Source: Alphaproteobacteria bacterium
GTDB lineage: Bacteria > Pseudomonadota > Alphaproteobacteria > GCA-2731375
Direction: 5' to 3'
DNA length: 64,000 nucleotides
NCBI GenBank assembly: GCA_965225945.1
Contig: CBDDBZ010000037.1
Span: 288,001 to 352,000 of the forward strand
Position 1 is the first letter of the stretch, and the number at the start of each line of letters is the position of its first letter. Under the pieces are notes generated by a model that saw only the letters and a list, made by a program, of their open reading frames with translations, was not told where the DNA came from and did no database searches. The position numbers and the translations under genes were made by a program. This document shows positions 1 to 64,000 of the stretch, piece after piece.

Positions 1-642
1 CAGCTTGTCCGTGATGTGCCAACCCGCCTGATCGAGGAGCAGGAGGGCATGCGCGCGCGCGCCTACCCGGGAGGAGATCTCCTCCAGATGCGCTGCATCG
101 CAGTGGGGGAGCACGAGGGCGGCGCCGACGCCGCGTTCGGGACAGATGGCGCCGAAGATATAGGCTGATTTGGTGCGCTGGTCATGCGGTGCGCGGGGCC
201 GGGTTCCGCGCCGCGCCCAGCGCCGAGTGATCTTGTTCTTCTGGCCGACACGGGCTTCGTCCTGCCACCAGATTTCTATCTCGGTGCCGGCGGGCAGGCG
301 CCGGCCCGGCGGGGAATTTTTTTTAAAATCCTCGATGGCCCTCCTCCTGGGCATGGTGGCGCGGACGCGCCGTCATCCGTGAAGCCCATCGCCTTCAATT
401 CCCGGACCGTGGTCTCGTCGAGCGAGAGGAACATATCCCGGATCCAGCCCGCCAGATCCTTCAGCCGCCAGCGCACCACGCCGTCGACCGCCGGGTTCGG
501 CCCCGCATCGACGCGTGCCCCCAGCGCCTGGCGGTGCATCGTCGAGCTTCGCCACCGCACCCGCCTTGCGATCGAGCAACACCCAATCTCGGATCACCTG
601 AATGGCCGGTCCGTGCCGCATCCGTCCGCCGCCCACCGTCAT
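1..642 (-). pseudogene. Degenerate IS630-family transposase fragment
   Basis: Reverse complement matches the IS630 at 28095-29266 (VVRWRLKDLAGWIRDMF; slippery TTTTTTTTAAAA at 317-328) but has many small deletions and lacks the 5' end. Confidence 0.9.
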
Positions 643-900
643 TGTTCGGGGAGGAGCGCCGGCGCTTGAAGATCATCCCCAACGCCTTCGGCGAAAAGGC
701 GGTACTGAAGCTCATGTTCGGTGCCATGAGCCGCGCCGCCGAGCGATGGAAAGCAGTCAAGGTCACCGTCTTCGAGCGGCGCCAGATGGACGCCGTCAGG
801 AAGGAACTCGATCAGGAATACCAAGCCCAGCTGGAACTACCAGAACAGGCCTCGACGGAGGCAACCCCGGAGAAAATTCCCAGCAGAATCCGGACTTGAC
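643..900 (+). mobile_element. IS256-family transposase C-terminal fragment and right end
   Basis: LFGEERRRLKIIPNAFGEKAVLKLMFGAMSRAAERW...PSRIRT* resembles an IS256 C-terminus; fused directly to the IS630 remnant; its end truncates the permease. Confidence 0.75.
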
Positions 901-1567
901 CTCGGCTCGAAGCACCGAGGCGACGTTTTGCCGTTCTATAGGGCACGAACACGATATCGTCCTGGTCCCTGCCGGATCCCGACTGTCCCTTGGGTGAAAG
1001 GAGACCGATCACCTTCACCGGCGTGTTGAGAATACGCACCTCGCGACCGATGGGATCGGCACCGGCGAACAGGCGTTCGGCGACCGTCGCGCCGATCAAC
1101 GCGACCTTGCGGGCACCGGTCTCGTCGCGCCGGGAAAAGCCACGACCCGAGGCGAGCGGCCAGTCCCGGATGAAGAAATAGCCCGCCGTCGTTCCGTTGA
1201 TGCGGCTGGGCCAGTTCCGGTTGCCGTGGATCACGCGGGCGCGCAGTTGGAGCGAGGGCGCGGCCGCGATCACCGCGGGGAGGGTCGCGGCCACGACCTC
1301 GGCGTCCGCGACCGTCAGGGTCACCGGCCGCGCGCGTTCGCCCCCTGGCCCGAGCGCACCGCGTTCCGCGCCGGGCAGGATCATCAAGACGTTGGCGCCG
1401 AGCGATCGGATCTGTTCCGCGATTCGTGCCTGGGCGCCGGCGCCGACCGAGAGCATCGTGATCAGCGCGCCGACGCCGATGACGATGCTCAGCACGGCCA
1501 GGAGACTTCTGAGCCGGTTCGCGCGAATCGAGCGGACGGCATCGTGCAGGTTCTGCCAAGTCCTCAC
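901..1567 (-). pseudogene. MacB-type ABC transporter permease, 3'-truncated by IS256
   Basis: GTG overlaps the ATPase stop (GTGA); RANRLRSLLAVLSIVIGVGALITM and the periplasmic domain are present; C-terminal FtsX-type TMs are missing. Confidence 0.88.
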
Positions 1568-2271
1568 GCCACCGCCTCCAACCGACCGTCGGAGGTGATG
1601 GTGCCGTCGCTGAGTCGGATCACGCGGTCGGCCCAAGCGGCAACGCTCGGATCATGCGTTACCACTAGGACGGTACGGCCCTTGGCGCATTCCCCCCTCA
1701 GCAGACCCAGTATCTGGCCGCTCGTCGCGGTGTCCAACGCACCCGTCGGCTCGTCGGCGACGATCAGCTGGGGATCTCCGATCAGGGCCCTCGCGATGGC
1801 CACGCGTTGCTGCTCGCCGCCGGACAATTCGTTCGGGTATGCCTCGGCCCGCGACGACAGCCCCACGGCGGCGAGGGCGGCCTCGGCCCGACAACGGCGT
1901 TCCTTGCGCCGGACGCCGCGATAAATCAGCGGCAACTCCACGTTCCCGAGCCCGCTCCGGCGCGCCATGAGATGATAGGCCTGGAAGACGAAACCGATGT
2001 GATGGTTGCGCAATCTCGCCTGGGAATCGGCGGAAAGGGACGATGTGTCTCTACCCCGGAAGTAAAGGCTACCGCTGCTCGGGCGATCGAGCAGTCCGAT
2101 CAGATTCATCAGGCTGGTCTTGCCCGACCCCGAAGGCCCCATGACGGCGACGAACTCGCCGCCGGAGATCGTGAGAGAGGTTTCGCGAAGCGCGGTGACG
2201 GCGCCCTTGCCCTCGCCATAGCGCTTGGTTATGCCGATCGCCTCGATCGGCGCGTGGGAAAGGCGGGCCAT
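1564..2271 (-). CDS. ABC transporter ATP-binding protein (MacB/LolD-like)
   Basis: Walker A GPSGSGKT, LSGGEQQRVAIARAL, ADEPTG, VTHD. Confidence 0.95.
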   Translation of the reverse strand: MARLSHAPIEAIGITKRYGEGKGAVTALRETSLTISGGEFVAVMGPSGSGKTSLMNLIGLLDRPSSGSLYFRGRDTSSLSADSQARLRNHHIGFVFQAYHLMARRSGLGNVELPLIYRGVRRKERRCRAEAALAAVGLSSRAEAYPNELSGGEQQRVAIARALIGDPQLIVADEPTGALDTATSGQILGLLRGECAKGRTVLVVTHDPSVAAWADRVIRLSDGTITSDGRLEAVA

Positions 2272-3650
2272 CAGAAGCGAATTCCAAACAGACGCGACCC
2301 CCTCGCGGCCGGGAGCTCGCCGGTAATCACCTTTTCGCCTTCCGCCAGTTGCTCGTCGAGCACCGCCACGTCGCGCCCGTTGTCCGGCCCGAGACGCACA
2401 CGGCGCGGCTCCGGCCGGCCGTCACCGAGAACCCAGACGGTATGCTCGGCCTCGCCATCGGCGATGGATGGCTTGCGGTCCTCGATCGTCGTGCGGGCCG
2501 AAGGAGTGAAGCCGAGAGCCGCGAGGGGAATGATCGGCGCGGCATCGCTCTCCTGGATCGCGATGCGGACCGTCGCGGTCATGCCGGGGAGAAGCAGACC
2601 CTTCGGGTTCGACGCCTCCAGCACGACCGTATAGGCGACGACACCCGGAACGGTCACGGCCGCCTTGCGAATGTCGCCGACGCGAGCGGCAAAAGCGCGG
2701 CCGGCGAAGGCGTCCACGGAAAACGCCGCGCTCTGCCCGGTCGCGATCTTCGCGATGTCCGTCTCGTCGACGCTGGCGTGGATCACCAATTTCGATAGAT
2801 CCCCGGCAATGGTGAACAGCACGGGCGCATCGAGGCTCGCGGCGACCGTCTGGCCCTGCTCGACGTTTCGGCCGACCACGACCCCGTCGATCGGCGCGCG
2901 GATCGTGCTTCGCTCAACGTCGAGACGGGCAAGCGTCACGGCCGCCCGGCGCAGCGGCAGGGCGGCCTCGGCGTTCGCCAATTCGGCCTCCGCCTCGCGC
3001 CGACCGGCCCGAGTGGCGGCGATGACGTGCTCATGGGCCTCGGCGGTGGCCTTGGCCTCCCGCACCTCGGCACCCGCCGCGTCGCGGTCGGCACGTGTCT
3101 CCTCGAGCGTGGACTTCGAGGTCGTACCGCGCTTCGAGAGCTCGTCGATCCTCGCGTGCTTGTTGCTGGCGGCTTGCGAGCGAACGCGGGCTCGATCCAG
3201 TCGGGCGGCGAAAATTCGCCGCCGCACGAGGGATTCCTGCGCGACGCCCCGGGCCCTATCGAGCTTGGCCTCCAAGAGCGCCACGTTTTCACGCGCCATC
3301 GCCACCTCGGCCTCGGCCTGAACGAGGCGCGCGCGAAAACCTCTCTGGTCGAGTTCCGCCAGGGCCTGGCCGCTGGCGACGACGTCGTTGAAGTCCGCGT
3401 GCAGCCGGGCGACCTGTCCGGAGAGCTGCGAGCTCACCTCGACGGTGACGACGGCGCGGAGCGACCCCGTGGCGGTGATGGTCTGTCGGATCCACCCGGT
3501 CGTGACCGTCGCGGTTCGGTAGAGCTCGACCGGCTTCGACTCGAGCGCGTCCTCGACCGCGGCCACGACCCACGCGAACTCGTTGCCGCTCCACGCGCCG
3601 GCGCCGAATAGGGTCGTCGAGAACACCGCGATGAACACGAAGAGCTTCAT
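2271..3650 (-). CDS. Efflux periplasmic adaptor subunit (MacA/HlyD family)
   Basis: N-terminal hydrophobic segment MKLFVFIAVF; VEVSSQLSGQV, coiled coil, IRAPIDGVV, LLLPGMTA; start chosen at 3650. Confidence 0.92.
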   Translation of the reverse strand: MKLFVFIAVFSTTLFGAGAWSGNEFAWVVAAVEDALESKPVELYRTATVTTGWIRQTITATGSLRAVVTVEVSSQLSGQVARLHADFNDVVASGQALAELDQRGFRARLVQAEAEVAMARENVALLEAKLDRARGVAQESLVRRRIFAARLDRARVRSQAASNKHARIDELSKRGTTSKSTLEETRADRDAAGAEVREAKATAEAHEHVIAATRAGRREAEAELANAEAALPLRRAAVTLARLDVERSTIRAPIDGVVVGRNVEQGQTVAASLDAPVLFTIAGDLSKLVIHASVDETDIAKIATGQSAAFSVDAFAGRAFAARVGDIRKAAVTVPGVVAYTVVLEASNPKGLLLPGMTATVRIAIQESDAAPIIPLAALGFTPSARTTIEDRKPSIADGEAEHTVWVLGDGRPEPRRVRLGPDNGRDVAVLDEQLAEGEKVITGELPAARGSRLFGIRF

Positions 3651-3701
3651 GGCCGGGCCTTCCAGGACATGGTGCGCGCGGCGGGGCCGCGATTGCGTCA
3701 T

Positions 3702-4253
3702 TCAGGCATGGATCAGAGCCAGGCACCCGGTCGGGCTGGTGATCTTCCCGTGCCTGCTGCCAGCTGGCGAAAACTGGTAATCGCCGGCCTTTACCACCGT
3801 GTTGCCCACCACATATTCGCCCTCGATGACGAACGCATGCTCGTCTCGCGCATGTTTGTGGGCAGGGATCACGGCGCCCGGCTCGCACCGCAGCAGATAG
3901 ACGCTTTCGCCCGTCCGGTCGTCGCCGTACAGGATTTTCATCCAAACCTTGCCGCCAAACAGCACCTTCTTGACGACATTGTCGGCCAATTTAACCCACT
4001 CGCCCTCTTCCGCGCGAAGCGTGTCGATGGGCTCGCACGGCAGTTCGCCGATCCGCGCCTCGATGGAATCGAGCAAGCTTTCCGGCGGGTCGACCGGCGG
4101 CAGAAGAGTTGCGAGCGCCGACAGCACTTCGTCATCGCTTGGCGCGCCGTCGGCGAGATCGGGTCGCGTACCCGGCACATTGGGCGCCGGCGCTTCTTCG
4201 CGGCGGAACAGTCGTTCCAGATTGGATCGGGTGGTGGGGCGGGCGTCGGTCAT
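3702..4253 (-). CDS. Cupin-domain protein, ChrR-like anti-sigma factor
   Basis: ATGA overlap with the sigma stop; PPESLLDSIEARI helix followed by cupin motif LLRCEPGAVIPAHKH..E..V..G...GDY...GSRH. Confidence 0.8.
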   Translation of the reverse strand: MTDARPTTRSNLERLFRREEAPAPNVPGTRPDLADGAPSDDEVLSALATLLPPVDPPESLLDSIEARIGELPCEPIDTLRAEEGEWVKLADNVVKKVLFGGKVWMKILYGDDRTGESVYLLRCEPGAVIPAHKHARDEHAFVIEGEYVVGNTVVKAGDYQFSPAGSRHGKITSPTGCLALIHA

Positions 4254-4852
4254 TCCAGCGCCTCCTTCAAGGCGGCCAGACCACGTCGCACCCAACTCTT
4301 GGCGGTTCCGACGGGTATGTCCAAAACACAGGCGAGCTCCGAATGGGTGTAGCCGTGAAAATAAGTCAACATGAGGGCGCGCCTGAAATCGGGTCTGAGC
4401 TCGGCGAGCACGCGGCGCACCGCAATCGCCTCGGGAAGGGCATCGGCCACGTTCGACTCGTCGGCGATATCGGGAACCTCATCGGTGAAGGTGATGAAAC
4501 CGCGCGCCCGCTCGACCCTGAGGCGATCGATGGCGCGATTGCGCGCGATCGCCGCCATCCAGGCGAGCGGGTTGCCTTTCTCGGAATCGAAGGCATTCGC
4601 GTTCTTCCAAATCGAGATATAGACCTCCTGCGCCACTTCCTCCGCCATCTCCCGGTCCCGCAGAATCGCCATGACGACGCCGAACACGAAGCGCGCGCTC
4701 AGGTCGTAGAGCCGGCGAAACGCCGTCCGGTCGCCATTCGCGGAGGCCTCGATCAGTTCCGCGGAACGCCGCCGCTGTTCCGGTTCTCCCGTCCGGATGT
4801 CATCGCCTCCGTCACGTTCCGCACTCGGCGCCAGATGGTTCACGACAGTCAC
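4250..4852 (-). CDS. ECF RNA polymerase sigma factor
   Basis: GDRTAFRRLYD, AEEVAQEVYISIW, WMAAIARNRAIDRLR, GYTHSELA...PVGTAKSWVRRGL. Confidence 0.95.
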   Translation of the reverse strand: MTVVNHLAPSAERDGGDDIRTGEPEQRRRSAELIEASANGDRTAFRRLYDLSARFVFGVVMAILRDREMAEEVAQEVYISIWKNANAFDSEKGNPLAWMAAIARNRAIDRLRVERARGFITFTDEVPDIADESNVADALPEAIAVRRVLAELRPDFRRALMLTYFHGYTHSELACVLDIPVGTAKSWVRRGLAALKEALE

Positions 4853-4897
4853 GGATGTTTGCCCCGGCTAAATCGATTTCGCCCATTCACCAGCAAT

Positions 4898-4924
4898 TAC
4901 GGCACGCGGCGGGAAACGGATGCA
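4898..4924 (-). promoter_or_regulatory. Putative ECF promoter TGCATCC-N16-CGTA upstream of the sigma gene
   Basis: The same bipartite motif with a 16-nt spacer occurs at three gene starts in the cluster. Confidence 0.7.
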
Positions 4925-4994
4925 AGCTTCGGAAAATAATCATCGTGCCCCGACGTCGGCCACGACACGGTCCGGTTAGGGCCGTATCGATCGA

Positions 4995-5654
4995 TCATGA
5001 GCCGTCGCCGCCCACGGTCCCTCGCAAGACTACGGGGCCGGAGGGAACCTTCAAGATCGAGCCGCCCCGGGGCTCCTCGCTGAGCATCAACTCGTCACCC
5101 GCCCGCAGGGCTTGCGCGAGCGGCAGGATGGTCGTCCCACCCTTTGCGCTCAGTAGCCCCAGCGATCTCGGGACGGCCTCGTCTTCGGCCAGCAGCCACA
5201 ACTCGAGATCTCGATCCGCTCTCGCCGTGGGGCCACCATATTGCAGCCTGAGATATCGCCCGCCCTCCGATTTCCGCACGTGGAGCAGACGGGTCTCATC
5301 GGTTCCGGCCAGGATCGCCATCGCCGCCATCTCGCCGCTCTCCGGGGTGATCGGAAGCGCCATCGTCATCAAGAAGACGGACGCGGCTATCGCGGCTCCG
5401 AGAAGTCCGCCAAGCACCATTCGCCAACCCGCCCCAGCTCGGCCATGCGCCGTTCCCTCGGCGCGTCTGGCCTGTTCGATCTGATCGATAGAAGCCTCGA
5501 TCCCGGCAAGCAATCCCACCGGCGGCATGGCGCGCGGTAGGCCTTCGAGCAGGGGCACGAGGGGACCGAGATCGGGTGTGGCACGCCCCGACGCGCGCCC
5601 GAACGGGATGCGGTGCAAGCAGTCAAAGAGTCGGGTTTCACACCTGGAGTTCAT
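4995..5654 (-). CDS. Anti-sigma factor, RskA-like (one TM plus C-terminal domain); start uncertain
   Basis: PPVGLLAGIEASI, TM segment, DLELWLLAEDEAVPRSLGLL, LSEEPRGGS..PSGPVV; N-terminus atypical. Confidence 0.75.
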   Translation of the reverse strand: MNSRCETRLFDCLHRIPFGRASGRATPDLGPLVPLLEGLPRAMPPVGLLAGIEASIDQIEQARRAEGTAHGRAGAGWRMVLGGLLGAAIAASVFLMTMALPITPESGEMAAMAILAGTDETRLLHVRKSEGGRYLRLQYGGPTARADRDLELWLLAEDEAVPRSLGLLSAKGGTTILPLAQALRAGDELMLSEEPRGGSILKVPSGPVVLRGTVGGDGS

Positions 5655-5722
5655 CCCTAGGCTCCATGTACCAGGCATCGTCGGAGCAGAAGAATTTTCG
5701 GTTGGTTGGTCATGTAATTGTC

Positions 5723-5749
5723 TACGCATTGCGGCTTCGAAGAGTTGCA
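5723..5749 (-). promoter_or_regulatory. Putative ECF promoter TGCAACT-N16-CGTA upstream of the RskA-like gene
   Basis: Variant of the motif with identical spacing. Confidence 0.55.
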
Positions 5750-5847
5750 GCCCGACAACTGGTTTCCATTTCTCGTCCACGGCCCCAAGCATGCATCGAC
5801 GCCACGGTCCCACCGCGCGTCTCGTTCCGCGCCGGCACGCGGGGTAC

Positions 5848-5874
5848 TGCATCCGATCATCCGACCGCGACGTA
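5848..5874 (+). promoter_or_regulatory. Putative ECF promoter TGCATCC-N16-CGTA upstream of the hupE/ureJ gene
   Basis: Both boxes identical to the site at 4898-4924. Confidence 0.7.
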
Positions 5875-5907
5875 GCGTCAATGAGAACGAAGGGACGGGA
5901 GGCAAGC

Positions 5908-7071
5908 GTGGCTCATTTCATCGCGATCATCGATCGAGGCGCGCGACTGTCGTTGGTCGCGGCGATTCTGTCGTTGGTCGTCCCCTTGGTTCCCGTCGGC
6001 GGCGCCGAGGCACATGAGCTGCGCCCGGCGATCTTTTCCGTGACCATCGAGGAGGCGGGAAACGTCCGGCTGCGCGCCTCGATCAATCTGGAGGCGCAAA
6101 TCGCCGGCATCGGTTCGGAGCATTCCAACACCCGGGACTCGGACAGGGCCCCCATTTATGATCGATTGCGCGCCACCACCCCGGAGGCACTCCGCGAGGC
6201 ATTCCTGCCCCTGGCGCCGGGCCTGATCGCGGGCCTGAACCTGTCGTTCGACGACGAGCGGGTCGAGCTCGCGATCGAGCGGATCGACATCCCGGCGATC
6301 GGTGATCCCTCGATGGTACGCACGTCTCTTTTGACGCTGCGGGCGCGCGCGCCCTCGGGTGCCACGACGATGCGCTGGGCGGCCGATGCCCGCTTCGGCG
6401 CCAACGTCATACGCGCCGAGAAGGACGGCTCGGCCGAGCCGTCCTTCTCGGCTTTCCTGCGCCCCGGCGAAACCAGCGAGGCGATCCCGCTCGACGGCGC
6501 CGTGGCTGAAGCCAAGGGGACCGACTTCTTCCAGTACCTCTCGATCGGCTTCGAGCACATCGTGCCGAAGGGCCTCGACCACATCTTGTTCGTCGTCGGT
6601 CTGTTTCTCCTCAGTTCGCGTCCGCGGCCGCTGCTTTGGCAGGTGACGAGCTTCACCCTGGCGCACACGGTGAGTTTGGCGTTCGGCGTCTACGGTCTGA
6701 TCGCTATTCCCTCGGCGATCGTCGAGCCCCTGATCGCGGCATCGATCGCCTTCATCGCGGTCGAGAAACTCTTCACCGATCGGCTCCGGCGTTGGCGTCC
6801 GGCCGTCGTCTTCGCCTTCGGCCTGCTGCACGGACTGGGTTTCGCCGGGGTCTTGGCGGAGATCGGGCTGCCGCGCGATCAGTTTCTGGCCTCGCTCCTC
6901 GCCTTCAATCTCGGCGTCGAATTGGGCCAGATCGCCGTGCTCGCAACCTGCTTCCTGGCCGTCGGCCTATGGTTTCGACAACGCCACTGGTATCGCCGCG
7001 CGATCACGATGCCGGCCTCGATCATGATCGCCGTCGTCGCGTCGTTTTGGTTCGTCGAACGGATGGTCTGA
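5908..7071 (+). CDS. HupE/UreJ family membrane protein with an N-terminal periplasmic domain
   Basis: GGAGG then GTG; signal ending AEA-HE; GFEHIVPKGLDHILF, SFTLAHTV, FGLLHGLGFA, FNLGVELGQ. Confidence 0.9.
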   Translation: MAHFIAIIDRGARLSLVAAILSLVVPLVPVGGAEAHELRPAIFSVTIEEAGNVRLRASINLEAQIAGIGSEHSNTRDSDRAPIYDRLRATTPEALREAFLPLAPGLIAGLNLSFDDERVELAIERIDIPAIGDPSMVRTSLLTLRARAPSGATTMRWAADARFGANVIRAEKDGSAEPSFSAFLRPGETSEAIPLDGAVAEAKGTDFFQYLSIGFEHIVPKGLDHILFVVGLFLLSSRPRPLLWQVTSFTLAHTVSLAFGVYGLIAIPSAIVEPLIAASIAFIAVEKLFTDRLRRWRPAVVFAFGLLHGLGFAGVLAEIGLPRDQFLASLLAFNLGVELGQIAVLATCFLAVGLWFRQRHWYRRAITMPASIMIAVVASFWFVERMV

Positions 7072-7189
7072 TCGCATTCGAATTTCGCCGAAGTTCGGCG
7101 CGCGCCCGGTGGCATGCATCGCAACCGGCGTTTGAAGGCTCGAGGCTTCGTGCTTCGAGTCCCTGGCACGAATTGAGCAGGAGGTTTCG

Positions 7190-9193
7190 ATGTCGACGAA
7201 GCGTCATGACGCCAAGCGGCGTGGGTTCCCGACCGGCGCGATTTCCGTCCTCGCCATTGTGCTCTCATCGGGGTCATGGACGTCGATGTCGATCGCCGGA
7301 CCGCATCCGCTCGACCCGCTGTCGAGCCGAGAGATATCTGAGACCGTCGGCGTCATTGCGGCGACCGGCGACGTCGATCGCACCACTCGAGCCGCGATCA
7401 TCACGCTGAAGCAGCCGAACAAGGCGGACGTGCTCCGTTGGCGAGAAGGAGAGCGAGTGTCGCGCAAGGCTTTCGCCGTTCTCCGCGTCAAGGGAAAGAC
7501 CATCGAGACCGTCGTCGATCTGGCGACCAAGACACTCGAAAGCTGGTCCGTGATCGAAAACGCGCAGCCGCCGATCCTGAGCAGCGAATGGGCGCGGGCC
7601 CAAGCTCTGGTCAAGCAGGATGCGCGTTGGCGCGACGCCATGCGGGCGCGGGGCTATCAAAATTTCGACGATCTGTTTTGCGATTCCCTGTCGGCCGGGT
7701 ACTTCGGCTCGGCCGAAGAGCAGGGCCGGCGTCTGCTCAAGATGCCCTGCTACGACGTCTCGGGCGCCCGTACCAACATCTATGCCCGACCGATCGAAGG
7801 CGTCATCACGACGGTCGATCTCGACGCGGGGAGCGTCGTGCGCGTCGAGGACGAAGGCGTGGTGCCGGTCGGCGAGAGGCTGCACGAGTTCGGCGACCAG
7901 GCCGCCCGAGGGCTTTCCCCATCGCCCGACCACGTGGTGAGCCCGCCACCCGACGATTGGGCCCTGAGGCTCGACGGGCGCATCGTCTCCTGGCGGGACT
8001 GGTCGTTTCACCTGGGCTTCGACCAGCGCTTCGGCCCGATGCTTTCGCTGGTCAGACATCACCAGGGCGGCGAGGCGCGTTCCGTTCTCTATCAGGCCCA
8101 CGTCTCGGAAATATTCGTGCCCTACATGGAACCGTCCCCGGCCTGGTCCTTTCGGACTTACATGGACGCGGGCGAGTACGGGCTCGGGACCTTGTCGTCG
8201 AGCTTGAGGCCCGGCATCGACTGCCCGAGGAACGCGGTCTATTGGGACGCGACGCTCGCGACGCCGAGCGGGCGCGCGCGGCGGCGCCATTCCGTGATCT
8301 GCATCTTCGAGCGGAACCGCGACGAACCGCTCTGGCGTCATTCGGAGGCCTTCAACAAGGCCTACGCGGGGCGTCCGGCGAGGGAGTTGATCGTCCGCTC
8401 GATCCCGGCAATCGCCCATTACGACTACGTCATCGACTGGGTGTTCCAGCAAAGCGGTACGATCGAGATACGGATCGGCGCGACCGGCATCGACGCCGTG
8501 AAGGCGGCCACCGTGGCAAGCATGTCGGAACCCGGCGCGGCGGAAAATGCCATGCACGGATCGCTGGTCGCGCCGGGTCTCCTCGCCATCAGCCACGATC
8601 ACTATTTCTCGATCCGCCTCGATTTCGACATCGACGGCCCAGTCAATCGCTTCGCGCGGCAACGGCTGGCGCGAGTGACGCTGCCCCGCGATAACCCTCG
8701 GCGCAGCATTTGGCGCCTCCAGGACGACCCCATGCGGATCGAGGGGGCCGTTCCCAATGGGCGTGGGCCACAGGTTTGGCGCATCGAGAATCCGTCCGTC
8801 ACGACGAAACTCGGTCACCACCCGAGCTATCAGATCCAGGGGCAGGGTCCGACCTCGCTACTGGCGCCAAGCGACTGGCCGCAGAGGCGCGCCGCCTTTT
8901 CCGCCAGCAATCTCTGGATCACCGCGCGTCGGGAGGGTGAACTTCATGCGGCCGGTCCTTACCCGAACCAATCGCTGGGTGGCGAAGGTTTGCCGTCCTA
9001 TGCGAATGGGGAGTCCATCGAGGAGACCGATCTGGTGGCCTGGTACACGATGGGTTTCCACCATGTAACGAGGCCCGAGGATTGGCCGGTCCTCTCGACA
9101 GTCTGGCGGACCGTAACGCTGAGACCATTTGGTTTCTTCACGAGGAATCCGAGCCTGGACATTTCGGCGCGACCCCGACGTGACCCGAGCTGA
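7190..9193 (+). CDS. tynA: Copper-containing (TPQ) primary amine oxidase family protein
   Basis: GGAGG RBS; HPLDPLS, catalytic-base region YMDAGEYG, HYDY (TPQ Tyr), HDH and GFHH copper ligands, RPEDWPV. Confidence 0.88.
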   Translation: MSTKRHDAKRRGFPTGAISVLAIVLSSGSWTSMSIAGPHPLDPLSSREISETVGVIAATGDVDRTTRAAIITLKQPNKADVLRWREGERVSRKAFAVLRVKGKTIETVVDLATKTLESWSVIENAQPPILSSEWARAQALVKQDARWRDAMRARGYQNFDDLFCDSLSAGYFGSAEEQGRRLLKMPCYDVSGARTNIYARPIEGVITTVDLDAGSVVRVEDEGVVPVGERLHEFGDQAARGLSPSPDHVVSPPPDDWALRLDGRIVSWRDWSFHLGFDQRFGPMLSLVRHHQGGEARSVLYQAHVSEIFVPYMEPSPAWSFRTYMDAGEYGLGTLSSSLRPGIDCPRNAVYWDATLATPSGRARRRHSVICIFERNRDEPLWRHSEAFNKAYAGRPARELIVRSIPAIAHYDYVIDWVFQQSGTIEIRIGATGIDAVKAATVASMSEPGAAENAMHGSLVAPGLLAISHDHYFSIRLDFDIDGPVNRFARQRLARVTLPRDNPRRSIWRLQDDPMRIEGAVPNGRGPQVWRIENPSVTTKLGHHPSYQIQGQGPTSLLAPSDWPQRRAAFSASNLWITARREGELHAAGPYPNQSLGGEGLPSYANGESIEETDLVAWYTMGFHHVTRPEDWPVLSTVWRTVTLRPFGFFTRNPSLDISARPRRDPS

Positions 9194-9248
9194 CGCCACT
9201 CTCCTATTGGCTTTGGAAGATGGGGCGCCGAGAGGCGCCACGGATGCC

Positions 9249-9545
9249 ATGCTGGTACGGTTCTGGGGAACACGCGGCTCCATCGCCAAGGCCGGCGAGG
9301 CGGCCGGGGCCACGGACTGGCTCACGCGGCCCTTCAGTCTTCAATACGCGCGCACCCGCATCCGAGCCTGGTTGCTGCGCGCGCGGTGCCGCTGGAAGAA
9401 GCCGCCTATCTCGGCCAACGATGCAAGCCGGATCGAGGCGCCATCCGCACTCGACGTCCTCGATAGCGAGGCGGAGGACCGATTCGATCGCCACACGCGC
9501 ATCGCGGCCATGGCATTGGAGGCGCCGTTCGCCCTGGTCGGCTGA
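9249..9545 (+). pseudogene. Internally deleted MBL-fold/receiver/GAF gene remnant
   Basis: MLVRFWGTRGSIAKAG (MBL start) joined directly to AGATDWLTRPFS (receiver end) and LDVLDSEAEDRFDRHTRIAA (GAF start). Confidence 0.65.
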
Positions 9546-9689
9546 TCGACCATGATCGCCAATAGCATGGTACACGCCGGGTCGAGCTATAGCCGAATCT
9601 TGGCGACGGGGTGATGCAGACGCGGCCTTCGACTTCTTCATCCAGGCCTACGGCCTGGCTTGTGTAGCGTGAGGTCTGGAAATTTGGCT

Positions 9690-9725
9690 TCGCCCCGCGC
9701 CGGGGTATACCCCGGCGCGGGGCGA
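9690..9725. repeat. Perfect 36-bp palindrome inside the IS256 left end (second copy at 17597-17632)
   Basis: TCGCCCCGCGCCGGGGTA|TACCCCGGCGCGGGGCGA. Confidence 0.95.
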
Positions 9726-9777
9726 TCCGTCATTTTGGTTATCCATGAAAGCGTCCAAACAAACATGGAGAACCAGT

Positions 9778-10956
9778 ATGCGGAAAGACCAGGATAGCGC
9801 TGTCGAGGCTTTGGTGGAACAATTGATCGAAGGCGGTAGCGAGAACATGGCGACGGTCTTCGCCGGCCTTTTCAATCTCGCCATGCGGATCGAGCGGGAG
9901 AGGTTCTTGGGCGCCGGCCACTATGAGCGCACGCCCGAGCGGCGGGGATACGCCAACGGCACCAGACCCAAGAAGATCGACACCCCGGCCGGTACGGTGA
10001 GGCTCGAGGTTCCCAAGACCGCCGGTCATGAGGCGCCTTTTTACCCCCAAGCCCTGGAGCGCGGACGGCGCTCCTGCCGCGCTGTCATGCTGGCCGTGGC
10101 GGAGATGTATATCAAAGGCGTCTCCACCCGTGACGCCGAGGCGGTGATGCGCGAGTTCGGCCTGGAGAGCCTGTCGTCGAGCCAGGTCAGCCGCGCCGCC
10201 AAGCTCTTGGATGGGGAGCTGGATGGCTGGCGCAACCGGCCGCTGGGCGAGATCCGCTACCTGCTCCTCGACGCGCGCTATGAGAAAGTCCGAGAGGGTG
10301 GCGTGGTGCGCGACGCCGCCGTGCTCTCGGTGATCGGCATCGGCCCCGACCAGCGCCGCCGGGTGCTCGGTGTTTCCTGTGCGCTCTCCGAGGCCGAAGT
10401 GCACTGGCGCGCCTTCCTGGAGACCCTGGTTGCCCGTGGCATGCGCGGTGTCGCCTATATCGTTTCCGATGATCATCCAGGCCTCGGCGCCGCGCGCAAG
10501 GCCGTCCTCGGCGGCGCCGTCTGGCAGCGCTGTCAGTACCATCTGGCTCAAAACGCCATCCATCACGCCCCCAACCTCGCCATCCGAAAGGCCATCGGCA
10601 AGGAGCTGCGCCGGGTCTGGAATGCCGCCGACGGCAAGGCCGCCGAGGCCGAGCTGGGCCACCTGGTGGCGGCCTACCGCGATAGCGCCCCCAAGCTCGC
10701 CGATTGGCTGGAGGCGGCGATCCCCGAGGGCCTCGCCGTCTTCGCCCTGCCCGAGCGCCACCAAAAGCGCATGCGAACCTCGAACCCCATGGAGCGATCC
10801 ATCCAGCAGGAGATCAAGCGCCGCACCGTAAAGGTCAGGGTCTTTCCCAACGAGGCCTCGCTCGAACGCCTGGTCACCGTCATCCTCGTCGAAATCGACG
10901 AGAAATGGGAAACCACCGAAAAACCCTACATCACTTGGAAAGCAGAGGATGACTGA
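9778..10956 (+). CDS. IS256 transposase
   Basis: YLLLDARYEKVR, IVSDDHPGL, WQRCQYH, RTSNPMER. Confidence 0.95.
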   Translation: MRKDQDSAVEALVEQLIEGGSENMATVFAGLFNLAMRIERERFLGAGHYERTPERRGYANGTRPKKIDTPAGTVRLEVPKTAGHEAPFYPQALERGRRSCRAVMLAVAEMYIKGVSTRDAEAVMREFGLESLSSSQVSRAAKLLDGELDGWRNRPLGEIRYLLLDARYEKVREGGVVRDAAVLSVIGIGPDQRRRVLGVSCALSEAEVHWRAFLETLVARGMRGVAYIVSDDHPGLGAARKAVLGGAVWQRCQYHLAQNAIHHAPNLAIRKAIGKELRRVWNAADGKAAEAELGHLVAAYRDSAPKLADWLEAAIPEGLAVFALPERHQKRMRTSNPMERSIQQEIKRRTVKVRVFPNEASLERLVTVILVEIDEKWETTEKPYITWKAEDD

Positions 10957-11182
10957 TCAACGGCGTTCCGAATTTCCACACATCAGGTTGCTCAATCTAC
11001 GGCCTGAGTATGACAAGGCGGTCGCCTGCCTGGCCAAGGACCGAGATCGCGGTCCTGCCGGTTCGAATTCTCGAAGCTGCAGGTATCATGTCTTGGGAGA
11101 CCCCAGGGGTCGACACGTTGCTTACTAAACGCTTATTACGACACCATGCAAGTCGCCTCGGATCATCTAACCCATTGATTTA

Positions 11183-12205
11183 GGCTCAATTCGTGAATTG
11201 TATGCGTCACCTTGTTACGGCGGCGGCGAGGCAGGCTCGGTCATTGGCGCCGGGGGCGAGGCCGACGAGGTGGAACCAGCTCAGGTAGTTGTCCAGATAG
11301 CGGGTGGCGATGCCGCGGCGGGGACGCAGGAAGTCCTTCAACCGGCTGTGGCGGGTTCACCGTCTGCACATGCAGATCGCCCCGAACCCGTTCCCCCATC
11401 GAGCGGTTGAGTGCTTCGTGGCTCACCCCGAGCGCGGCGGCGCACGGTGGGTAGCTCGCGCCGCCGTCGGAGACCAGCAGGGCGTCCTTCGCGACCACCG
11501 GGTCGAGGGCAGCCGTGAGCGCCGCCGCATCGACCCTGGGCAGCACCGCGCTGACCGTCGTTCCGCTCCGGTCCGCCGCCATGAGAACCGGGACCTGCTC
11601 GCGCGAGAGGCCGCGCTTCTTCGCCTTGCCGCCCCGCCGCCGTGCCTTGCGCCCCAGCCCGCGCGCGCCCTTCCGGCTCTCCAGGACGTAGGTCTCGTCC
11701 GCTTCCACGATCCCCTTGAGCACCTCCGAATCGCTCCGCGCCGCCGCCAGAAACCGGTGACGCCAGCGGAACGCCGTGCTCACCGCCACGTCGCAGCGCG
11801 CCGCCGAGGCCTTCACCGTCTCCCCCTTCGCCAGCGACGCCCCGAACGACAGCCAGCGTTCCTTGTGGTGCAAGCCCGACAGCGGCGTACCGCTCAGCGC
11901 GTTGAAGGTCCTGCCGCAGCCCTTGCACTGGTAGCGCCGCAGACCCCGCGCCATACCGCGCGAAACCGCCCCTTCGCTCGCGCAGTGCGGACAGCGCCGG
12001 GCCTCGTCCACACCAAGCTCGATCGCGGCCTTCGATGCCTCGCCCTCGCTCCGGCCCGACAGCACCGCGAGCGCCTCGCGCCGCTGCGCGCGCGTCAGCC
12101 CGCGCGCCGCCGAAAGCCACACCTGGAAACCCTTGCCGTCCATAACCCAACCTCCTGACGTTCCAGGCACTCTATCACTAATGCATACAATTCACGAATT
12201 GAGCC
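11183..12205 (-). mobile_element. IS1595-family element; transposase (start ~12143) frameshifted near its C-terminus
   Basis: 23-bp perfect IR GGCTCAATTCGTGAATTGTATGC; 8-bp TSD TTGATTTA; CPHC/CKGC zinc ribbon, VEADETY, LVSDG; frame shifts after HVQTVN. Confidence 0.93.
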
Positions 12206-12215
12206 TTGATTTAAA

Positions 12216-12259
12216 TGGTAGCGGGGGAGGGACTTGAACCCCCGACACGCGGATTACGA
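12216..12259 (-). other. 3' half of a tRNA, probably tRNA-Met; integrase att site, not a complete tRNA
   Basis: TCGTAATCCGCGTGTCGGGGGTTCAAGTCCCTCCCCCGCTACCA has a T-arm and CCA but no D-arm; lies 70 bp from the integrase. Confidence 0.85.
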
Positions 12260-12330
12260 CGCTGCGACAATCTCCTTCTAAACCGCAGTTTTCTGCGAAT
12301 TACAACGTGTCATGTCGCAAATTAGGCCCT

Positions 12331-13491
12331 CTATGTCGCAAAGAGCTTGCCGGCGATGTTGCTGGCCCGCGTCGTCTCCCGCGTCTGCTGGTCTTCGTCC
12401 TTGAACAGGTGGCCGTAGAGGTCGTAGGTCATCGCGATGTTGGCGTGGCCCATCTCGGCCATGACTTCCTTCGGATTCGCGTCCTGGGCGATCAGCATCG
12501 AGGCGTGGAAGTGGCGCAGCGCGTGGAACTTCATCGGCGGCAGGCCGCAGGCCCGCAGGATCGGCTTCCAGGCCCGACTATGGATGTTCGCCATGTTCTC
12601 GACGTTGCCGCTCCGGTTCGGGAATACGAGATCGCCCTTCGGACATTCGAGCTTCCAGGCCCGCAGCATCGAAACCAACTGCGCCGGAATTGCGATGGTG
12701 CGGTGAGCGGATTCCGACTTTGGGTCGCCAATGATGCCGTTCTCGTCGGCCCGCTGGTCGACCTCAATGCGCTGGCCGTCGAGATCGACGCGCGACCAAT
12801 AGAGCCCGCGAAGCTCGCTCGCCCTCATGCCGGTGAGCGCGGCCGTGGCAATGAACGCCCGATACCGACGCCAGCGCTTCGCTTGGTGCTGGACGGATGT
12901 CGCTGATAGCTCGTCGAGCTTGGCGAAGACGGCCTGCATATCGGCCGGCGCCGGGATCTCGACCTTCTGTTGTGCTCGCTTGTCGGCGCCGATCTTGACG
13001 GCCTTCCCCACGTTCTGCGCCACAAGCCCGCGCGCTTGCGCCTCGTTGAGGATGCTCTTGAAGCTGGACAGCACCTTGCGCGCCATCGGCCGGGACAGTT
13101 TTCCGAGAAGCTCGTCGCGGAACGTGCCGACGGCGGGCGCGGTCAGCTTGTTGAGCTTCACGCTGCCGACACGCGGAACGATGTGATGGTCGATGTGGCT
13201 CCGGTAGCTACGAAGCGTATGCGGCTCGACCGGCGGGCGACCGTCACGGCCCAGACGGCAAGCCTCGTACCAGACCTCGGCGGCTTCTCCGACGGTGACG
13301 GTTTCGCTGTCGGGTGTGTGCGTCCCCGCCTTCACCTCGGACTCGGCGTCCCGAAGCCAGCCCCTCGCCTCGTTCTTGAGCCCGAAGGTCTTGATATGGC
13401 GATCGCCCTTGCCGTCGCGATAATCCGCGACCCATGCCGTTTTCGTCTCGCCGCCGCTGGTGGTCCAGGTGCGTTTGCGTATGCTCGACAT
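12331..13491 (-). CDS. Tyrosine recombinase/phage integrase
   Basis: TGMRASE, FHALRH, MGH...DLYGH catalytic residues; N-terminal arm-binding domain; GGAGG RBS. Confidence 0.95.
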   Translation of the reverse strand: MSSIRKRTWTTSGGETKTAWVADYRDGKGDRHIKTFGLKNEARGWLRDAESEVKAGTHTPDSETVTVGEAAEVWYEACRLGRDGRPPVEPHTLRSYRSHIDHHIVPRVGSVKLNKLTAPAVGTFRDELLGKLSRPMARKVLSSFKSILNEAQARGLVAQNVGKAVKIGADKRAQQKVEIPAPADMQAVFAKLDELSATSVQHQAKRWRRYRAFIATAALTGMRASELRGLYWSRVDLDGQRIEVDQRADENGIIGDPKSESAHRTIAIPAQLVSMLRAWKLECPKGDLVFPNRSGNVENMANIHSRAWKPILRACGLPPMKFHALRHFHASMLIAQDANPKEVMAEMGHANIAMTYDLYGHLFKDEDQQTRETTRASNIAGKLFAT

Positions 13492-13849
13492 ATCCGTTTC
13501 CCTCCGGTTGGCTACGGGTAACTACGATATGTCGCAAACAGTCCGCAGGTCAAGACGCCGGTCGGGATATTGTCTGGCCAGACGGTTCCGGGATGGCCGT
13601 TTCCCGCGCCAGGGAGGCCGCTGGACGGCGATACCGGGCGTTCGGGTAGGGCCCCCCCGTTCGGGTAGGCCCCCCCCGTCGCCCCCGCCACGCTCACGGC
13701 GTGTCCGGCTTTAGCGGGCGCCGTGAAGTGCCTACACTGGCGATGCGCGACGAGAGGGGGCGCCAGACCCCACATCGCGCGGCTCCCGCCGTCGGTCCAG
13801 CAGGCTCCGGCGGCGGGGGTTCTCGACGTCATCTCAACTCGGCTTGACC

Positions 13850-13963
13850 GAACCGTCGCCCCGCGCGCGGGGCCCTCCCGTGGACTACGTGGACAAGCTC
13901 CCCAGCCGTCCGTGGTGGATTTTTACGACGCCCAAGTGGCGCATTTTGACTCCGCCGTTGACA
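13850..13963 (+). mobile_element. Orphan terminal remnant of another IS21-like element
   Basis: GTGGACTACGTGGACAAG, then GTGGATTTTTAC...GTGGCGCATTTTGACTCCGCCGTTGACA ending in the IS21-type ACA. Confidence 0.5.
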
Positions 13964-14287
13964 CGCTGTGGGCAATCTGTGGGTCTTTGTGCCCCATAAG
14001 GCGCTCCAGGAGAGGCGACACAAGACTGCGGAACCGTCGGGAGGACGCGCGTCTGATGGGATTGGTGAAGAAGGTCGAGCCAATTGTCAATCGGCGTTGA
14101 ACATTGACCCCCTATCGGCGTGCAATGTTGACCCCTTTGGGGATGCACGGCGGAGGTCGTACAGGTAGTCCATAGGAGGGGCCCGCGCGCGGGCCGACGC
14201 GCCCACCACGCGGCTGGCGGCGGACCGCGCGTGGGAGGTTCCTGTGGGCCCACCTGGGCGACCGGGCGGCAGGTGGATCGGTTGCCT

Positions 14288-15016
14288 TTAGGACCGATTC
14301 TTGAAGCGCCAGGAGTCGTTTCCGGTCTCGATGATCTCGCAGTGGTGCGTCAGACGATCGAGGAGCGCGGTGGTCATCTTGGCGTCGCCGAAGACGGACG
14401 GCCATTCGCCGAAGGTCAGGTTGGTGGTGACGATGATCGAGGTGCGCTCGTAGAGCCGGCTGACGAGGTGGAACAGCAGCTGGCCTCCGGTTTGGGCGAA
14501 GGGCAGGTAGCCGAGCTCGTCGAGGATGACGAGGTCGCGCCGGGCCAGCTGATCGGCGAGCCGGCCCTGGCGGCCGGCGCGGGCTTCGGCCTCGAGCCGG
14601 TTGACCAGGTCGACGACGTTGAAGAAGCGGCCCCGGGCGCCATCGCGGATGCAGGCCCGCGCGATGGCGACGGCGAGATGGCTCTTGCCGGTGCCGGTGC
14701 CGCCGATCAGCACGGCGTTGCGCTGGTTGGCCAGGAAGCCGCCGACCGCCAACTCGCGGACCAGCGGCTCGTTGACCGGGGTGTCGGTGAAGTCGAAGTC
14801 GGCCAGCTCCTTGGCCAGCGGCAGCTTGGCGCCACTCATCTGGTACTTGATGGATCGCGCCTGCTTGTCGGCGATCTCGGCCTTCAACAGCTCGCCGATG
14901 ATTCGCTGCATCGGATGCTGGCGCTTGAGGCCGTCGGCGAGCACCTCGTCGAACGCGTCGCGCATGCCGGCGAGCTTGAGTGCGGCCATCATCTCCAGGA
15001 CCTCATGGCGCTCCAT
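14288..15016 (-). CDS. istB: IS21 helper ATPase IstB
   Basis: [30 protein letters not shown]. Confidence 0.95.
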
Positions 15017-16462
15017 GGCCGACCCCCCTCAAGCGGTCGTAGCGGGTGCAATCGGCCACCGGCTCAAAGCGAAGACGCAGGTTCGCGGGCGTCGGGATCG
15101 GCGCCGTCTCGGACGGCTGGCGCCGACGATTGAGGATGTTGAGCACGACGTCGGCGCTGCACACGCCGCCAGCGAGCGCCTCGGCACAGGCGGCCTCCAC
15201 CGCCGCCAGCCCATCCGCCAGCACGGCGGTGAGGATCTCGACCATCTGCCTGTCGCCGTCGTCGTGGCCGGCGAGCCGGACGCGCACGCGACCCAGGGCG
15301 CCGGGCAGCGCCCAGTCCTTGAACGGCGCGCCGTTACGAAGCGCACCGGGCTTCCTCGCCAGCACGGGCACGTAGTGCCACGGGTCATAGACGGTCTGGT
15401 CGCGGCCGAAGCGCCGGGCATGCTCGGCGACGATCTCGCCGTCCTGGCGGATGACGATGCGATCGGCGTAGGCATGGACCTCGACCGGACGGCCGACGGC
15501 GCGCGCCGCCACGCTGTACTTGTTGCTGTCGAAGCGCACCAGGCAGGTCTTCGACACCGACGCCGGGACCGCGTGGAAGCCGTCGAACGGCCCGCGATAG
15601 CCGACCAGGGACGGACGCTCGTCCTCGAACACCTGCCAGACAGTCCTGTCCTTGAACACCGGGTGGGGATGACGCCGGGCGTAGGCGACGCACTGGTCCA
15701 AGAGCCAGGCGTTGAGCTCGTCGTAGGTCTTGAAGCGCAGCCGCGGGGTGAAGAACCGACCGCGGATGATCCCGACCTGGTTCTCGACCTGCCCCTTCTC
15801 CCATCCCGCTCCCGGCGTGCATGCTGTCGGTTCGACCAGGTAGTGGCCACACATCTGCACGAAGCGCCGGTTGAACGCGCGCTCCTTGCCGATGAGGACG
15901 GTCTGCACCGCCGTCTTCATGTTGTCGTAGATGCCTCGCCGGCAGGCACCCTGGAACAGCCGGAATGCCCGGTCGTGGGCGTCGAACACCATCTCCTGGC
16001 TCTCGCGCGGATAAGCGCGGACGAAGAACATTCGGCTGTGGCACAGCCGGACGTGCGCGACCTTGACCTTGGTCGTCACCCCCGCCAGCACCACGTACTC
16101 GTGGCTCCAGTCGAACTGATAGGCCTCGCCCGGCGAGAACACCAACGGCACATAGGTCTGCGCCGTCGATGCCGAACGGCGCCACCGCCACGCCTTGGCG
16201 TAGCGCCGCACCGCGTCGTAGCCGCCGCCATAGCCCAGACCCTCGAGGGCTTCGGAGATCCGTAGCAGCGTCAGCCGCTCCCGCTTCGACTTGGTCTCGT
16301 TGGCCTCCAGCATCCGCTCCAGCTCGGCCATCCACGGCCCCAGCTTCGGCATCGGCTGGACCCGCCGGTCGTAGGTGAACGCCGTCGCCTGCGAACGGAT
16401 CACCTTGCGCACCGTGTTGCCCGAGACCTTCACGTCCCGCACGATCTCCTTGATCGGCTTCC
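15003..16462 (-). pseudogene. istA: IS21 transposase IstA lacking about the first 18 codons
   Basis: Matches 49753-51264 apart from the missing N-terminus. Confidence 0.88.
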
Positions 16463-17665
16463 GAGGCCTCGTTGGGAAAGACCCTGACCTTTACGGTGCG
16501 GCGCTTGATCTCCTGCTGGATGGATCGCTCCATGGGGTTCGAGGTTCGCATGCGCTTTTGGTGGCGCTCGGGCAGGGCGAAGACGGCGAGGCCCTCGGGG
16601 ATCGCCGTCTCCAGCCAATCGGCGAGCTTGGGGGCGCTGTCGCGGTAGGCCGCCACCAGATGGCCCAGCTCGGCCTCGGCGGCCTTGCCGTCGGCGGCGT
16701 TCCAGACCCGGCGCAGCTCCTTGCCGATGGCCTTTCGGATGGCGAGGTTGGGGGCGTGATGGATGGCGTTTTGAGCCAGATGGTACTGACAGCGCTGCCA
16801 GACGGCGCCGCCGAGGACGGCCTTGCGCGCGGCGCCGAGGCCTGGATGATCATCGGAAACGATATAGGCGACACCGCGCATGCCACGGGCAACCAGGGTC
16901 TCCAGGAAGGCGCGCCAGTGCACTTCGGCCTCGGAGAGCGCACAGGAAACACCGAGCACCCGGCGGCGCTGGTCGGGGCCGATGCCGATCACCGAGAGCA
17001 CGGCGGCGTCGCGCACCACGCCACCCTCTCGGACTTTCTCATAGCGCGCGTCGAGGAGCAGGTAGCGGATCTCGCCCAGCGGCCGGTTGCGCCAGGCATC
17101 CAGCTCCCCATCCAAGAGCTTGGCGGCGCGGCTGACCTGGCTCGACGACAGGCTCTCCAGGCCGAACTCGCGCATCACCGCCTCGGCGTCACGGGTGGAG
17201 ACGCCTTTGATATACATCTCCGCCACGGCCAGCATGACAGCGCGGCAGGAGCGCCGTCCGCGCTCCAGGGCTTGGGGGTAAAAAGGCGCCTCATGACCGG
17301 CGGTCTTGGGAACCTCGAGCCTCACCGTACCGGCCGGGGTGTCGATCTTCTTGGGTCTGGTGCCGTTGGCGTATCCCCGCCGCTCGGGCGTGCGCTCATA
17401 GTGGCCGGCGCCCAAGAACCTCTCCCGCTCGATCCGCATGGCGAGATTGAAAAGGCCGGCGAAGACCGTCGCCATGTTCTCGCTACCGCCTTCGATCAAT
17501 TGTTCCACCAAAGCCTCGACAGCGCTATCCTGGTCTTTCCGCATACTGGTTCTCCATGTTTGTTTGGACGCTTTCATGGATAACCAAAATGACGGATCGC
17601 CCCGCGCCGGGGTATACCCCGGCGCGGGGCGAAGCCAAATTTCCAGACCTCACGCTACACAAGCC
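16462..17665 (-). mobile_element. IS256 copy 2, 3'-truncated
   Basis: Near-identical to 9658-10860; breaks off at FPNEAS. Confidence 0.92.
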
Positions 17666-18538
17666 TTGGCTCGGCTGTTCTACACGTACTGGAACAGCTA
17701 CGACTGGATGTTCTACGCGTACTGGAACAACATCGACTGGACCGAAGACGAGCCGGGGGTCGTTTACGTGCTTCTCGTCCTGGTCGTGATCCCATTGCTT
17801 TCCGTCCTCGCGCTGTACGGCCTCCTCAGCTTCTGGGTCGGCGCCGGGGTCGCGGCACATCAGGAATCGCTAAGAGAGGTCATCGTTGCCGCCGTCTGCC
17901 GGTTCTTCGACGGCCTCAAGTACACGCGCGTTCCGGGCGCGCGCTTTGATCACAAGCGGTTCTTCAAACTCGGTGTCGTTCCCGGGGGCTCTGAGGTGCC
18001 GCTCAAGGACATGTTCATCGGCCGCCATCGCGACACCGCGTTCAGGATGGTCGACGCCGAGGTCACGCAGGTTGACGATAAGCACACACACACCGTTTTC
18101 GACGGGCGGCTGATCGAGATCGACATCCCCGCAGAGGTCTCGGGGCGCGTGCTCATCGGCGACAAGGAAAAGATCGACAAGGTGCTAAAGGGCTTATTCT
18201 TCAGCAAGTGGACGCGCGTCCAGTTCGATCACCCCGACTTCGAGGACCGCTACGCCGTCTACGCGAGCGATGCCGACGAGGCGCGGCGCTTGGTCAGTCC
18301 AGGGTTCTGCGACAACATGTTAACTCTCGCCGACGCCTACGGCACACTCGGCGCCGCCGTTGTCGACGGCGTGTTCCTGCTCGCCGTCCCGGTCCCCGGC
18401 GACCTGTTCGAGCCGGGCTCGATCAATCGCTCGGTCTACGACTGTGAAGGCAATATTCACGAGTTTCTCAAACAGCTCACGATCGCCCACCGCTTTATCG
18501 ACTGCTTGCACGGCGACCGCCCCGAACGACCGGCTTAA
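17666..18538 (+). pseudogene. DUF3137-like membrane protein, 5'-truncated by IS256
   Basis: TM segment, then TVFDGRLIEI, HPDFEDRYAVYASDADEARRLVSPGF, GDLFEPGS; no start codon outside the IS. Confidence 0.65.
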
Positions 18539-18824
18539 GCTCACCGTATAGGTGGCCAAGGAAGAGGGCTGCCAACGGCGCCACGAGAGCCAGCACGATA
18601 TAAACGATGAAGTTGCTGATGGTGACACGGCTGGTGCTCTCACTCATTCCAGCTTCGACCAGAACGATCGGGGCTGCGAGCGATCCTCGATCTGGCTGCG
18701 TGTTACCACTCGCCAAGGAAGTATACCCCGTTAGGATTTTTCCCCGACGAGCTTATGTTTTAAAGGGGTTTTGTGAAGTCACGAAAACCACCGTTTTTGC
18801 GCGCCTACCGGGACGGGAACATCG

Positions 18825-19583
18825 TCACTCTACGTCAAAAATCCCATCAAGAATCTTGACCAAGATCCCGGCCGCGATAAGAAGGGCGATCACCCAAGGG
18901 GTAGAGCCGGCAGGCTGTCCGGACTCGGAGCCGGGTAGCTGCGCCGTCGGGACCGGCTTGGGATTGACGACCTCAATAATACTTTTGCTTCTTTCGCGCG
19001 CAGCGCTGGTCGGTAACCAACGCCAGACCCGGAGCGGAGTGACGATGTTCTTCAATTCGTGGGCGCCGTCGTCAGCAAATGAGACATCCAGTTTGTCATG
19101 AACTTGGCCGCGCACGATATCGGAGATGGCAATGCCGCCCGGCTCCGCGATTTCCTGCATCCCCGCAGCGACGTTCACGCCGTCGCCGTAAATGTCGTCG
19201 CCATCGACGATGACCTCGCCGATGTTGATTCCGACGCGAAGCAGCATCCGGCGATCATCGGGTAGAGTGGCGTTACGACGAAGCAGGGGTAGAGCGGTGT
19301 CTCGATCGACCATGCCGGACTGAACGGCGACACTGGCTTCCACTGCCGCGACGGCGCTCGCGAACTCCACCAGAATACTATCGCCTGCGCCACCGACCAC
19401 TCGACCGCCCAACCGTTCTATCGTTGGAGTCCATAGCTCTTCTATCGTTGGAGTCCATAGTTCGCGACGAAGCATCTTCATGGCCGCGAGTGTGCCGGTT
19501 TCGCCCTCCCCCATGAAACGCGAATATCTGACCATGTCGGCGGATACGATCGCCGCCAATCTTCGTCGTGGACGTGACGACAT
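18825..19583 (-). CDS. Class III adenylate/guanylate cyclase-domain protein with a C-terminal TM; catalytically degenerate
   Basis: SADMVRYSR, GDS, RVGINIGEV, DIYGDGVNVAAG; hydrophobic tail WVIALLIAAGILVKIL. Confidence 0.85.
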   Translation of the reverse strand: MSSRPRRRLAAIVSADMVRYSRFMGEGETGTLAAMKMLRRELWTPTIEELWTPTIERLGGRVVGGAGDSILVEFASAVAAVEASVAVQSGMVDRDTALPLLRRNATLPDDRRMLLRVGINIGEVIVDGDDIYGDGVNVAAGMQEIAEPGGIAISDIVRGQVHDKLDVSFADDGAHELKNIVTPLRVWRWLPTSAARERSKSIIEVVNPKPVPTAQLPGSESGQPAGSTPWVIALLIAAGILVKILDGIFDVE

Positions 19584-19681
19584 GGTTCAAGTCTACCGGA
19601 ACTCGCGAGCAGTAGGAACAGCAATCTCAGTTCTTCGAGACGCGTGAATGCATTAGGGACAGCTAAACGGCAACTCTTGGC

Positions 19682-20898
19682 TCTTATGTCCTCTCCCCTG
19701 TCAAGCACGAACGCGGCCTTTCACCCGGCTCGTCACCGGGTGCTGGGTATCTGACGCCCGCTTTGGAAGGCAGCGGCGGGACGGCTTTGATCGACGGTCC
19801 ATCAAGCTCTTATCCGCGGATCGACTACCGCATGTCCCTATGTCCGATGGGGCTGTCCTGACTCTACAGACGGGCATCGGATGCAATCCTGCCCATAGCC
19901 AAGGAACGGGAGTTCCCCAAGTGGCCGCCACCGCCGCTGCCCACGCAAGCGGGCGTGTTGGTATTCGCCGCTCGGCGCGCGGCGATTTATGCCATCGGCG
20001 GGGGCACCATGCGGGCGATGGCCCAGACGTGCCCCGCCAGCTCCCGGGCCACCGCGGTCAGCACGGTGTTCTGGTGTTTGCCGCGCCCGCGCAGATCGCG
20101 CATGCGACGACACAATCGTATCTGCGCCTGCCAGGCCTTGTCGCGGATCGGCTCCGGCAGATGGGCTGAACGGGCGCGGATCGGGCTCGACTGGCGCGCC
20201 GGGTGACGATAGGTCCAGGCTGCCTCCACCAGGACACGGCGAACCATGGCGTTGCCCGACTTGGTGATCTTGCCCCGCTTGCGTCGATCACCGCTGGAAT
20301 ATTCCGACGGCACCAAGCCGACGTAGGCCATCAGATGGCCCGCCGTGGGGAAGCGCTGGAAGTCGCCGATCTCCGCCGCGACCATGGCGGCATTCTCCCA
20401 ATCGAAGCCGCGTAACGCCTGAAGGGCGTCCATGACCGGATACAAGGCCCAGCCGCCAAGGTGTTCCCGCAACTCCAGGCGCGCTCGCGCCAGCATCTCT
20501 TCCGCCCGTTCGAGACGGCCAAGCAATTCCGAATAGGTCAGCGCCAGAGCGCCGTGCTCGAACTTCTGATCCACCAGCCAGTTCCGGTGGGTCTTCGTCC
20601 AATGCGTCGTACCCGCCCGATACACCCGATCATGCATCAGGCAGAAGCCCAGGATCTGCTGCTTGGCCCGGCGCACGTCGCCCGCCGCCAGGTGGCGCAG
20701 GCGCACCAGCGCGCGAACCGCCTCGTGGCTCGCGTCGGGCACCCAGACCGCGGTCAACTGTCCGGCACGCAACAACGAAGCCAGGCTCAGCGCGTCCCGC
20801 CGGTCCGTCTTGACCCGGTCACCGGGCCGCTTGGGGATCAGCGAGGGCGCCACCACATCGCAGGTGTGGCCCCAGTCCAAAAGCCGGCGATGCAGGGA
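19682..20898 (-). mobile_element. IS110/IS1111-type element A, 5'-truncated copy
   Basis: Matches 43773-44989; fused to IS21 at a GGA microhomology. Confidence 0.92.
19754..19956 (-). ncRNA. Predicted bridge RNA of IS110 element A (second copy)
   Basis: Matches 44715-44917. Confidence 0.7.
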
Positions 20899-22696
20899 GC
20901 GCGCGTTCAACCGGCGCTTCGTGCAGATGTGTGGCCACTACCTGGTCGAACCGACAGCATGCACGCCGGGAGCGGGATGGGAGAAGGGGCAGGTCGAGAA
21001 CCAGGTCGGGATCATCCGCGGTCGGTTCTTCACCCCGCGGCTGCGCTTCAAGACCTACGACGAGCTCAACGCCTGGCTCTTGGACCAGTGCGTCGCCTAC
21101 GCCCGGCGTCATCCCCACCCGGTGTTCAAGGACAGGACTGTCTGGCAGGTGTTCGAGGACGAGCGTCCGTCCCTGGTCGGCTATCGCGGGCCGTTCGACG
21201 GCTTCCACGCGGTCCCGGCGTCGGTGTCGAAGACCTGCCTGGTGCGCTTCGACAGCAACAAGTACAGCGTGGCGGCGCGCGCCGTCGGCCGTCCGGTCGA
21301 GGTCCATGCCTACGCCGATCGCATCGTCATCCGCCAGGACGGCGAGATCGTCGCCGAGCATGCCCGGCGCTTCGGCCGCGACCAGACCGTCTATGACCCG
21401 TGGCACTACGTGCCCGTGCTGGCGAGGAAGCCCGGTGCGCTTCGTAACGGCGCGCCGTTCAAGGACTGGGCGCTGCCCGGCGCCCTGGGTCGCGTGCGCG
21501 TCCGGCTCGCCGGCCACGACGACGGCGACAGGCAGATGGTCGAGATCCTCACCGCCGTGCTGGCGGATGGGCTGGCGGCGGTGGAGGCCGCCTGTGCCGA
21601 GGCGCTCGCTGGCGGCGTGTGCAGCGCCGACGTCGTGCTCAACATCCTCAATCGTCGGCGCCAGCCGTCCGAGACGGCGCCGATCCCGACGCCCGCGAAC
21701 CTGCGTCTTCGCTTTGAGCCGGTGGCCGATTGCACCCGCTACGACCGCTTGAGGGGGGTCGGCCATGGAGCGCCATGAGGTCCTGGAGATGATGGCCGCA
21801 CTCAAGCTCGCCGGCATGCGCGACGCGTTCGACGAGGTGCTCGCCGACGGCCTCAAGCGCCAGCATCCGATGCAGCGAATCATCGGCGAGCTGTTGAAGG
21901 CCGAGATCGCCGACAAGCAGGCGCGATCCATCAAGTACCAGATGAGTGGCGCCAAGCTGCCGCTGGCCAAGGAGCTGGCCGACTTCGACTTCACCGACAC
22001 CCCGGTCAACGAGCCGCTGGTCCGCGAGTTGGCGGTCGGCGGCTTCCTGGCCAACCAGCGCAACGCCGTGCTGATCGGCGGCACCGGCACCGGCAAGAGC
22101 CATCTCGCCGTCGCCATCGCGCGGGCCTGCATCCGCGATGGCGCCCGGGGCCGCTTCTTCAACGTCGTCGACCTGGTCAACCGGCTCGAGGCCGAAGCCC
22201 GCGCCGGCCGCCAGGGCCGGCTCGCCGATCAGCTGGCCCGGCGCGACCTCGTCATCCTCGACGAGCTCGGCTACCTGCCCTTCGCCCAAACCGGAGGCCA
22301 GCTGCTGTTCCACCTCGTCAGCCGGCTCTACGAGCGCACCTCGATCATCGTCACCACCAACCTGACCTTCGGCGAATGGCCGTCCGTCTTCGGCGACGCC
22401 AAGATGACCACCGCGCTCCTCGATCGTCTGACGCACCACTGCGAGATCATCGAGACCGGAAACGACTCCTGGCGCTTCAAGAATCGGTCCTAAAGGCAAC
22501 CGATCCACCTGCCGCCCGGTCGCCCAGGTGGGCCCACAGGAACCTCCCACGCGCGGTCCGCCGCCAGCCGCGTGGTGGGCGCGTCGGCCCGCGCGCGGGC
22601 CCCTCCTATGGACTACCTGTACGACCTCCGCCGTGCATCCCCAAAGGGGTCAACATTGCACGCCGATAGGGGGTCAATGTTCAACGCCGATTGACA
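20896..22696 (+). mobile_element. IS21 copy 2 (5' part of istA deleted)
   Basis: Matches copy 3 from ERAFNRRF onward; right IR ends GATTGACA at 22696. Confidence 0.93.
21765..22493 (+). CDS. istB: IS21 helper ATPase IstB
   Basis: Same protein as the other copies. Confidence 0.95.
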
Positions 22697-23194
22697 GACC
22701 GGGACTACCTCGGCGACCGCCTCGGGGTCCCCGATGCCCCGCCTATCGCCTACCTCCCCGATCTGATCAGGCAGCGCGCCGCCTCAGCCTGAGTGCCCGG
22801 GGTTCTGCCCCTATTACTGAACCGAGTGTCCGAAGCTCGGATTTCCGGATGACTCCGGTCGCGGGTGGTCGACACCTGGTTTGTCGTGTTATGACCCATT
22901 TTCACCGTCCGCAACCGCTTAAGGCTCTGGTTCAGAGGCCGTCATCGAGCATCATTTGGATTATGGGCGCCAAAGCGGCCGGCTCGTTGAGAGTGCGATT
23001 CCGACCGGAGGTTACTTCGGCACCGTCCTCCATCCCGTCGCCGTCATCGAGGCGGTCGCCAATTCAGCTTGCCGGCCGAACACGCCCTTCTCGGAGCCAG
23101 CTGGCCTGTCGACGAACTGGCGGAGGAGATGGCCTGCTGGCAGGTTGGGCACAGGGATGGCAGACTTTCCCAATACTTGCCCAAGGAAAAGCAG

Positions 23195-24397
23195 ATGTCT
23201 GCCAAGCTCCTCTCGCCCTTCGTTCTTCGCGGGGTCACCTTGCCCAACCGGATGGTCGTCTCGCCGATGCAGATGTACATGACCGGACCGGACGGACGTT
23301 ACACCGACTGGCACATGGTCCATCTGGGGAAGTACGCCATCGCACGTTTTGGCACCGTCTTCACGGAGGTGTTATGCGTGGAGCCGCGCGGCCGCAGCAC
23401 CTATTCCGACGCTGGCATCTGGTCCGACGATCATATCCTGCCCTTGAAGCGCGTCGCCGACTTCATCCGGGCACAGGGCTCGGTGCCCGCCGCACAGATC
23501 GGGCATTGCGGGCCCAAGGCGTCGCGCCAGCGCCCCTTCGAGGGGTTGCAGCCGCTTGGCCCCACGGATAACGCGCGTGGTGAGCCGCCGTGGCAAGCGG
23601 TAAGCGCCACCGCCGAGGCCTCGGCGCCGGGCTATCAGACTCCACATGCTCTGACCATTCCCGAAATCGAAGCGCTTGTGGCGGCCTTCGGCGAGGCCGC
23701 GCGACGCTGCGACGAGGCCGGTTTCGATGTGCTCGACGTGCACGCGGCGCACGGCTATCTCATCCATTCCTTTCTTTCGCCGATCGGCAACAGGCGCACC
23801 GATGCCTATGGCGAGGACCGCGCTGGGCGCAACCGGTTCGCGCTCGAGATCGCCGAAGCGCTGCGCCGTAACTGGCCGGAGGACAAGCCGATCCTGTTCC
23901 GTCTCTCCTGTATCGATCGGGTGGAAGGCGGGCTAGAGATCGAAGATACGGTGGCGTTGGCCCGAGAACTGCAGTCGCGCGGCATCGATGCCATCGACTG
24001 CTCGTCGGGCGGCATCAAGGGCCCGAATTCGCTCTTCAGCCTTGCCGCCAAGGGGCCGCCCTCGCCGGGTTTCCAGGTTCCGCTGGCCTATGCGGTCAGG
24101 CAAGGCACCGAAATGCCGACCATGGCGATCGGTATGATTGTGGACCCGCACCATGCTGAAAAGATCTTGCGGGACGGAAAGGCGGATCTCATCGCCATCG
24201 CTCGCGAGGCGCTCTTCAATCCGCACTGGGCCCTGCATGCGGCCCACGTGCTCAGCGAGGAGCTGACCTTCGATGCTTGGCCACCCAACATGGGCTGGTG
24301 GTTGGAGGTTCGCCAACGCATGTTGACATCAAGCGACCCGAAGGACTGGCGGATCGGTCCAGCGGCCGCAAACGCGCCCATACGAGCGACCGATTGA
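23195..24397 (+). CDS. NADH:flavin oxidoreductase (Old Yellow Enzyme, YqjM/NamA-like)
   Basis: LPNRMVVSPM, AAQIGH, HAAHGYLIHSFLSP, NRRTDAYG, DCSSGG, IAREALFNPHW; AGGA RBS. Confidence 0.93.
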   Translation: MSAKLLSPFVLRGVTLPNRMVVSPMQMYMTGPDGRYTDWHMVHLGKYAIARFGTVFTEVLCVEPRGRSTYSDAGIWSDDHILPLKRVADFIRAQGSVPAAQIGHCGPKASRQRPFEGLQPLGPTDNARGEPPWQAVSATAEASAPGYQTPHALTIPEIEALVAAFGEAARRCDEAGFDVLDVHAAHGYLIHSFLSPIGNRRTDAYGEDRAGRNRFALEIAEALRRNWPEDKPILFRLSCIDRVEGGLEIEDTVALARELQSRGIDAIDCSSGGIKGPNSLFSLAAKGPPSPGFQVPLAYAVRQGTEMPTMAIGMIVDPHHAEKILRDGKADLIAIAREALFNPHWALHAAHVLSEELTFDAWPPNMGWWLEVRQRMLTSSDPKDWRIGPAAANAPIRATD

Positions 24398-25382
24398 GGT
24401 CGTGGTCACATCTGCGCTGTGTGACCTCGGACATGGTTGAAGTCTAGCGAAGCCGGTGAGGTGCAGGAATAGCCTGTGGCTCGTCAGAACCCCATCTGCC
24501 GCAGAAATCATAGCGTTTCCGGCCACTGCCGACTACCGTCGTCGGCATGCAAGCGACCATCATGATTCTCTCCACCACGCTGCGCGAGACCTTCCTCAGC
24601 CGCGCGTCGCTACACCTGCAAAACCTCGCCCTCCGCCAGCAGGTGGCAATCCTGAAGCGGGAAAGGCGACGGCCGCGGCTCCAGACGCTCGACCGCTTGT
24701 TCTGGGTCATCCTTTCCCGCCTTTGGCCGCGCTGGCGCGAGGTGCTGGTGATCGTAAGGCCGGAAACCGTCATCGGCTGGCACCGGAGGGGATTTCGTGC
24801 ATTCTGGACCTGGAAATCCAGGCGCGGCAAACCAGGACGGCCTCCGGTGCCCAAGGATGTCCGCGAACTCATCCGTCGAATGTGTCGGGAGAACCCCTTG
24901 TGGGGCGCTCCTCGCATCCACGGCGAACTCATGAAGCTGGGAATCGAGGCATCGGGGGCGACGGTATCGAGGTACATGGCGCGGCATCGAAAGCCACCGT
25001 CGCAGACGTGGCGGACGTTCCTCGACAACCACGTCGGCTGCCTCGTCTCGGCCGATTTCTCTGTGGTGCCGACGGCCACGTTCGCCGTTCTGTTCGTCTT
25101 CATCGTGCTGCGCCACGAACGGCGGCGCATCGAGCACGTCGGTGTTACAGCACACCCGACCACGGCGTGGGTGGCGCAGCAGATCCGCGAGGTCTTTCCG
25201 TGGGACACGGCACCACGGTATATCATGCGTGATCGGGACGGGGCGTACGGTCAGAAGTTTCGGGAGCGGTTGAAGGCGATGGGCATCGAGGAGGTTGTGA
25301 CGGCGCCGCGAAGCCCATGGCAAAATCCGTTCGTCGAAAGGGCAATCGGTGTATCGCACCCGGTTCCTTGGACACAAGTTTG

Positions 25383-26460
25383 CGTCCCTATCCGGTTAAG
25401 GCAGGCAGCGCTCCCTGCGATTGTATACCGTCGACCAGTTCCCTGTAGGTGATGGTCGGTCGGGTCATGGCGCGGTGCAACACGAAATCGGCAAGGTCGA
25501 AGATGCGTTTGCGCCGGTTGAAGCGGTAGTTCCATTCCCGGACGTAGCGCGGCAAATGCTTGGCGCTCACCCCGTGGTAGGTTCCGTTGAGCCACGTCTT
25601 CACGTTGGAAAACAGGACATGGACGACCGGCATGAGCTGCTCGGCGTTCTTGCCTTGGCCTTGAACGACGGGCTGGTGGCGATAAGTATCGCCAAGCTTG
25701 GCGTAACTCTTGAAAGCGTCGCTGTCGAGGCGGCTTCCCGGCTTCACCGAGGCGCGCACGAAGTCGCCCAACTCACGGGCGGTGGCCTCGGGCAGGATGG
25801 CGAGCCGCGCGGCGCCGGCGGCGAAGCCGCTCCCCTTGATGCCCTTGCCCGACCCGACCGGCCACTTCTCGACCGCCATCACCAACAGGCTCTTGTTCGG
25901 GTTGGAAAGCCCGCGCCCCCGGCTCTCCGGCTTGCCCCGCCCGCCGTAATAGCTCTCGTCGACCTCGACCAAGCCCTCCAGCGGGAACTCCGGGCGCTCC
26001 GTCAGGGCATGGCGCAGCTTGTGGGCCATCAGCCAGGCGGTGTCGTAGCGCAGGCTCAACTCTCGCGACAGAAACAGCGCCGAGACCCCGCGCTTGTCGC
26101 GCCCCATCCACCACGCCGCCAGGAACCATTTGCGCAACGGTGTGCGGGTGCGGTGGAAGACCGTGCCCGCGGTCACCGATTCCTGATGGCCGCAACCGGC
26201 GCATTCGAAGACCCGCGGCCGCGTCTTCAATTGGTAGTTCCGCCTCTCGCCGCAACGCGCGCAGACGTAGCCTTGCGGCCAGCGCAGCCGAGCCAGCGCC
26301 TCGATGCAGTCCGCCTCCGATCCATGGCGTTCGAGGAACTCCAATATCCCGCTCATCGAATAGTCCTCCAAAAGCTCCAGCCGATGCGATCAGCCTACAC
26401 CTCTATGGAGAACATATCAAGAACATTCGGAGCCCATCCTGCTTTAACCAGATAGGGACG
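25383..26460 (-). mobile_element. IS1595-family element nested in the end of the IS3-like element
   Basis: IR CGTCCCTATC(C/T)GGTTAA; 8-bp TSD CAAGTTTG. Confidence 0.92.
25388..26371 (-). CDS. IS1595 transposase
   Basis: RWPQGYVCARC, CAGC, VEVDESY, YVREWNYRFNRR. Confidence 0.93.
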   Translation of the reverse strand: MEDYSMSGILEFLERHGSEADCIEALARLRWPQGYVCARCGERRNYQLKTRPRVFECAGCGHQESVTAGTVFHRTRTPLRKWFLAAWWMGRDKRGVSALFLSRELSLRYDTAWLMAHKLRHALTERPEFPLEGLVEVDESYYGGRGKPESRGRGLSNPNKSLLVMAVEKWPVGSGKGIKGSGFAAGAARLAILPEATARELGDFVRASVKPGSRLDSDAFKSYAKLGDTYRHQPVVQGQGKNAEQLMPVVHVLFSNVKTWLNGTYHGVSAKHLPRYVREWNYRFNRRKRIFDLADFVLHRAMTRPTITYRELVDGIQSQGALPALTG

Positions 26461-26470
26461 CAAGTTTGTC

Positions 26471-27382
26471 TCATGCGGCGGGCCTGAGTGACATCGCGGT
26501 GTGCCACGCCTGACGAGCTTGAGCGGGGCTCAGGTAGCCGTTCTTCTCCACGATCCACTGGGCATTGTACTGTTCGACGAACCCGCGGACGGCGTTCCGC
26601 AGCTCCGCGATGTTGCGGTAGATGCGGCCATGGATGATCTGTTCCTTGAGCGTGCGATTGAACCTCTCGGCGACGCCGTTGGTCTGGGGCTGTTCGACGA
26701 AGGCGTAGGACGGCTGGATGCCCCAGAACTTGATCTGGTTGGTGAAGTGGTCCGACAGATACTGGGAGCCGTGATCCATCCGCAAGGCCAGCCCCCGCGC
26801 CGCACCGGCGGAGGTCGAGGCATACAGCCTCGCAAGCCCCATGGAGATCGGCTGAAGGGCGGCGAAGCGGTCGCCTCGCTTGCACACATGCCAGCCGACG
26901 CACTCGGCGTTCCAATGCTCGATGGCGGTGAATATCCAGCCCCAGCCGTCGTCCACCGTGAACACCCGAACGCCGTCCGTGCCCCACATGAGGTTGGGGG
27001 CATGGGTGATGATCTCACCGACATGGGGATTTCCGCCACGGCGGCGGCAGCGATGGGGCGAGAGCAGGTTGTTCTCGCGCATCACCCGGAGCACCCGCTT
27101 GCGGGAAACACGGATGCCACGACAGACCCGAAGCCGAGCCCAGACCTTGCGGTGTCCCTCGCCCTCCCAGGGGGATGCCTCCAGGTCGGCCTCGATGGCC
27201 ACCAGCAGAGCCTCGTCCGAGATCGAGGGCTTCGGTCCCCGGCGCTTTGCTGGTGGGCGCTCAGCGGTGGCCTGCTGCCGGGATTTCATGGCGTAGAACG
27301 AGGAACGGGCAAAACCCCAGGCCGCACAGACCCGCTGGAGGCCGTAGGCCAAACCCGTGCCGGGAGAGGTGGCGGCACTCAT
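26471..27382 (-). CDS. IS3-like transposase OrfB (DDE)
   Basis: WGTD, DHGSQY, PQTNGVAERFNRTLKEQ. Confidence 0.9.
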   Translation of the reverse strand: MSAATSPGTGLAYGLQRVCAAWGFARSSFYAMKSRQQATAERPPAKRRGPKPSISDEALLVAIEADLEASPWEGEGHRKVWARLRVCRGIRVSRKRVLRVMRENNLLSPHRCRRRGGNPHVGEIITHAPNLMWGTDGVRVFTVDDGWGWIFTAIEHWNAECVGWHVCKRGDRFAALQPISMGLARLYASTSAGAARGLALRMDHGSQYLSDHFTNQIKFWGIQPSYAFVEQPQTNGVAERFNRTLKEQIIHGRIYRNIAELRNAVRGFVEQYNAQWIVEKNGYLSPAQARQAWHTAMSLRPAA

Positions 27383-27810
27383 CGCCGCGACCTCCGCCGC
27401 CCCAAAGGGCCGGACGTCTCCGTCTTGGCCTCCAGCAGTTCCACCTGCATGATCAACTCCCCGATCCGCTTCATGGCGATGTCCAGTTCCGCCTTTACCG
27501 GATCGCCCTTGCGTTCCTTGAGCGAGGCATCGATCCCGGCGATCGCCTTCTCACGCCACTGCTCGAGCCGGAAAATCTCCACGCCCAACTGCCGCGACAA
27601 AAGTTCCACCGGCTCGCCACGCAAAAGCCGCAGGGCAACCTCACGCTTGCGCGTCACCGTCCACCGCTGGCCAAGTCCCAGCGGGCCTGCCGGCGAAACC
27701 TGGCCCGGGGAAAACGTGGACGAGCCAAGCTCGCCCTCGTTTACCACAGGCCCATCAACAGCAACTTTGTTCTCAAAATTGTCGGTCATGTTCCGGTCCT
27801 CCTTGGACAC
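27379..27810 (-). CDS. IS3-like OrfA (HTH and coiled coil); start may be 27789
   Basis: RKREVALRLLRGE...LSRQLGV; ATGA overlap with OrfB. Confidence 0.85.
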   Translation of the reverse strand: MSKEDRNMTDNFENKVAVDGPVVNEGELGSSTFSPGQVSPAGPLGLGQRWTVTRKREVALRLLRGEPVELLSRQLGVEIFRLEQWREKAIAGIDASLKERKGDPVKAELDIAMKRIGELIMQVELLEAKTETSGPLGRRRSRR

Positions 27811-28094
27811 TTCGATTAAACCAATTCTGTGTCCAAGGAAATCGGGTCCGACTCAGAAAGGGCAATCGGCTCGATCAGGCGAGATTGTCTGGACCACGTC
27901 ATTGTTCTCAACGAGCGCCATCTCCGACAGATTCTTTGTTCCTACCTCGCCTACTACCACGGGTCTCGCACGCACTTGGCGCTCGGGAAGGATACGCCCG
28001 ACGGACGGTCCGTCCAGTCGGCCGACGGCGGAAGGGTGGTTGCGTTTCCTCGAGTTGGAGGACTTCATCACCGGTACGAGCGCCTCGCGGCCTA

Positions 28095-29266
28095 ATACCA
28101 ATCGGCCTTGAGGGAGACTCACTTTGAGGATTCCCATGGTGGATGATTTCTGACTCAATTCCGGTGATTCGGAGTTGAGGAGGTTCACCATGGGAGCGGC
28201 GATCGGGTTACGAGAGGATTTCGATGCGGCGGAGCTGCGTCGCTTGGCGAAGCTTTCCAAGGATGCCGGCCAGAGCCGCCGGCTCTTGGCTCTCGCGGTG
28301 ATCTATGACGGTGGGCGGCGGACGGATGCGGCACGGACCGGCCACGTGGGGCTTCAGGTGATCCGAGATTGGGTGTTGCATTTCAACGCCGAGGGCCCGG
28401 ACGGCTTGATCGATCGCAAGGCGCCCGGTGCGGTGGCGAAGCTCGACGATGCACAACGCCAGGCGCTGGGGGCACGCGTCGATGCGGGGTCGAACCCGGC
28501 GGTCGACGGCGTGGTGCGCTGGCGGCTGAAGGATCTGGCGGGCTGGATCCGGGATATGTTCGCGATCTCGCTCGACGAGACCACGGTGAGCCGGGAATTG
28601 AAGGCGATGGGCTTCACGAAGATGACGGCGCGTCCGCGCCACCATGCCCAGGAGGAGGGCGTCATCGAGGATTTTAAAAAAAATTCCCCGAGCTGGTGGC
28701 GCAAGCTCGCCGGCGCCTGCCCGACGGCACCGAGATAGAAATCTGGTGGCAGGACGAAGCCCGTGTCGGCCAGAAGAACAAGATCACTCGGCGCTGGGCG
28801 CGGCGCGGAACCCGGCCCCGCGCACCGCATGACCAGCGCACCAAATCAGCCTATATCTTCGGCGCCATCTGTCCCGAACGCGGCGTCGGCGCCGCCCTCG
28901 TGCTCCCCCACTGCGACACCCAGGCCATGCAGCTGCATCTGGAGGAGATCTCCTCCCGGGTAGGCGCGCGCGCGCATGCCCTCCTGCTCCTCGATCAGGC
29001 GGGTTGGCACACCACGGACAAGCTGAAGATCCCCGCCAACGTTACCCTCCTGCCCCTGCCACCACGCTCGCCGGAGCTCAATCCGACCGAAAACATCTGG
29101 CAGTTCATGCGCGACAACTGGCTGTCCAACTTGGTCTTCCAATCCGACGAGCAGATCATCACCTCCTGCTGCGAAGCCTGGAACAAGCTCATCGATCAAC
29201 CATGGAACATCACGTCCATCGGGCGGCGTAAATGGGCGCATGAGTTCTGATTAATGCCGATTGGTA
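28095..29266 (+). mobile_element. Intact IS630-family element; transposase 28190-29250 expressed through a -1 frameshift
   Basis: TA duplication, inserted in the host stop codon; TACCAATCGGC IRs; TTTTAAAAAAAA at 28672-28683; QDEAR, LDQAGWH, PELNPTE. Confidence 0.93.
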
Positions 29267-30588
29267 TAAGGACCGACAACGGCATTTGCCCCAGGAGGTG
29301 CTGCTAGAAGCGAGCGGCCCGTCTCCGCTGCGCCGACACCGTTGAGAAAAAGAACACAGCGCCAACATTCAGCTTGTGCATATCGGCCGATGCGACCGTT
29401 GCAATCTTTCCGCCGGGTCCAACGACCGACACTGTCGCCCGGGTCGTTCGTCTCGGATCCGGCCGCGCCGCAGAATAGGATTTGAGGAACGACAATCGTT
29501 TTGGATCGTCTCCAAGCGCGCGATATTGATCTATCGCTATTCCGGCAATCCTGCTTTGCGCAGGCTATCGAGCAAGCTCTTCAAAGTCGTTTCATGCATG
29601 CCGACAAAGCGGTCGCGTAGGACTCCGATCGAGAGAGTCGGTTGGAGCTGCAAGGCTTTTTCAATCGCCCTCTTTGCCTCACTAGCTTGCCCAGCTTCCA
29701 CCAATGCCGCTGCGAGATGCATGTAGGGCCAGTAGCCGGAGTCGGGGAACTGACAGGCTTGCCGACAAATTGCGATGGCCTCATCGTGGCGACCGAGAGC
29801 GCGTAGCGCCAATCCTTTGAGCACGAGTGTCGCCCAGCGCAAAGGATCGCGCGGGCTGAGCCGAAACGCGGTATCGAAATGTGGGAGGGCTTGCTCCGCT
29901 TGGCCGGCACCATAGTGGGCAGCAAAGCCGAGGCCATGATGGCCCCAGACGAAATTGGGATTGATCGCAAGCGCGTTCTGCATTTCGCCAATCGCCATTT
30001 CGACTTCACCGGTGAAGACATGCACCCGTCCTAAGACGAAATGCGCCACCGGTTCGTTCGGATCGAGAGATACCGCCTGTTCGGCCTCCGCTCGCGCAGC
30101 TGCCGCAGCTTTTGCCGTATCCTCAGCGTAGCCGTAAAACACCGAGGTCCAGAGAGCATAAGCGAGGTAAGCATGGGCAGCCGCGAATCCCGGGTCCAGG
30201 GCGGTCGCCTCCCGGAATAGGCGTATGGCCTCGGCGTGATCGGTCTTGTTGACGCGATCGAAATGCGACTGGCCGCGTTGCACAAGCTCCCAGGCATCGA
30301 GACTTTCCGGCGGCTTGCGTCGGGCGCTTTCGCGCTCGCGTGCCCCGATCTCCGGCTCGACCGCGCCCACGATCTGTTCGGTGATCTGGTCCTGCAGATC
30401 GAAGACGTCATCCAGACTGCCGTCGAAGCGATCCGCCCAGAGGTGGTTACCGCTGGTCGCATCGATCAGCTGCGCACTTATACGCACGCGGTTACCCGCC
30501 TTGCGGACGCTGCCTTCGACGACATAGCGCACACCCAGTTCGCGCGCTACCTGAGTGATATCGACGGCACGGCCTTTGTAGGTGAATG

Positions 30589-32184
30589 GTAACTGCCCAG
30601 GTAGCTGATTTCGATGAGGCTGCGGATTGGGTCTCTGGGGGCAGATTTTGTGGGTTTGGGGCGCTGACGGCCTAGATTTCGTTTGACATAGGGTGGTTGG
30701 TCGATTCTAAGGATTCGATGGATAGGGATGTTCTTGCCTTTTTGTCGAAAGACGAGCTGATCGATGTGGTGCTGGCCCAAGGGTCGCGGCTCGCCGAGTT
30801 CGAACTCCGGCTTGGTGAACTCGAGCGCCGGCTTGGCCTGAACAGCACGAACAGCGGCAAGCCACCGTCGAGCGATGGATTGAACAAGCCACCGGCGGGT
30901 AAAAAGAAGCGCACCAGGAGCCTCCGTAAGAAATCGGCCCGCAAGCCGGGCGGGCAAAAGGGCCACAAGGGCGAGACCCTGCGCCAAGTCGCCGATCCCG
31001 ACGCCACCGTCGACCATTATCCCGAGACGTGCCAGTGGTGTGGTTCGGGATTGACGCCGGATATGGCTACCGGCCATGGGGCCCGCCAGGTTTTCGATCT
31101 ACCCGAGCCCCGGCCCCTGGTGGTCACGGAGCATCGGGCGCATCGCTGCCGTTGCGGGCATTGCGGCACGTACACTCGGGCTTCTTTTCCCGTCGCCATC
31201 ACCGGCCCGGTTCAATACGGCGCTCGGATCGGAGCCATGGTGGTCTACCTGTCGCACTACCAACTCCTGCCCGAGGACCGCCTGGCTGAATTGATGAAGG
31301 ATCTGTTCGGGGCGGAACTGTCTCCGGCGAGCCTCGCGCGGAGGGGCGGGAACAGCGCCGAGTCCGTCCAAGGCGTCGTCGATGTGATCCGCGAACTGGT
31401 GAAATCGGCGCCGGTCAAGCACATGGACGAGACCGGCTTGCGGATCGCCGGGCGGACCCAATGGTTGCACGTCGCCTCGACCGCGCGGTTGACCTTCTAT
31501 CGGGTCTCGGAGCGACGCGGCAGCCTGCTCGGCGGAGTCGGCGGCATCGTCGTCCATGACCACTGGAAGCCGTACTTTACGATGGAGGGCGTACGGCACG
31601 CGCTGTGCAACGCCCATCACCTGCGCGAGTTGCAAGCCCTGATCGAGATCGAGAAGGAGGGCTGGGCACGCAAGATGCAGAGACTATTGCGCCGCGCCTG
31701 CCACGCGGTAAATCTCGCCCGGGAGCGGGGCGTGGCGCTGAAACCAGGCCTCGTCGAGCGCTTCCGAGGGTGTTACGACGCGATCACGGCCGAGGGCATC
31801 GCCTTTCACGAGGCACAACCTCCTCTTGCGCCCAGATCGAGCAAGGCCAAGCGCCGGGGAAGCAAGCCGCGCCGCACCGGGCACAACCTTCTCCGGCGCC
31901 TTCAGACACACAAGGAAGACGCGCTGCGCTTCCTCATCAATTTCGCCGTGCCGTTCACCAACAATCAGGCCGAGCAGGACGGGCGCATGATGAAGGTCAA
32001 GCAGAAAATCTCCGGCGGCTTCCGCAGCCAGAAAGGCGCCGAAGACTTTGCCACCGTCCGCGGCTTCATCTCGACCGCCAGAAAACAGGGCTGGAACATC
32101 ATCCAGGCGCTCATGGAAAATCCCGAAACCCTGATCGAGCGTCTCCACGCCGCCTAAAAGGCCACCATGTACCTGGGCAGTTAC
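30589..32184 (+). mobile_element. IS66-family element (tnpC only, ISBst12-like)
   Basis: IR GTAACTGCCCAGGTA; 8-bp TSD GGTGAATG. Confidence 0.95.
30718..32157 (+). CDS. IS66 transposase TnpC
   Basis: NSGKPPSSD, GGQKGHKG, DETG, CNAHHLREL, FTNNQAEQD. Confidence 0.95.
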   Translation: MDRDVLAFLSKDELIDVVLAQGSRLAEFELRLGELERRLGLNSTNSGKPPSSDGLNKPPAGKKKRTRSLRKKSARKPGGQKGHKGETLRQVADPDATVDHYPETCQWCGSGLTPDMATGHGARQVFDLPEPRPLVVTEHRAHRCRCGHCGTYTRASFPVAITGPVQYGARIGAMVVYLSHYQLLPEDRLAELMKDLFGAELSPASLARRGGNSAESVQGVVDVIRELVKSAPVKHMDETGLRIAGRTQWLHVASTARLTFYRVSERRGSLLGGVGGIVVHDHWKPYFTMEGVRHALCNAHHLRELQALIEIEKEGWARKMQRLLRRACHAVNLARERGVALKPGLVERFRGCYDAITAEGIAFHEAQPPLAPRSSKAKRRGSKPRRTGHNLLRRLQTHKEDALRFLINFAVPFTNNQAEQDGRMMKVKQKISGGFRSQKGAEDFATVRGFISTARKQGWNIIQALMENPETLIERLHAA

Positions 32185-33254
32185 GGTGAATGAGGAATTG
32201 CGAGCGATAACGAAAAGGGAGCGGAAGCGCGACAGCGCAGTGATGACATCCTCCGCGATGCCGTCGGCGAAATATTCTTGCTCTGGATCGCCGGACATGT
32301 TCTCGAACGGCAGCACGGCGATCGAGGGCTTGTCGGGCAACGGCAACGGCGCATCGCCGGAGGTGGGAGTTGTGGCAGCCGAAACGACCGGCGACCAATG
32401 CCAGACCTGGACCGGCCGGGCAATGTTCTTCATTGCCTGAGCGCCGCCATCGGCGAATTCAACGCCGAGTTTTCCGAGCACCTCGGCGTGCACCTTCTCC
32501 GAGATACAGACGCCACCGGGTTCAGCGATCTCCTGCAATCGAGCGGCTACATTCACGCCGTCGCCGTAGATATCGTCGCCATCTACGATTACATCACCAA
32601 GGTTCACGCCTACCCGGTATTCAATCCGCTGGTCATCGCGCCCGTTTGTGTCGTATTCAGCGACCTTTGTCTGCACCGCAATAGCCCAATTGACGGCATC
32701 CATGACGCTCGGAAACTCGGCCAACAGTCCGTCCCCCATGAGCTTCACGACCCGTCCGCCGTGCTCGGCGATCTTCGGCGCGACCAGTTCCGCAAAACGG
32801 GCCTTGAGGCGAGCGTGGGTGCCAGCCTCGTCCGCGCCCATGAGACGCGAATAGCCGACCACATCGGCGGATACGATTGCTACCAGTCTGCGCTGAGTGA
32901 ACTCGGACATATCGAGAGTTTAGCCGCGGCGACGATGATCGGGAATAGGGCTGCCGACTGCGGCTCTTCAAATGCAGCCGCCAGCCCGGCTGTGACATAC
33001 ACATTAGTCGGATGGAATGTCGTGTTCTGGCTACAAGCCGACTCGACGCCGGCGGCCATGCATCGTCGGCTTTCACCAACTCCGGAAATCTCTTCTCGTT
33101 GCGTCGTGTGAAGATATTCGCGCTCAGGTAGGCGCTCACAAACGGTCGTTTTTGCCACGCTTGGTGCCCGTGGTGGAAAACTGCCGTTTTCGGGTCATCA
33201 AAAACCCCTGTCGAAAGTCTCGATACTTTGAAAGGTTTTTGGCGCGCCGATGGC

Positions 33255-33495
33255 ATGACTTCCGGGTTCGCTGGCGTCTCCACGGACGATCGGCACCTCG
33301 AGGCGCGGATCGATGCGGGCGCCGAGAAGATTTTCGAGGAGCCGATCACCGGCACGTCGAAGGCGCGCCGCAGTTCCCGAACCCCCGCGAGCGGCTCGGC
33401 GCGGATGGCGTGGTGATCGTCACCGAGTACGACCGGCACGCGGTCGCCGGAGGACCTCATGGAGATCCTCGACCCGGTCCGCGCCACGGTCGAGG
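33255..33495 (+). pseudogene. Degenerate serine resolvase fragment with an upstream res-like region (33135-33242)
   Basis: MTSGFAGVSTDDRHLEARIDAGAEKIFEEPITG and VVIVTEYDR resemble the GYARVSTxxQ...V.KLDRLAR pattern. Confidence 0.65.
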
Positions 33496-33573
33496 AATCC
33501 TTCGAGGTGATGGACTGGTTCAAGACCGAGATGCGGGCCCGGGTGGAGGGATAGAGCGTCGGCGCGATCGGGC

Positions 33574-33762
33574 TCAGAACATCGTCGTCACGCCGGCCAT
33601 CGCGAGGACGGCGGTGGAGAGCGACATGGTGGTCGCGACGAGAACGAAGAAACGTGTCGGGTCGACGGGCTTGATCAGGGCGGCGGCGAACATGGCGATA
33701 TCCTTTCGAGATCGTATTCCGCCGAACATCGTCTCTTGGTCCATTCGGCGAGCCATATTCAA
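33574..33762 (-). CDS. Small hypothetical membrane protein
   Basis: 62-aa ORF with a hydrophobic C-terminal helix. Confidence 0.35.
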   Translation of the reverse strand: MNMARRMDQETMFGGIRSRKDIAMFAAALIKPVDPTRFFVLVATTMSLSTAVLAMAGVTTMF

Positions 33763-33903
33763 CGTGTGATCGATCCTCGGTTGGTGTAGTGACGGCGGTC
33801 ACGTGCTCGGCGATATTTCTGCCCGCGTTGACGCCCCCGGAGCGCGGCGAACATACTTACCCTGGCGAATGCATCTCGGCGAAGGCGGGGGAGGGCTGGT
33901 GGC

Positions 33904-34713
33904 GTGGAGGACAATTCGGAACTCGGCTTGGAGGGCAAGGTGGCGATCGTGCTGGGCGGCGGCAGCCGTGCCGAGGGCATCGGCAACGGGCGCGCCGCCG
34001 CGATCCTGCTGGCCCGCGCCGGCGCCAAGGTGGTGGTGGTCGACGCCAAGATCGAAAACGCCGAGGCCACGGTGGCGATGATCGCCGCCGAGGGCGGTGA
34101 GGCGAGCGCAATTGCCGCCGATGCCACCTCCAGCGAGGACTGCCGGCGCATGGTGGCCACCGCGCTTGAACGCCATGGCCGGCTCGACGTGCTCGACAAC
34201 AACATCGGGATTTCCAGCCAGGGCTCCGTCGTCGAGGAGAGCGAGGAGGGCTGGAAGCACCTGATGGACGTCAACGTCACGGCCATGTTCCTCGCCGCCA
34301 AGCACGCGGTGCCGGCGATGATCGCGTCCGGCGAGGGCGGCTCGATCATCAACATCTCCTCGATCTCGGCGCTCAGGCCGCGCGGCCTGACGGCCTATAC
34401 CACCTCGAAGGGCGCGGTGATCGCGCTCACCCGGGCGATGGCGGTGGATCACGGGCCGGACGGCATCCGGGTCAACTGCGTCGCCCCCGGTCCGGTCTAC
34501 ACACCCATGGTGTATGGCCACGGCATGAGCGAGGAGACCCGCGATCGCCGTCGCGCCGCCTCCGTCCTGGGGCTGGAGGGCACCGGCTGGGACATCGGCA
34601 ACGCCGTGCTGTTCCTGGCCTCGGCCCGGGCCCGCTACATCACCGGCCAGACCCTGGTGGTCGACGGTGGCGCCACCCTGGTCGGCCCCCGCCGCGATCA
34701 CGACCGGCACTAG
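33904..34713 (+). CDS. SDR family NAD(P)-dependent oxidoreductase
   Basis: GKVAIVLGG..GIGNG, NISS, YTTSK, IRVNCVAPG, ITGQTLVVDGG. Confidence 0.95.
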   Translation: MEDNSELGLEGKVAIVLGGGSRAEGIGNGRAAAILLARAGAKVVVVDAKIENAEATVAMIAAEGGEASAIAADATSSEDCRRMVATALERHGRLDVLDNNIGISSQGSVVEESEEGWKHLMDVNVTAMFLAAKHAVPAMIASGEGGSIINISSISALRPRGLTAYTTSKGAVIALTRAMAVDHGPDGIRVNCVAPGPVYTPMVYGHGMSEETRDRRRAASVLGLEGTGWDIGNAVLFLASARARYITGQTLVVDGGATLVGPRRDHDRH

Positions 34714-34747
34714 TGACAGATCGTACCCACGAGAGAGGAAACCCGTC

Positions 34748-35308
34748 ATGGCCCGCGTTCCCTACAACGATCCCGACGACCTGCCGGAGGACCGGCGCGA
34801 TCTCTTGAGGCGCAACGTCAACCTGCTGCGCGCCATGACCCACAGCCTGGATTGCTGCCAGCACTTCAGCCGCTTCGCCCAGTGGGTCCGCTTCGAGAGC
34901 CGGCTCGATCCCCGGCTCCGCGAGCTGGCGATCCTGCAAGTCGGCTACCTCGCCCGCAGCCCCTACGAATACAGCCATCACCTCAAGATCTGCCTCGACT
35001 TCGGCGTCACCGAGGACGATATCCGCGATCTTGCCGCCTACAACGAGGGCCGAGAGAACGGCTTCGGCGAGCTCGAGAGGCTGGTGCTCCAGGGTGCCGC
35101 GGAGATGACCGAGGAGGGCGAGATGCGGGCCGCCACGTTCGAGGCGCTCGCCGGCCATTTCGATCATGAACGGATGATCGACCTGGTGGTGATCACCGGC
35201 ACCTATTGCGGCCTGGTCCGGATCCTCGCCTCGCTCGACATCGAGGTGGAGCCGGAATACCAGACCCATCTCGACAAGTTTCCGCTGCCGGGGGGCGGCG
35301 CGGCGTGA
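34748..35308 (+). CDS. Carboxymuconolactone decarboxylase/AhpD family protein
   Basis: LDPRLRELAILQVG...YEYSHH; GAGG RBS. Confidence 0.88.
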   Translation: MARVPYNDPDDLPEDRRDLLRRNVNLLRAMTHSLDCCQHFSRFAQWVRFESRLDPRLRELAILQVGYLARSPYEYSHHLKICLDFGVTEDDIRDLAAYNEGRENGFGELERLVLQGAAEMTEEGEMRAATFEALAGHFDHERMIDLVVITGTYCGLVRILASLDIEVEPEYQTHLDKFPLPGGGAA

Positions 35309-37377
35309 GCTGGCGCATCGGCGTCGATATCGGCGGCACCTTCACCGATGTCGCGCTGGTGAAAGAGACCGGCGGCGCCATTGCCATCGCCAAGGTCCCG
35401 ACCACGCCCCGCGATCTCAGCGAAGGCGTGATGGGGGCGCTCGAGACGGCGCTGGAACGCAATGGAATCGCGGCCGACGACGTCGGCTTCCTGAGCCACG
35501 CGACCACGGTGGTGACCAACGCGCTGCTGGAATTGAGCGGTGCCCGCACCGCGCTGATCTCGACCCGGGGCTTTCGCGATCTGTTGGAGTTGCGCCGCTC
35601 GGCCCGAAGCAATCTCTACGATCTGTTCCAGGACCCGCCCGACGTCCTGGTGCCGCGCCACCTGAGGTTGGAGGTCACCGAGCGCCTGGACGCCCAGGGC
35701 GAGGTGGTGATCCCGCTCGAGGAAGGCGAGATCGACGGTGTGATCGAGCAATTGCGTGCCGCGAAGGTCGAGGCGGTCGCGGTCTGCTTGCTCTTTTCCT
35801 TCCTCGACGACGCGCACGAACGGCGGCTGGCCGAACGGCTGCGCCACGGCCTGCCGGGGATCCCGGTCTTCGTCTCGAGCGAGGTCTTGCCGGAGATCCG
35901 CGAGTTCGAGCGGGCCAGCACCACCGCTGTCTGTGCCTATGTCGGGCCGATCCTGGCTTCCTACCTGGAGCGGATCGCCGACGCGATCGCCGAATTGGGC
36001 CTGCCGCCGATGCGCGTGATGGCGTCGAGCGGTGGCGTGTTGGAGGTCGCGGAGGTGCTGCGGATGCCGGCGATGGCGGTCGAGTCGGGCCCCGCCGCCG
36101 GCGTCGTCGCCGCGGCCGCGGTCGCCCGCCAGATGGGCGAGCCCAACCTGATCTCCTTCGACATGGGGGGGACGACGGCGAAGGCGAGCCTGATCGAGAA
36201 CGGCAGCGTCGAGACCACCTCGGAGTACGAGGTCGGCGGCGACGGCAGCGCCAACCGCTGGCTGCACGGCACCGGCCATCCGATCCGCGTGCCCGTCATC
36301 GATCTCGCCGAGGTCAGCGCCGGCGGTGGCTCCATCGCCTGGATCGATCCCGGCGGCGCCCTCAAGGTCGGGCCGAGGAGTGCGGGGGCCGAGCCGGGTC
36401 CGGTCTGCTACGGTGCCGGCGGGAGAGAGCCGACGGTCACCGACGCCGACCTGGTGTTGGGCTACCTCGATCCCGCTCATCTCCTGGGCGGCGACCTGGC
36501 CCTCGACATCGGGGCGGCGCGGGCGGCGATCGCCGAGAAGCTGGCCGAGCCCCTCGGCCTGACGGTCGAGGAGGCCGCGCTGGGCGTGGTCGACGTCGTC
36601 AACAACGCGATGGCGGAAGCGCTGCGCATCGTTTCCGTCGCCCGGGGCTTTGATGCGCGCGAATTTGCGCTGATCGCCTTCGGCGGCGCCGGCCCGGTGC
36701 ACGCGGCCGCCTTGGCGGGCGAGCTGGAGATCCCCCGCGTCATCGTGCCGCCCATCGCCGGCGGCTTCTCCGCCCTCGGCCTGGTCGTGACCGATCTCCG
36801 CCGCGACTACGCGCGGACCTTCTACACCACGCTTCGAGAGGCGGACCTCGACGCCCTCCAGCGGAGCTTCGCCGAATTAGAGGCCTCGGCCCGCGCCATG
36901 CTGGCCGCGACCACGGTGCCCAGGAAGCGCTGGCGGATCGAGCGCCACGCCGATCTCCGCTATCCCCGCCAGGCCTACGAACTGACGCTGCCGGTGGCGG
37001 CGGGCGAATTGTCGCGCGAGGTGCTGGCGGCGCTCGCGGCCGCCTTCCATGCCAAGCACAAGGCGACCTACGGACACGAGAGCCCCCACGAGGAGGTGCA
37101 CATGGTCAACATCCGGCTCACGGCACTTGGCGAGATCGACCCGATCGAGGTCGGCGCGCCCGGCGAGGGCGGCGCGGCCAGGGGCGTGCGCAAGGTCGTT
37201 TTTCCGGGCCCTTGCGAGACGACGGCGAGCGTGGTCGCGCGCGATCGGATGGCGCCGGGCGAGGAGGTGGCGGGGCCGGCGGTGTTGCAGGCCCTCGACT
37301 GCACGACGCTGGTGCCTCCCGGTTGGCGGGCGCGCGCCGACGAACGCGGCTTCGTCGTGATGGAGAGGACAATATGA
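35305..37377 (+). CDS. hyuA: Hydantoinase/oxoprolinase subunit A
   Basis: GVDIGGTFTD, HATTVVTNA, ESGPAAG, DMGGTT, GGAGPVHA; GTGA overlap. Confidence 0.92.
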   Translation: MSWRIGVDIGGTFTDVALVKETGGAIAIAKVPTTPRDLSEGVMGALETALERNGIAADDVGFLSHATTVVTNALLELSGARTALISTRGFRDLLELRRSARSNLYDLFQDPPDVLVPRHLRLEVTERLDAQGEVVIPLEEGEIDGVIEQLRAAKVEAVAVCLLFSFLDDAHERRLAERLRHGLPGIPVFVSSEVLPEIREFERASTTAVCAYVGPILASYLERIADAIAELGLPPMRVMASSGGVLEVAEVLRMPAMAVESGPAAGVVAAAAVARQMGEPNLISFDMGGTTAKASLIENGSVETTSEYEVGGDGSANRWLHGTGHPIRVPVIDLAEVSAGGGSIAWIDPGGALKVGPRSAGAEPGPVCYGAGGREPTVTDADLVLGYLDPAHLLGGDLALDIGAARAAIAEKLAEPLGLTVEEAALGVVDVVNNAMAEALRIVSVARGFDAREFALIAFGGAGPVHAAALAGELEIPRVIVPPIAGGFSALGLVVTDLRRDYARTFYTTLREADLDALQRSFAELEASARAMLAATTVPRKRWRIERHADLRYPRQAYELTLPVAAGELSREVLAALAAAFHAKHKATYGHESPHEEVHMVNIRLTALGEIDPIEVGAPGEGGAARGVRKVVFPGPCETTASVVARDRMAPGEEVAGPAVLQALDCTTLVPPGWRARADERGFVVMERTI

Positions 37378-39119
37378 CCGACGAGACGGCGAGGAGCGCG
37401 TTCCGGGCGAGCGTCGATCCGGCCACCTTCGAGGTGGTGAAGAACAGCCTCTATTCGGCGGCGGAGGAGATGAAGATCGTGCTGGCGAAGACTGCCTATT
37501 CGCCGCTGCTGAAGGTCGCGGGCGACTATTCCTGCGGCATTTTCGACGCCGCCGGCGAGATGGTGGCGCAGGGTCCGGACCTGCCGATCCACCTGGGCTC
37601 GATGCCGGATTCGGTGAAGGCGGTGCGCCAAGCCTGGCCGGAGCCCGGGCCGGGCGACGTATTCATTCACAACGATCCCTATTTCGGCGGCAGCCATCTG
37701 CCCGACGTGAACGTGGTGACGCCGGCTTTCGACGAGGCGGGCGAACTGCTGGGCTTCGCCTGCGTTCGCGCCCATTGGCCCGACATCGGAGGGGCCACGC
37801 CCGGCAGCTACGGCGCGGCCACCGACATATATGGCGAGGGGCTGCGCCTGCCACCGGTCCGCCTCTTCATCGCGGGCGAGATCAACCCGGACGTCGATGC
37901 GCTGATCTTCGCCAACGTGCGCACGCCCGAGGAGCGGCGCGGCGACCTTCGCGCCCAGGTCGCGGCCAACCGGCGCGGCGCCGAGCGGCTCTCGGTCCTG
38001 GCCCGAAAGCACGGCAGCGCCAGCTTGCGTCGGATCATGGCCGACATCATGGACTATTCCGAAGTGATGATGCGCCGCGCGATTGCGGAGCTCGCCGACG
38101 GCGAGGGCGCCTTCGAGGAGCTGATGGACGGCGACGGCGTCGCCGACGACGAGGACGGCAACGACGCGCCGATCCGGGTCAAGATTCGGGTGGTGAAGCG
38201 CGGGCCCGAGCTGCTGGTCGATTTCGCCGGCTCCGATCCCCAGAGCCCCGGGCCGATGAACGCGCCGCTGGCGGTCACCGCCTCGGGCGTCTTCACCTCG
38301 GTCAAGATGCTGGCCGATCCCGGCAACGTGATCCCGCCGAATTCCGGCTGCTGGCGTCCGATCACGGTTCTGGCGCCGCCCGGCTCGGTGATGCACGCGA
38401 CGCTGCCGGCCCCGGTGGTTTATGCCAACCACGAGGTCGGCCACCGGGCTGCCGACATGTTCTTCGCCGCCATGGCCCAGATCGCGCCGCAGAGCGTCAT
38501 GGCCTGCAGCCAGGGGACCTCGGCGATCCTGACCTTGGGCGGCATCGATTATCGCAACGGGCGAGCTTACGTCAGCTACGAGACGCTGAAGGGCGGTTTC
38601 GGCGCGCGGCCCACCAAGGACGGCATCAATGGGCTGGCGAGCGGCATCGCCAATACCATGAACACCCCCGTCGAGGTGTTGGAGATGAGCTTTCCCGTCC
38701 GGGTGGAGGCCTATGAGTTGATCCCGGATTCAGGGGGCGCGGGTCGTTGGCGGGGCGGCCTCGGCACCCGGCGCGTGACCCGCGTGCTGGGCTCGGATGC
38801 CAGCGCCAGCGTCTGCTGCGAGCGCACGCTCGCCGCGCCCTTCGGGCTCGAGGGCGGGCACGACGGGGCGCCGGCCGAGATCGTTCTGGTCGATCCCAAC
38901 GGAGGGCACTCGGCGCTCGCCAGCAAGGGGCCGTTCAAGGCCATCGCCGGCTCCAAGGTGATCTATAGCGCGCCCGGCTCCGGTGGCTGGGGCCCGCCGG
39001 GGATGCGGGATCGGGACGCGCTCCGCGCCGACCTCCGCGACGGCTACGTGACGCCGGCCGGCGCCCGTGCCGCCTATGGCGTCGATCCCGAGACGCTGGC
39101 GGGCGGCGTGGAAGACTGA
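37374..39119 (+). CDS. hyuB: Hydantoinase/oxoprolinase subunit B
   Basis: DYSC, PIHLGSM, NDPYFGGSHLPD, HWPDIGG, NTPVEVLE; ATGA overlap. Confidence 0.92.
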   Translation: MTDETARSAFRASVDPATFEVVKNSLYSAAEEMKIVLAKTAYSPLLKVAGDYSCGIFDAAGEMVAQGPDLPIHLGSMPDSVKAVRQAWPEPGPGDVFIHNDPYFGGSHLPDVNVVTPAFDEAGELLGFACVRAHWPDIGGATPGSYGAATDIYGEGLRLPPVRLFIAGEINPDVDALIFANVRTPEERRGDLRAQVAANRRGAERLSVLARKHGSASLRRIMADIMDYSEVMMRRAIAELADGEGAFEELMDGDGVADDEDGNDAPIRVKIRVVKRGPELLVDFAGSDPQSPGPMNAPLAVTASGVFTSVKMLADPGNVIPPNSGCWRPITVLAPPGSVMHATLPAPVVYANHEVGHRAADMFFAAMAQIAPQSVMACSQGTSAILTLGGIDYRNGRAYVSYETLKGGFGARPTKDGINGLASGIANTMNTPVEVLEMSFPVRVEAYELIPDSGGAGRWRGGLGTRRVTRVLGSDASASVCCERTLAAPFGLEGGHDGAPAEIVLVDPNGGHSALASKGPFKAIAGSKVIYSAPGSGGWGPPGMRDRDALRADLRDGYVTPAGARAAYGVDPETLAGGVED

Positions 39120-39144
39120 CCAAACGGCACGTCGGCCGGCTGTG

Positions 39145-39978
39145 TCAACCGGCACCCGCGCCGTCGAGGCCGAGGTGGGACAGGATCAAGCCGGCCTGGG
39201 CGCGGACCATGTCGTGGCCGCTCTGGGTGATGCAGCCGAGCCTCCGTGCCTGCGCCAGCATCGGCGAGACCTCGGGCGCGAGGATGACGTCGGCGAGCGC
39301 CGTTTCAGCCCGAAGGTCCGTGAGATCGAAGGGCAGGGGATCGCCCGCAGCCATGCCCAGCGGTGTTGCGTTCACCAGCACGTCGTAATCGCCGGCGCCG
39401 CTCGGCCCCTTGTCGAGCGCCAGGCCTGGGAACTCGCGCGCCAGATCGTCGACGAGCGCGGCCAGGCGTCCCTCGTCGCAATCGTGGAGCCGGAGGCTGG
39501 CGACGCCCGCGTCGGCGAGCGCGAAGGCGATCGCGCGGCCGACGCCGCCGGCGCCGAGTTGCGCGGCGCGCGCGCCCTCCAGCCGGACACCCCGGCTCTT
39601 CAGGCCCGAGACGCAGCCGATGCCGTCGGTGTGATGGCCCACCCAGCGCCCGTCGTCGTCGCGCCGGATCACGTTCGCCGCGCCGACCCGCCGCGCGATC
39701 GGCGACAATTCGTCGATTCTACGCGCCGCCTCGATCTTGTGCGGCATGGTGGCGATGAAACCGTCGAGGTTGCGGATCGTCCGCACGGCCTCGAACCAGC
39801 GCGCGAAGTCGCCATCGGCGACCTGCATCGGGATCAGCACGGCGGGGATGCCCGCCTCGCGGAACAGCGCGTTGAAGATGCCGGGGGAGCCCACCTGGAC
39901 AATCGGGTCGCCGACCACGGCATAGAGGCGGGTCGCGCCCGTGATGGCCAGCGGCAGTCCCAGTTCGCCTTCCGACAT
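39145..39978 (-). CDS. Shikimate dehydrogenase family protein
   Basis: VGDPIVQVGSP, TMPHK, GAANVI, TDG, GAGGVG, VNATPLGM. Confidence 0.88.
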   Translation of the reverse strand: MSEGELGLPLAITGATRLYAVVGDPIVQVGSPGIFNALFREAGIPAVLIPMQVADGDFARWFEAVRTIRNLDGFIATMPHKIEAARRIDELSPIARRVGAANVIRRDDDGRWVGHHTDGIGCVSGLKSRGVRLEGARAAQLGAGGVGRAIAFALADAGVASLRLHDCDEGRLAALVDDLAREFPGLALDKGPSGAGDYDVLVNATPLGMAAGDPLPFDLTDLRAETALADVILAPEVSPMLAQARRLGCITQSGHDMVRAQAGLILSHLGLDGAGAG

Positions 39979-40052
39979 CTCTCGATCCTCCCGGTTGCGC
40001 GGGCCGTTTAATATGTCGATAATCGCCGCCTTCGAGCAAGGGAGCCACACCG

Positions 40053-41426
40053 ATGAACATTCCGCTGAATTCGGCCCGCGCGCGCGACATCGCCAGCCAA
40101 GTTCATCCCCAGACCGACCTGGTCAAACACAGCCGAGAAGGCCCGCTGGTCATCGAATCCGGCGACGGGATTTACGTCCGCGACGACGACGGCAATGTCT
40201 ATATCGAGACGGTGTCGGGTCTGTGGTGCGCCTCCCTCGGTTTCGCCAACGAGCGCTTGGCCCGCGTCGCCTACGAGCAGATGCGTATCCTCGGCTTCTA
40301 TCATTCGTTCCGCAACAAGGCGAACCCGCCGAGCATCGATCTCGCCGAGGCGCTGCTGGCGCTGGCGCCGGTCGAGATGTCGAAGGTCGTCTTCCAGTGT
40401 TCCGGCTCGGAGGCGAACGACACCGCGATCAAGCTGGTCTGGTACTACCACAACGCCGTCGGCAAGCCGGAGAAGAAGAAGGTGATCGGGCGCCACAAGG
40501 GCTATCACGGCAGCACCATCGCCGCCGTCAGCCTCTCCGGCAAGCCGGACATGCACGCCGAATTCGACCTGCCGGTGAGCCCTCGTTTCCTCCATGTCGA
40601 CCCGCCGCACCACTATCGCTACGCCCAAGAGGGCGAGAGCGAGGACGCTTTCGCGACCCGCATGGCCGACGAGCTGGAGGCGCTGATCGTGGCGGAGGGG
40701 CCGGAGACCGTCGCCGCCTTCTTCGCCGAGCCGGTGATGGGCGCCGGCGGCGGCCTGGTGCCGCCCCGGACTTATTTCGACAAGGTGCAGGCCGTGCTCG
40801 CCCGCCATGAGGTGCTGTTCGTCGTCGACGAGGTGATCTGTGGCTTCGGGCGGACCGGCAACTGGTGGGGCAGCCAGACCTTCGACCTCAGGCCCGACAT
40901 CATCACCTGCGCCAAGGCGCTCTCGGGCGCCTTCCAGCCGATCTCGGCGATCCTGATCGGCGAGAAGATCTACCAGGCGATGCTGGAGGAGAGCCGCAAG
41001 GTCGGCATCTTCGCCCACGGCTTCACCTTCGCCGGCCACCCGGTGGCCGCCGCCGTGGCGCGGGAGACGCTCAGGATCTACCAGGAAGACGACATCATCG
41101 GCCACGTCCGCGCCGTGGCGCCGCGCTTCCAGGCCGCGATTCGAGCCCTCGCCAGCCATGACAATGTCGACGACGTGATGGGCGTCGGTCTGCTGGCGAG
41201 CCTGGAGTTGGTGGTCGACAAGGCGAGCAAGGCGCCGTTCCCGAAGGAGGCCGGGCTCGCCGACAGGATCGAGCAGGCGGCCTACCGCAACGGGCTGATC
41301 CTGCGCAACGTCGGCGACCGCCTCGCCTTCGCGCCCCCGCTCATCATCACCGAGGACCAGATCGACGATCTGGCGGCCCGCGTTGCCTGTGTCATCGACG
41401 AGGTGGCGGGCGAAATCCTCGGCTAG
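40053..41426 (+). CDS. Class III (omega) aminotransferase
   Basis: SGSEAND, GYHG, FFAEP, DEVICGFGRTG, AKALS, HGFTF. Confidence 0.95.
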   Translation: MNIPLNSARARDIASQVHPQTDLVKHSREGPLVIESGDGIYVRDDDGNVYIETVSGLWCASLGFANERLARVAYEQMRILGFYHSFRNKANPPSIDLAEALLALAPVEMSKVVFQCSGSEANDTAIKLVWYYHNAVGKPEKKKVIGRHKGYHGSTIAAVSLSGKPDMHAEFDLPVSPRFLHVDPPHHYRYAQEGESEDAFATRMADELEALIVAEGPETVAAFFAEPVMGAGGGLVPPRTYFDKVQAVLARHEVLFVVDEVICGFGRTGNWWGSQTFDLRPDIITCAKALSGAFQPISAILIGEKIYQAMLEESRKVGIFAHGFTFAGHPVAAAVARETLRIYQEDDIIGHVRAVAPRFQAAIRALASHDNVDDVMGVGLLASLELVVDKASKAPFPKEAGLADRIEQAAYRNGLILRNVGDRLAFAPPLIITEDQIDDLAARVACVIDEVAGEILG

Positions 41427-41433
41427 ACCGTCG
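41399..41433 (+). repeat. 35-bp direct repeat of the aminotransferase 3' end (second copy at 43365-43399)
   Basis: CGAGGTG(G/A)CGGGCGAAATCCTCGGCTAGACCGTCG, 34/35 identical. Confidence 0.92.
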
Positions 41434-41460
41434 GCTGTTCTCGAGAAACCGAGATGGCTG

Positions 41461-41489
41461 TTCCTACCGCTCGCGAGCTCCGCTAGACT
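41461..41489 (+). promoter_or_regulatory. Putative sigma70 leaderless promoter TTCCTA-N17-TAGACT-N6-ATG (equivalents at 19590-19618 and 32917-32945, minus strand)
   Basis: Same spacing in front of all three cyclase genes; no SD sequence. Confidence 0.6.
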
Positions 41490-41495
41490 TGAGCC

Positions 41496-43244
41496 ATGTC
41501 GGAACGGGTACAACGCAGATTGGCGGCGATCGTATCCGCCGATGTGGTCGGCTATTCGCGTCTCATGGGCGCGGACGAGGTCGGCACCCACGCTCGCCTC
41601 AAGGCCCGTTTTTCGGAACAGGTCGAGCCGAAGATCGCCGAGCACGGCGGTCGCGTCGTGAAGCTCATGGGGGGACGGACTGTTGGCCGAATTTCCGAGC
41701 GTCGTCGACGCCGTGAATTGGGCCGTCGAGGTCCAGGCCGAGGTGGCGGAGCTGAGCGCCGAGGAGCCCGATGAACAACGGATCGAGTACAGGATGGGCG
41801 TGAACCTTGGCGATGTCATCGCGGATGGCGACGATATCTACGGCGACGGCGTGAATATAGCCGCTCGATTGCAGGAGATCGCCGAACCCGGTGGCGTCTG
41901 TATCTCGGAGAAGGTGCATGCCGAGGTGCTCGGAAAGCTCGGCGTTGAATTCGCCGATGGCGGCGCTCAGGCAATGAAGAACATCGCCCTGCCGGTCCAG
42001 GTCTGGCATTGGTCGCTCACCGCCGCTCCGGTTGTGGCCGCTCCCGCCGACAAGGCGCTGGCGCTGCCCGACAAGCCCTCCATCGCCGTGCTGCCCTTCG
42101 ACAACATGAGCGGCGATCCGGAGCAAGAGTTCTTTGCCGATGGCATAACCGAGGACATTATTACCGAGCTATCTCGATTTCGCGACTTGCTCGTGATTTC
42201 CCGCAACTCGGCATTCTTTTACAAGGGCAAGGCCATCAATGTTCAAGAAGTCGCCAAGGATCTCGACGTACAGTACGTCGTCGAGGGGAGCGTCCGTAAG
42301 GCGGGAAATCGTGTCCGAATAAGTGTGCAGTTGATTGACGCTGGTGTCGATCGGCATGTTTGGGCCGAGCGTTACGACCGAGACCTCGAGGATATATTCG
42401 CGGTTCAAGACGAAGTTACTTCCTCCATCGTCTCCACGCTTCCGGGACGCATCGAGGCCGCCGCCCGAGAGCGGGTGGAACGAAAACTTCCCGAGAACAT
42501 GGTGGCCTATGAGTCTGTGTTGGCTGGAAAGTTGCTCCATCACAAGTCGAACAAGGAAGATAATCAAAAAGCTCAAGTCCTGCTCGACCGTGCCATAGGC
42601 CTAGATCCAAAATACGCGCATGCACACGCTTGGAAGGCCTGCACGTTGGGATAAGCATGGGGGTATGGGTGGTGTGTCGATAAAGACGTCACGTGGGACG
42701 AAGTTGTCTCGGAACTCCAGATCGCGCTTGCGCTCGACGATAACGATAGCGATGTCCACCGGATCCTAGCCGCCGTCGATGTGACACGAGGCGATCTTGA
42801 TAAAGCGATGTATCATCAGGAGCGTGCGTTGAGCCTCAATCCGAATGATGACCTGATTGTCGTGCAGCAAGGAGAAGTTCTGACTTGGCTTGGGCAAGCC
42901 GAGGAAGGAATTAAATGGATAAAAATGCGATGCGGCTCAACCCTTATCACCCGGAACGATTCTGGAGCCATTTGGGTCGGGCATACTTCGTGGCACACCG
43001 ATATGATGAAGCGATCGAGGCATTCAAGCGCATTGCTACACTAGATTACACACACCATGCGTTCCTTGCCGCCAGCTTTGCCCAGATGGATGATGTTGTG
43101 GTAGCGAGAAATCATGCGGAAGTCGTGATACGAGAAGAGGCGACATTCACCGTGAGCGGTTACTTGGAAACACTTCACTATGGGCACGATACGGATCGTG
43201 AACACCATCGTGAAGCTCTGTCGAAAGCTGGTTTGCCGCCGTAA
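41496..43244 (+). pseudogene. Adenylate cyclase/TolB-like/TPR protein with two frameshifts and one premature stop
   Basis: Extra G at ~41669-41674, TAA at 42652-42654, short A-run at ~42921-42925; ends ALSKAGLPP*. Confidence 0.88.
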
Positions 43245-43255
43245 CGGCGGACATT

Positions 43256-43371
43256 TCACCCGACGCCCGCTGGATTGCCGCGCTGCGCCGCCGCCTCGGC
43301 GAGGCGGGGGCACCGATTTCGCGCGGCGAGATCCGCTTGGCCCGCTCCAACGGGCGCGGCCAGGCGAGGTG
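43256..43371 (-). pseudogene. 3' end of a paralog/allele of the LLM monooxygenase
   Basis: HLAWPRPLERAKRISPREIGA versus HLAWPKPMERAKRVSPREIGA at 55.4 kb. Confidence 0.8.
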
Positions 43372-43568
43372 ACGGGCGAAATCCTCGGCTAGACCGTCGC
43401 CGTCTATTGTCGGGGGTAGACTCTCCATTGGGTTGGGGTGGCAGATGCGGTGAGTCGTAGACCCTATGTCCGTTGAGGTTTCGACGCCGGGACCAGGTGT
43501 CCGCCTCAGCATGTAGTTTCGAGGGTTGCACGCGTTTGCGTGCCTATCCTCATACATGGGAGACGGAC

Positions 43569-44684
43569 ATGACGGACGATATCACCTTTGTTGGCTTGGA
43601 TGTTTCGAAGGAGACGATTTCGGTCGGGATCGCGCCGGGTGATCCGCGAGAGGCGGTTCATTATTTCGGCACCATCGTGTACCGACCGACGGCGCTCTAT
43701 TCGCTCTGCAAGAAGCTGTCGCGGGACGGCGCGCGTCTTCACTTCTGCTATGAGGCTGGCCCGTTCGGCTATTCCCTGCATCGCCGGCTTTTGGACTGGG
43801 GCCACACCTGCGATGTGGTGGCGCCCTCGCTGATCCCCAAGCGGCCCGGTGACCGGGTCAAGACGGACCGGCGGGACGCGCTGAGCCTGGCTTCGTTGTT
43901 GCGTGCCGGACAGTTGACCGCGGTCTGGGTGCCCGACGCGAGCCACGAGGCGGTTCGCGCGCTGGTGCGCCTGCGCCACCTGGCGGCGGGCGACGTGCGC
44001 CGGGCCAAGCAGCAGATCCTGGGCTTCTGCCTGATGCATGATCGGGTGTATCGGGCGGGTACGACGCATTGGACGAAGACCCACCGGAACTGGCTGGTGG
44101 ATCAGAAGTTCGAGCACGGCGCTCTGGCGCTGACCTATTCGGAATTGCTTGGCCGTCTCGAACGGGCGGAAGAGATGCTGGCGCGAGCGCGCCTGGAGTT
44201 GCGGGAACACCTTGGCGGCTGGGCCTTGTATCCGGTCATGGACGCCCTTCAGGCGTTACGCGGCTTCGATTGGGAGAATGCCGCCATGGTCGCGGCGGAG
44301 ATCGGCGACTTCCAGCGCTTCCCCACGGCGGGCCATCTGATGGCCTACGTCGGCTTGGTGCCGTCGGAATATTCCAGCGGTGATCGACGCAAGCGGGGCA
44401 AGATCACCAAGTCGGGCAACGCCATGGTTCGCCGTGTCCTGGTGGAGGCAGCCTGGACCTATCGTCACCCGGCGCGCCAGTCGAGCCCGATCCGCGCCCG
44501 TTCAGCCCATCTGCCGGAGCCGATCCGCGACAAGGCCTGGCAGGCGCAGATACGATTGTGTCGTCGCATGCGCGATCTGCGCGGGCGCGGCAAACACCAG
44601 AACACCGTGCTGACCGCGGTGGCCCGGGAGCTGGCGGGGCACGTCTGGGCCATCGCCCGCATGGTGCCCCCGCCGATGGCATAA
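43569..44684 (+). CDS. IS110 DEDD recombinase
   Basis: FVGLDVSK, CYEAG, KTDRRDA, GLVPSEYSSG. Confidence 0.95.
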   Translation: MTDDITFVGLDVSKETISVGIAPGDPREAVHYFGTIVYRPTALYSLCKKLSRDGARLHFCYEAGPFGYSLHRRLLDWGHTCDVVAPSLIPKRPGDRVKTDRRDALSLASLLRAGQLTAVWVPDASHEAVRALVRLRHLAAGDVRRAKQQILGFCLMHDRVYRAGTTHWTKTHRNWLVDQKFEHGALALTYSELLGRLERAEEMLARARLELREHLGGWALYPVMDALQALRGFDWENAAMVAAEIGDFQRFPTAGHLMAYVGLVPSEYSSGDRRKRGKITKSGNAMVRRVLVEAAWTYRHPARQSSPIRARSAHLPEPIRDKAWQAQIRLCRRMRDLRGRGKHQNTVLTAVARELAGHVWAIARMVPPPMA

Positions 44685-44714
44685 ATCGCCGCGCGCCGAG
44701 CGGCGAATACCAAC

Positions 44715-44917
44715 ACGCCCGCTTGCGTGGGCAGCGGCGGTGGCGGCCACTTGGGGAACTCCCGTTCCTTGGCTATGGGCAGGATTGCATCCGATGCCCG
44801 TCTGTAGAGTCAGGACAGCCCCATCGGACATAGGGACATGCGGTAGTCGATCCGCGGATAAGAGCTTGATGGACCGTCGATCAAAGCCGTCCCGCCGCTG
44901 CCTTCCAAAGCGGGCGT
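44715..44917 (+). ncRNA. Predicted bridge/seek RNA of IS110 element A
   Basis: Long closing stem enclosing two internal loops that match the target and donor junctions. Confidence 0.75.
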
Positions 44918-45019
44918 CAGATACCCAGCACCCGGTGACGAGCCGGGTGAAAGGCCGCGTTCGTGCTTGACAGGGGAGAGGACATAAGAGCCAGAAACGG
45001 TCCCTTAGACATCTCTAAT

Positions 45020-45130
45020 GCACTTGTCCGTCAGAGCATGCAGGAACAGGGCAGGGCCGGGATCTTCAAGGCGTTTCGAATCTCGGTCAGGGAAGTCCTA
45101 CGCGACGACACCCTGGCCGAGCGCGTCGAA
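45020..45130 (+). pseudogene. Possible C-terminal fragment of an antibiotic-biosynthesis-monooxygenase-like gene
   Basis: QEQGRAGIFKAFRISVREVLRD resembles the ABM C-terminus; weak. Confidence 0.3.
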
Positions 45131-45335
45131 ATTGATCGGGCGGAGCCTCCGGGCCCGTACTTCACATTTGACAGTTGAAATACACGGCACTCGCCTTACC
45201 ATGATTTCGTGAGGTGGAAGTGCCGACGCTCGTTCGCGGGCGCTTCCGACCATCGAGGGAACCAGAGGGAGGTCTCCACAATATGAACACGGCGGTGTGT
45301 CGCGTGGCCTCCCGCCATGTCCAGGGGAGGGCAGC

Positions 45336-46509
45336 ATGTCCAGTGACCATGAAACCGTGCTCAGCGACGAGTTGTTGCGGCACTGTGCCGAGCGGGCGCC
45401 GAGATACGATACCGAGAACAGCTTCTTCATCGAGGATTTCGAGGAACTGAAAGCCGCCGGCTACCTGAACGGACCGATTCCGAAGGAGCTTGGCGGCGGC
45501 GGCCTGACGCTGGCGCGGTCCTGCGCCGAGCAGACCCGTCTCGCCTACCATGCGCCGGCGACCGCGCTGGCCATCAACATGCACCTCTACTGGGTCGGCG
45601 TCGCCGCCGACCTCTGGCGTTGGGGGGATAAATCGCTGGAGTGGCTGCTGAGCGAGAGCGTCGCCGGCGAGGTTTTCGCCGCCGGCCATTCCGAGCGCGG
45701 CAACGACTTGCCGATCTTCCTTTCCACGGCAACGGCGAGGAAGGCCGACGGCGGTTATCGCTTTTCGGGCCACAAGATGTTCGGCAGCCTGACGCCCGTC
45801 TGGACCCGCTTCGGCATCCACGCCCTGGAGGCGGATCACGCCGACGGACCCCAGATCATCCACGCCTTCATGCCACGCGAGGCCGAGGGCCATACCATAA
45901 AGGAGACCTGGGACGTCCTCGGGATGCGGGCGACACGCTCGGACGACACCATTCTCGACGACGTCTTTGTCGAGGATAAGTACATCGCTCGCACCGTGCC
46001 GGCCGGCCAAGGTGACCCCTTCGTCCTCGCCCTCTTCGCCTGGGCGCTTCTGGGCTTCGCCAGCATTTATTGCGGCGTTGCCCAGCGCGCCATCGACTTG
46101 GTGCTGCCGGGTATCAATGCGAAGAGCTCGCTCGGCCTCGGCCGCTCGATGGCCTACCACCCGGAGGTCCAGCACGCGGTGGCCCAGATGGTGCTCGCCA
46201 ACGAGAGCATCGGCCCCCTACCTCGAGCGAACCTGCGCCGATTGGACGGACGGCGTCGACCACGGCGAGGCCTGGCCGTCCAAGATCGTCGCCACCAAGT
46301 ATCATGCGGTCGAGACCTGCTGGAAGGTCGTCGACATGGCGATGGACGCCTCCGGCGGCACCGGCATGTTCCGAGGTACCGAGCTGGAACGCCTGTTCCG
46401 CGATGCCCGTTGCGGCCGCTTCCATCCGGCCAATTCGAATCTGACCCACGAAATCGTGGCCAAGACGGCACTCGGCATCGACCTCGCCGAGCAGCCGCGC
46501 TGGGGCTGA
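45336..46509 (+). pseudogene. Acyl-CoA dehydrogenase family protein, frameshift at a C-run near 46214-46218 (possibly a sequencing error)
   Basis: RAPRYD, NMH, GHKMFGS, WDVLGMRATRS, LERLFRDARCGRFHP. Confidence 0.88.
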
Positions 46510-46844
46510 GGATGATGTGATCGCTCGGGCCCTGGGCTCGGCCGATCGCTGTCGATTCACGGGCTTCGAGCCAGCGAATTCATTGCCAAGGCAAGGAAAC
46601 GCTCCAGGCAAACATCATCGGCCGAATTTGGGAAATTTGCCCGGTAGTTTACGCAAAGCGGGCAGACCGTGATGGCCGTTTTGGGGTCACGAATCGTAAC
46701 TACCCAGGTACCCCGCTCCTGACCGCGAGAGGATGATGTAGGTGGTCGCCGGGGCCGGGTTTCCGCCGCCGCGTCGTTGATCGTCTCTTGACTCCATAGA
46801 ATCGGGCGTCTATGGGTTGCGCTCTCGTGTGACGGGAGCGGCGC

Positions 46845-47510
46845 GTGGAATATTTTGGGTCGAAGGCGACGAGCGGTCTGTGCCAGGCGCTGATTGCGCT
46901 GATGCCGCCGCACAGCGTTTACATCGAGAGCCACCTGGGGGGCGGTGCGCTGATGAAGCGCAAGCCAACGGGCGTGCGCTCGATCGGCATCGACCGCGAT
47001 GCGCAGGCGCTCGAGGCCTTTGCCTGTGACTACCCGGTCGAGTTGGTGCATGGCTGTGCCCATGCCTTTTTGGCCTCGTTCCCGTTTCTGGGCCCGGAGC
47101 TGGTCTACAGCGATCCCCCCTATCTGCACGCGACCCGCCGTTCGGCACGGCGCTATCGCTTCGACTACGAGGAGGTCGACCATGTCGCGCTCCTGGACCT
47201 GCTCAAGGATCTGCCCTGCCAGGTGATGGTCTCGGGCCATCCCTCGGCGCTCTATGACGAGATGCTGGCGGGCTGGCGCAGTCTGGCGCTGCAGGTGACG
47301 ACCCAGGCCCAGGTGCGGACCGAGGTCGTGTGGTTCAACTTCGCGCCCGACCGGGTGCATTGGGCGAGCTACGCAGGCCGGAACTTCACCGACCGCCAGC
47401 GCATCAAGCGTAAGGCGGCCAACTGGGGCCGGCGTTACAAGGCCTTGCCGGCGGGCGAACGCCTCGCGGTGCTGGCCGCCATGATGGCCGTCGATGCCGA
47501 GGACCCGTGA
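46845..47510 (+). CDS. Compact Dam/D12-like DNA adenine methyltransferase
   Basis: YFGSK (motif X), ESHLGGGA (motif I), GIDRD (motif II), YSDPPY (motif IV), VMVSG, TEVVW; GGGAG RBS. Confidence 0.85.
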   Translation: MEYFGSKATSGLCQALIALMPPHSVYIESHLGGGALMKRKPTGVRSIGIDRDAQALEAFACDYPVELVHGCAHAFLASFPFLGPELVYSDPPYLHATRRSARRYRFDYEEVDHVALLDLLKDLPCQVMVSGHPSALYDEMLAGWRSLALQVTTQAQVRTEVVWFNFAPDRVHWASYAGRNFTDRQRIKRKAANWGRRYKALPAGERLAVLAAMMAVDAEDP

Positions 47511-49045
47511 CGCTGTCGCGCTGGCACGAGGACCTCGCCGCCCATGACGAGGCCTTCGCGTGCCTGCAAGATCTTCTTGACCCCTCATCCTTCGCAATCA
47601 CAGTCGTCAAGGCCTTCCGGGAATGGGGCCAGGGGCTGTTGCGCCTGGCCACGGCGCTCGTCCGGGAGAATGCCGCGCTCGAGCGGGAGAACGCGACCCT
47701 GCGGGACCGCATCGCCGAGCTCGAGCGGAGCGCGGCGCTTGACAGCACCACCAGCAGCAAGCCGCCCGCCAGCGACGGCCTGCGCAAGAAGAGCGGAACC
47801 CAGAGGCGCACCCGAAGCCAGCGCGGCAAGTCCGGCAGGCCAAGCGGCGGCCAGCCGGGCCACAAGGGAACGACGCTGGCGCGGACCGAGAGCCCGGACC
47901 ATGTTGTGGATCATGACCCCTCCGCCTGTTCGGGCTGCGGCGCACCGCTGTCGGACGCCGACCGTCACCGCGCGCCCGTCTGTCGACAGGTCTTCGATGT
48001 GCCCGAGCCACGCCCCCTGGAGGTCACCGAACACCGCGCCCATCGCTGCCTCTGCGGCGCCTGCGCCACCGTGACAGGAGCCGTCTTCCCGGACGGCGTG
48101 ACCGCCCCGGTCCAGTACGGGCCACGCATCACCGCCTGGGTGAGCTACCTGCTGTACGCCCAGTTCGTTCCCGAGAAGCGCTTGGCCGAACTCATGAGCG
48201 ACCTCTTCGCAGTGTCCATCTCCACAGCCACGATCACCGCCATGGGCCGGCGAATCGCCAGGCGCTTCGAGCCCTTCCTCGCCCATGTCGCAGACGTGAT
48301 CCGCACAGCGGTCCCGGTCAAGCACCTCGACGAAACCGGCCTGCGGATCGCCGCCCGTACCCGCTGGCTCCACGTGCTGTGCACCCCATTCCTGACCGTC
48401 CTGCGCATCGGCGCGGGACGCGGCGATGTCGAAAAGGACCTCGAAGGCATCCTCATCCATGACGATTACGCCGCCTACTTCACCCTCAAGGGCGTGCGCC
48501 ACGGCGCCTGCAACGCCCATCACCTGCGCGAACTCCAGGCCCTGATCGACATCGAGAAGGAAGACTGGGCAAAGAGCATGCACCGCCTCCTTGAGCGCGC
48601 ACACAGGGCTACCCGCTTCTCCCGTGAGAACGGCCGCGACGTGCCCGCCTCCCTGGTGGCCCGGATCTCGCGGGCCTGGGCCCGCATCCTCGACCACGCC
48701 ATCGCCTTCCACGAGGCGCAGCCGCCGCTCCGGACCGGCAAGCGCGGACGAAAGAAACGCCGCATCGGTCATAACCTCGCGCTCCGCCTCCGCAAGCACA
48801 AGGAGGGATGCCTGCGATTCCTCACCGACCCGCGCACGCCGTTTACGAACAATGAGGCCGAACGTGACCTCCGAATGGCCAAGCTGCGCCAGAAGATCTC
48901 CGGTGGCTTCCGCTCCGAGAGGGGTGCCTACAACTTCGCCAGAATGCGTGCCGTCATCGCCACCGCCCGAAAGCAAGGCTGGAACGTCCTCCAGACCCTG
49001 GTGCATCCCGATCCGATGCAACTAATCCCCCAACTGCGCCTCTGA
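47507..49045 (+). CDS. IS66 transposase TnpC
   Basis: SSKPPASD, GGQPGHKG, DETG, CNAHHLREL, FTNNEAERD; GTGA overlap with the MTase. Confidence 0.95.
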   Translation: MTLSRWHEDLAAHDEAFACLQDLLDPSSFAITVVKAFREWGQGLLRLATALVRENAALERENATLRDRIAELERSAALDSTTSSKPPASDGLRKKSGTQRRTRSQRGKSGRPSGGQPGHKGTTLARTESPDHVVDHDPSACSGCGAPLSDADRHRAPVCRQVFDVPEPRPLEVTEHRAHRCLCGACATVTGAVFPDGVTAPVQYGPRITAWVSYLLYAQFVPEKRLAELMSDLFAVSISTATITAMGRRIARRFEPFLAHVADVIRTAVPVKHLDETGLRIAARTRWLHVLCTPFLTVLRIGAGRGDVEKDLEGILIHDDYAAYFTLKGVRHGACNAHHLRELQALIDIEKEDWAKSMHRLLERAHRATRFSRENGRDVPASLVARISRAWARILDHAIAFHEAQPPLRTGKRGRKKRRIGHNLALRLRKHKEGCLRFLTDPRTPFTNNEAERDLRMAKLRQKISGGFRSERGAYNFARMRAVIATARKQGWNVLQTLVHPDPMQLIPQLRL

Positions 49046-49172
49046 GAACACCGGCACCGCTACCAGCCCGGACCCCCACGATCCCTCACATACAAACGCT
49101 CGGGCCAATCAGACCTGGGTAGTTACCACGAATCTCGAATTAGTCGGCTGTTAAGAAGCGGTTCTGACCGCC

Positions 49173-49373
49173 GGCATTGAGATCGAGTCGGCCGATATGG
49201 CGGCGATGGTTTTGCGCGAGAGAAGCTTCAGCCACCGGAGGAGGAGGCGGAAGTCGTAGCCAGGGGCGCTATGCGGGCATTGTGATCAAGTCGGCCAATA
49301 CGGCGGCGATGATTTTACGCAAAAAAAGCTTCAGCCACCTGAGGAGGAGGCGGAAGTTGTAGCCGGCGGCGCT
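49173..49373. repeat. Diverged ~100-bp tandem duplicate of the IS5 transposase 3' end
   Basis: GGCATTG...AAGCTTCAGCCACC.GAGGAGGAGGCGGAAGT.GTAGCC...GGCGCT occurs twice, period ~103 bp. Confidence 0.85.
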
Positions 49374-49752
49374 CATCACGGCGTTGATCCGGTCGCCGAG
49401 CCGTCCCTTCAGGTAGTTCCGGTCGAGATGGCCGTCGGTCTTGCAATGGCCGATGACGGCCTCGATGGCGCTTCGTCGCCGGAGCTCCTTTTTGATCTGG
49501 CCGTGGACGCCGCGCTTCTGGCCCGACTTGAAGACCCGCAGCGGCTTCGGCGCATCGTGGCCCCGGTAGCCCTTGTCGACATAGACCCGCTCGATCGCGC
49601 GCCCCGTCAGGGTCTCGGTCTCCTCCAGCACCTCCTTTGTGGAACGGCGTGCAAAGTTGACCCCTGTTGAGGGGTGATCGGCGTCCAAATTTGACCCCCT
49701 GAGCCTGGCTAGTCCAAGTCACCTCGTTTTTGGGCGGACGAGGTGGTGGGGG

Positions 49753-51264
49753 ATGTTGGTCGTGGAGACGATAGCGCGGATCCGGCGGGAGTATTTCGTC
49801 AAGGGGAAGCCGATCAAGGAGATCGTGCGGGACGTGAAGGTCTCGGGCAACACGGTGCGCAAGGTGATCCGTTCGCAGGCGACGGCGTTCACCTACGACC
49901 GGCGGGTCCAGCCGATGCCGAAGCTGGGGCCGTGGACGGCCGAGCTGGAGCGGATGCTGGAGGCCAACGAGACCAAGTCGAAGCGGGAGCGGCTGACGCT
50001 GCTACGGATCTCCGAAGCCCTCGAGGGTCTGGGCTATGGCGGCGGCTACGACGCGGTGCGGCGCTACGCCAAGGCGTGGCGGTGGCGCCGTTCGGCATCG
50101 ACGGCGCAGACCTATGTGCCGTTGGTGTTCTCGCCGGGCGAGGCCTATCAGTTCGACTGGAGCCACGAGTACGTGGTGCTGGCGGGGGTGACGACCAAGG
50201 TCAAGGTCGCGCACGTCCGGCTGTGCCACAGCCGAATGTTCTTCGTCCGCGCTTATCCGCGCGAGAGCCAGGAGATGGTGTTCGACGCCCACGACCGGGC
50301 ATTCCGGCTGTTCCAGGGTGCCTGCCGGCGAGGCATCTACGACAACATGAAGACGGCGGTGCAGACCGTCCTCATCGGCAAGGAGCGCGCGTTCAACCGG
50401 CGCTTCGTGCAGATGTGTGGCCACTACCTGGTCGAACCGACAGCATGCACGCCGGGAGCGGGATGGGAGAAGGGGCAGGTCGAGAACCAGGTCGGGATCA
50501 TCCGCGGTCGGTTCTTCACCCCGCGGCTGCGCTTCAAGACCTACGACGAGCTCAACGCCTGGCTCTTGGACCAGTGCGTCGCCTACGCCCGGCGTCATCC
50601 CCACCCGGTGTTCAAGGACAGGACTGTCTGGCAGGTGTTCGAGGACGAGCGTCCGTCCCTGGTCGGCTATCGCGGGCCGTTCGACGGCTTCCACGCGGTC
50701 CCGGCGTCGGTGTCGAAGACCTGCCTGGTGCGCTTCGACAGCAACAAGTACAGCGTGGCGGCGCGCGCCGTCGGCCGTCCGGTCGAGGTCCATGCCTACG
50801 CCGATCGCATCGTCATCCGCCAGGACGGCGAGATCGTCGCCGAGCATGCCCGGCGCTTCGGCCGCGACCAGACCGTCTATGACCCGTGGCACTACGTGCC
50901 CGTGCTGGCGAGGAAGCCCGGTGCGCTTCGTAACGGCGCGCCGTTCAAGGACTGGGCGCTGCCCGGCGCCCTGGGTCGCGTGCGCGTCCGGCTCGCCGGC
51001 CACGACGACGGCGACAGGCAGATGGTCGAGATCCTCACCGCCGTGCTGGCGGATGGGCTGGCGGCGGTGGAGGCCGCCTGTGCCGAGGCGCTCGCTGGCG
51101 GCGTGTGCAGCGCCGACGTCGTGCTCAACATCCTCAATCGTCGGCGCCAGCCGTCCGAGACGGCGCCGATCCCGACGCCCGCGAACCTGCGTCTTCGCTT
51201 TGAGCCGGTGGCCGATTGCACCCGCTACGACCGCTTGAGGGGGGTCGGCCATGGAGCGCCATGA
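49753..51264 (+). CDS. istA: IS21 transposase IstA
   Basis: [27 protein letters not shown]. Confidence 0.95.
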
Positions 51265-51979
51265 GGTCCTGGAGATGATGGCCGCACTCAAGCTCGCCGG
51301 CATGCGCGACGCGTTCGACGAGGTGCTCGCCGACGGCCTCAAGCGCCAGCATCCGATGCAGCGAATCATCGGCGAGCTGTTGAAGGCCGAGATCGCCGAC
51401 AAGCAGGCGCGATCCATCAAGTACCAGATGAGTGGCGCCAAGCTGCCGCTGGCCAAGGAGCTGGCCGACTTCGACTTCACCGACACCCCGGTCAACGAGC
51501 CGCTGGTCCGCGAGTTGGCGGTCGGCGGCTTCCTGGCCAACCAGCGCAACGCCGTGCTGATCGGCGGCACCGGCACCGGCAAGAGCCATCTCGCCGTCGC
51601 CATCGCGCGGGCCTGCATCCGCGATGGCGCCCGGGGCCGCTTCTTCAACGTCGTCGACCTGGTCAACCGGCTCGAGGCCGAAGCCCGCGCCGGCCGCCAG
51701 GGCCGGCTCGCCGATCAGCTGGCCCGGCGCGACCTCGTCATCCTCGACGAGCTCGGCTACCTGCCCTTCGCCCAAACCGGAGGCCAGCTGCTGTTCCACC
51801 TCGTCAGCCGGCTCTACGAGCGCACCTCGATCATCGTCACCACCAACCTGACCTTCGGCGAATGGCCGTCCGTCTTCGGCGACGCCAAGATGACCACCGC
51901 GCTCCTCGATCGTCTGACGCACCACTGCGAGATCATCGAGACCGGAAACGACTCCTGGCGCTTCAAGAATCGGTCCTAA
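51251..51979 (+). CDS. istB: IS21 helper ATPase IstB
   Basis: Walker A and B motifs. Confidence 0.95.
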
Positions 51980-53500
51980 AGGCAACCGATCCACCTGCCG
52001 CCCGGTCGCCCAGGTGGGCCCACAGGAACCTCCCACGCGCGGTCCGCCGCCAGCCGCGTGGTGGGCGCGTCGGCCCGCGCGCGGGCCCCTCCTATGGACT
52101 ACCTGTACGACCTCCGCCGTGCATCCCCAAAGGGGTCAACATTGCACGCCGATAGGGGGTCAATGTTCAACGCCGATTGACACCTCCTTCAAGGTGTGGC
52201 GGTCGTAGGGAATGCCGGGGAGCGCCTTGGCGTGGAGGATGAACTGTCCGCCTTTGCAACGCTTGTTGGTGGTGGTGAGCGAGACCTTGACGCCGAACTC
52301 GTAGGGCTTCGCGGCTTTGCCTTTGCCGATGCACTCGACCTCGGGGGCATGCCATGAATAGAGCTTCCAGCCGCGCTGGCGTTGCTTCTGGCCACGGATC
52401 TGGCGGGCCCTGAGAAGCGCCGTCGCGAAGACTTCCTCCAGCGCCCGATCGCCCTCGATCTTGCGCTCGATATCACGGATGAGCCGGCCGAGCCGGGTCC
52501 GCAAGAACTTCAGCTCCCGGTTCATCCGCTTGAACTGTTTGGCGTGGGCGTATCGGCCCACCATCATCGCCGCCCGCCGCGCCACCCGAACATAGCTCTG
52601 GCGGAGCTCCACGCCATGGCGCTTGGCCAGCTCGCCGAGCTTGTCGATCGCCCTCTTCAGCAGTTTGGCGTCGGTCGGGAAGGTGATGTTCTTCGGCTGC
52701 ACCGTGGTGTCGACCGTGACCCGGGCGAGATCGCTCTTCTTCAGGGCGCCGGTGTCATGGGCAACGCGCAGGCTCTCTTGCAGCAGGATATCCAGGCGAT
52801 CACCCAGGCGCTTCCTCCAATGGCTCAATCCCGAGCGTTCGTGGGGGAGCCCGTGCTGGAAGAATTCCTCGCCGGTGAAGTACTGGAAGTAGGGATCGTG
52901 CTCCCAACGCTCCCAGAGCTGCTCGTCGGAGAGCGTGTAGGTGTGCTTCAGCACGAACATGCCGATCATGAAGCGGACCGGCTCGGCGGGTCGGCCGTTG
53001 TCGGCGAAGCGGTCCGTCAGGTGTTCCTCGATCCAGGCCCAATCGATCCTCTCGGCCAAGAGGACGAGCGGGTGGCGCATGTTGATGATGTGGTCGAGGC
53101 GCGAACGGAAGAGGTCGTCGTGATCGGCCTTGGGAGACTGCTTCGGTCGCATGGGAGCCCTCATAATCACGAGCTTGACTATAACATGAATCAGCGAAAA
53201 ATAGAACATAAAATCAAACGAAATTGCAAGAAATCCACCTTGCCTCAGGCGATTTCTTGCAAACTCGAACCGTGCCTCACGACGAATACACCAACGATGC
53301 CGCCGAAATTCGGGAATTTAACGGCCGACGAATTAGCACCCCTAATGTTACGTCCGGTATCGAAGGCGCTCCGGACGTGACCTGAGCGAAAGATGGTATA
53401 TCGCGGCGGCTGTGGCTGATGATATCAGGATGATGGCAGCCCCTTCACGCATGATCGATAAATCGGGGTCGCCCTGACCTCGAACATCGAGGAAGGAGCG

Positions 53501-54553
53501 ATGACGATGGCACATTTCGTAGGTCTGGATGTTTCGGTGAAGGAGACGGCGGTATGCGTCGTCGACGAGGTTGGCGAGGTGGTGTTGGAGCGGAAAGTGC
53601 CGACCGAGCCGGACGACATCGTCACGCTGCTGACCTCGATCGGCGTGGCCTATGGCCGGATCGGGATCGAAGCCGGTCCGCTCTCGCAATGGCTGGTCAA
53701 CGGTCTTGCCGCCGCCGGGCTGCCGGTTGTCTGCGTCGAGACTCGGCACATGAAAGCACTGCTCAAGGGGCAGCAGATCAACAAGAGCGACCGCAACGAT
53801 GCGCGCGGCATCGCCCAGATGATGCGGGTCGGGCTGTTCAAGCCGGTGCATGTGAAGACCCTGGTTGCCCAGGAGCAGCGGATGCTGCTGACCAGCCGCA
53901 AGCTGCTCCAGAGAAAACTGCTCGACGTCGAGAACGATCTACGCGGGACGCTGCGCAACTTCGGTCTCAAGGTGGGCATGGTCAGCACCCGCGGGTACGA
54001 GGCGCGGATCCGCGAGCTGGTCGAAGACTTTCCGAAGCTGGCCGCTATCGTGGAACCGCTGCTCACCGTCCGGCGAGTGATGCGCCAGCAATTCGCGGTC
54101 CTCCACAAAATGGTGCTCGACACGGTCCGCCATGACCCGGTCTGCCGACGGCTCATGACGGCACCCGGCGTCGGCGTGGTCGTCGCGCTGACCTACCGGG
54201 CTACCATTGATCAGCCGCAGCGCTTCGTTCACTCCAGGGCGGTCGGCGCGCATGTCGGCCTGACGCCGAAGCGCTTCCAGTCCGGCGAGATCGACTATGA
54301 TGGTCGCGTGTCCAAGTGCGGCGACAGCATGCTCCGCACGATGCTGTACGAGGCCGCGCAGTCCCTCCTCACCCACGGCCGGGAATGGTCCTGGCTGAAG
54401 GCGTGGGGCATGCGAGTGGCCCAGCGACGTGGCATGCGCCGTGCCATCGTCGCCGTCGCGAGGCGCCTGGCCGTAGTTCTGCACCGCATGTGGGTCGACG
54501 GCACCGAGTTCCGCTGGAGCAACGGCCCTGCTGACGCCGTCAAGGCGGCTTGA
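53501..54553 (+). CDS. IS110 DEDD recombinase
   Basis: FVGLDVS, IGIEAG, KSDRNDA, GLTPKRFQSG. Confidence 0.95.
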   Translation: MTMAHFVGLDVSVKETAVCVVDEVGEVVLERKVPTEPDDIVTLLTSIGVAYGRIGIEAGPLSQWLVNGLAAAGLPVVCVETRHMKALLKGQQINKSDRNDARGIAQMMRVGLFKPVHVKTLVAQEQRMLLTSRKLLQRKLLDVENDLRGTLRNFGLKVGMVSTRGYEARIRELVEDFPKLAAIVEPLLTVRRVMRQQFAVLHKMVLDTVRHDPVCRRLMTAPGVGVVVALTYRATIDQPQRFVHSRAVGAHVGLTPKRFQSGEIDYDGRVSKCGDSMLRTMLYEAAQSLLTHGREWSWLKAWGMRVAQRRGMRRAIVAVARRLAVVLHRMWVDGTEFRWSNGPADAVKAA

Positions 54554-54603
54554 ACCTTCGACTGTACTGACAAGGAGATCAACGAGTTCTGCTTAGGCAG
54601 AGA

Positions 54604-54772
54604 GATGTCCTCACGGGGACGACGGGTGGGGTGAGTTCGTAATGTCGGTAGACCCTGCCGCTGACCGGCGGCAAGGACGCGCGAAAGATTGAACCGCCTC
54701 ATCCTCTGATCCCATCATGAGGTGGCCACGCGCCAACCTCGAAGAGAAGCAAGAGCCCCGTGCGGCAACATC
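54604..54772 (+). ncRNA. Predicted bridge/seek RNA of IS110 element B
   Basis: Closing stem GATGT..CACGGGG/CCCCGTG..ACATC with two internal loops matching the target and donor junctions. Confidence 0.75.
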
Positions 54773-54949
54773 CGCCAGTGCGGAACGACGTGAAGAAGGA
54801 ATATGGCATGACGTAACCAGAAAGGGCTTGACCGAGGACGCGATAGAGAAGACGACATTCGAGCTTAAGGGACGTGATACTCAACTCGTAAAGTTGATTA
54901 TTGAGTCCCCTTATCCACCCGACGCCCGCTGGATTGCCGCGGCCCCTTA

Positions 54950-55555
54950 TACCAATCGGCATTAATCAGAACTCATGCGCCCATTTACGCCGCCCGATGG
55001 ACGTGATGTTCCATGGTTGATCGATGAGCTTGTTCCAGGCTTCGCAGCAGGAGGTGATGATCTGCTCGTCGGATTGGAAGACCAAGTTGGACAGCCAGTT
55101 GTCGCGCATGAACTGCCAGATGTTTTCGGTCGGATTGAGCTCCGGCGAGCGTGGTGGCAGGGGCAGGAGGGTAACGTTGGCGGGGATCTTCAGCTTGTCC
55201 GTGGTGTGCCAACCCGCCTGATCGAGGAGCAGGAGGGCATGCGCGCGCGCGCCTACCCGGGAGGAGATCTCCTCCAGATGCAGCTGCATGGCCTGGGTGT
55301 CGCAGTGGGGGAGCACGACCCGACGCCCGCTGGATTGCCGCGGCCCCTTAGAGGTGTGTGCAATTTCGCCGTCGAGCGGGCGCGCTACTCCGCCGCCTCG
55401 GCCATCCGCGCCGCGCCGATTTCGCGCGGGCTGACCCGCTTGGCCCGCTCCATCGGCTTCGGCCAGGCCAAGTGCTCCCATTCGTCTTCCCACAGGTCGG
55501 TGAGCTGCGGCATCCGCCGCACTCAAAGTGAGTCTCCCTCAAGGCCGATTGGTAT
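54950..55555 (-). mobile_element. IS630 copy whose middle is replaced by a copy of its own empty target site
   Basis: Right end 54950-55318, left end 55522-55555, TA duplication; 55318-55514 repeats the flanking sequence. Confidence 0.8.
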
Positions 55556-55591
55556 TAGAGGTGTGTGCAATTTCGCCGTCGAGCGGGCGCG

Positions 55592-56858
55592 CTACTCCGC
55601 CGCCTCGGCCATCCGCGCCGCGCCGATTTCGCGCGGGCTGACCCGCTTGCTCCATCGGCTTCGGCCAGGCCAAGTGCTCCCATTCGTCTTCCCACAGGTC
55701 GGTGAGCTGCGGCATCACCTGTTTGGCGAAGAGCTCGGTGTTGTACTGCGCCAAATCCTTGCTCATGTTGCCGAACTGCAAAAGCATCATCAGGTTGCCC
55801 AGGTTGAACTCGTGGGCGATGGCGCGCAGTTGCTCGGCCACCTCGTCGGGCGTGCCGACGATGACGTAGCCTTGCTCCAGGATGTGGTCGAACTCGGTGG
55901 CGACGTTGAAGCGCTGGATCGCCTTGCTGGCGGCCTGCGCGATCTGGCTTTCCACCTTGGCGCGGATCGTCGCCTCGCTCATGTAGCCGGGCGGGCTCGC
56001 GAATTTGGGGCTGACGTGGAGGCAGCGCCCGTAGAAATATTCCGCCGGCTCCTTGTAGAGTTTCAACGCCTCCTCTCGGCTTTCGGCGACGCCGACGAAC
56101 TGCAGGAAGCCGGCGCGAAACGGATTGCGATCCTTGCCCAGCTTCTCCATCTCGGCCCAGAAGCCGGCCATGGTGCGACGGCCGGCCTTGTTGCCGAAAT
56201 AGGAGAGGTAGCAGTAGACGTAGTCCATCGCCGCGCACCACTGCCAGGTCTCGATCGAGCCACCGCCCGGGATCCAGACCGGCGGATGCGGCTTCTGCAC
56301 CGGGCGCGGCCAGATGTTGACGTAGCGCTGCTGGGTCCAGCGGCCGTTGAAGGCGAAGGGCTCTTCCTCCGTCCATGCCCGCATCACCAGGTCGTGCGCC
56401 TCGTGATAGCGGGGCCGCAGCAGGCTCGGGTTCTGGCCGTAGGCGTAGCAGGTGTCCATCGGAGAGCCGACGGGGAAGCCGGCGATCAGCCGGCCGCCCG
56501 AGATGCAGTCGATCATCGCGAACTCTTCCGCCACCCGGACCGGCGGGTTGTAGAGCGCCAAGCTGTTGCCCATGACGCAGAGCGCGGTGTCGCGGGTGCG
56601 GCGCGCCAGCGAGGCGGCGATCAGGTTGGGCGAGGGCATCAGGCCGTAGCCGTTGTTGTGATGCTCGTTGACGCAGATCGCGTCGAAGCCCATCTCGGAG
56701 GCGAACTCGAGCTCGTCCATGAACTCGTTGTACATCTCGTGCGCGCGCTCGGGATCGAACAGCTCGGAGGGGATGTCGACCCAGACGGAATGGTGCTTCT
56801 CGCGAAAATCGTCGGGCAGCTCCGTATAGGGCATCAGGTGAAACCACAAGAGCTTCAT
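55592..56858 (-). CDS. LLM-class flavin-dependent monooxygenase; 5-nt deletion near the 3' end relative to the duplicate
   Basis: GGAG RBS; GFDAICVNEHH, PSPNL, RVAEEFAMIDCISGGR, PRPVQKPHPPVW, IVGTPDEV. Confidence 0.9.
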
Positions 56859-56908
56859 GGGCTGGCTCCTCGAAATCGAACTCGCGTTCGAAAACTTTAA
56901 CATATTCG

Positions 56909-58192
56909 TTATGCCGCGCGCTCCAGCACGGCGACGAAAAATCCGTCGGTGCCGTGGCGGGCTGGCGTCAGCACCAGGCTCGGGCCCTCGAGAGGCGCTG
57001 CGCCGTCCAGCACCCGGGGCCAGATATCCGCGATGTCGAGCTGTCGAAACGCCGACTGCGCGGCGAGAAACGCCTCGATGACGTCTTCCCCCTCGGCCCG
57101 AAGCGGCGAGCAGACGGCGTATATCAGGCGTCCACCGGGCTTGACGAAGCCGGCGCCCTTGGCGAGCAACGCGCGCTGCCGCTGGCTGTGACGCGCCAGG
57201 TGTTCGGGCGTGAGCCTGAGCCGTCCCTCCGGCTGGCGCCGCCAGGTGCCGATGCCGGAACACGGCGCGTCGACCAGCACGCGATCCGCCCGTTCCCCGA
57301 GATCGGCGCGCCAGGCCGCGTCGTCGGGCAGTGCGCGGGCCTGCACGTTTCGCACACCGGCCCGTTGCACCCGTCGTTTCAGTTCGGCCAGGCGGGAATT
57401 GTCGATGTCGAAGGCGTGGATCTGTCCGCTGTTGGCCATAACCGCCGCCAGCGCCAGGGTCTTGCCGCCGGCGCCGGCGCAGAGGTCGACCACCTGGCTG
57501 CCGGAGCTTGCCTCGACCAGCCGGGAGACGATCTGCGAGGCCTCGTCCTGAACCTCGATCCGGCCCTCGCGGGTGAGCACGTGGTTTTCCAGCGCTGGGC
57601 GCCCCTCCAGCCGGATGCCGTCGGGCGAAAACGGCGAGGCCTGCGCCGCGATGCCATCCTTGGTCAGGCGGCGCAACACGCCGTCGCGCTCGGCGCGGAG
57701 GCGATTGACGCGGAGGTCGACCGGCGCCCGGGTATTGAGGGCCGCGAGCTCGGGCCCGCTATCGCCGCCAAATCGCGCCTCGAAATCGGGCCAGAGCCAG
57801 GCCGGCGCGTTGGCCCTCGCCCATGCCGGGGGAGCTGCCCCCGTCGCCTCGAGGCGGGCCACCAGCCCGGCTTCCTCCGCGTCCAGCGGCGGGGGCCCGT
57901 GGGTTTCGCCGGCGAAGATCGCCTCGGGCGCCAAGTCGCCCTCCCGCGCCGTCGCCAGATGCGCCAACATCAGGCGGCGCGCAACGACGCCCGAGCCCTC
58001 CAGCCGCCAGGACAACTCGAACCAGCGCCGTAATACCCGGTAGACCGCGTCGCCGGTCCAGCGTCGGTCCTTGGCGCCGGCATAGCGGCGGGAGCGGAAA
58101 TAATGGCGAATTTCGGCGTCGGCCGGCGCGCCGCCGCCGGCGATCCGATCGAGGATTTCGATCGCGGCCTGGACCCGCGCCGCCGGCCGCAT
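56909..58192 (-). CDS. rsmB: RsmB/NOP family RNA m5C methyltransferase
   Basis: VQDEASQ, DLCAGAGGKT, VDAPCSG, YAVCS, TDGFF. Confidence 0.92.
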   Translation of the reverse strand: MRPAARVQAAIEILDRIAGGGAPADAEIRHYFRSRRYAGAKDRRWTGDAVYRVLRRWFELSWRLEGSGVVARRLMLAHLATAREGDLAPEAIFAGETHGPPPLDAEEAGLVARLEATGAAPPAWARANAPAWLWPDFEARFGGDSGPELAALNTRAPVDLRVNRLRAERDGVLRRLTKDGIAAQASPFSPDGIRLEGRPALENHVLTREGRIEVQDEASQIVSRLVEASSGSQVVDLCAGAGGKTLALAAVMANSGQIHAFDIDNSRLAELKRRVQRAGVRNVQARALPDDAAWRADLGERADRVLVDAPCSGIGTWRRQPEGRLRLTPEHLARHSQRQRALLAKGAGFVKPGGRLIYAVCSPLRAEGEDVIEAFLAAQSAFRQLDIADIWPRVLDGAAPLEGPSLVLTPARHGTDGFFVAVLERAA

Positions 58193-58206
58193 CGCGCTTC
58201 CTCGCT

Positions 58207-59703
<1,497 letters not shown>

Positions 59704-59755
59704 CTATGCCACGACGGCGCCCGAATGGGTAGGCCGGATGGCACGATTCAGGGCG

Positions 59756-60508
59756 TCAATCAGTCGCGCCCGCCGCCGCCTCGGCGTGAAAGTCGCCGCC
59801 GAGGACGCCGGCCTCGTCGGCACCGAAGATTTTCGGCTGGCTCCGGCGGAAGGCCGCCTCGATATCGGCGTAGGGCAGATCGTCGTGCACGCCCCGATCG
59901 CGGACGTATTCCATGTGGCGTCGGCCCGCCTTGTCGTGGGGGTGGAAGAGGGAATCCTCGACGCCGTCGAACTCCAGCGATTCGACGCCGAATTTCTCGC
60001 AGAGCGAAAGATTGAAGGCGGGCGTCGCCTTGACCCAGCGGGTCCCCAACTTCACGTCGGCATAGCCGTGATAGACGAAGAGGTCGCCGCCGTTGTATTC
60101 CAGCAGCCGTTCCGTCGCCAGGTGATTGCGCACGTCGCCGAAGCCGAGGCGGGCGGGCACGCGCTCGGCCCTGAGGCAGGCCGTCAGCAGGACCGCCTTG
60201 GTGATGCAGAAACCATGGCCGCGATCGATGCAGGCGCTGGCGCGAAAGTGCTCGGGCCGCAGCACCACGCGGTAGGGGTCGTAGCGAAATTCGTCGCGCA
60301 CGGCGTAGTAGAGCAGAATCGCCTTCTCCCTCGGCGTCGTCGCGCCGGCCGCGCGATCGCGCGCAAAGGCGACGACCTTGGGGTGATCGCTGTCGATGAA
60401 CTCGCTCGCTCGAAGATGGCGTTCGAGGGCCGGATCCTCGCGGCTCGCCTCGGCTGGATGCATGATCGTCTCCTCCACGATTCCGTGGCTGATAGCATCA
60501 TCGCTCAA
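59756..60508 (-). CDS. Transglutaminase-like domain protein; start may be 60463
   Basis: [29 protein letters not shown]. Confidence 0.88.
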
Positions 60509-61235
60509 CGCTGGAAAGGGCTTCGCCGCGCCCCCCGGCGGCGCCGCGAAAACCCGTCGCCAACAGGTATATCTCGGCGCTCTCCTTGCGGCTCGCCGGC
60601 GGCTTGACGTGGCGGACCTGGCGAAAGCTCCGCTTCAGATCGGCCAGCAGCTCGGCTTCGGTGCCGCCCTGCCAGACCTTGGCGACGAAGCCGCCACCCT
60701 CCGCCAGCACGTCGGCGGCCAGTGCCGCCGCCGCCTCCACCAGGGCGACGATACGCAGATGATCGGTCGCCCGGTGGCCGGTCGTGCTCGGTGCCATGTC
60801 GCTCAGCACGAGATCGATGCGCCCCGCAATGGCCTCGAGGATTGTCCTCGTCGTCGCGGGATCGAAGATATCTCCGAGCAACACCTCAGCCCCCGGCACC
60901 GCCGTCATCTCCTGGATGTCGAGGGAGAGGAGGCGTCCGCCGCCCGCCTCGCCGGCGCCGATCGCGGCCGCCGCCACCTGGCTCCAGCCGCCGGGCGCGG
61001 CGCCGAGGTCGAGCACCTTAGCGCCCCGCGCCAGCAGCGAATAGCGCTGGTTCAGCTCGAGCAGCTTGTAGGCGGCGCGAGAGCGATAGCCCTCGTCCCG
61101 GGCGGCCCTGACGTAAGGGTCGTTCAGTTGCCGTTCGAGCCAGCGGGTCGAGCCGGCGCTCCGGCCCTTGGCGGTCTTGACCTTGATCTTGGGCGCCCGG
61201 CCCGCGCCGCCGCCCAGCTGAGATGATTTTGCCAT
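60498..61235 (-). CDS. rlmE: 23S rRNA Um2552 methyltransferase RlmE
   Basis: [42 protein letters not shown]. Confidence 0.96.
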
Positions 61236-61247
61236 CGACCGCCCCGA

Positions 61248-62321
61248 CTAGTCGGCGCGGGCGCGGCGGGCTTCGTGGTCGGCGCCGCGCATCAGTTCTC
61301 GCAGCAAGCCCTCTCGAATGCCGCGATCGGCGACCCGAAGGTCGCCCACCGGCCAAGTCCGGCAAATCGCTTCCAATATGGCGCAGCCCGCCACCACCAT
61401 GTCGGCGCGATCGGGGCCGATGCAAAGATGTGCCGCGCGCTGGTCGTAGTTCATCGCCCGGAGCCGGGCCGCCACCCCCAAGGCCTCCTCGAAACTGAGC
61501 CAAACGCCGTCGACCCGGCTTCGATCATAGCGTTCGAGCCCGAGATGGATGCCCGCCAGCGTCGTCACCGTGCCCGACGTACCCAGCATCTGCACTTCGC
61601 CTCGCGCGATCGCCGCCTCGATCTCGGCGGGATCCTCGAAGGCGCCAAGCTCGCGCGCGACCTCCTCGATCATCCGTTCGTAGACGTCCTTGGAGATCCA
61701 GCCGCCGCCGTGCCGCTCGGCCAGCGTCACCACGCCCAGGGGGGCTGAGATCGTGGCGAGGCGGCTCGGCCGGGTACGACGGTCGAGGCGGATCACTTCG
61801 GTGCTGCCACCGCCGATATCGAACACCAGCACCTGGCTCGCGCGCCGCGAGATCAGGGGCAGGCAGCCGGAGATCGCGAGGCGGGCTTCCTCGTCGGTGC
61901 TGATGATTTCGAGATCGAGCCCGGTCTCCCGGCTCACCCGTTCCAGGAAATCGACACGGTTTTCGGCCTTGCGGCAGGTCTCCGTCGCGACCAATCGGGC
62001 GCGGGTCACGCGGCGGCGGAGGATCTTGCGGGCACAGATGGCGAGCGCCTGGATCGTCCGATCCATCGCCGGCTCGGAGATTTTGCCGCTCGCGCCGACG
62101 CCCTCGCCGAGGCGCACGATGCGTGAGAAGGCATCGATGACGCGGAAGCCACGCTGCGTCGCCCGCGCCACGAGCAAGCGACAGTTGTTGGTGCCGAGAT
62201 CGAGCGCCGCATAGGTGTGGGCGAACCGCCCGTTGCCGCGTCGTCGCCCGTCATGGTTCGCCGCCGACGAAGCCTTCTCCCTGGGTCGGCCGGCGCGTTT
62301 GTCGACCCTCGCGACGTCCAT
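61248..62321 (-). CDS. ppx: Ppx/GppA phosphatase family protein; start 62321 or 62330
   Basis: ALDLGTNNCRLL, VRLGEG, DIGGGSTE, DRGIREG. Confidence 0.93.
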   Translation of the reverse strand: MDVARVDKRAGRPREKASSAANHDGRRRGNGRFAHTYAALDLGTNNCRLLVARATQRGFRVIDAFSRIVRLGEGVGASGKISEPAMDRTIQALAICARKILRRRVTRARLVATETCRKAENRVDFLERVSRETGLDLEIISTDEEARLAISGCLPLISRRASQVLVFDIGGGSTEVIRLDRRTRPSRLATISAPLGVVTLAERHGGGWISKDVYERMIEEVARELGAFEDPAEIEAAIARGEVQMLGTSGTVTTLAGIHLGLERYDRSRVDGVWLSFEEALGVAARLRAMNYDQRAAHLCIGPDRADMVVAGCAILEAICRTWPVGDLRVADRGIREGLLRELMRGADHEARRARAD

Positions 62322-62504
62322 ATTTCTCATGCCTCCGTGCCAAGCATCTCGCATGGCGACGGCGCGCGCAACCGCCGGGGCGAGATCTCGGCGCACCTGG
62401 AGATTGGCGTCACCGGCGGATTTGGCTAGGCTCGTGCTCGGAAGCGCATTCACCTGGGAAAGTCGGCTCCGACTTATCCGTTGACGGATTGACGAACTTT
62501 CCAC

Positions 62505-63560
62505 ATGGCCCTGCTCACGACCACGATCGGCGCCTATCCGAAACCGGACTACGTGCCGATCGGTGATTGGTTCAGCGCACCCAATGGTCCTGACACGGCC
62601 GATCCGACCAAGGCTTACGCGGCGGAGATGACCGGGGCCGGCGACGGCGCCGAGGCGCTTTTCCGCAGGGCGACGCGCGAGGTCATCGAGGATCAGCTGG
62701 CCGTCGGCATCGACATTCCGACCGACGGCGAGGTCCGGCGGGAGAACTACATCCACTACCACTGCCGCCACCTGGACGGAATCGACTTCGACGTGATCAC
62801 GGAATGGAGAATGCGGGGTCACTACATGGCCCGCGTGCCGACGATCACGGGTCCGCTCAGAGCGGGTGCGCCCTTTCTCGCGGCGGAATGGACGGTGGCG
62901 CAAGGGAATTGTGAACGACCGGTGAAAGCGACCCTGCCGGGCCCGATGACGATCGCCAACTCCGTGGCCGATGCCTATTACGGTGATGGCGAGACGCGGG
63001 ACCGCGATCTCGCCATCGCCCTGAATGCCGAGGTCCTCAGCCTCGCCAAGGCCGGCTGCCAGCACATTCAGATCGACGAGCCGCTCTTCGCCCGCCAGCC
63101 GGAAAGAGCGCTCGGCTTCGGGATCGCCAATCTCGAGCGCTGCTTCGCGGGCCTCGACGACACGGTCACCAAGACGATGCACATGTGCTGCGGCTATCCG
63201 AAGGGGCTCGACGTTGCCGACTACCCGAAGGCGCCGATGTCCAGTTATCCCGCCTTGGCCGAGGCCCTCGATCAATCGTGCATCGACGCCGTCAGCTTGG
63301 AGGACGCGCATCGCCATAACGATCTCGAGGGGCTGTTGGGCCGCTTTCGAGAATCGATCGTCATCCTTGGCTCCGTCGCCATCGCCGCAAGCGAGATCGA
63401 GCCGATCGCGCAAATTGCCGAGCGGCTTCGCGAGGCGCTCGGCACTATCGAGGCCGAACGGCTCTGGGTCGCGCCTGACTGCGGGCTCGGCCTCCTCGGC
63501 CGCGAACGAGCCATGGCGAAGCTTGCCAACATGTGCCTGGCGGCCCGTCAGGTCGGTTGA
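62505..63560 (+). CDS. Cobalamin-independent methionine synthase II family protein (single-barrel MetE-like)
   Basis: TTIGAYPKP, TDGEVRR, PGPMT, IQIDEP, HMC, PDCG zinc ligands. Confidence 0.9.
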   Translation: MALLTTTIGAYPKPDYVPIGDWFSAPNGPDTADPTKAYAAEMTGAGDGAEALFRRATREVIEDQLAVGIDIPTDGEVRRENYIHYHCRHLDGIDFDVITEWRMRGHYMARVPTITGPLRAGAPFLAAEWTVAQGNCERPVKATLPGPMTIANSVADAYYGDGETRDRDLAIALNAEVLSLAKAGCQHIQIDEPLFARQPERALGFGIANLERCFAGLDDTVTKTMHMCCGYPKGLDVADYPKAPMSSYPALAEALDQSCIDAVSLEDAHRHNDLEGLLGRFRESIVILGSVAIAASEIEPIAQIAERLREALGTIEAERLWVAPDCGLGLLGRERAMAKLANMCLAARQVG

Positions 63561-63608
63561 GCACTTGCGCTCCGTCCGTCCGCACTTCCCGGCGGCTTCA
63601 CGGGGAAC

Positions 63609-64000
63609 TCAATATGTCGCGACGGTCACATCCGTTCGGGAGAAATCATCGCCCTTGAACAACAGGGGGACCGAGAGATCCTGGGCCAGGGCGTAAGCGA
63701 AGCAGTCGCCGAAATTCAGTCTGGCCAGATGACGCCCTCGCCCGTAACGGCGGTATGCCCGGCGTGCGATATCGGCCTGCGGAACCGTGAAGGGGACGAC
63801 CTCGATGGCGAGCTTCGCGACCAGCAGATCGAGGTCGCGCACCCCATCCTCTCCATGTCTGCGCAGCATGACGATCGTTGCCTCGAGCAGGCTGGCGGCC
63901 GATACCATCGCTTCGGGCGCGGTCGAGATGGCCCGCGTCATCCTCTCCGTCTCCGGCTCTCGTCTCAGGATCGCGATCAAGGCCGAGGTGTCGACGATCA
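63609..64000 (-). CDS. vapC: VapC PIN-domain toxin (start codon at the window edge)
   Basis: IVDTSALIAIL..E, LNFGDCFAYALA, LLFKGDDF..TD. Confidence 0.93.
   Translation of the reverse strand, partial: IVDTSALIAILRREPETERMTRAISTAPEAMVSAASLLEATIVMLRRHGEDGVRDLDLLVAKLAIEVVPFTVPQADIARRAYRRYGRGRHLARLNFGDCFAYALAQDLSVPLLFKGDDFSRTDVTVATY

Follow-up and report, generated by a model that had tools for sequence, protein, structure and literature searches.

The 64,000-nt stretch of alphaproteobacterial DNA analysed here (the window) contains, at 43459-44990, an intact 1,530-bp IS110-family insertion sequence. The element is a jumping gene that carries its own guide RNA, the guide stretches of which are readable against both its own ends and the sites into which it has inserted. 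Taken as a whole, the locus is best explained, with high confidence, as an active or recently active IS110-family insertion sequence that is RNA-guided and has an IS1111-like layout. A preliminary description of the window had proposed an element of the IS110 family in which a non-coding RNA from the 3′ end guides both target and own-end recognition, and the transposase family match and RNA covariation given below uphold that proposal.

Element limits and transposase

The element is bounded on the left by a core dinucleotide AG (43459-43460, plus strand), assigned from unoccupied units with one AG and from relatives flanked by the same AG. The 108-nt left end (43461-43568) is delimited by six left junctions read in the same genome, all of which begin ACCCTATGTCCG; it carries the string CCCTATGTCCG (43462-72) and the subterminal inverted repeat TATGTCC (43465-43471). 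The transposase gene (371 aa, 43569-44684, plus strand) is followed by a 304-nt right end (44685-44988), comprising a bridge/seek-type non-coding RNA with a long closing stem, hairpins and four guide segments (44715-44917, plus strand) and a right-end tip (44918-44988, plus strand) recognized by sequence and by comparison with relatives. The tip holds TTGACA (44965-70) and GGACATA (44980-86, the partner of TATGTCC); its terminal GGACATAAGA ends at 44989 and is followed by GCCAG. The right core AG (44989-44990, plus strand) is placed by four right junctions, the unoccupied units and relatives. This layout is IS1111-like: a short left end, subterminal inverted repeats and a long right end in which, as is typical of the IS1111 group, a long non-coding region with the RNA (the RNA model matches there) lies downstream of the transposase gene. 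The inverted repeats measure 7 bp (8–13 bp in relatives), the lower limit of the 7–17 bp described for the IS1111 group (PMC11208160). TTGA(C/A)A is conserved at this position of the tip in aligned relatives; a junction promoter built from TTGACA was considered and rejected, as no convincing −10 was visible by eye across the predicted junction and a consensus scan called 0 promoters.

Pfam assigns residues 8–151 of the transposase to the N-terminal RuvC-like DEDD domain (PF01548, E 3.6e-12) and finds the C-terminal Tnp domain (PF02371, E 1.2e-21), and the score for NCBIfam NF033542 (“IS110 family RNA-guided transposase”) is 235.7 bits, where the cut-off lies at 140. Alignment to IS621 (8wt6) and ISCro4 (9t56) places D11, E62 (in HFCYEAG), D100 and D103 (KTDRRD) opposite acidic residues of both proteins (residue roles taken from PMC11208158), and sets GLVPSEYSSG against GLTPRRYESG of IS621, matching the Ser-Gly motif (EYSSG); G-L-x-P-x4-S-G with its catalytic Ser belongs to the definition of the IS110 family (PMC11187229). 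Relatives’ proteins align from residue 1. These matches identify the protein as an RNA-guided transposase of the IS110 family, DEDD/Ser in type. In a collection of annotated plasmids its closest named relative is an “ISSfr2 family” transposase (52% identity), with “ISSso6 family” (46%) and “ISEc45 family” (45%) proteins also found; all three align over 96–99% of the protein, which places them in the same broad clade, at identities all below 60%. Since the closest named plasmid relative is only 52% identical, the earlier wording of a probably uncharacterized recombinase is fair within the search done; a literature search for ISSfr2 found no paper.

Core dinucleotide, guide RNA and co-variation

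The core can be read from paralogous copies of the target. A single AG, in the context TAGCC, is present in 18 of the 21 unoccupied units (the other three read TAGAG, TCGCC and TAACC), and occupied sites read T-AG-ACCC...ATAAG-AG-CCA. The same AG flanks the element in relatives, with a junction rule that holds across the clade: LT-AG-(5-6 nt)-ATG... and ...CAT-(3 nt)-AG-RT. The reading ...T-AG-CCAAG at unoccupied paralogous sites makes the core the dinucleotide AG and not AGA; the repeated trinucleotide AGA consists of the 2-nt core plus the element’s first base A. Paralogous units and relatives thus show the core dinucleotide once where a site is empty and once at either junction where it is filled, with no duplication, as described for the IS110 family. 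The core AGA and target CGT-AGA-GCCAR of the preliminary description are accordingly replaced, the 9-nt guide match (below) being contiguous only with a 2-nt core: the target suggested by the unoccupied units is about (A/G)T-AG-CCAAG, and the predicted circle junction becomes GGACATAAG-AG-ACCCTATGTCC, 2 nt longer than the GGACATA-AGA- junction given there. The window copy’s own site matches the right guide over T-AG-CCA only. An empty allele of the locus itself was not found in the contigs of four runs; for an orthologous empty site, two same-genus genomes yielded a match to the neighbouring gene alone (G002) and nothing (G001); and no circle-junction joints appeared in the four runs, all of which consisted of contigs, in which rare forms are dropped. 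As neither a circle junction nor a same-locus empty allele was seen, the AG core is drawn from the paralogous units and the clade-wide rule.

The RNA is closed by two stems, ACGCCCGCTT (44715-24) with AAGCGGGCGT (44908-17) and GGCAGCGGCGG (44730-40) with CCGCCGCTGCC (44892-902), and the closing stem described earlier (44715-44917) is confirmed in position and conserved with covariation. The four strings previously singled out as guides (CTTGGCT 44768-74, GTAGAG 44804-09, CGGACATAGGG 44825-35 and ATAAGA 44858-63) all lie where they had been placed. The right target guide, CUUGGCUAU (CUUGG + CU + AU, 44768-44776, plus strand), would pair with top strand AT-AG-CCAAG; CTTGGCT is indeed complementary to the right flank, and the full guide is 9 nt long, spans the core and is the exact complement of unoccupied sites (e.g. 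those on C32 and C26). The left target guide (44804-44808, plus strand) reads GU + AG, then an A equal to the left end’s first base, and would pair with the bottom strand; with that A it equals the GT-AG-A read at the left junction of three copies (window, C29 and C37a). GTAGAG thus does contain left flank plus core, the guide itself being limited to GUAG plus A. On the donor side, the right guide CGGACAUAGGG(A)C (44825-44837, plus strand) provides an 11-nt complement to left-end positions 2–12 and sets C44837 opposite the core G; an A stands opposite both the core A and the left end’s first A, which counts against the guide reading. This 11-nt complement, noted before, is present, with only its 3′ 4–6 nt recurring in close relatives that have the same left end, and the clade’s working right donor guide is probably shorter than 11 nt. 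The left donor guide AUAAG + AG (44858-44864, plus strand) equals the right end’s last 5 nt plus core, as earlier proposed for ATAAGA, and relatives’ guides change with the right end. In each pair, the segment matching the top strand lies 5′ of that matching the bottom strand (44768-76 precedes 44804-08; 44825-37 precedes 44858-64).

The guide matches were set against chance using 2,000 dinucleotide shuffles of the non-coding region. A complement of at least 9 nt to the unoccupied target, spanning the core, arose in 2/2,000 shuffles, one of at least 11 nt to core plus left end, counted over their first 32 nt, in 3/2,000, and an identity of at least 7 nt to right end plus core in 13/2,000; the 4-nt GTAG match to left flank plus core was reached by 1,017/2,000 and is not significant by itself. 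An alternative donor-guide register (GGGACAUGCGGU against the left end, 9/12) was rejected, as the clade-wide register places the guide just 5′ of a conserved AUGCGGU. Rfam has no entry for this RNA family (none of its models reached gathering score anywhere in the window, and 0 matched 44650-45000 at E ≤ 1), and contigs from RNA libraries cover 44717-44901 and 44742-44924 (two metatranscriptome runs of one study, in which DNA carry-over is possible).

Comparison with relatives informs on both structure and guides. Covariance model R1 matches 44718-44917 at 121.3 bits, and of the 100 sources searched, 93 gave a plus-strand match downstream of the transposase gene. An RNAalifold consensus of nine sequences has compensatory changes at 18/41 pairs; across 74 rows, 94.0% of cells are paired (72.6% when shuffled, at most 47.9% when slid) and two-sided, compensatory changes occur in 34/41 pairs, a value reached by 0/500 shuffles. 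The covariation across homologues that had been named earlier as a check on the fold is therefore present.

The guides also change with what they would pair to. Over 58 lineages, the mean contiguous match of right guide to right flank beyond the core is 3.14 nt against 0.60 for mismatched pairs, and reaches at least 4 nt in 30/58 lineages against 2.1% of mismatched pairs (0/10,000 permutations). The right guide scores 0 in 17/58 lineages, 14 of which form one group with the guide GGGUU, which would require a G-U pair with the core. Left guide and left flank agree likewise (40 lineages; 2.38 against 0.99), as do right donor guide and left end (18 lineages, register just 5′ of AUGCGGU; 3.83 against 2.80), each with 0/10,000 permutations; these permutation counts overstate independence because the lineages are related. 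The left donor guide follows right ends AAG-AG, CAG-AG, ATC-AG and ATG-AG, its variants in relatives (CAUCAGAG, CAUAUCAG and AUAUGAG) changing with the right end. By computation, structural covariation and guide co-variation together thus indicate a non-coding RNA that guides both target and donor, as in the IS110 family, and the guide/target covariation anticipated in the preliminary description is found on both flanks.

Choice of site and the state of the element

All insertions in the own genome lie inside a dispersed ~67-nt repeat that is otherwise found only in same-genus genomes. The interrupted unit forms the left part of the target (43402-43458, plus strand); the nhmmer profile of the repeat, which has 43 hits in the genome, matches window 43402-43463 (C37:331402-331463), and the unit extends from about −62 to +5 around the core; insertion-carrying matching sites in this genome all lie near its 3′ edge. 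The right part of the target (44991-45020, plus strand) runs from CCAG... to CTAATG and is an arm common to occupied sites. The repeat has no match in plasmids, and several identities were tried and rejected: a known RNA (10 loci searched, with one sub-threshold riboswitch match, E 0.86), a REP of a RAYT (the genome has 8 Y1_Tnp matches, all more than 3 kb from any unit), coding sequence (unit lengths differ, by eye, by non-multiples of three) and the terminus of a single transposon family (the units have diverse neighbours).

This confinement leaves room for a doubtful but possible alternative, in which the guides supply a core-proximal match only and the site is chosen by recognition of the repeat (its hairpins or right arm) through the transposase or a host factor, comparable to the “dual-match” of ISPpu10. 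All 6–7 own-genome junction sets fall inside the repeat, yet only 7/69 TAGCCAAG sites and 24/792 TAGCCA sites lie in repeat units (~3.2 kb of 6.27 Mb). The right arm, ending CTAATG or CTAATA, is present in 4/4 own right flanks, in the same-genus relative and in three metagenome relatives (L101, L110 and L128), with no guide found for it, and by eye in ~5/21 unoccupied units; the unit also contains a conserved GGGG...CCCC hairpin, and ISPpu10 offers a precedent (bioRxiv 10.64898/2026.03.19.712850). Against this stand the small counts, a survivor bias that could mimic the pattern (other matching sites are probably mostly genic and insertions there lost), an alignment fold that supports no structure of the unit beyond one hairpin, and the co-variation of right guide and flank over 58 lineages, which shows that pairing matters. 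We tentatively suggest that site choice in this clade may draw on more than ~8–10 paired bases, with a ~100-nt host repeat serving as a structural or sequence landing pad (5′ hairpins, 3′ CTAATG arm).

The copies bear on whether the element still moves. The own genome holds two full and 5–6 partial copies at 97–100% identity, and 5–6 of the 7–8 are truncated or interrupted. One of these lies in the window on the minus strand (19681-20898, followed by CCAAG; 19682-20898 when counted from its right-end tip at 19682-98, followed by GCCAAG): it is 5′-truncated to element positions 312–1528, over which it is 100% identical, retains the same RNA (R1 match at 19754-19953, minus strand) and adjoins an IS21-family fragment. 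The earlier reading of two copies, both followed by GCCA(A)G, is correct as to the flanks, the 19.7-kb copy not being whole. The broken copies and the failure to see a circle junction in the contigs of four runs could indicate a dead relic that has kept an intact RNA and gene by chance. We consider this unlikely, given that the only differences between the two full copies are a single loss of 3 nt and, at the tip of the copy outside this locus, a duplication of 14 nt, that partial copies are so similar, that the reading frame is open with its catalytic residues kept, and that the element’s unitig depth in the DNA run is 5–6× that of its flanks. Least probable is that the right-end complementarities act in the DNA itself, as transposase-binding internal copies of the terminal repeats, and are not RNA guides. 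In favour of this reading are the subterminal inverted repeats (the left-end complement also resembles the right end, with GGACATA at 44827-33 and 44980-86) and the fact that, among close relatives sharing this left end, the 11-nt match varies in its 5′ portion. Against it, the target-side segments match flanks rather than ends and, in relatives, vary along with those flanks; the segments occupy constant positions within a structure that compensatory changes preserve; and the family is known for such RNAs (PMC11208160, PMC11187229).

Proposed mechanism and relation to known systems

For an RNA-guided insertion sequence of this kind, a ~200-nt RNA transcribed from the right end, holding two guide pairs, would guide the DEDD/Ser transposase. 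If it behaves like IS621 and ISEc11, it would exit as a circle with the junction ...GGACATAAG-AG-ACCCTATG..., and this circular element would recombine at the AG of a site matching the target pair, no bases being duplicated; the RNA–protein complex, the circle and the order of strand exchange we infer from the cited papers.

The bridge RNA of IS621 (IS110 group) carries target and donor guide pairs on one RNA, each pair with one guide to the top and one to the bottom strand and both overlapping a 2-nt core (Durrant et al. 2024, PMC11208160). The present element likewise has a DEDD + Ser recombinase (phmmer to 8wt6, E 1.5e-12, alignable over two stretches only, 3–144 and 227–296) and the same two-pair scheme across top and bottom strands with 2-nt core overlap. 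It differs in that its RNA lies 3′ of the gene (5′ in IS621), each guide pair opens with its top-strand member, the core reads AG where IS621 has CT, and the right guide is long (5+2+1–2 nt) and the left guide short (2–4+2 nt). An extra matched base also follows the left guides here, whereas the “handshake” bases of IS621 are described after the top-strand-pairing guides (Hiraizumi et al. 2024, PMC11208158): the base after the left target guide equals the left end’s first base, and that after the left donor guide equals the right flank’s first base in 12/27 lineages. Such a base after the bottom-strand guides may, again tentatively, mark an order of strand exchange that is the mirror image of that in IS621.

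With the IS1111-type seekRNA elements (ISEc11, ISKpn4, ISPst6, ISPa11; Siddiquee et al. 2024, PMC11187229) the element shares the long non-coding region downstream of the transposase gene, subterminal inverted repeats, and a top-strand match 5′ of the bottom-strand match, overlapping in the target. Its transposase is longer than those of the tight IS1111 cluster (371 against 330–350 aa, PMC11187229); that of ISKpn4 is 27% identical over 199 of the 371 residues, and an R1 search of ISKpn4 did not find its non-coding region (best match 6.9 bits, inside the gene). Like ISPa11, which targets REP, the element prefers a repeated target, of different sequence. ISPpu10 of Pseudomonas putida has all its insertions in copies of one conserved intergenic repeat, with a stem-loop 5′ of the paired bases (bioRxiv 10.64898/2026.03.19.712850), a confinement likened to the present one by description only.

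We conclude that the element is an uncharacterized representative of a known class, the bridge/seek-RNA-guided IS110/IS1111 systems; it is ordinary as to its kind but can be read with unusual ease. Systems of this kind were described in 2024; the element is an additional member and leaves the known working of RNA-guided IS110 systems unchanged. Annotators of genomes gain an explanation for a multi-copy repeat at which assemblies break, and a dispersed, same-genus-only repeat is identified as the element’s landing site; those who build tools gain a further orthologue with a guide code readable from genomes alone. Among the RNA-guided IS110/IS1111 recombinases the element is another natural example that can be read, from a clade spread over many Proteobacteria and other phyla, in which the core AG stays constant and nature has re-programmed a 5+2+1-nt right guide in dozens of lineages.

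Element boundaries, core and copies

The window contains a single complete insertion sequence of 1,530 bp (43459-44990), in which an open frame on the forward strand (43569-44684, 371 aa) is flanked by non-coding ends of 108 nt on the left and 304 nt on the right. The encoded protein carries the Pfam domains DEDD_Tnp_IS110 and Transposase_20, scores 235.7 bits against NCBIfam NF033542 ("IS110 family RNA-guided transposase", cut-off 140), and can be aligned to the structurally solved IS621 and ISCro4 transposases with matched acidic residues and Ser-Gly motif. All sequence strings quoted in a preliminary description of this DNA were located at the positions it gave.

Besides the window copy, the source genome (6.27 Mb in 39 contigs) has one further full-length copy on contig C29 plus five to six incomplete copies, at 97-100% identity. 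The depth of the element unitig in two DNA runs is 5-6x that of its flanks, consistent with this copy number. The second copy reported near 19.7 kb is present but only partial, spanning positions 312-1528 of the element on the minus strand (window 19682-20898). At 20898/20899 it meets a 5'-truncated IS21-family element (20899-22493, forward strand), in which IstA is reduced to a C-terminal part (positions 200-289 of the 294-position profile) and the helper ATPase IstB is complete (271 bits). Two different ~1.4-kb elements with inverted-repeat ends sit within copies of the element, one (C37:259062-260470) at element positions about 449-464 and the other (C34:7178-8623) at about 107-122.

Six left and four right junctions are readable in this genome, and their flanks are mutually related: left flanks finish CGT (two), TGT (one) or GAT (three), and right flanks start CCAAG (two), CCAAT (one) or, for the window copy, CCAGA. 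The insertions lie in a dispersed repeat, 18 of whose 21 element-free units read ...TAGCC at the insertion point, whereas occupied units read ...T-AG-ACCCTATG...GGACATAAG-AG-CCA...; this identifies the dinucleotide AG as the core, with one AG in an empty site and one at either junction of an occupied site, and insertion duplicates no bases. In the core AGA proposed earlier, the last A is the element's own first base. The full C29 copy (C29:111295-111330) carries a 14-nt tandem duplication of its right-end tip (...GAGGACATAAGAG twice) and lacks the 3 nt (GGA) immediately ahead of it, which may be a trace of aberrant right-end recombination. A perfect TTGACA (44965-44970) stands 18 nt ahead of the end of the right core, with TTGA(C/A)A at the same position in diverged relatives; this would fit the -35 box of a junction promoter, with no good -10 across the predicted junction.

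A conserved predicted RNA and its readable guides

The right end folds into a structure with a long closing stem (predicted RNA at 44715-44917, forward strand). We collected 80 genomic loci with proteins 43-56% identical to this one and 80 metagenomic loci with identities up to 92%; a consensus fold of nine well-aligned non-coding right ends gave 41 pairs, 18 of them with compensatory changes. Of the 100 sources searched with a covariance model derived from this consensus, 93 gave a forward-strand match immediately downstream of the transposase gene. Across 74 model matches, 94.0% of cells pair; shuffles reach 72.6%, and sliding the partners gives 47.9% at most. In this alignment, which is fitted to the model and so favours pairing, 34 of the 41 pairs show two-sided changes, in line with the covariation across homologues that was proposed as a check on the RNA. 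No Rfam family corresponds to this RNA. In one study, two metatranscriptome runs contain short contigs (44717-44901 and 44742-44924) that coincide with it, a hint only of expression, together with contigs over parts of the transposase gene. Neither circle junction nor empty site was present in the four sequencing runs examined as contigs, which drop rare forms.

Junctions throughout the clade follow a single pattern. At the left junction it is left flank-AG-(5-6 nt)-ATG...(inverted repeat), and at the right junction (inverted repeat)...CAT-(3 nt)-AG-right flank. With this pattern as reference, four segments at constant positions in the RNA become readable. The right target guide, N5-CU-A-(U/G) just 5' of the central hairpin, complements T-AG and the five right-flank bases next to it; in this element its sequence is CUUGG-CU-AU (44768-76, forward strand, as are the other three), a 9-nt complement of AT-AG-CCAAG in unoccupied units that is equalled by 2 of 2,000 shuffled right ends. 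The left target guide, N2-4-AG-A 3' of the hairpin, equals left flank, core and first base of the left end; its version here, GU-AG-A (44804-08), is so short that it carries no weight alone (1,017 of 2,000 shuffles do as well). The donor guide for the left end, just 5' of an invariant AUGCGGU, is complementary to the start of that end and to the G of the core. Its match here is 11 nt long (44825-35; 3 of 2,000 shuffles); close relatives sharing this left end conserve just its 3'-terminal 4-8 nt. The donor guide for the right end follows CCGCG and equals the last five bases of the element plus AG (AUAAG-AG, 44858-64; 13 of 2,000 shuffles). In the two lineages whose left end begins TCA rather than ACA/ACC (loci L089 and L091), TC(A) also follows the AG of the left target guide, so what comes after this guide varies with the left end, resembling a handshake guide on the bottom-strand side. 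A third locus, L088, is at odds with this.

Guide and flank change together between lineages, as the preliminary description had predicted of a programmable element. Counting each distinct guide once, and excluding unreadable junctions (35 of the 93 sources for the right flank, 53 for the left), the match of right guides beyond the core averages 3.14 nt with their own flank and 0.60 nt with the flanks of other lineages (58 lineages, 30 of which reach at least 4 nt); left guides match over 2.38 against 0.99 nt (40 lineages), and donor guides match 3.83 against 2.80 of 7 left-end bases (18 lineages). None of 10,000 permutations reached the observed value in any of the three comparisons, counts that overstate independence because the lineages are kin. 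Against the guide reading, the right guide scores 0 in 17 of the 58 lineages; 14 of these form one group with the guide GGGUU, for which pairing to the core would require G-U.

The dispersed repeat as insertion site

A profile built from junction flanks identifies 43 repeat units in the genome, intergenic and ~67 nt long (for example C26:94880-94946, C29:162735-162801 and, interrupted by the element, window 43402-43460 with 44991-45020), with a conserved GGGG...CCCC hairpin and sharp limits, ~62 nt upstream and 5 nt downstream of where the element inserts. BLAST with one unit gave 18 matches in this genome, 7 in one same-genus genome and a single weak one in another, and none in 18 further relatives; Rfam and a plasmid collection likewise gave no match. 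A 77%-identical, 5'-truncated relative of the element in a same-genus genome also lies ahead of CCAAG...CTAATGCA, and similar sequence surrounds three metagenome relatives.

Every insertion in the genome is in the repeat, yet the repeat holds only 7 of the 69 TAGCCAAG sites. An extra layer of recognition could explain this restriction, with a precedent reported in a preprint on ISPpu10 (bioRxiv 10.64898/2026.03.19.712850); so could survivor bias.

By eye, units often adjoin transposase or recombinase genes (IS3, IS4-like, IS256-like, tyrosine recombinase), and four (C38:115391.., C37:246055.., C36:361120.., C38:200288..) share a common sequence from 7-8 nt after the core into a tyrosine-recombinase-like gene; these may reflect another mobile element with an almost identical insertion site. 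No Y1 transposase adjoins a unit, the three near-identical Y1_Tnp genes (IS200/IS605-type or RAYT-like; C22:27961-28308, C35:366216-366563, C37:31773-32120) all lying at least 3 kb away.

Proposed mechanism and placement in the family

The layout agrees with that described for IS1111-type elements by Siddiquee et al. (PMC11187229): the non-coding region lies downstream, the inverted repeats are subterminal, and the match to the top strand lies 5' of that to the bottom strand, with overlap of the two in the target. The guides agree with bridge-RNA logic as set out by Durrant et al. (PMC11208160), where each loop holds one guide per strand and both include the core. Because layout and guide logic fit both, we take its movement to follow theirs: an RNA-transposase complex would form, with the circle junction held by the donor guide pair of the RNA and the target by its target guide pair, and strands would be exchanged at AG.

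The nearest named relative in annotated plasmids has 52% protein identity. Compared with the transposase of the characterised ISKpn4, the protein is 27% identical over 199 residues, and our covariance model has no match in the ISKpn4 right end; at 371 aa, it also falls outside the 330-350 aa that PMC11187229 gives for the tight IS1111 cluster. The element is best called an IS110-family member with IS1111-like organisation. Since bridge/seek RNAs were described in 2024 and, according to PMC11208160, are predicted for 93% of IS1111 entries, it belongs to an already known kind of system.
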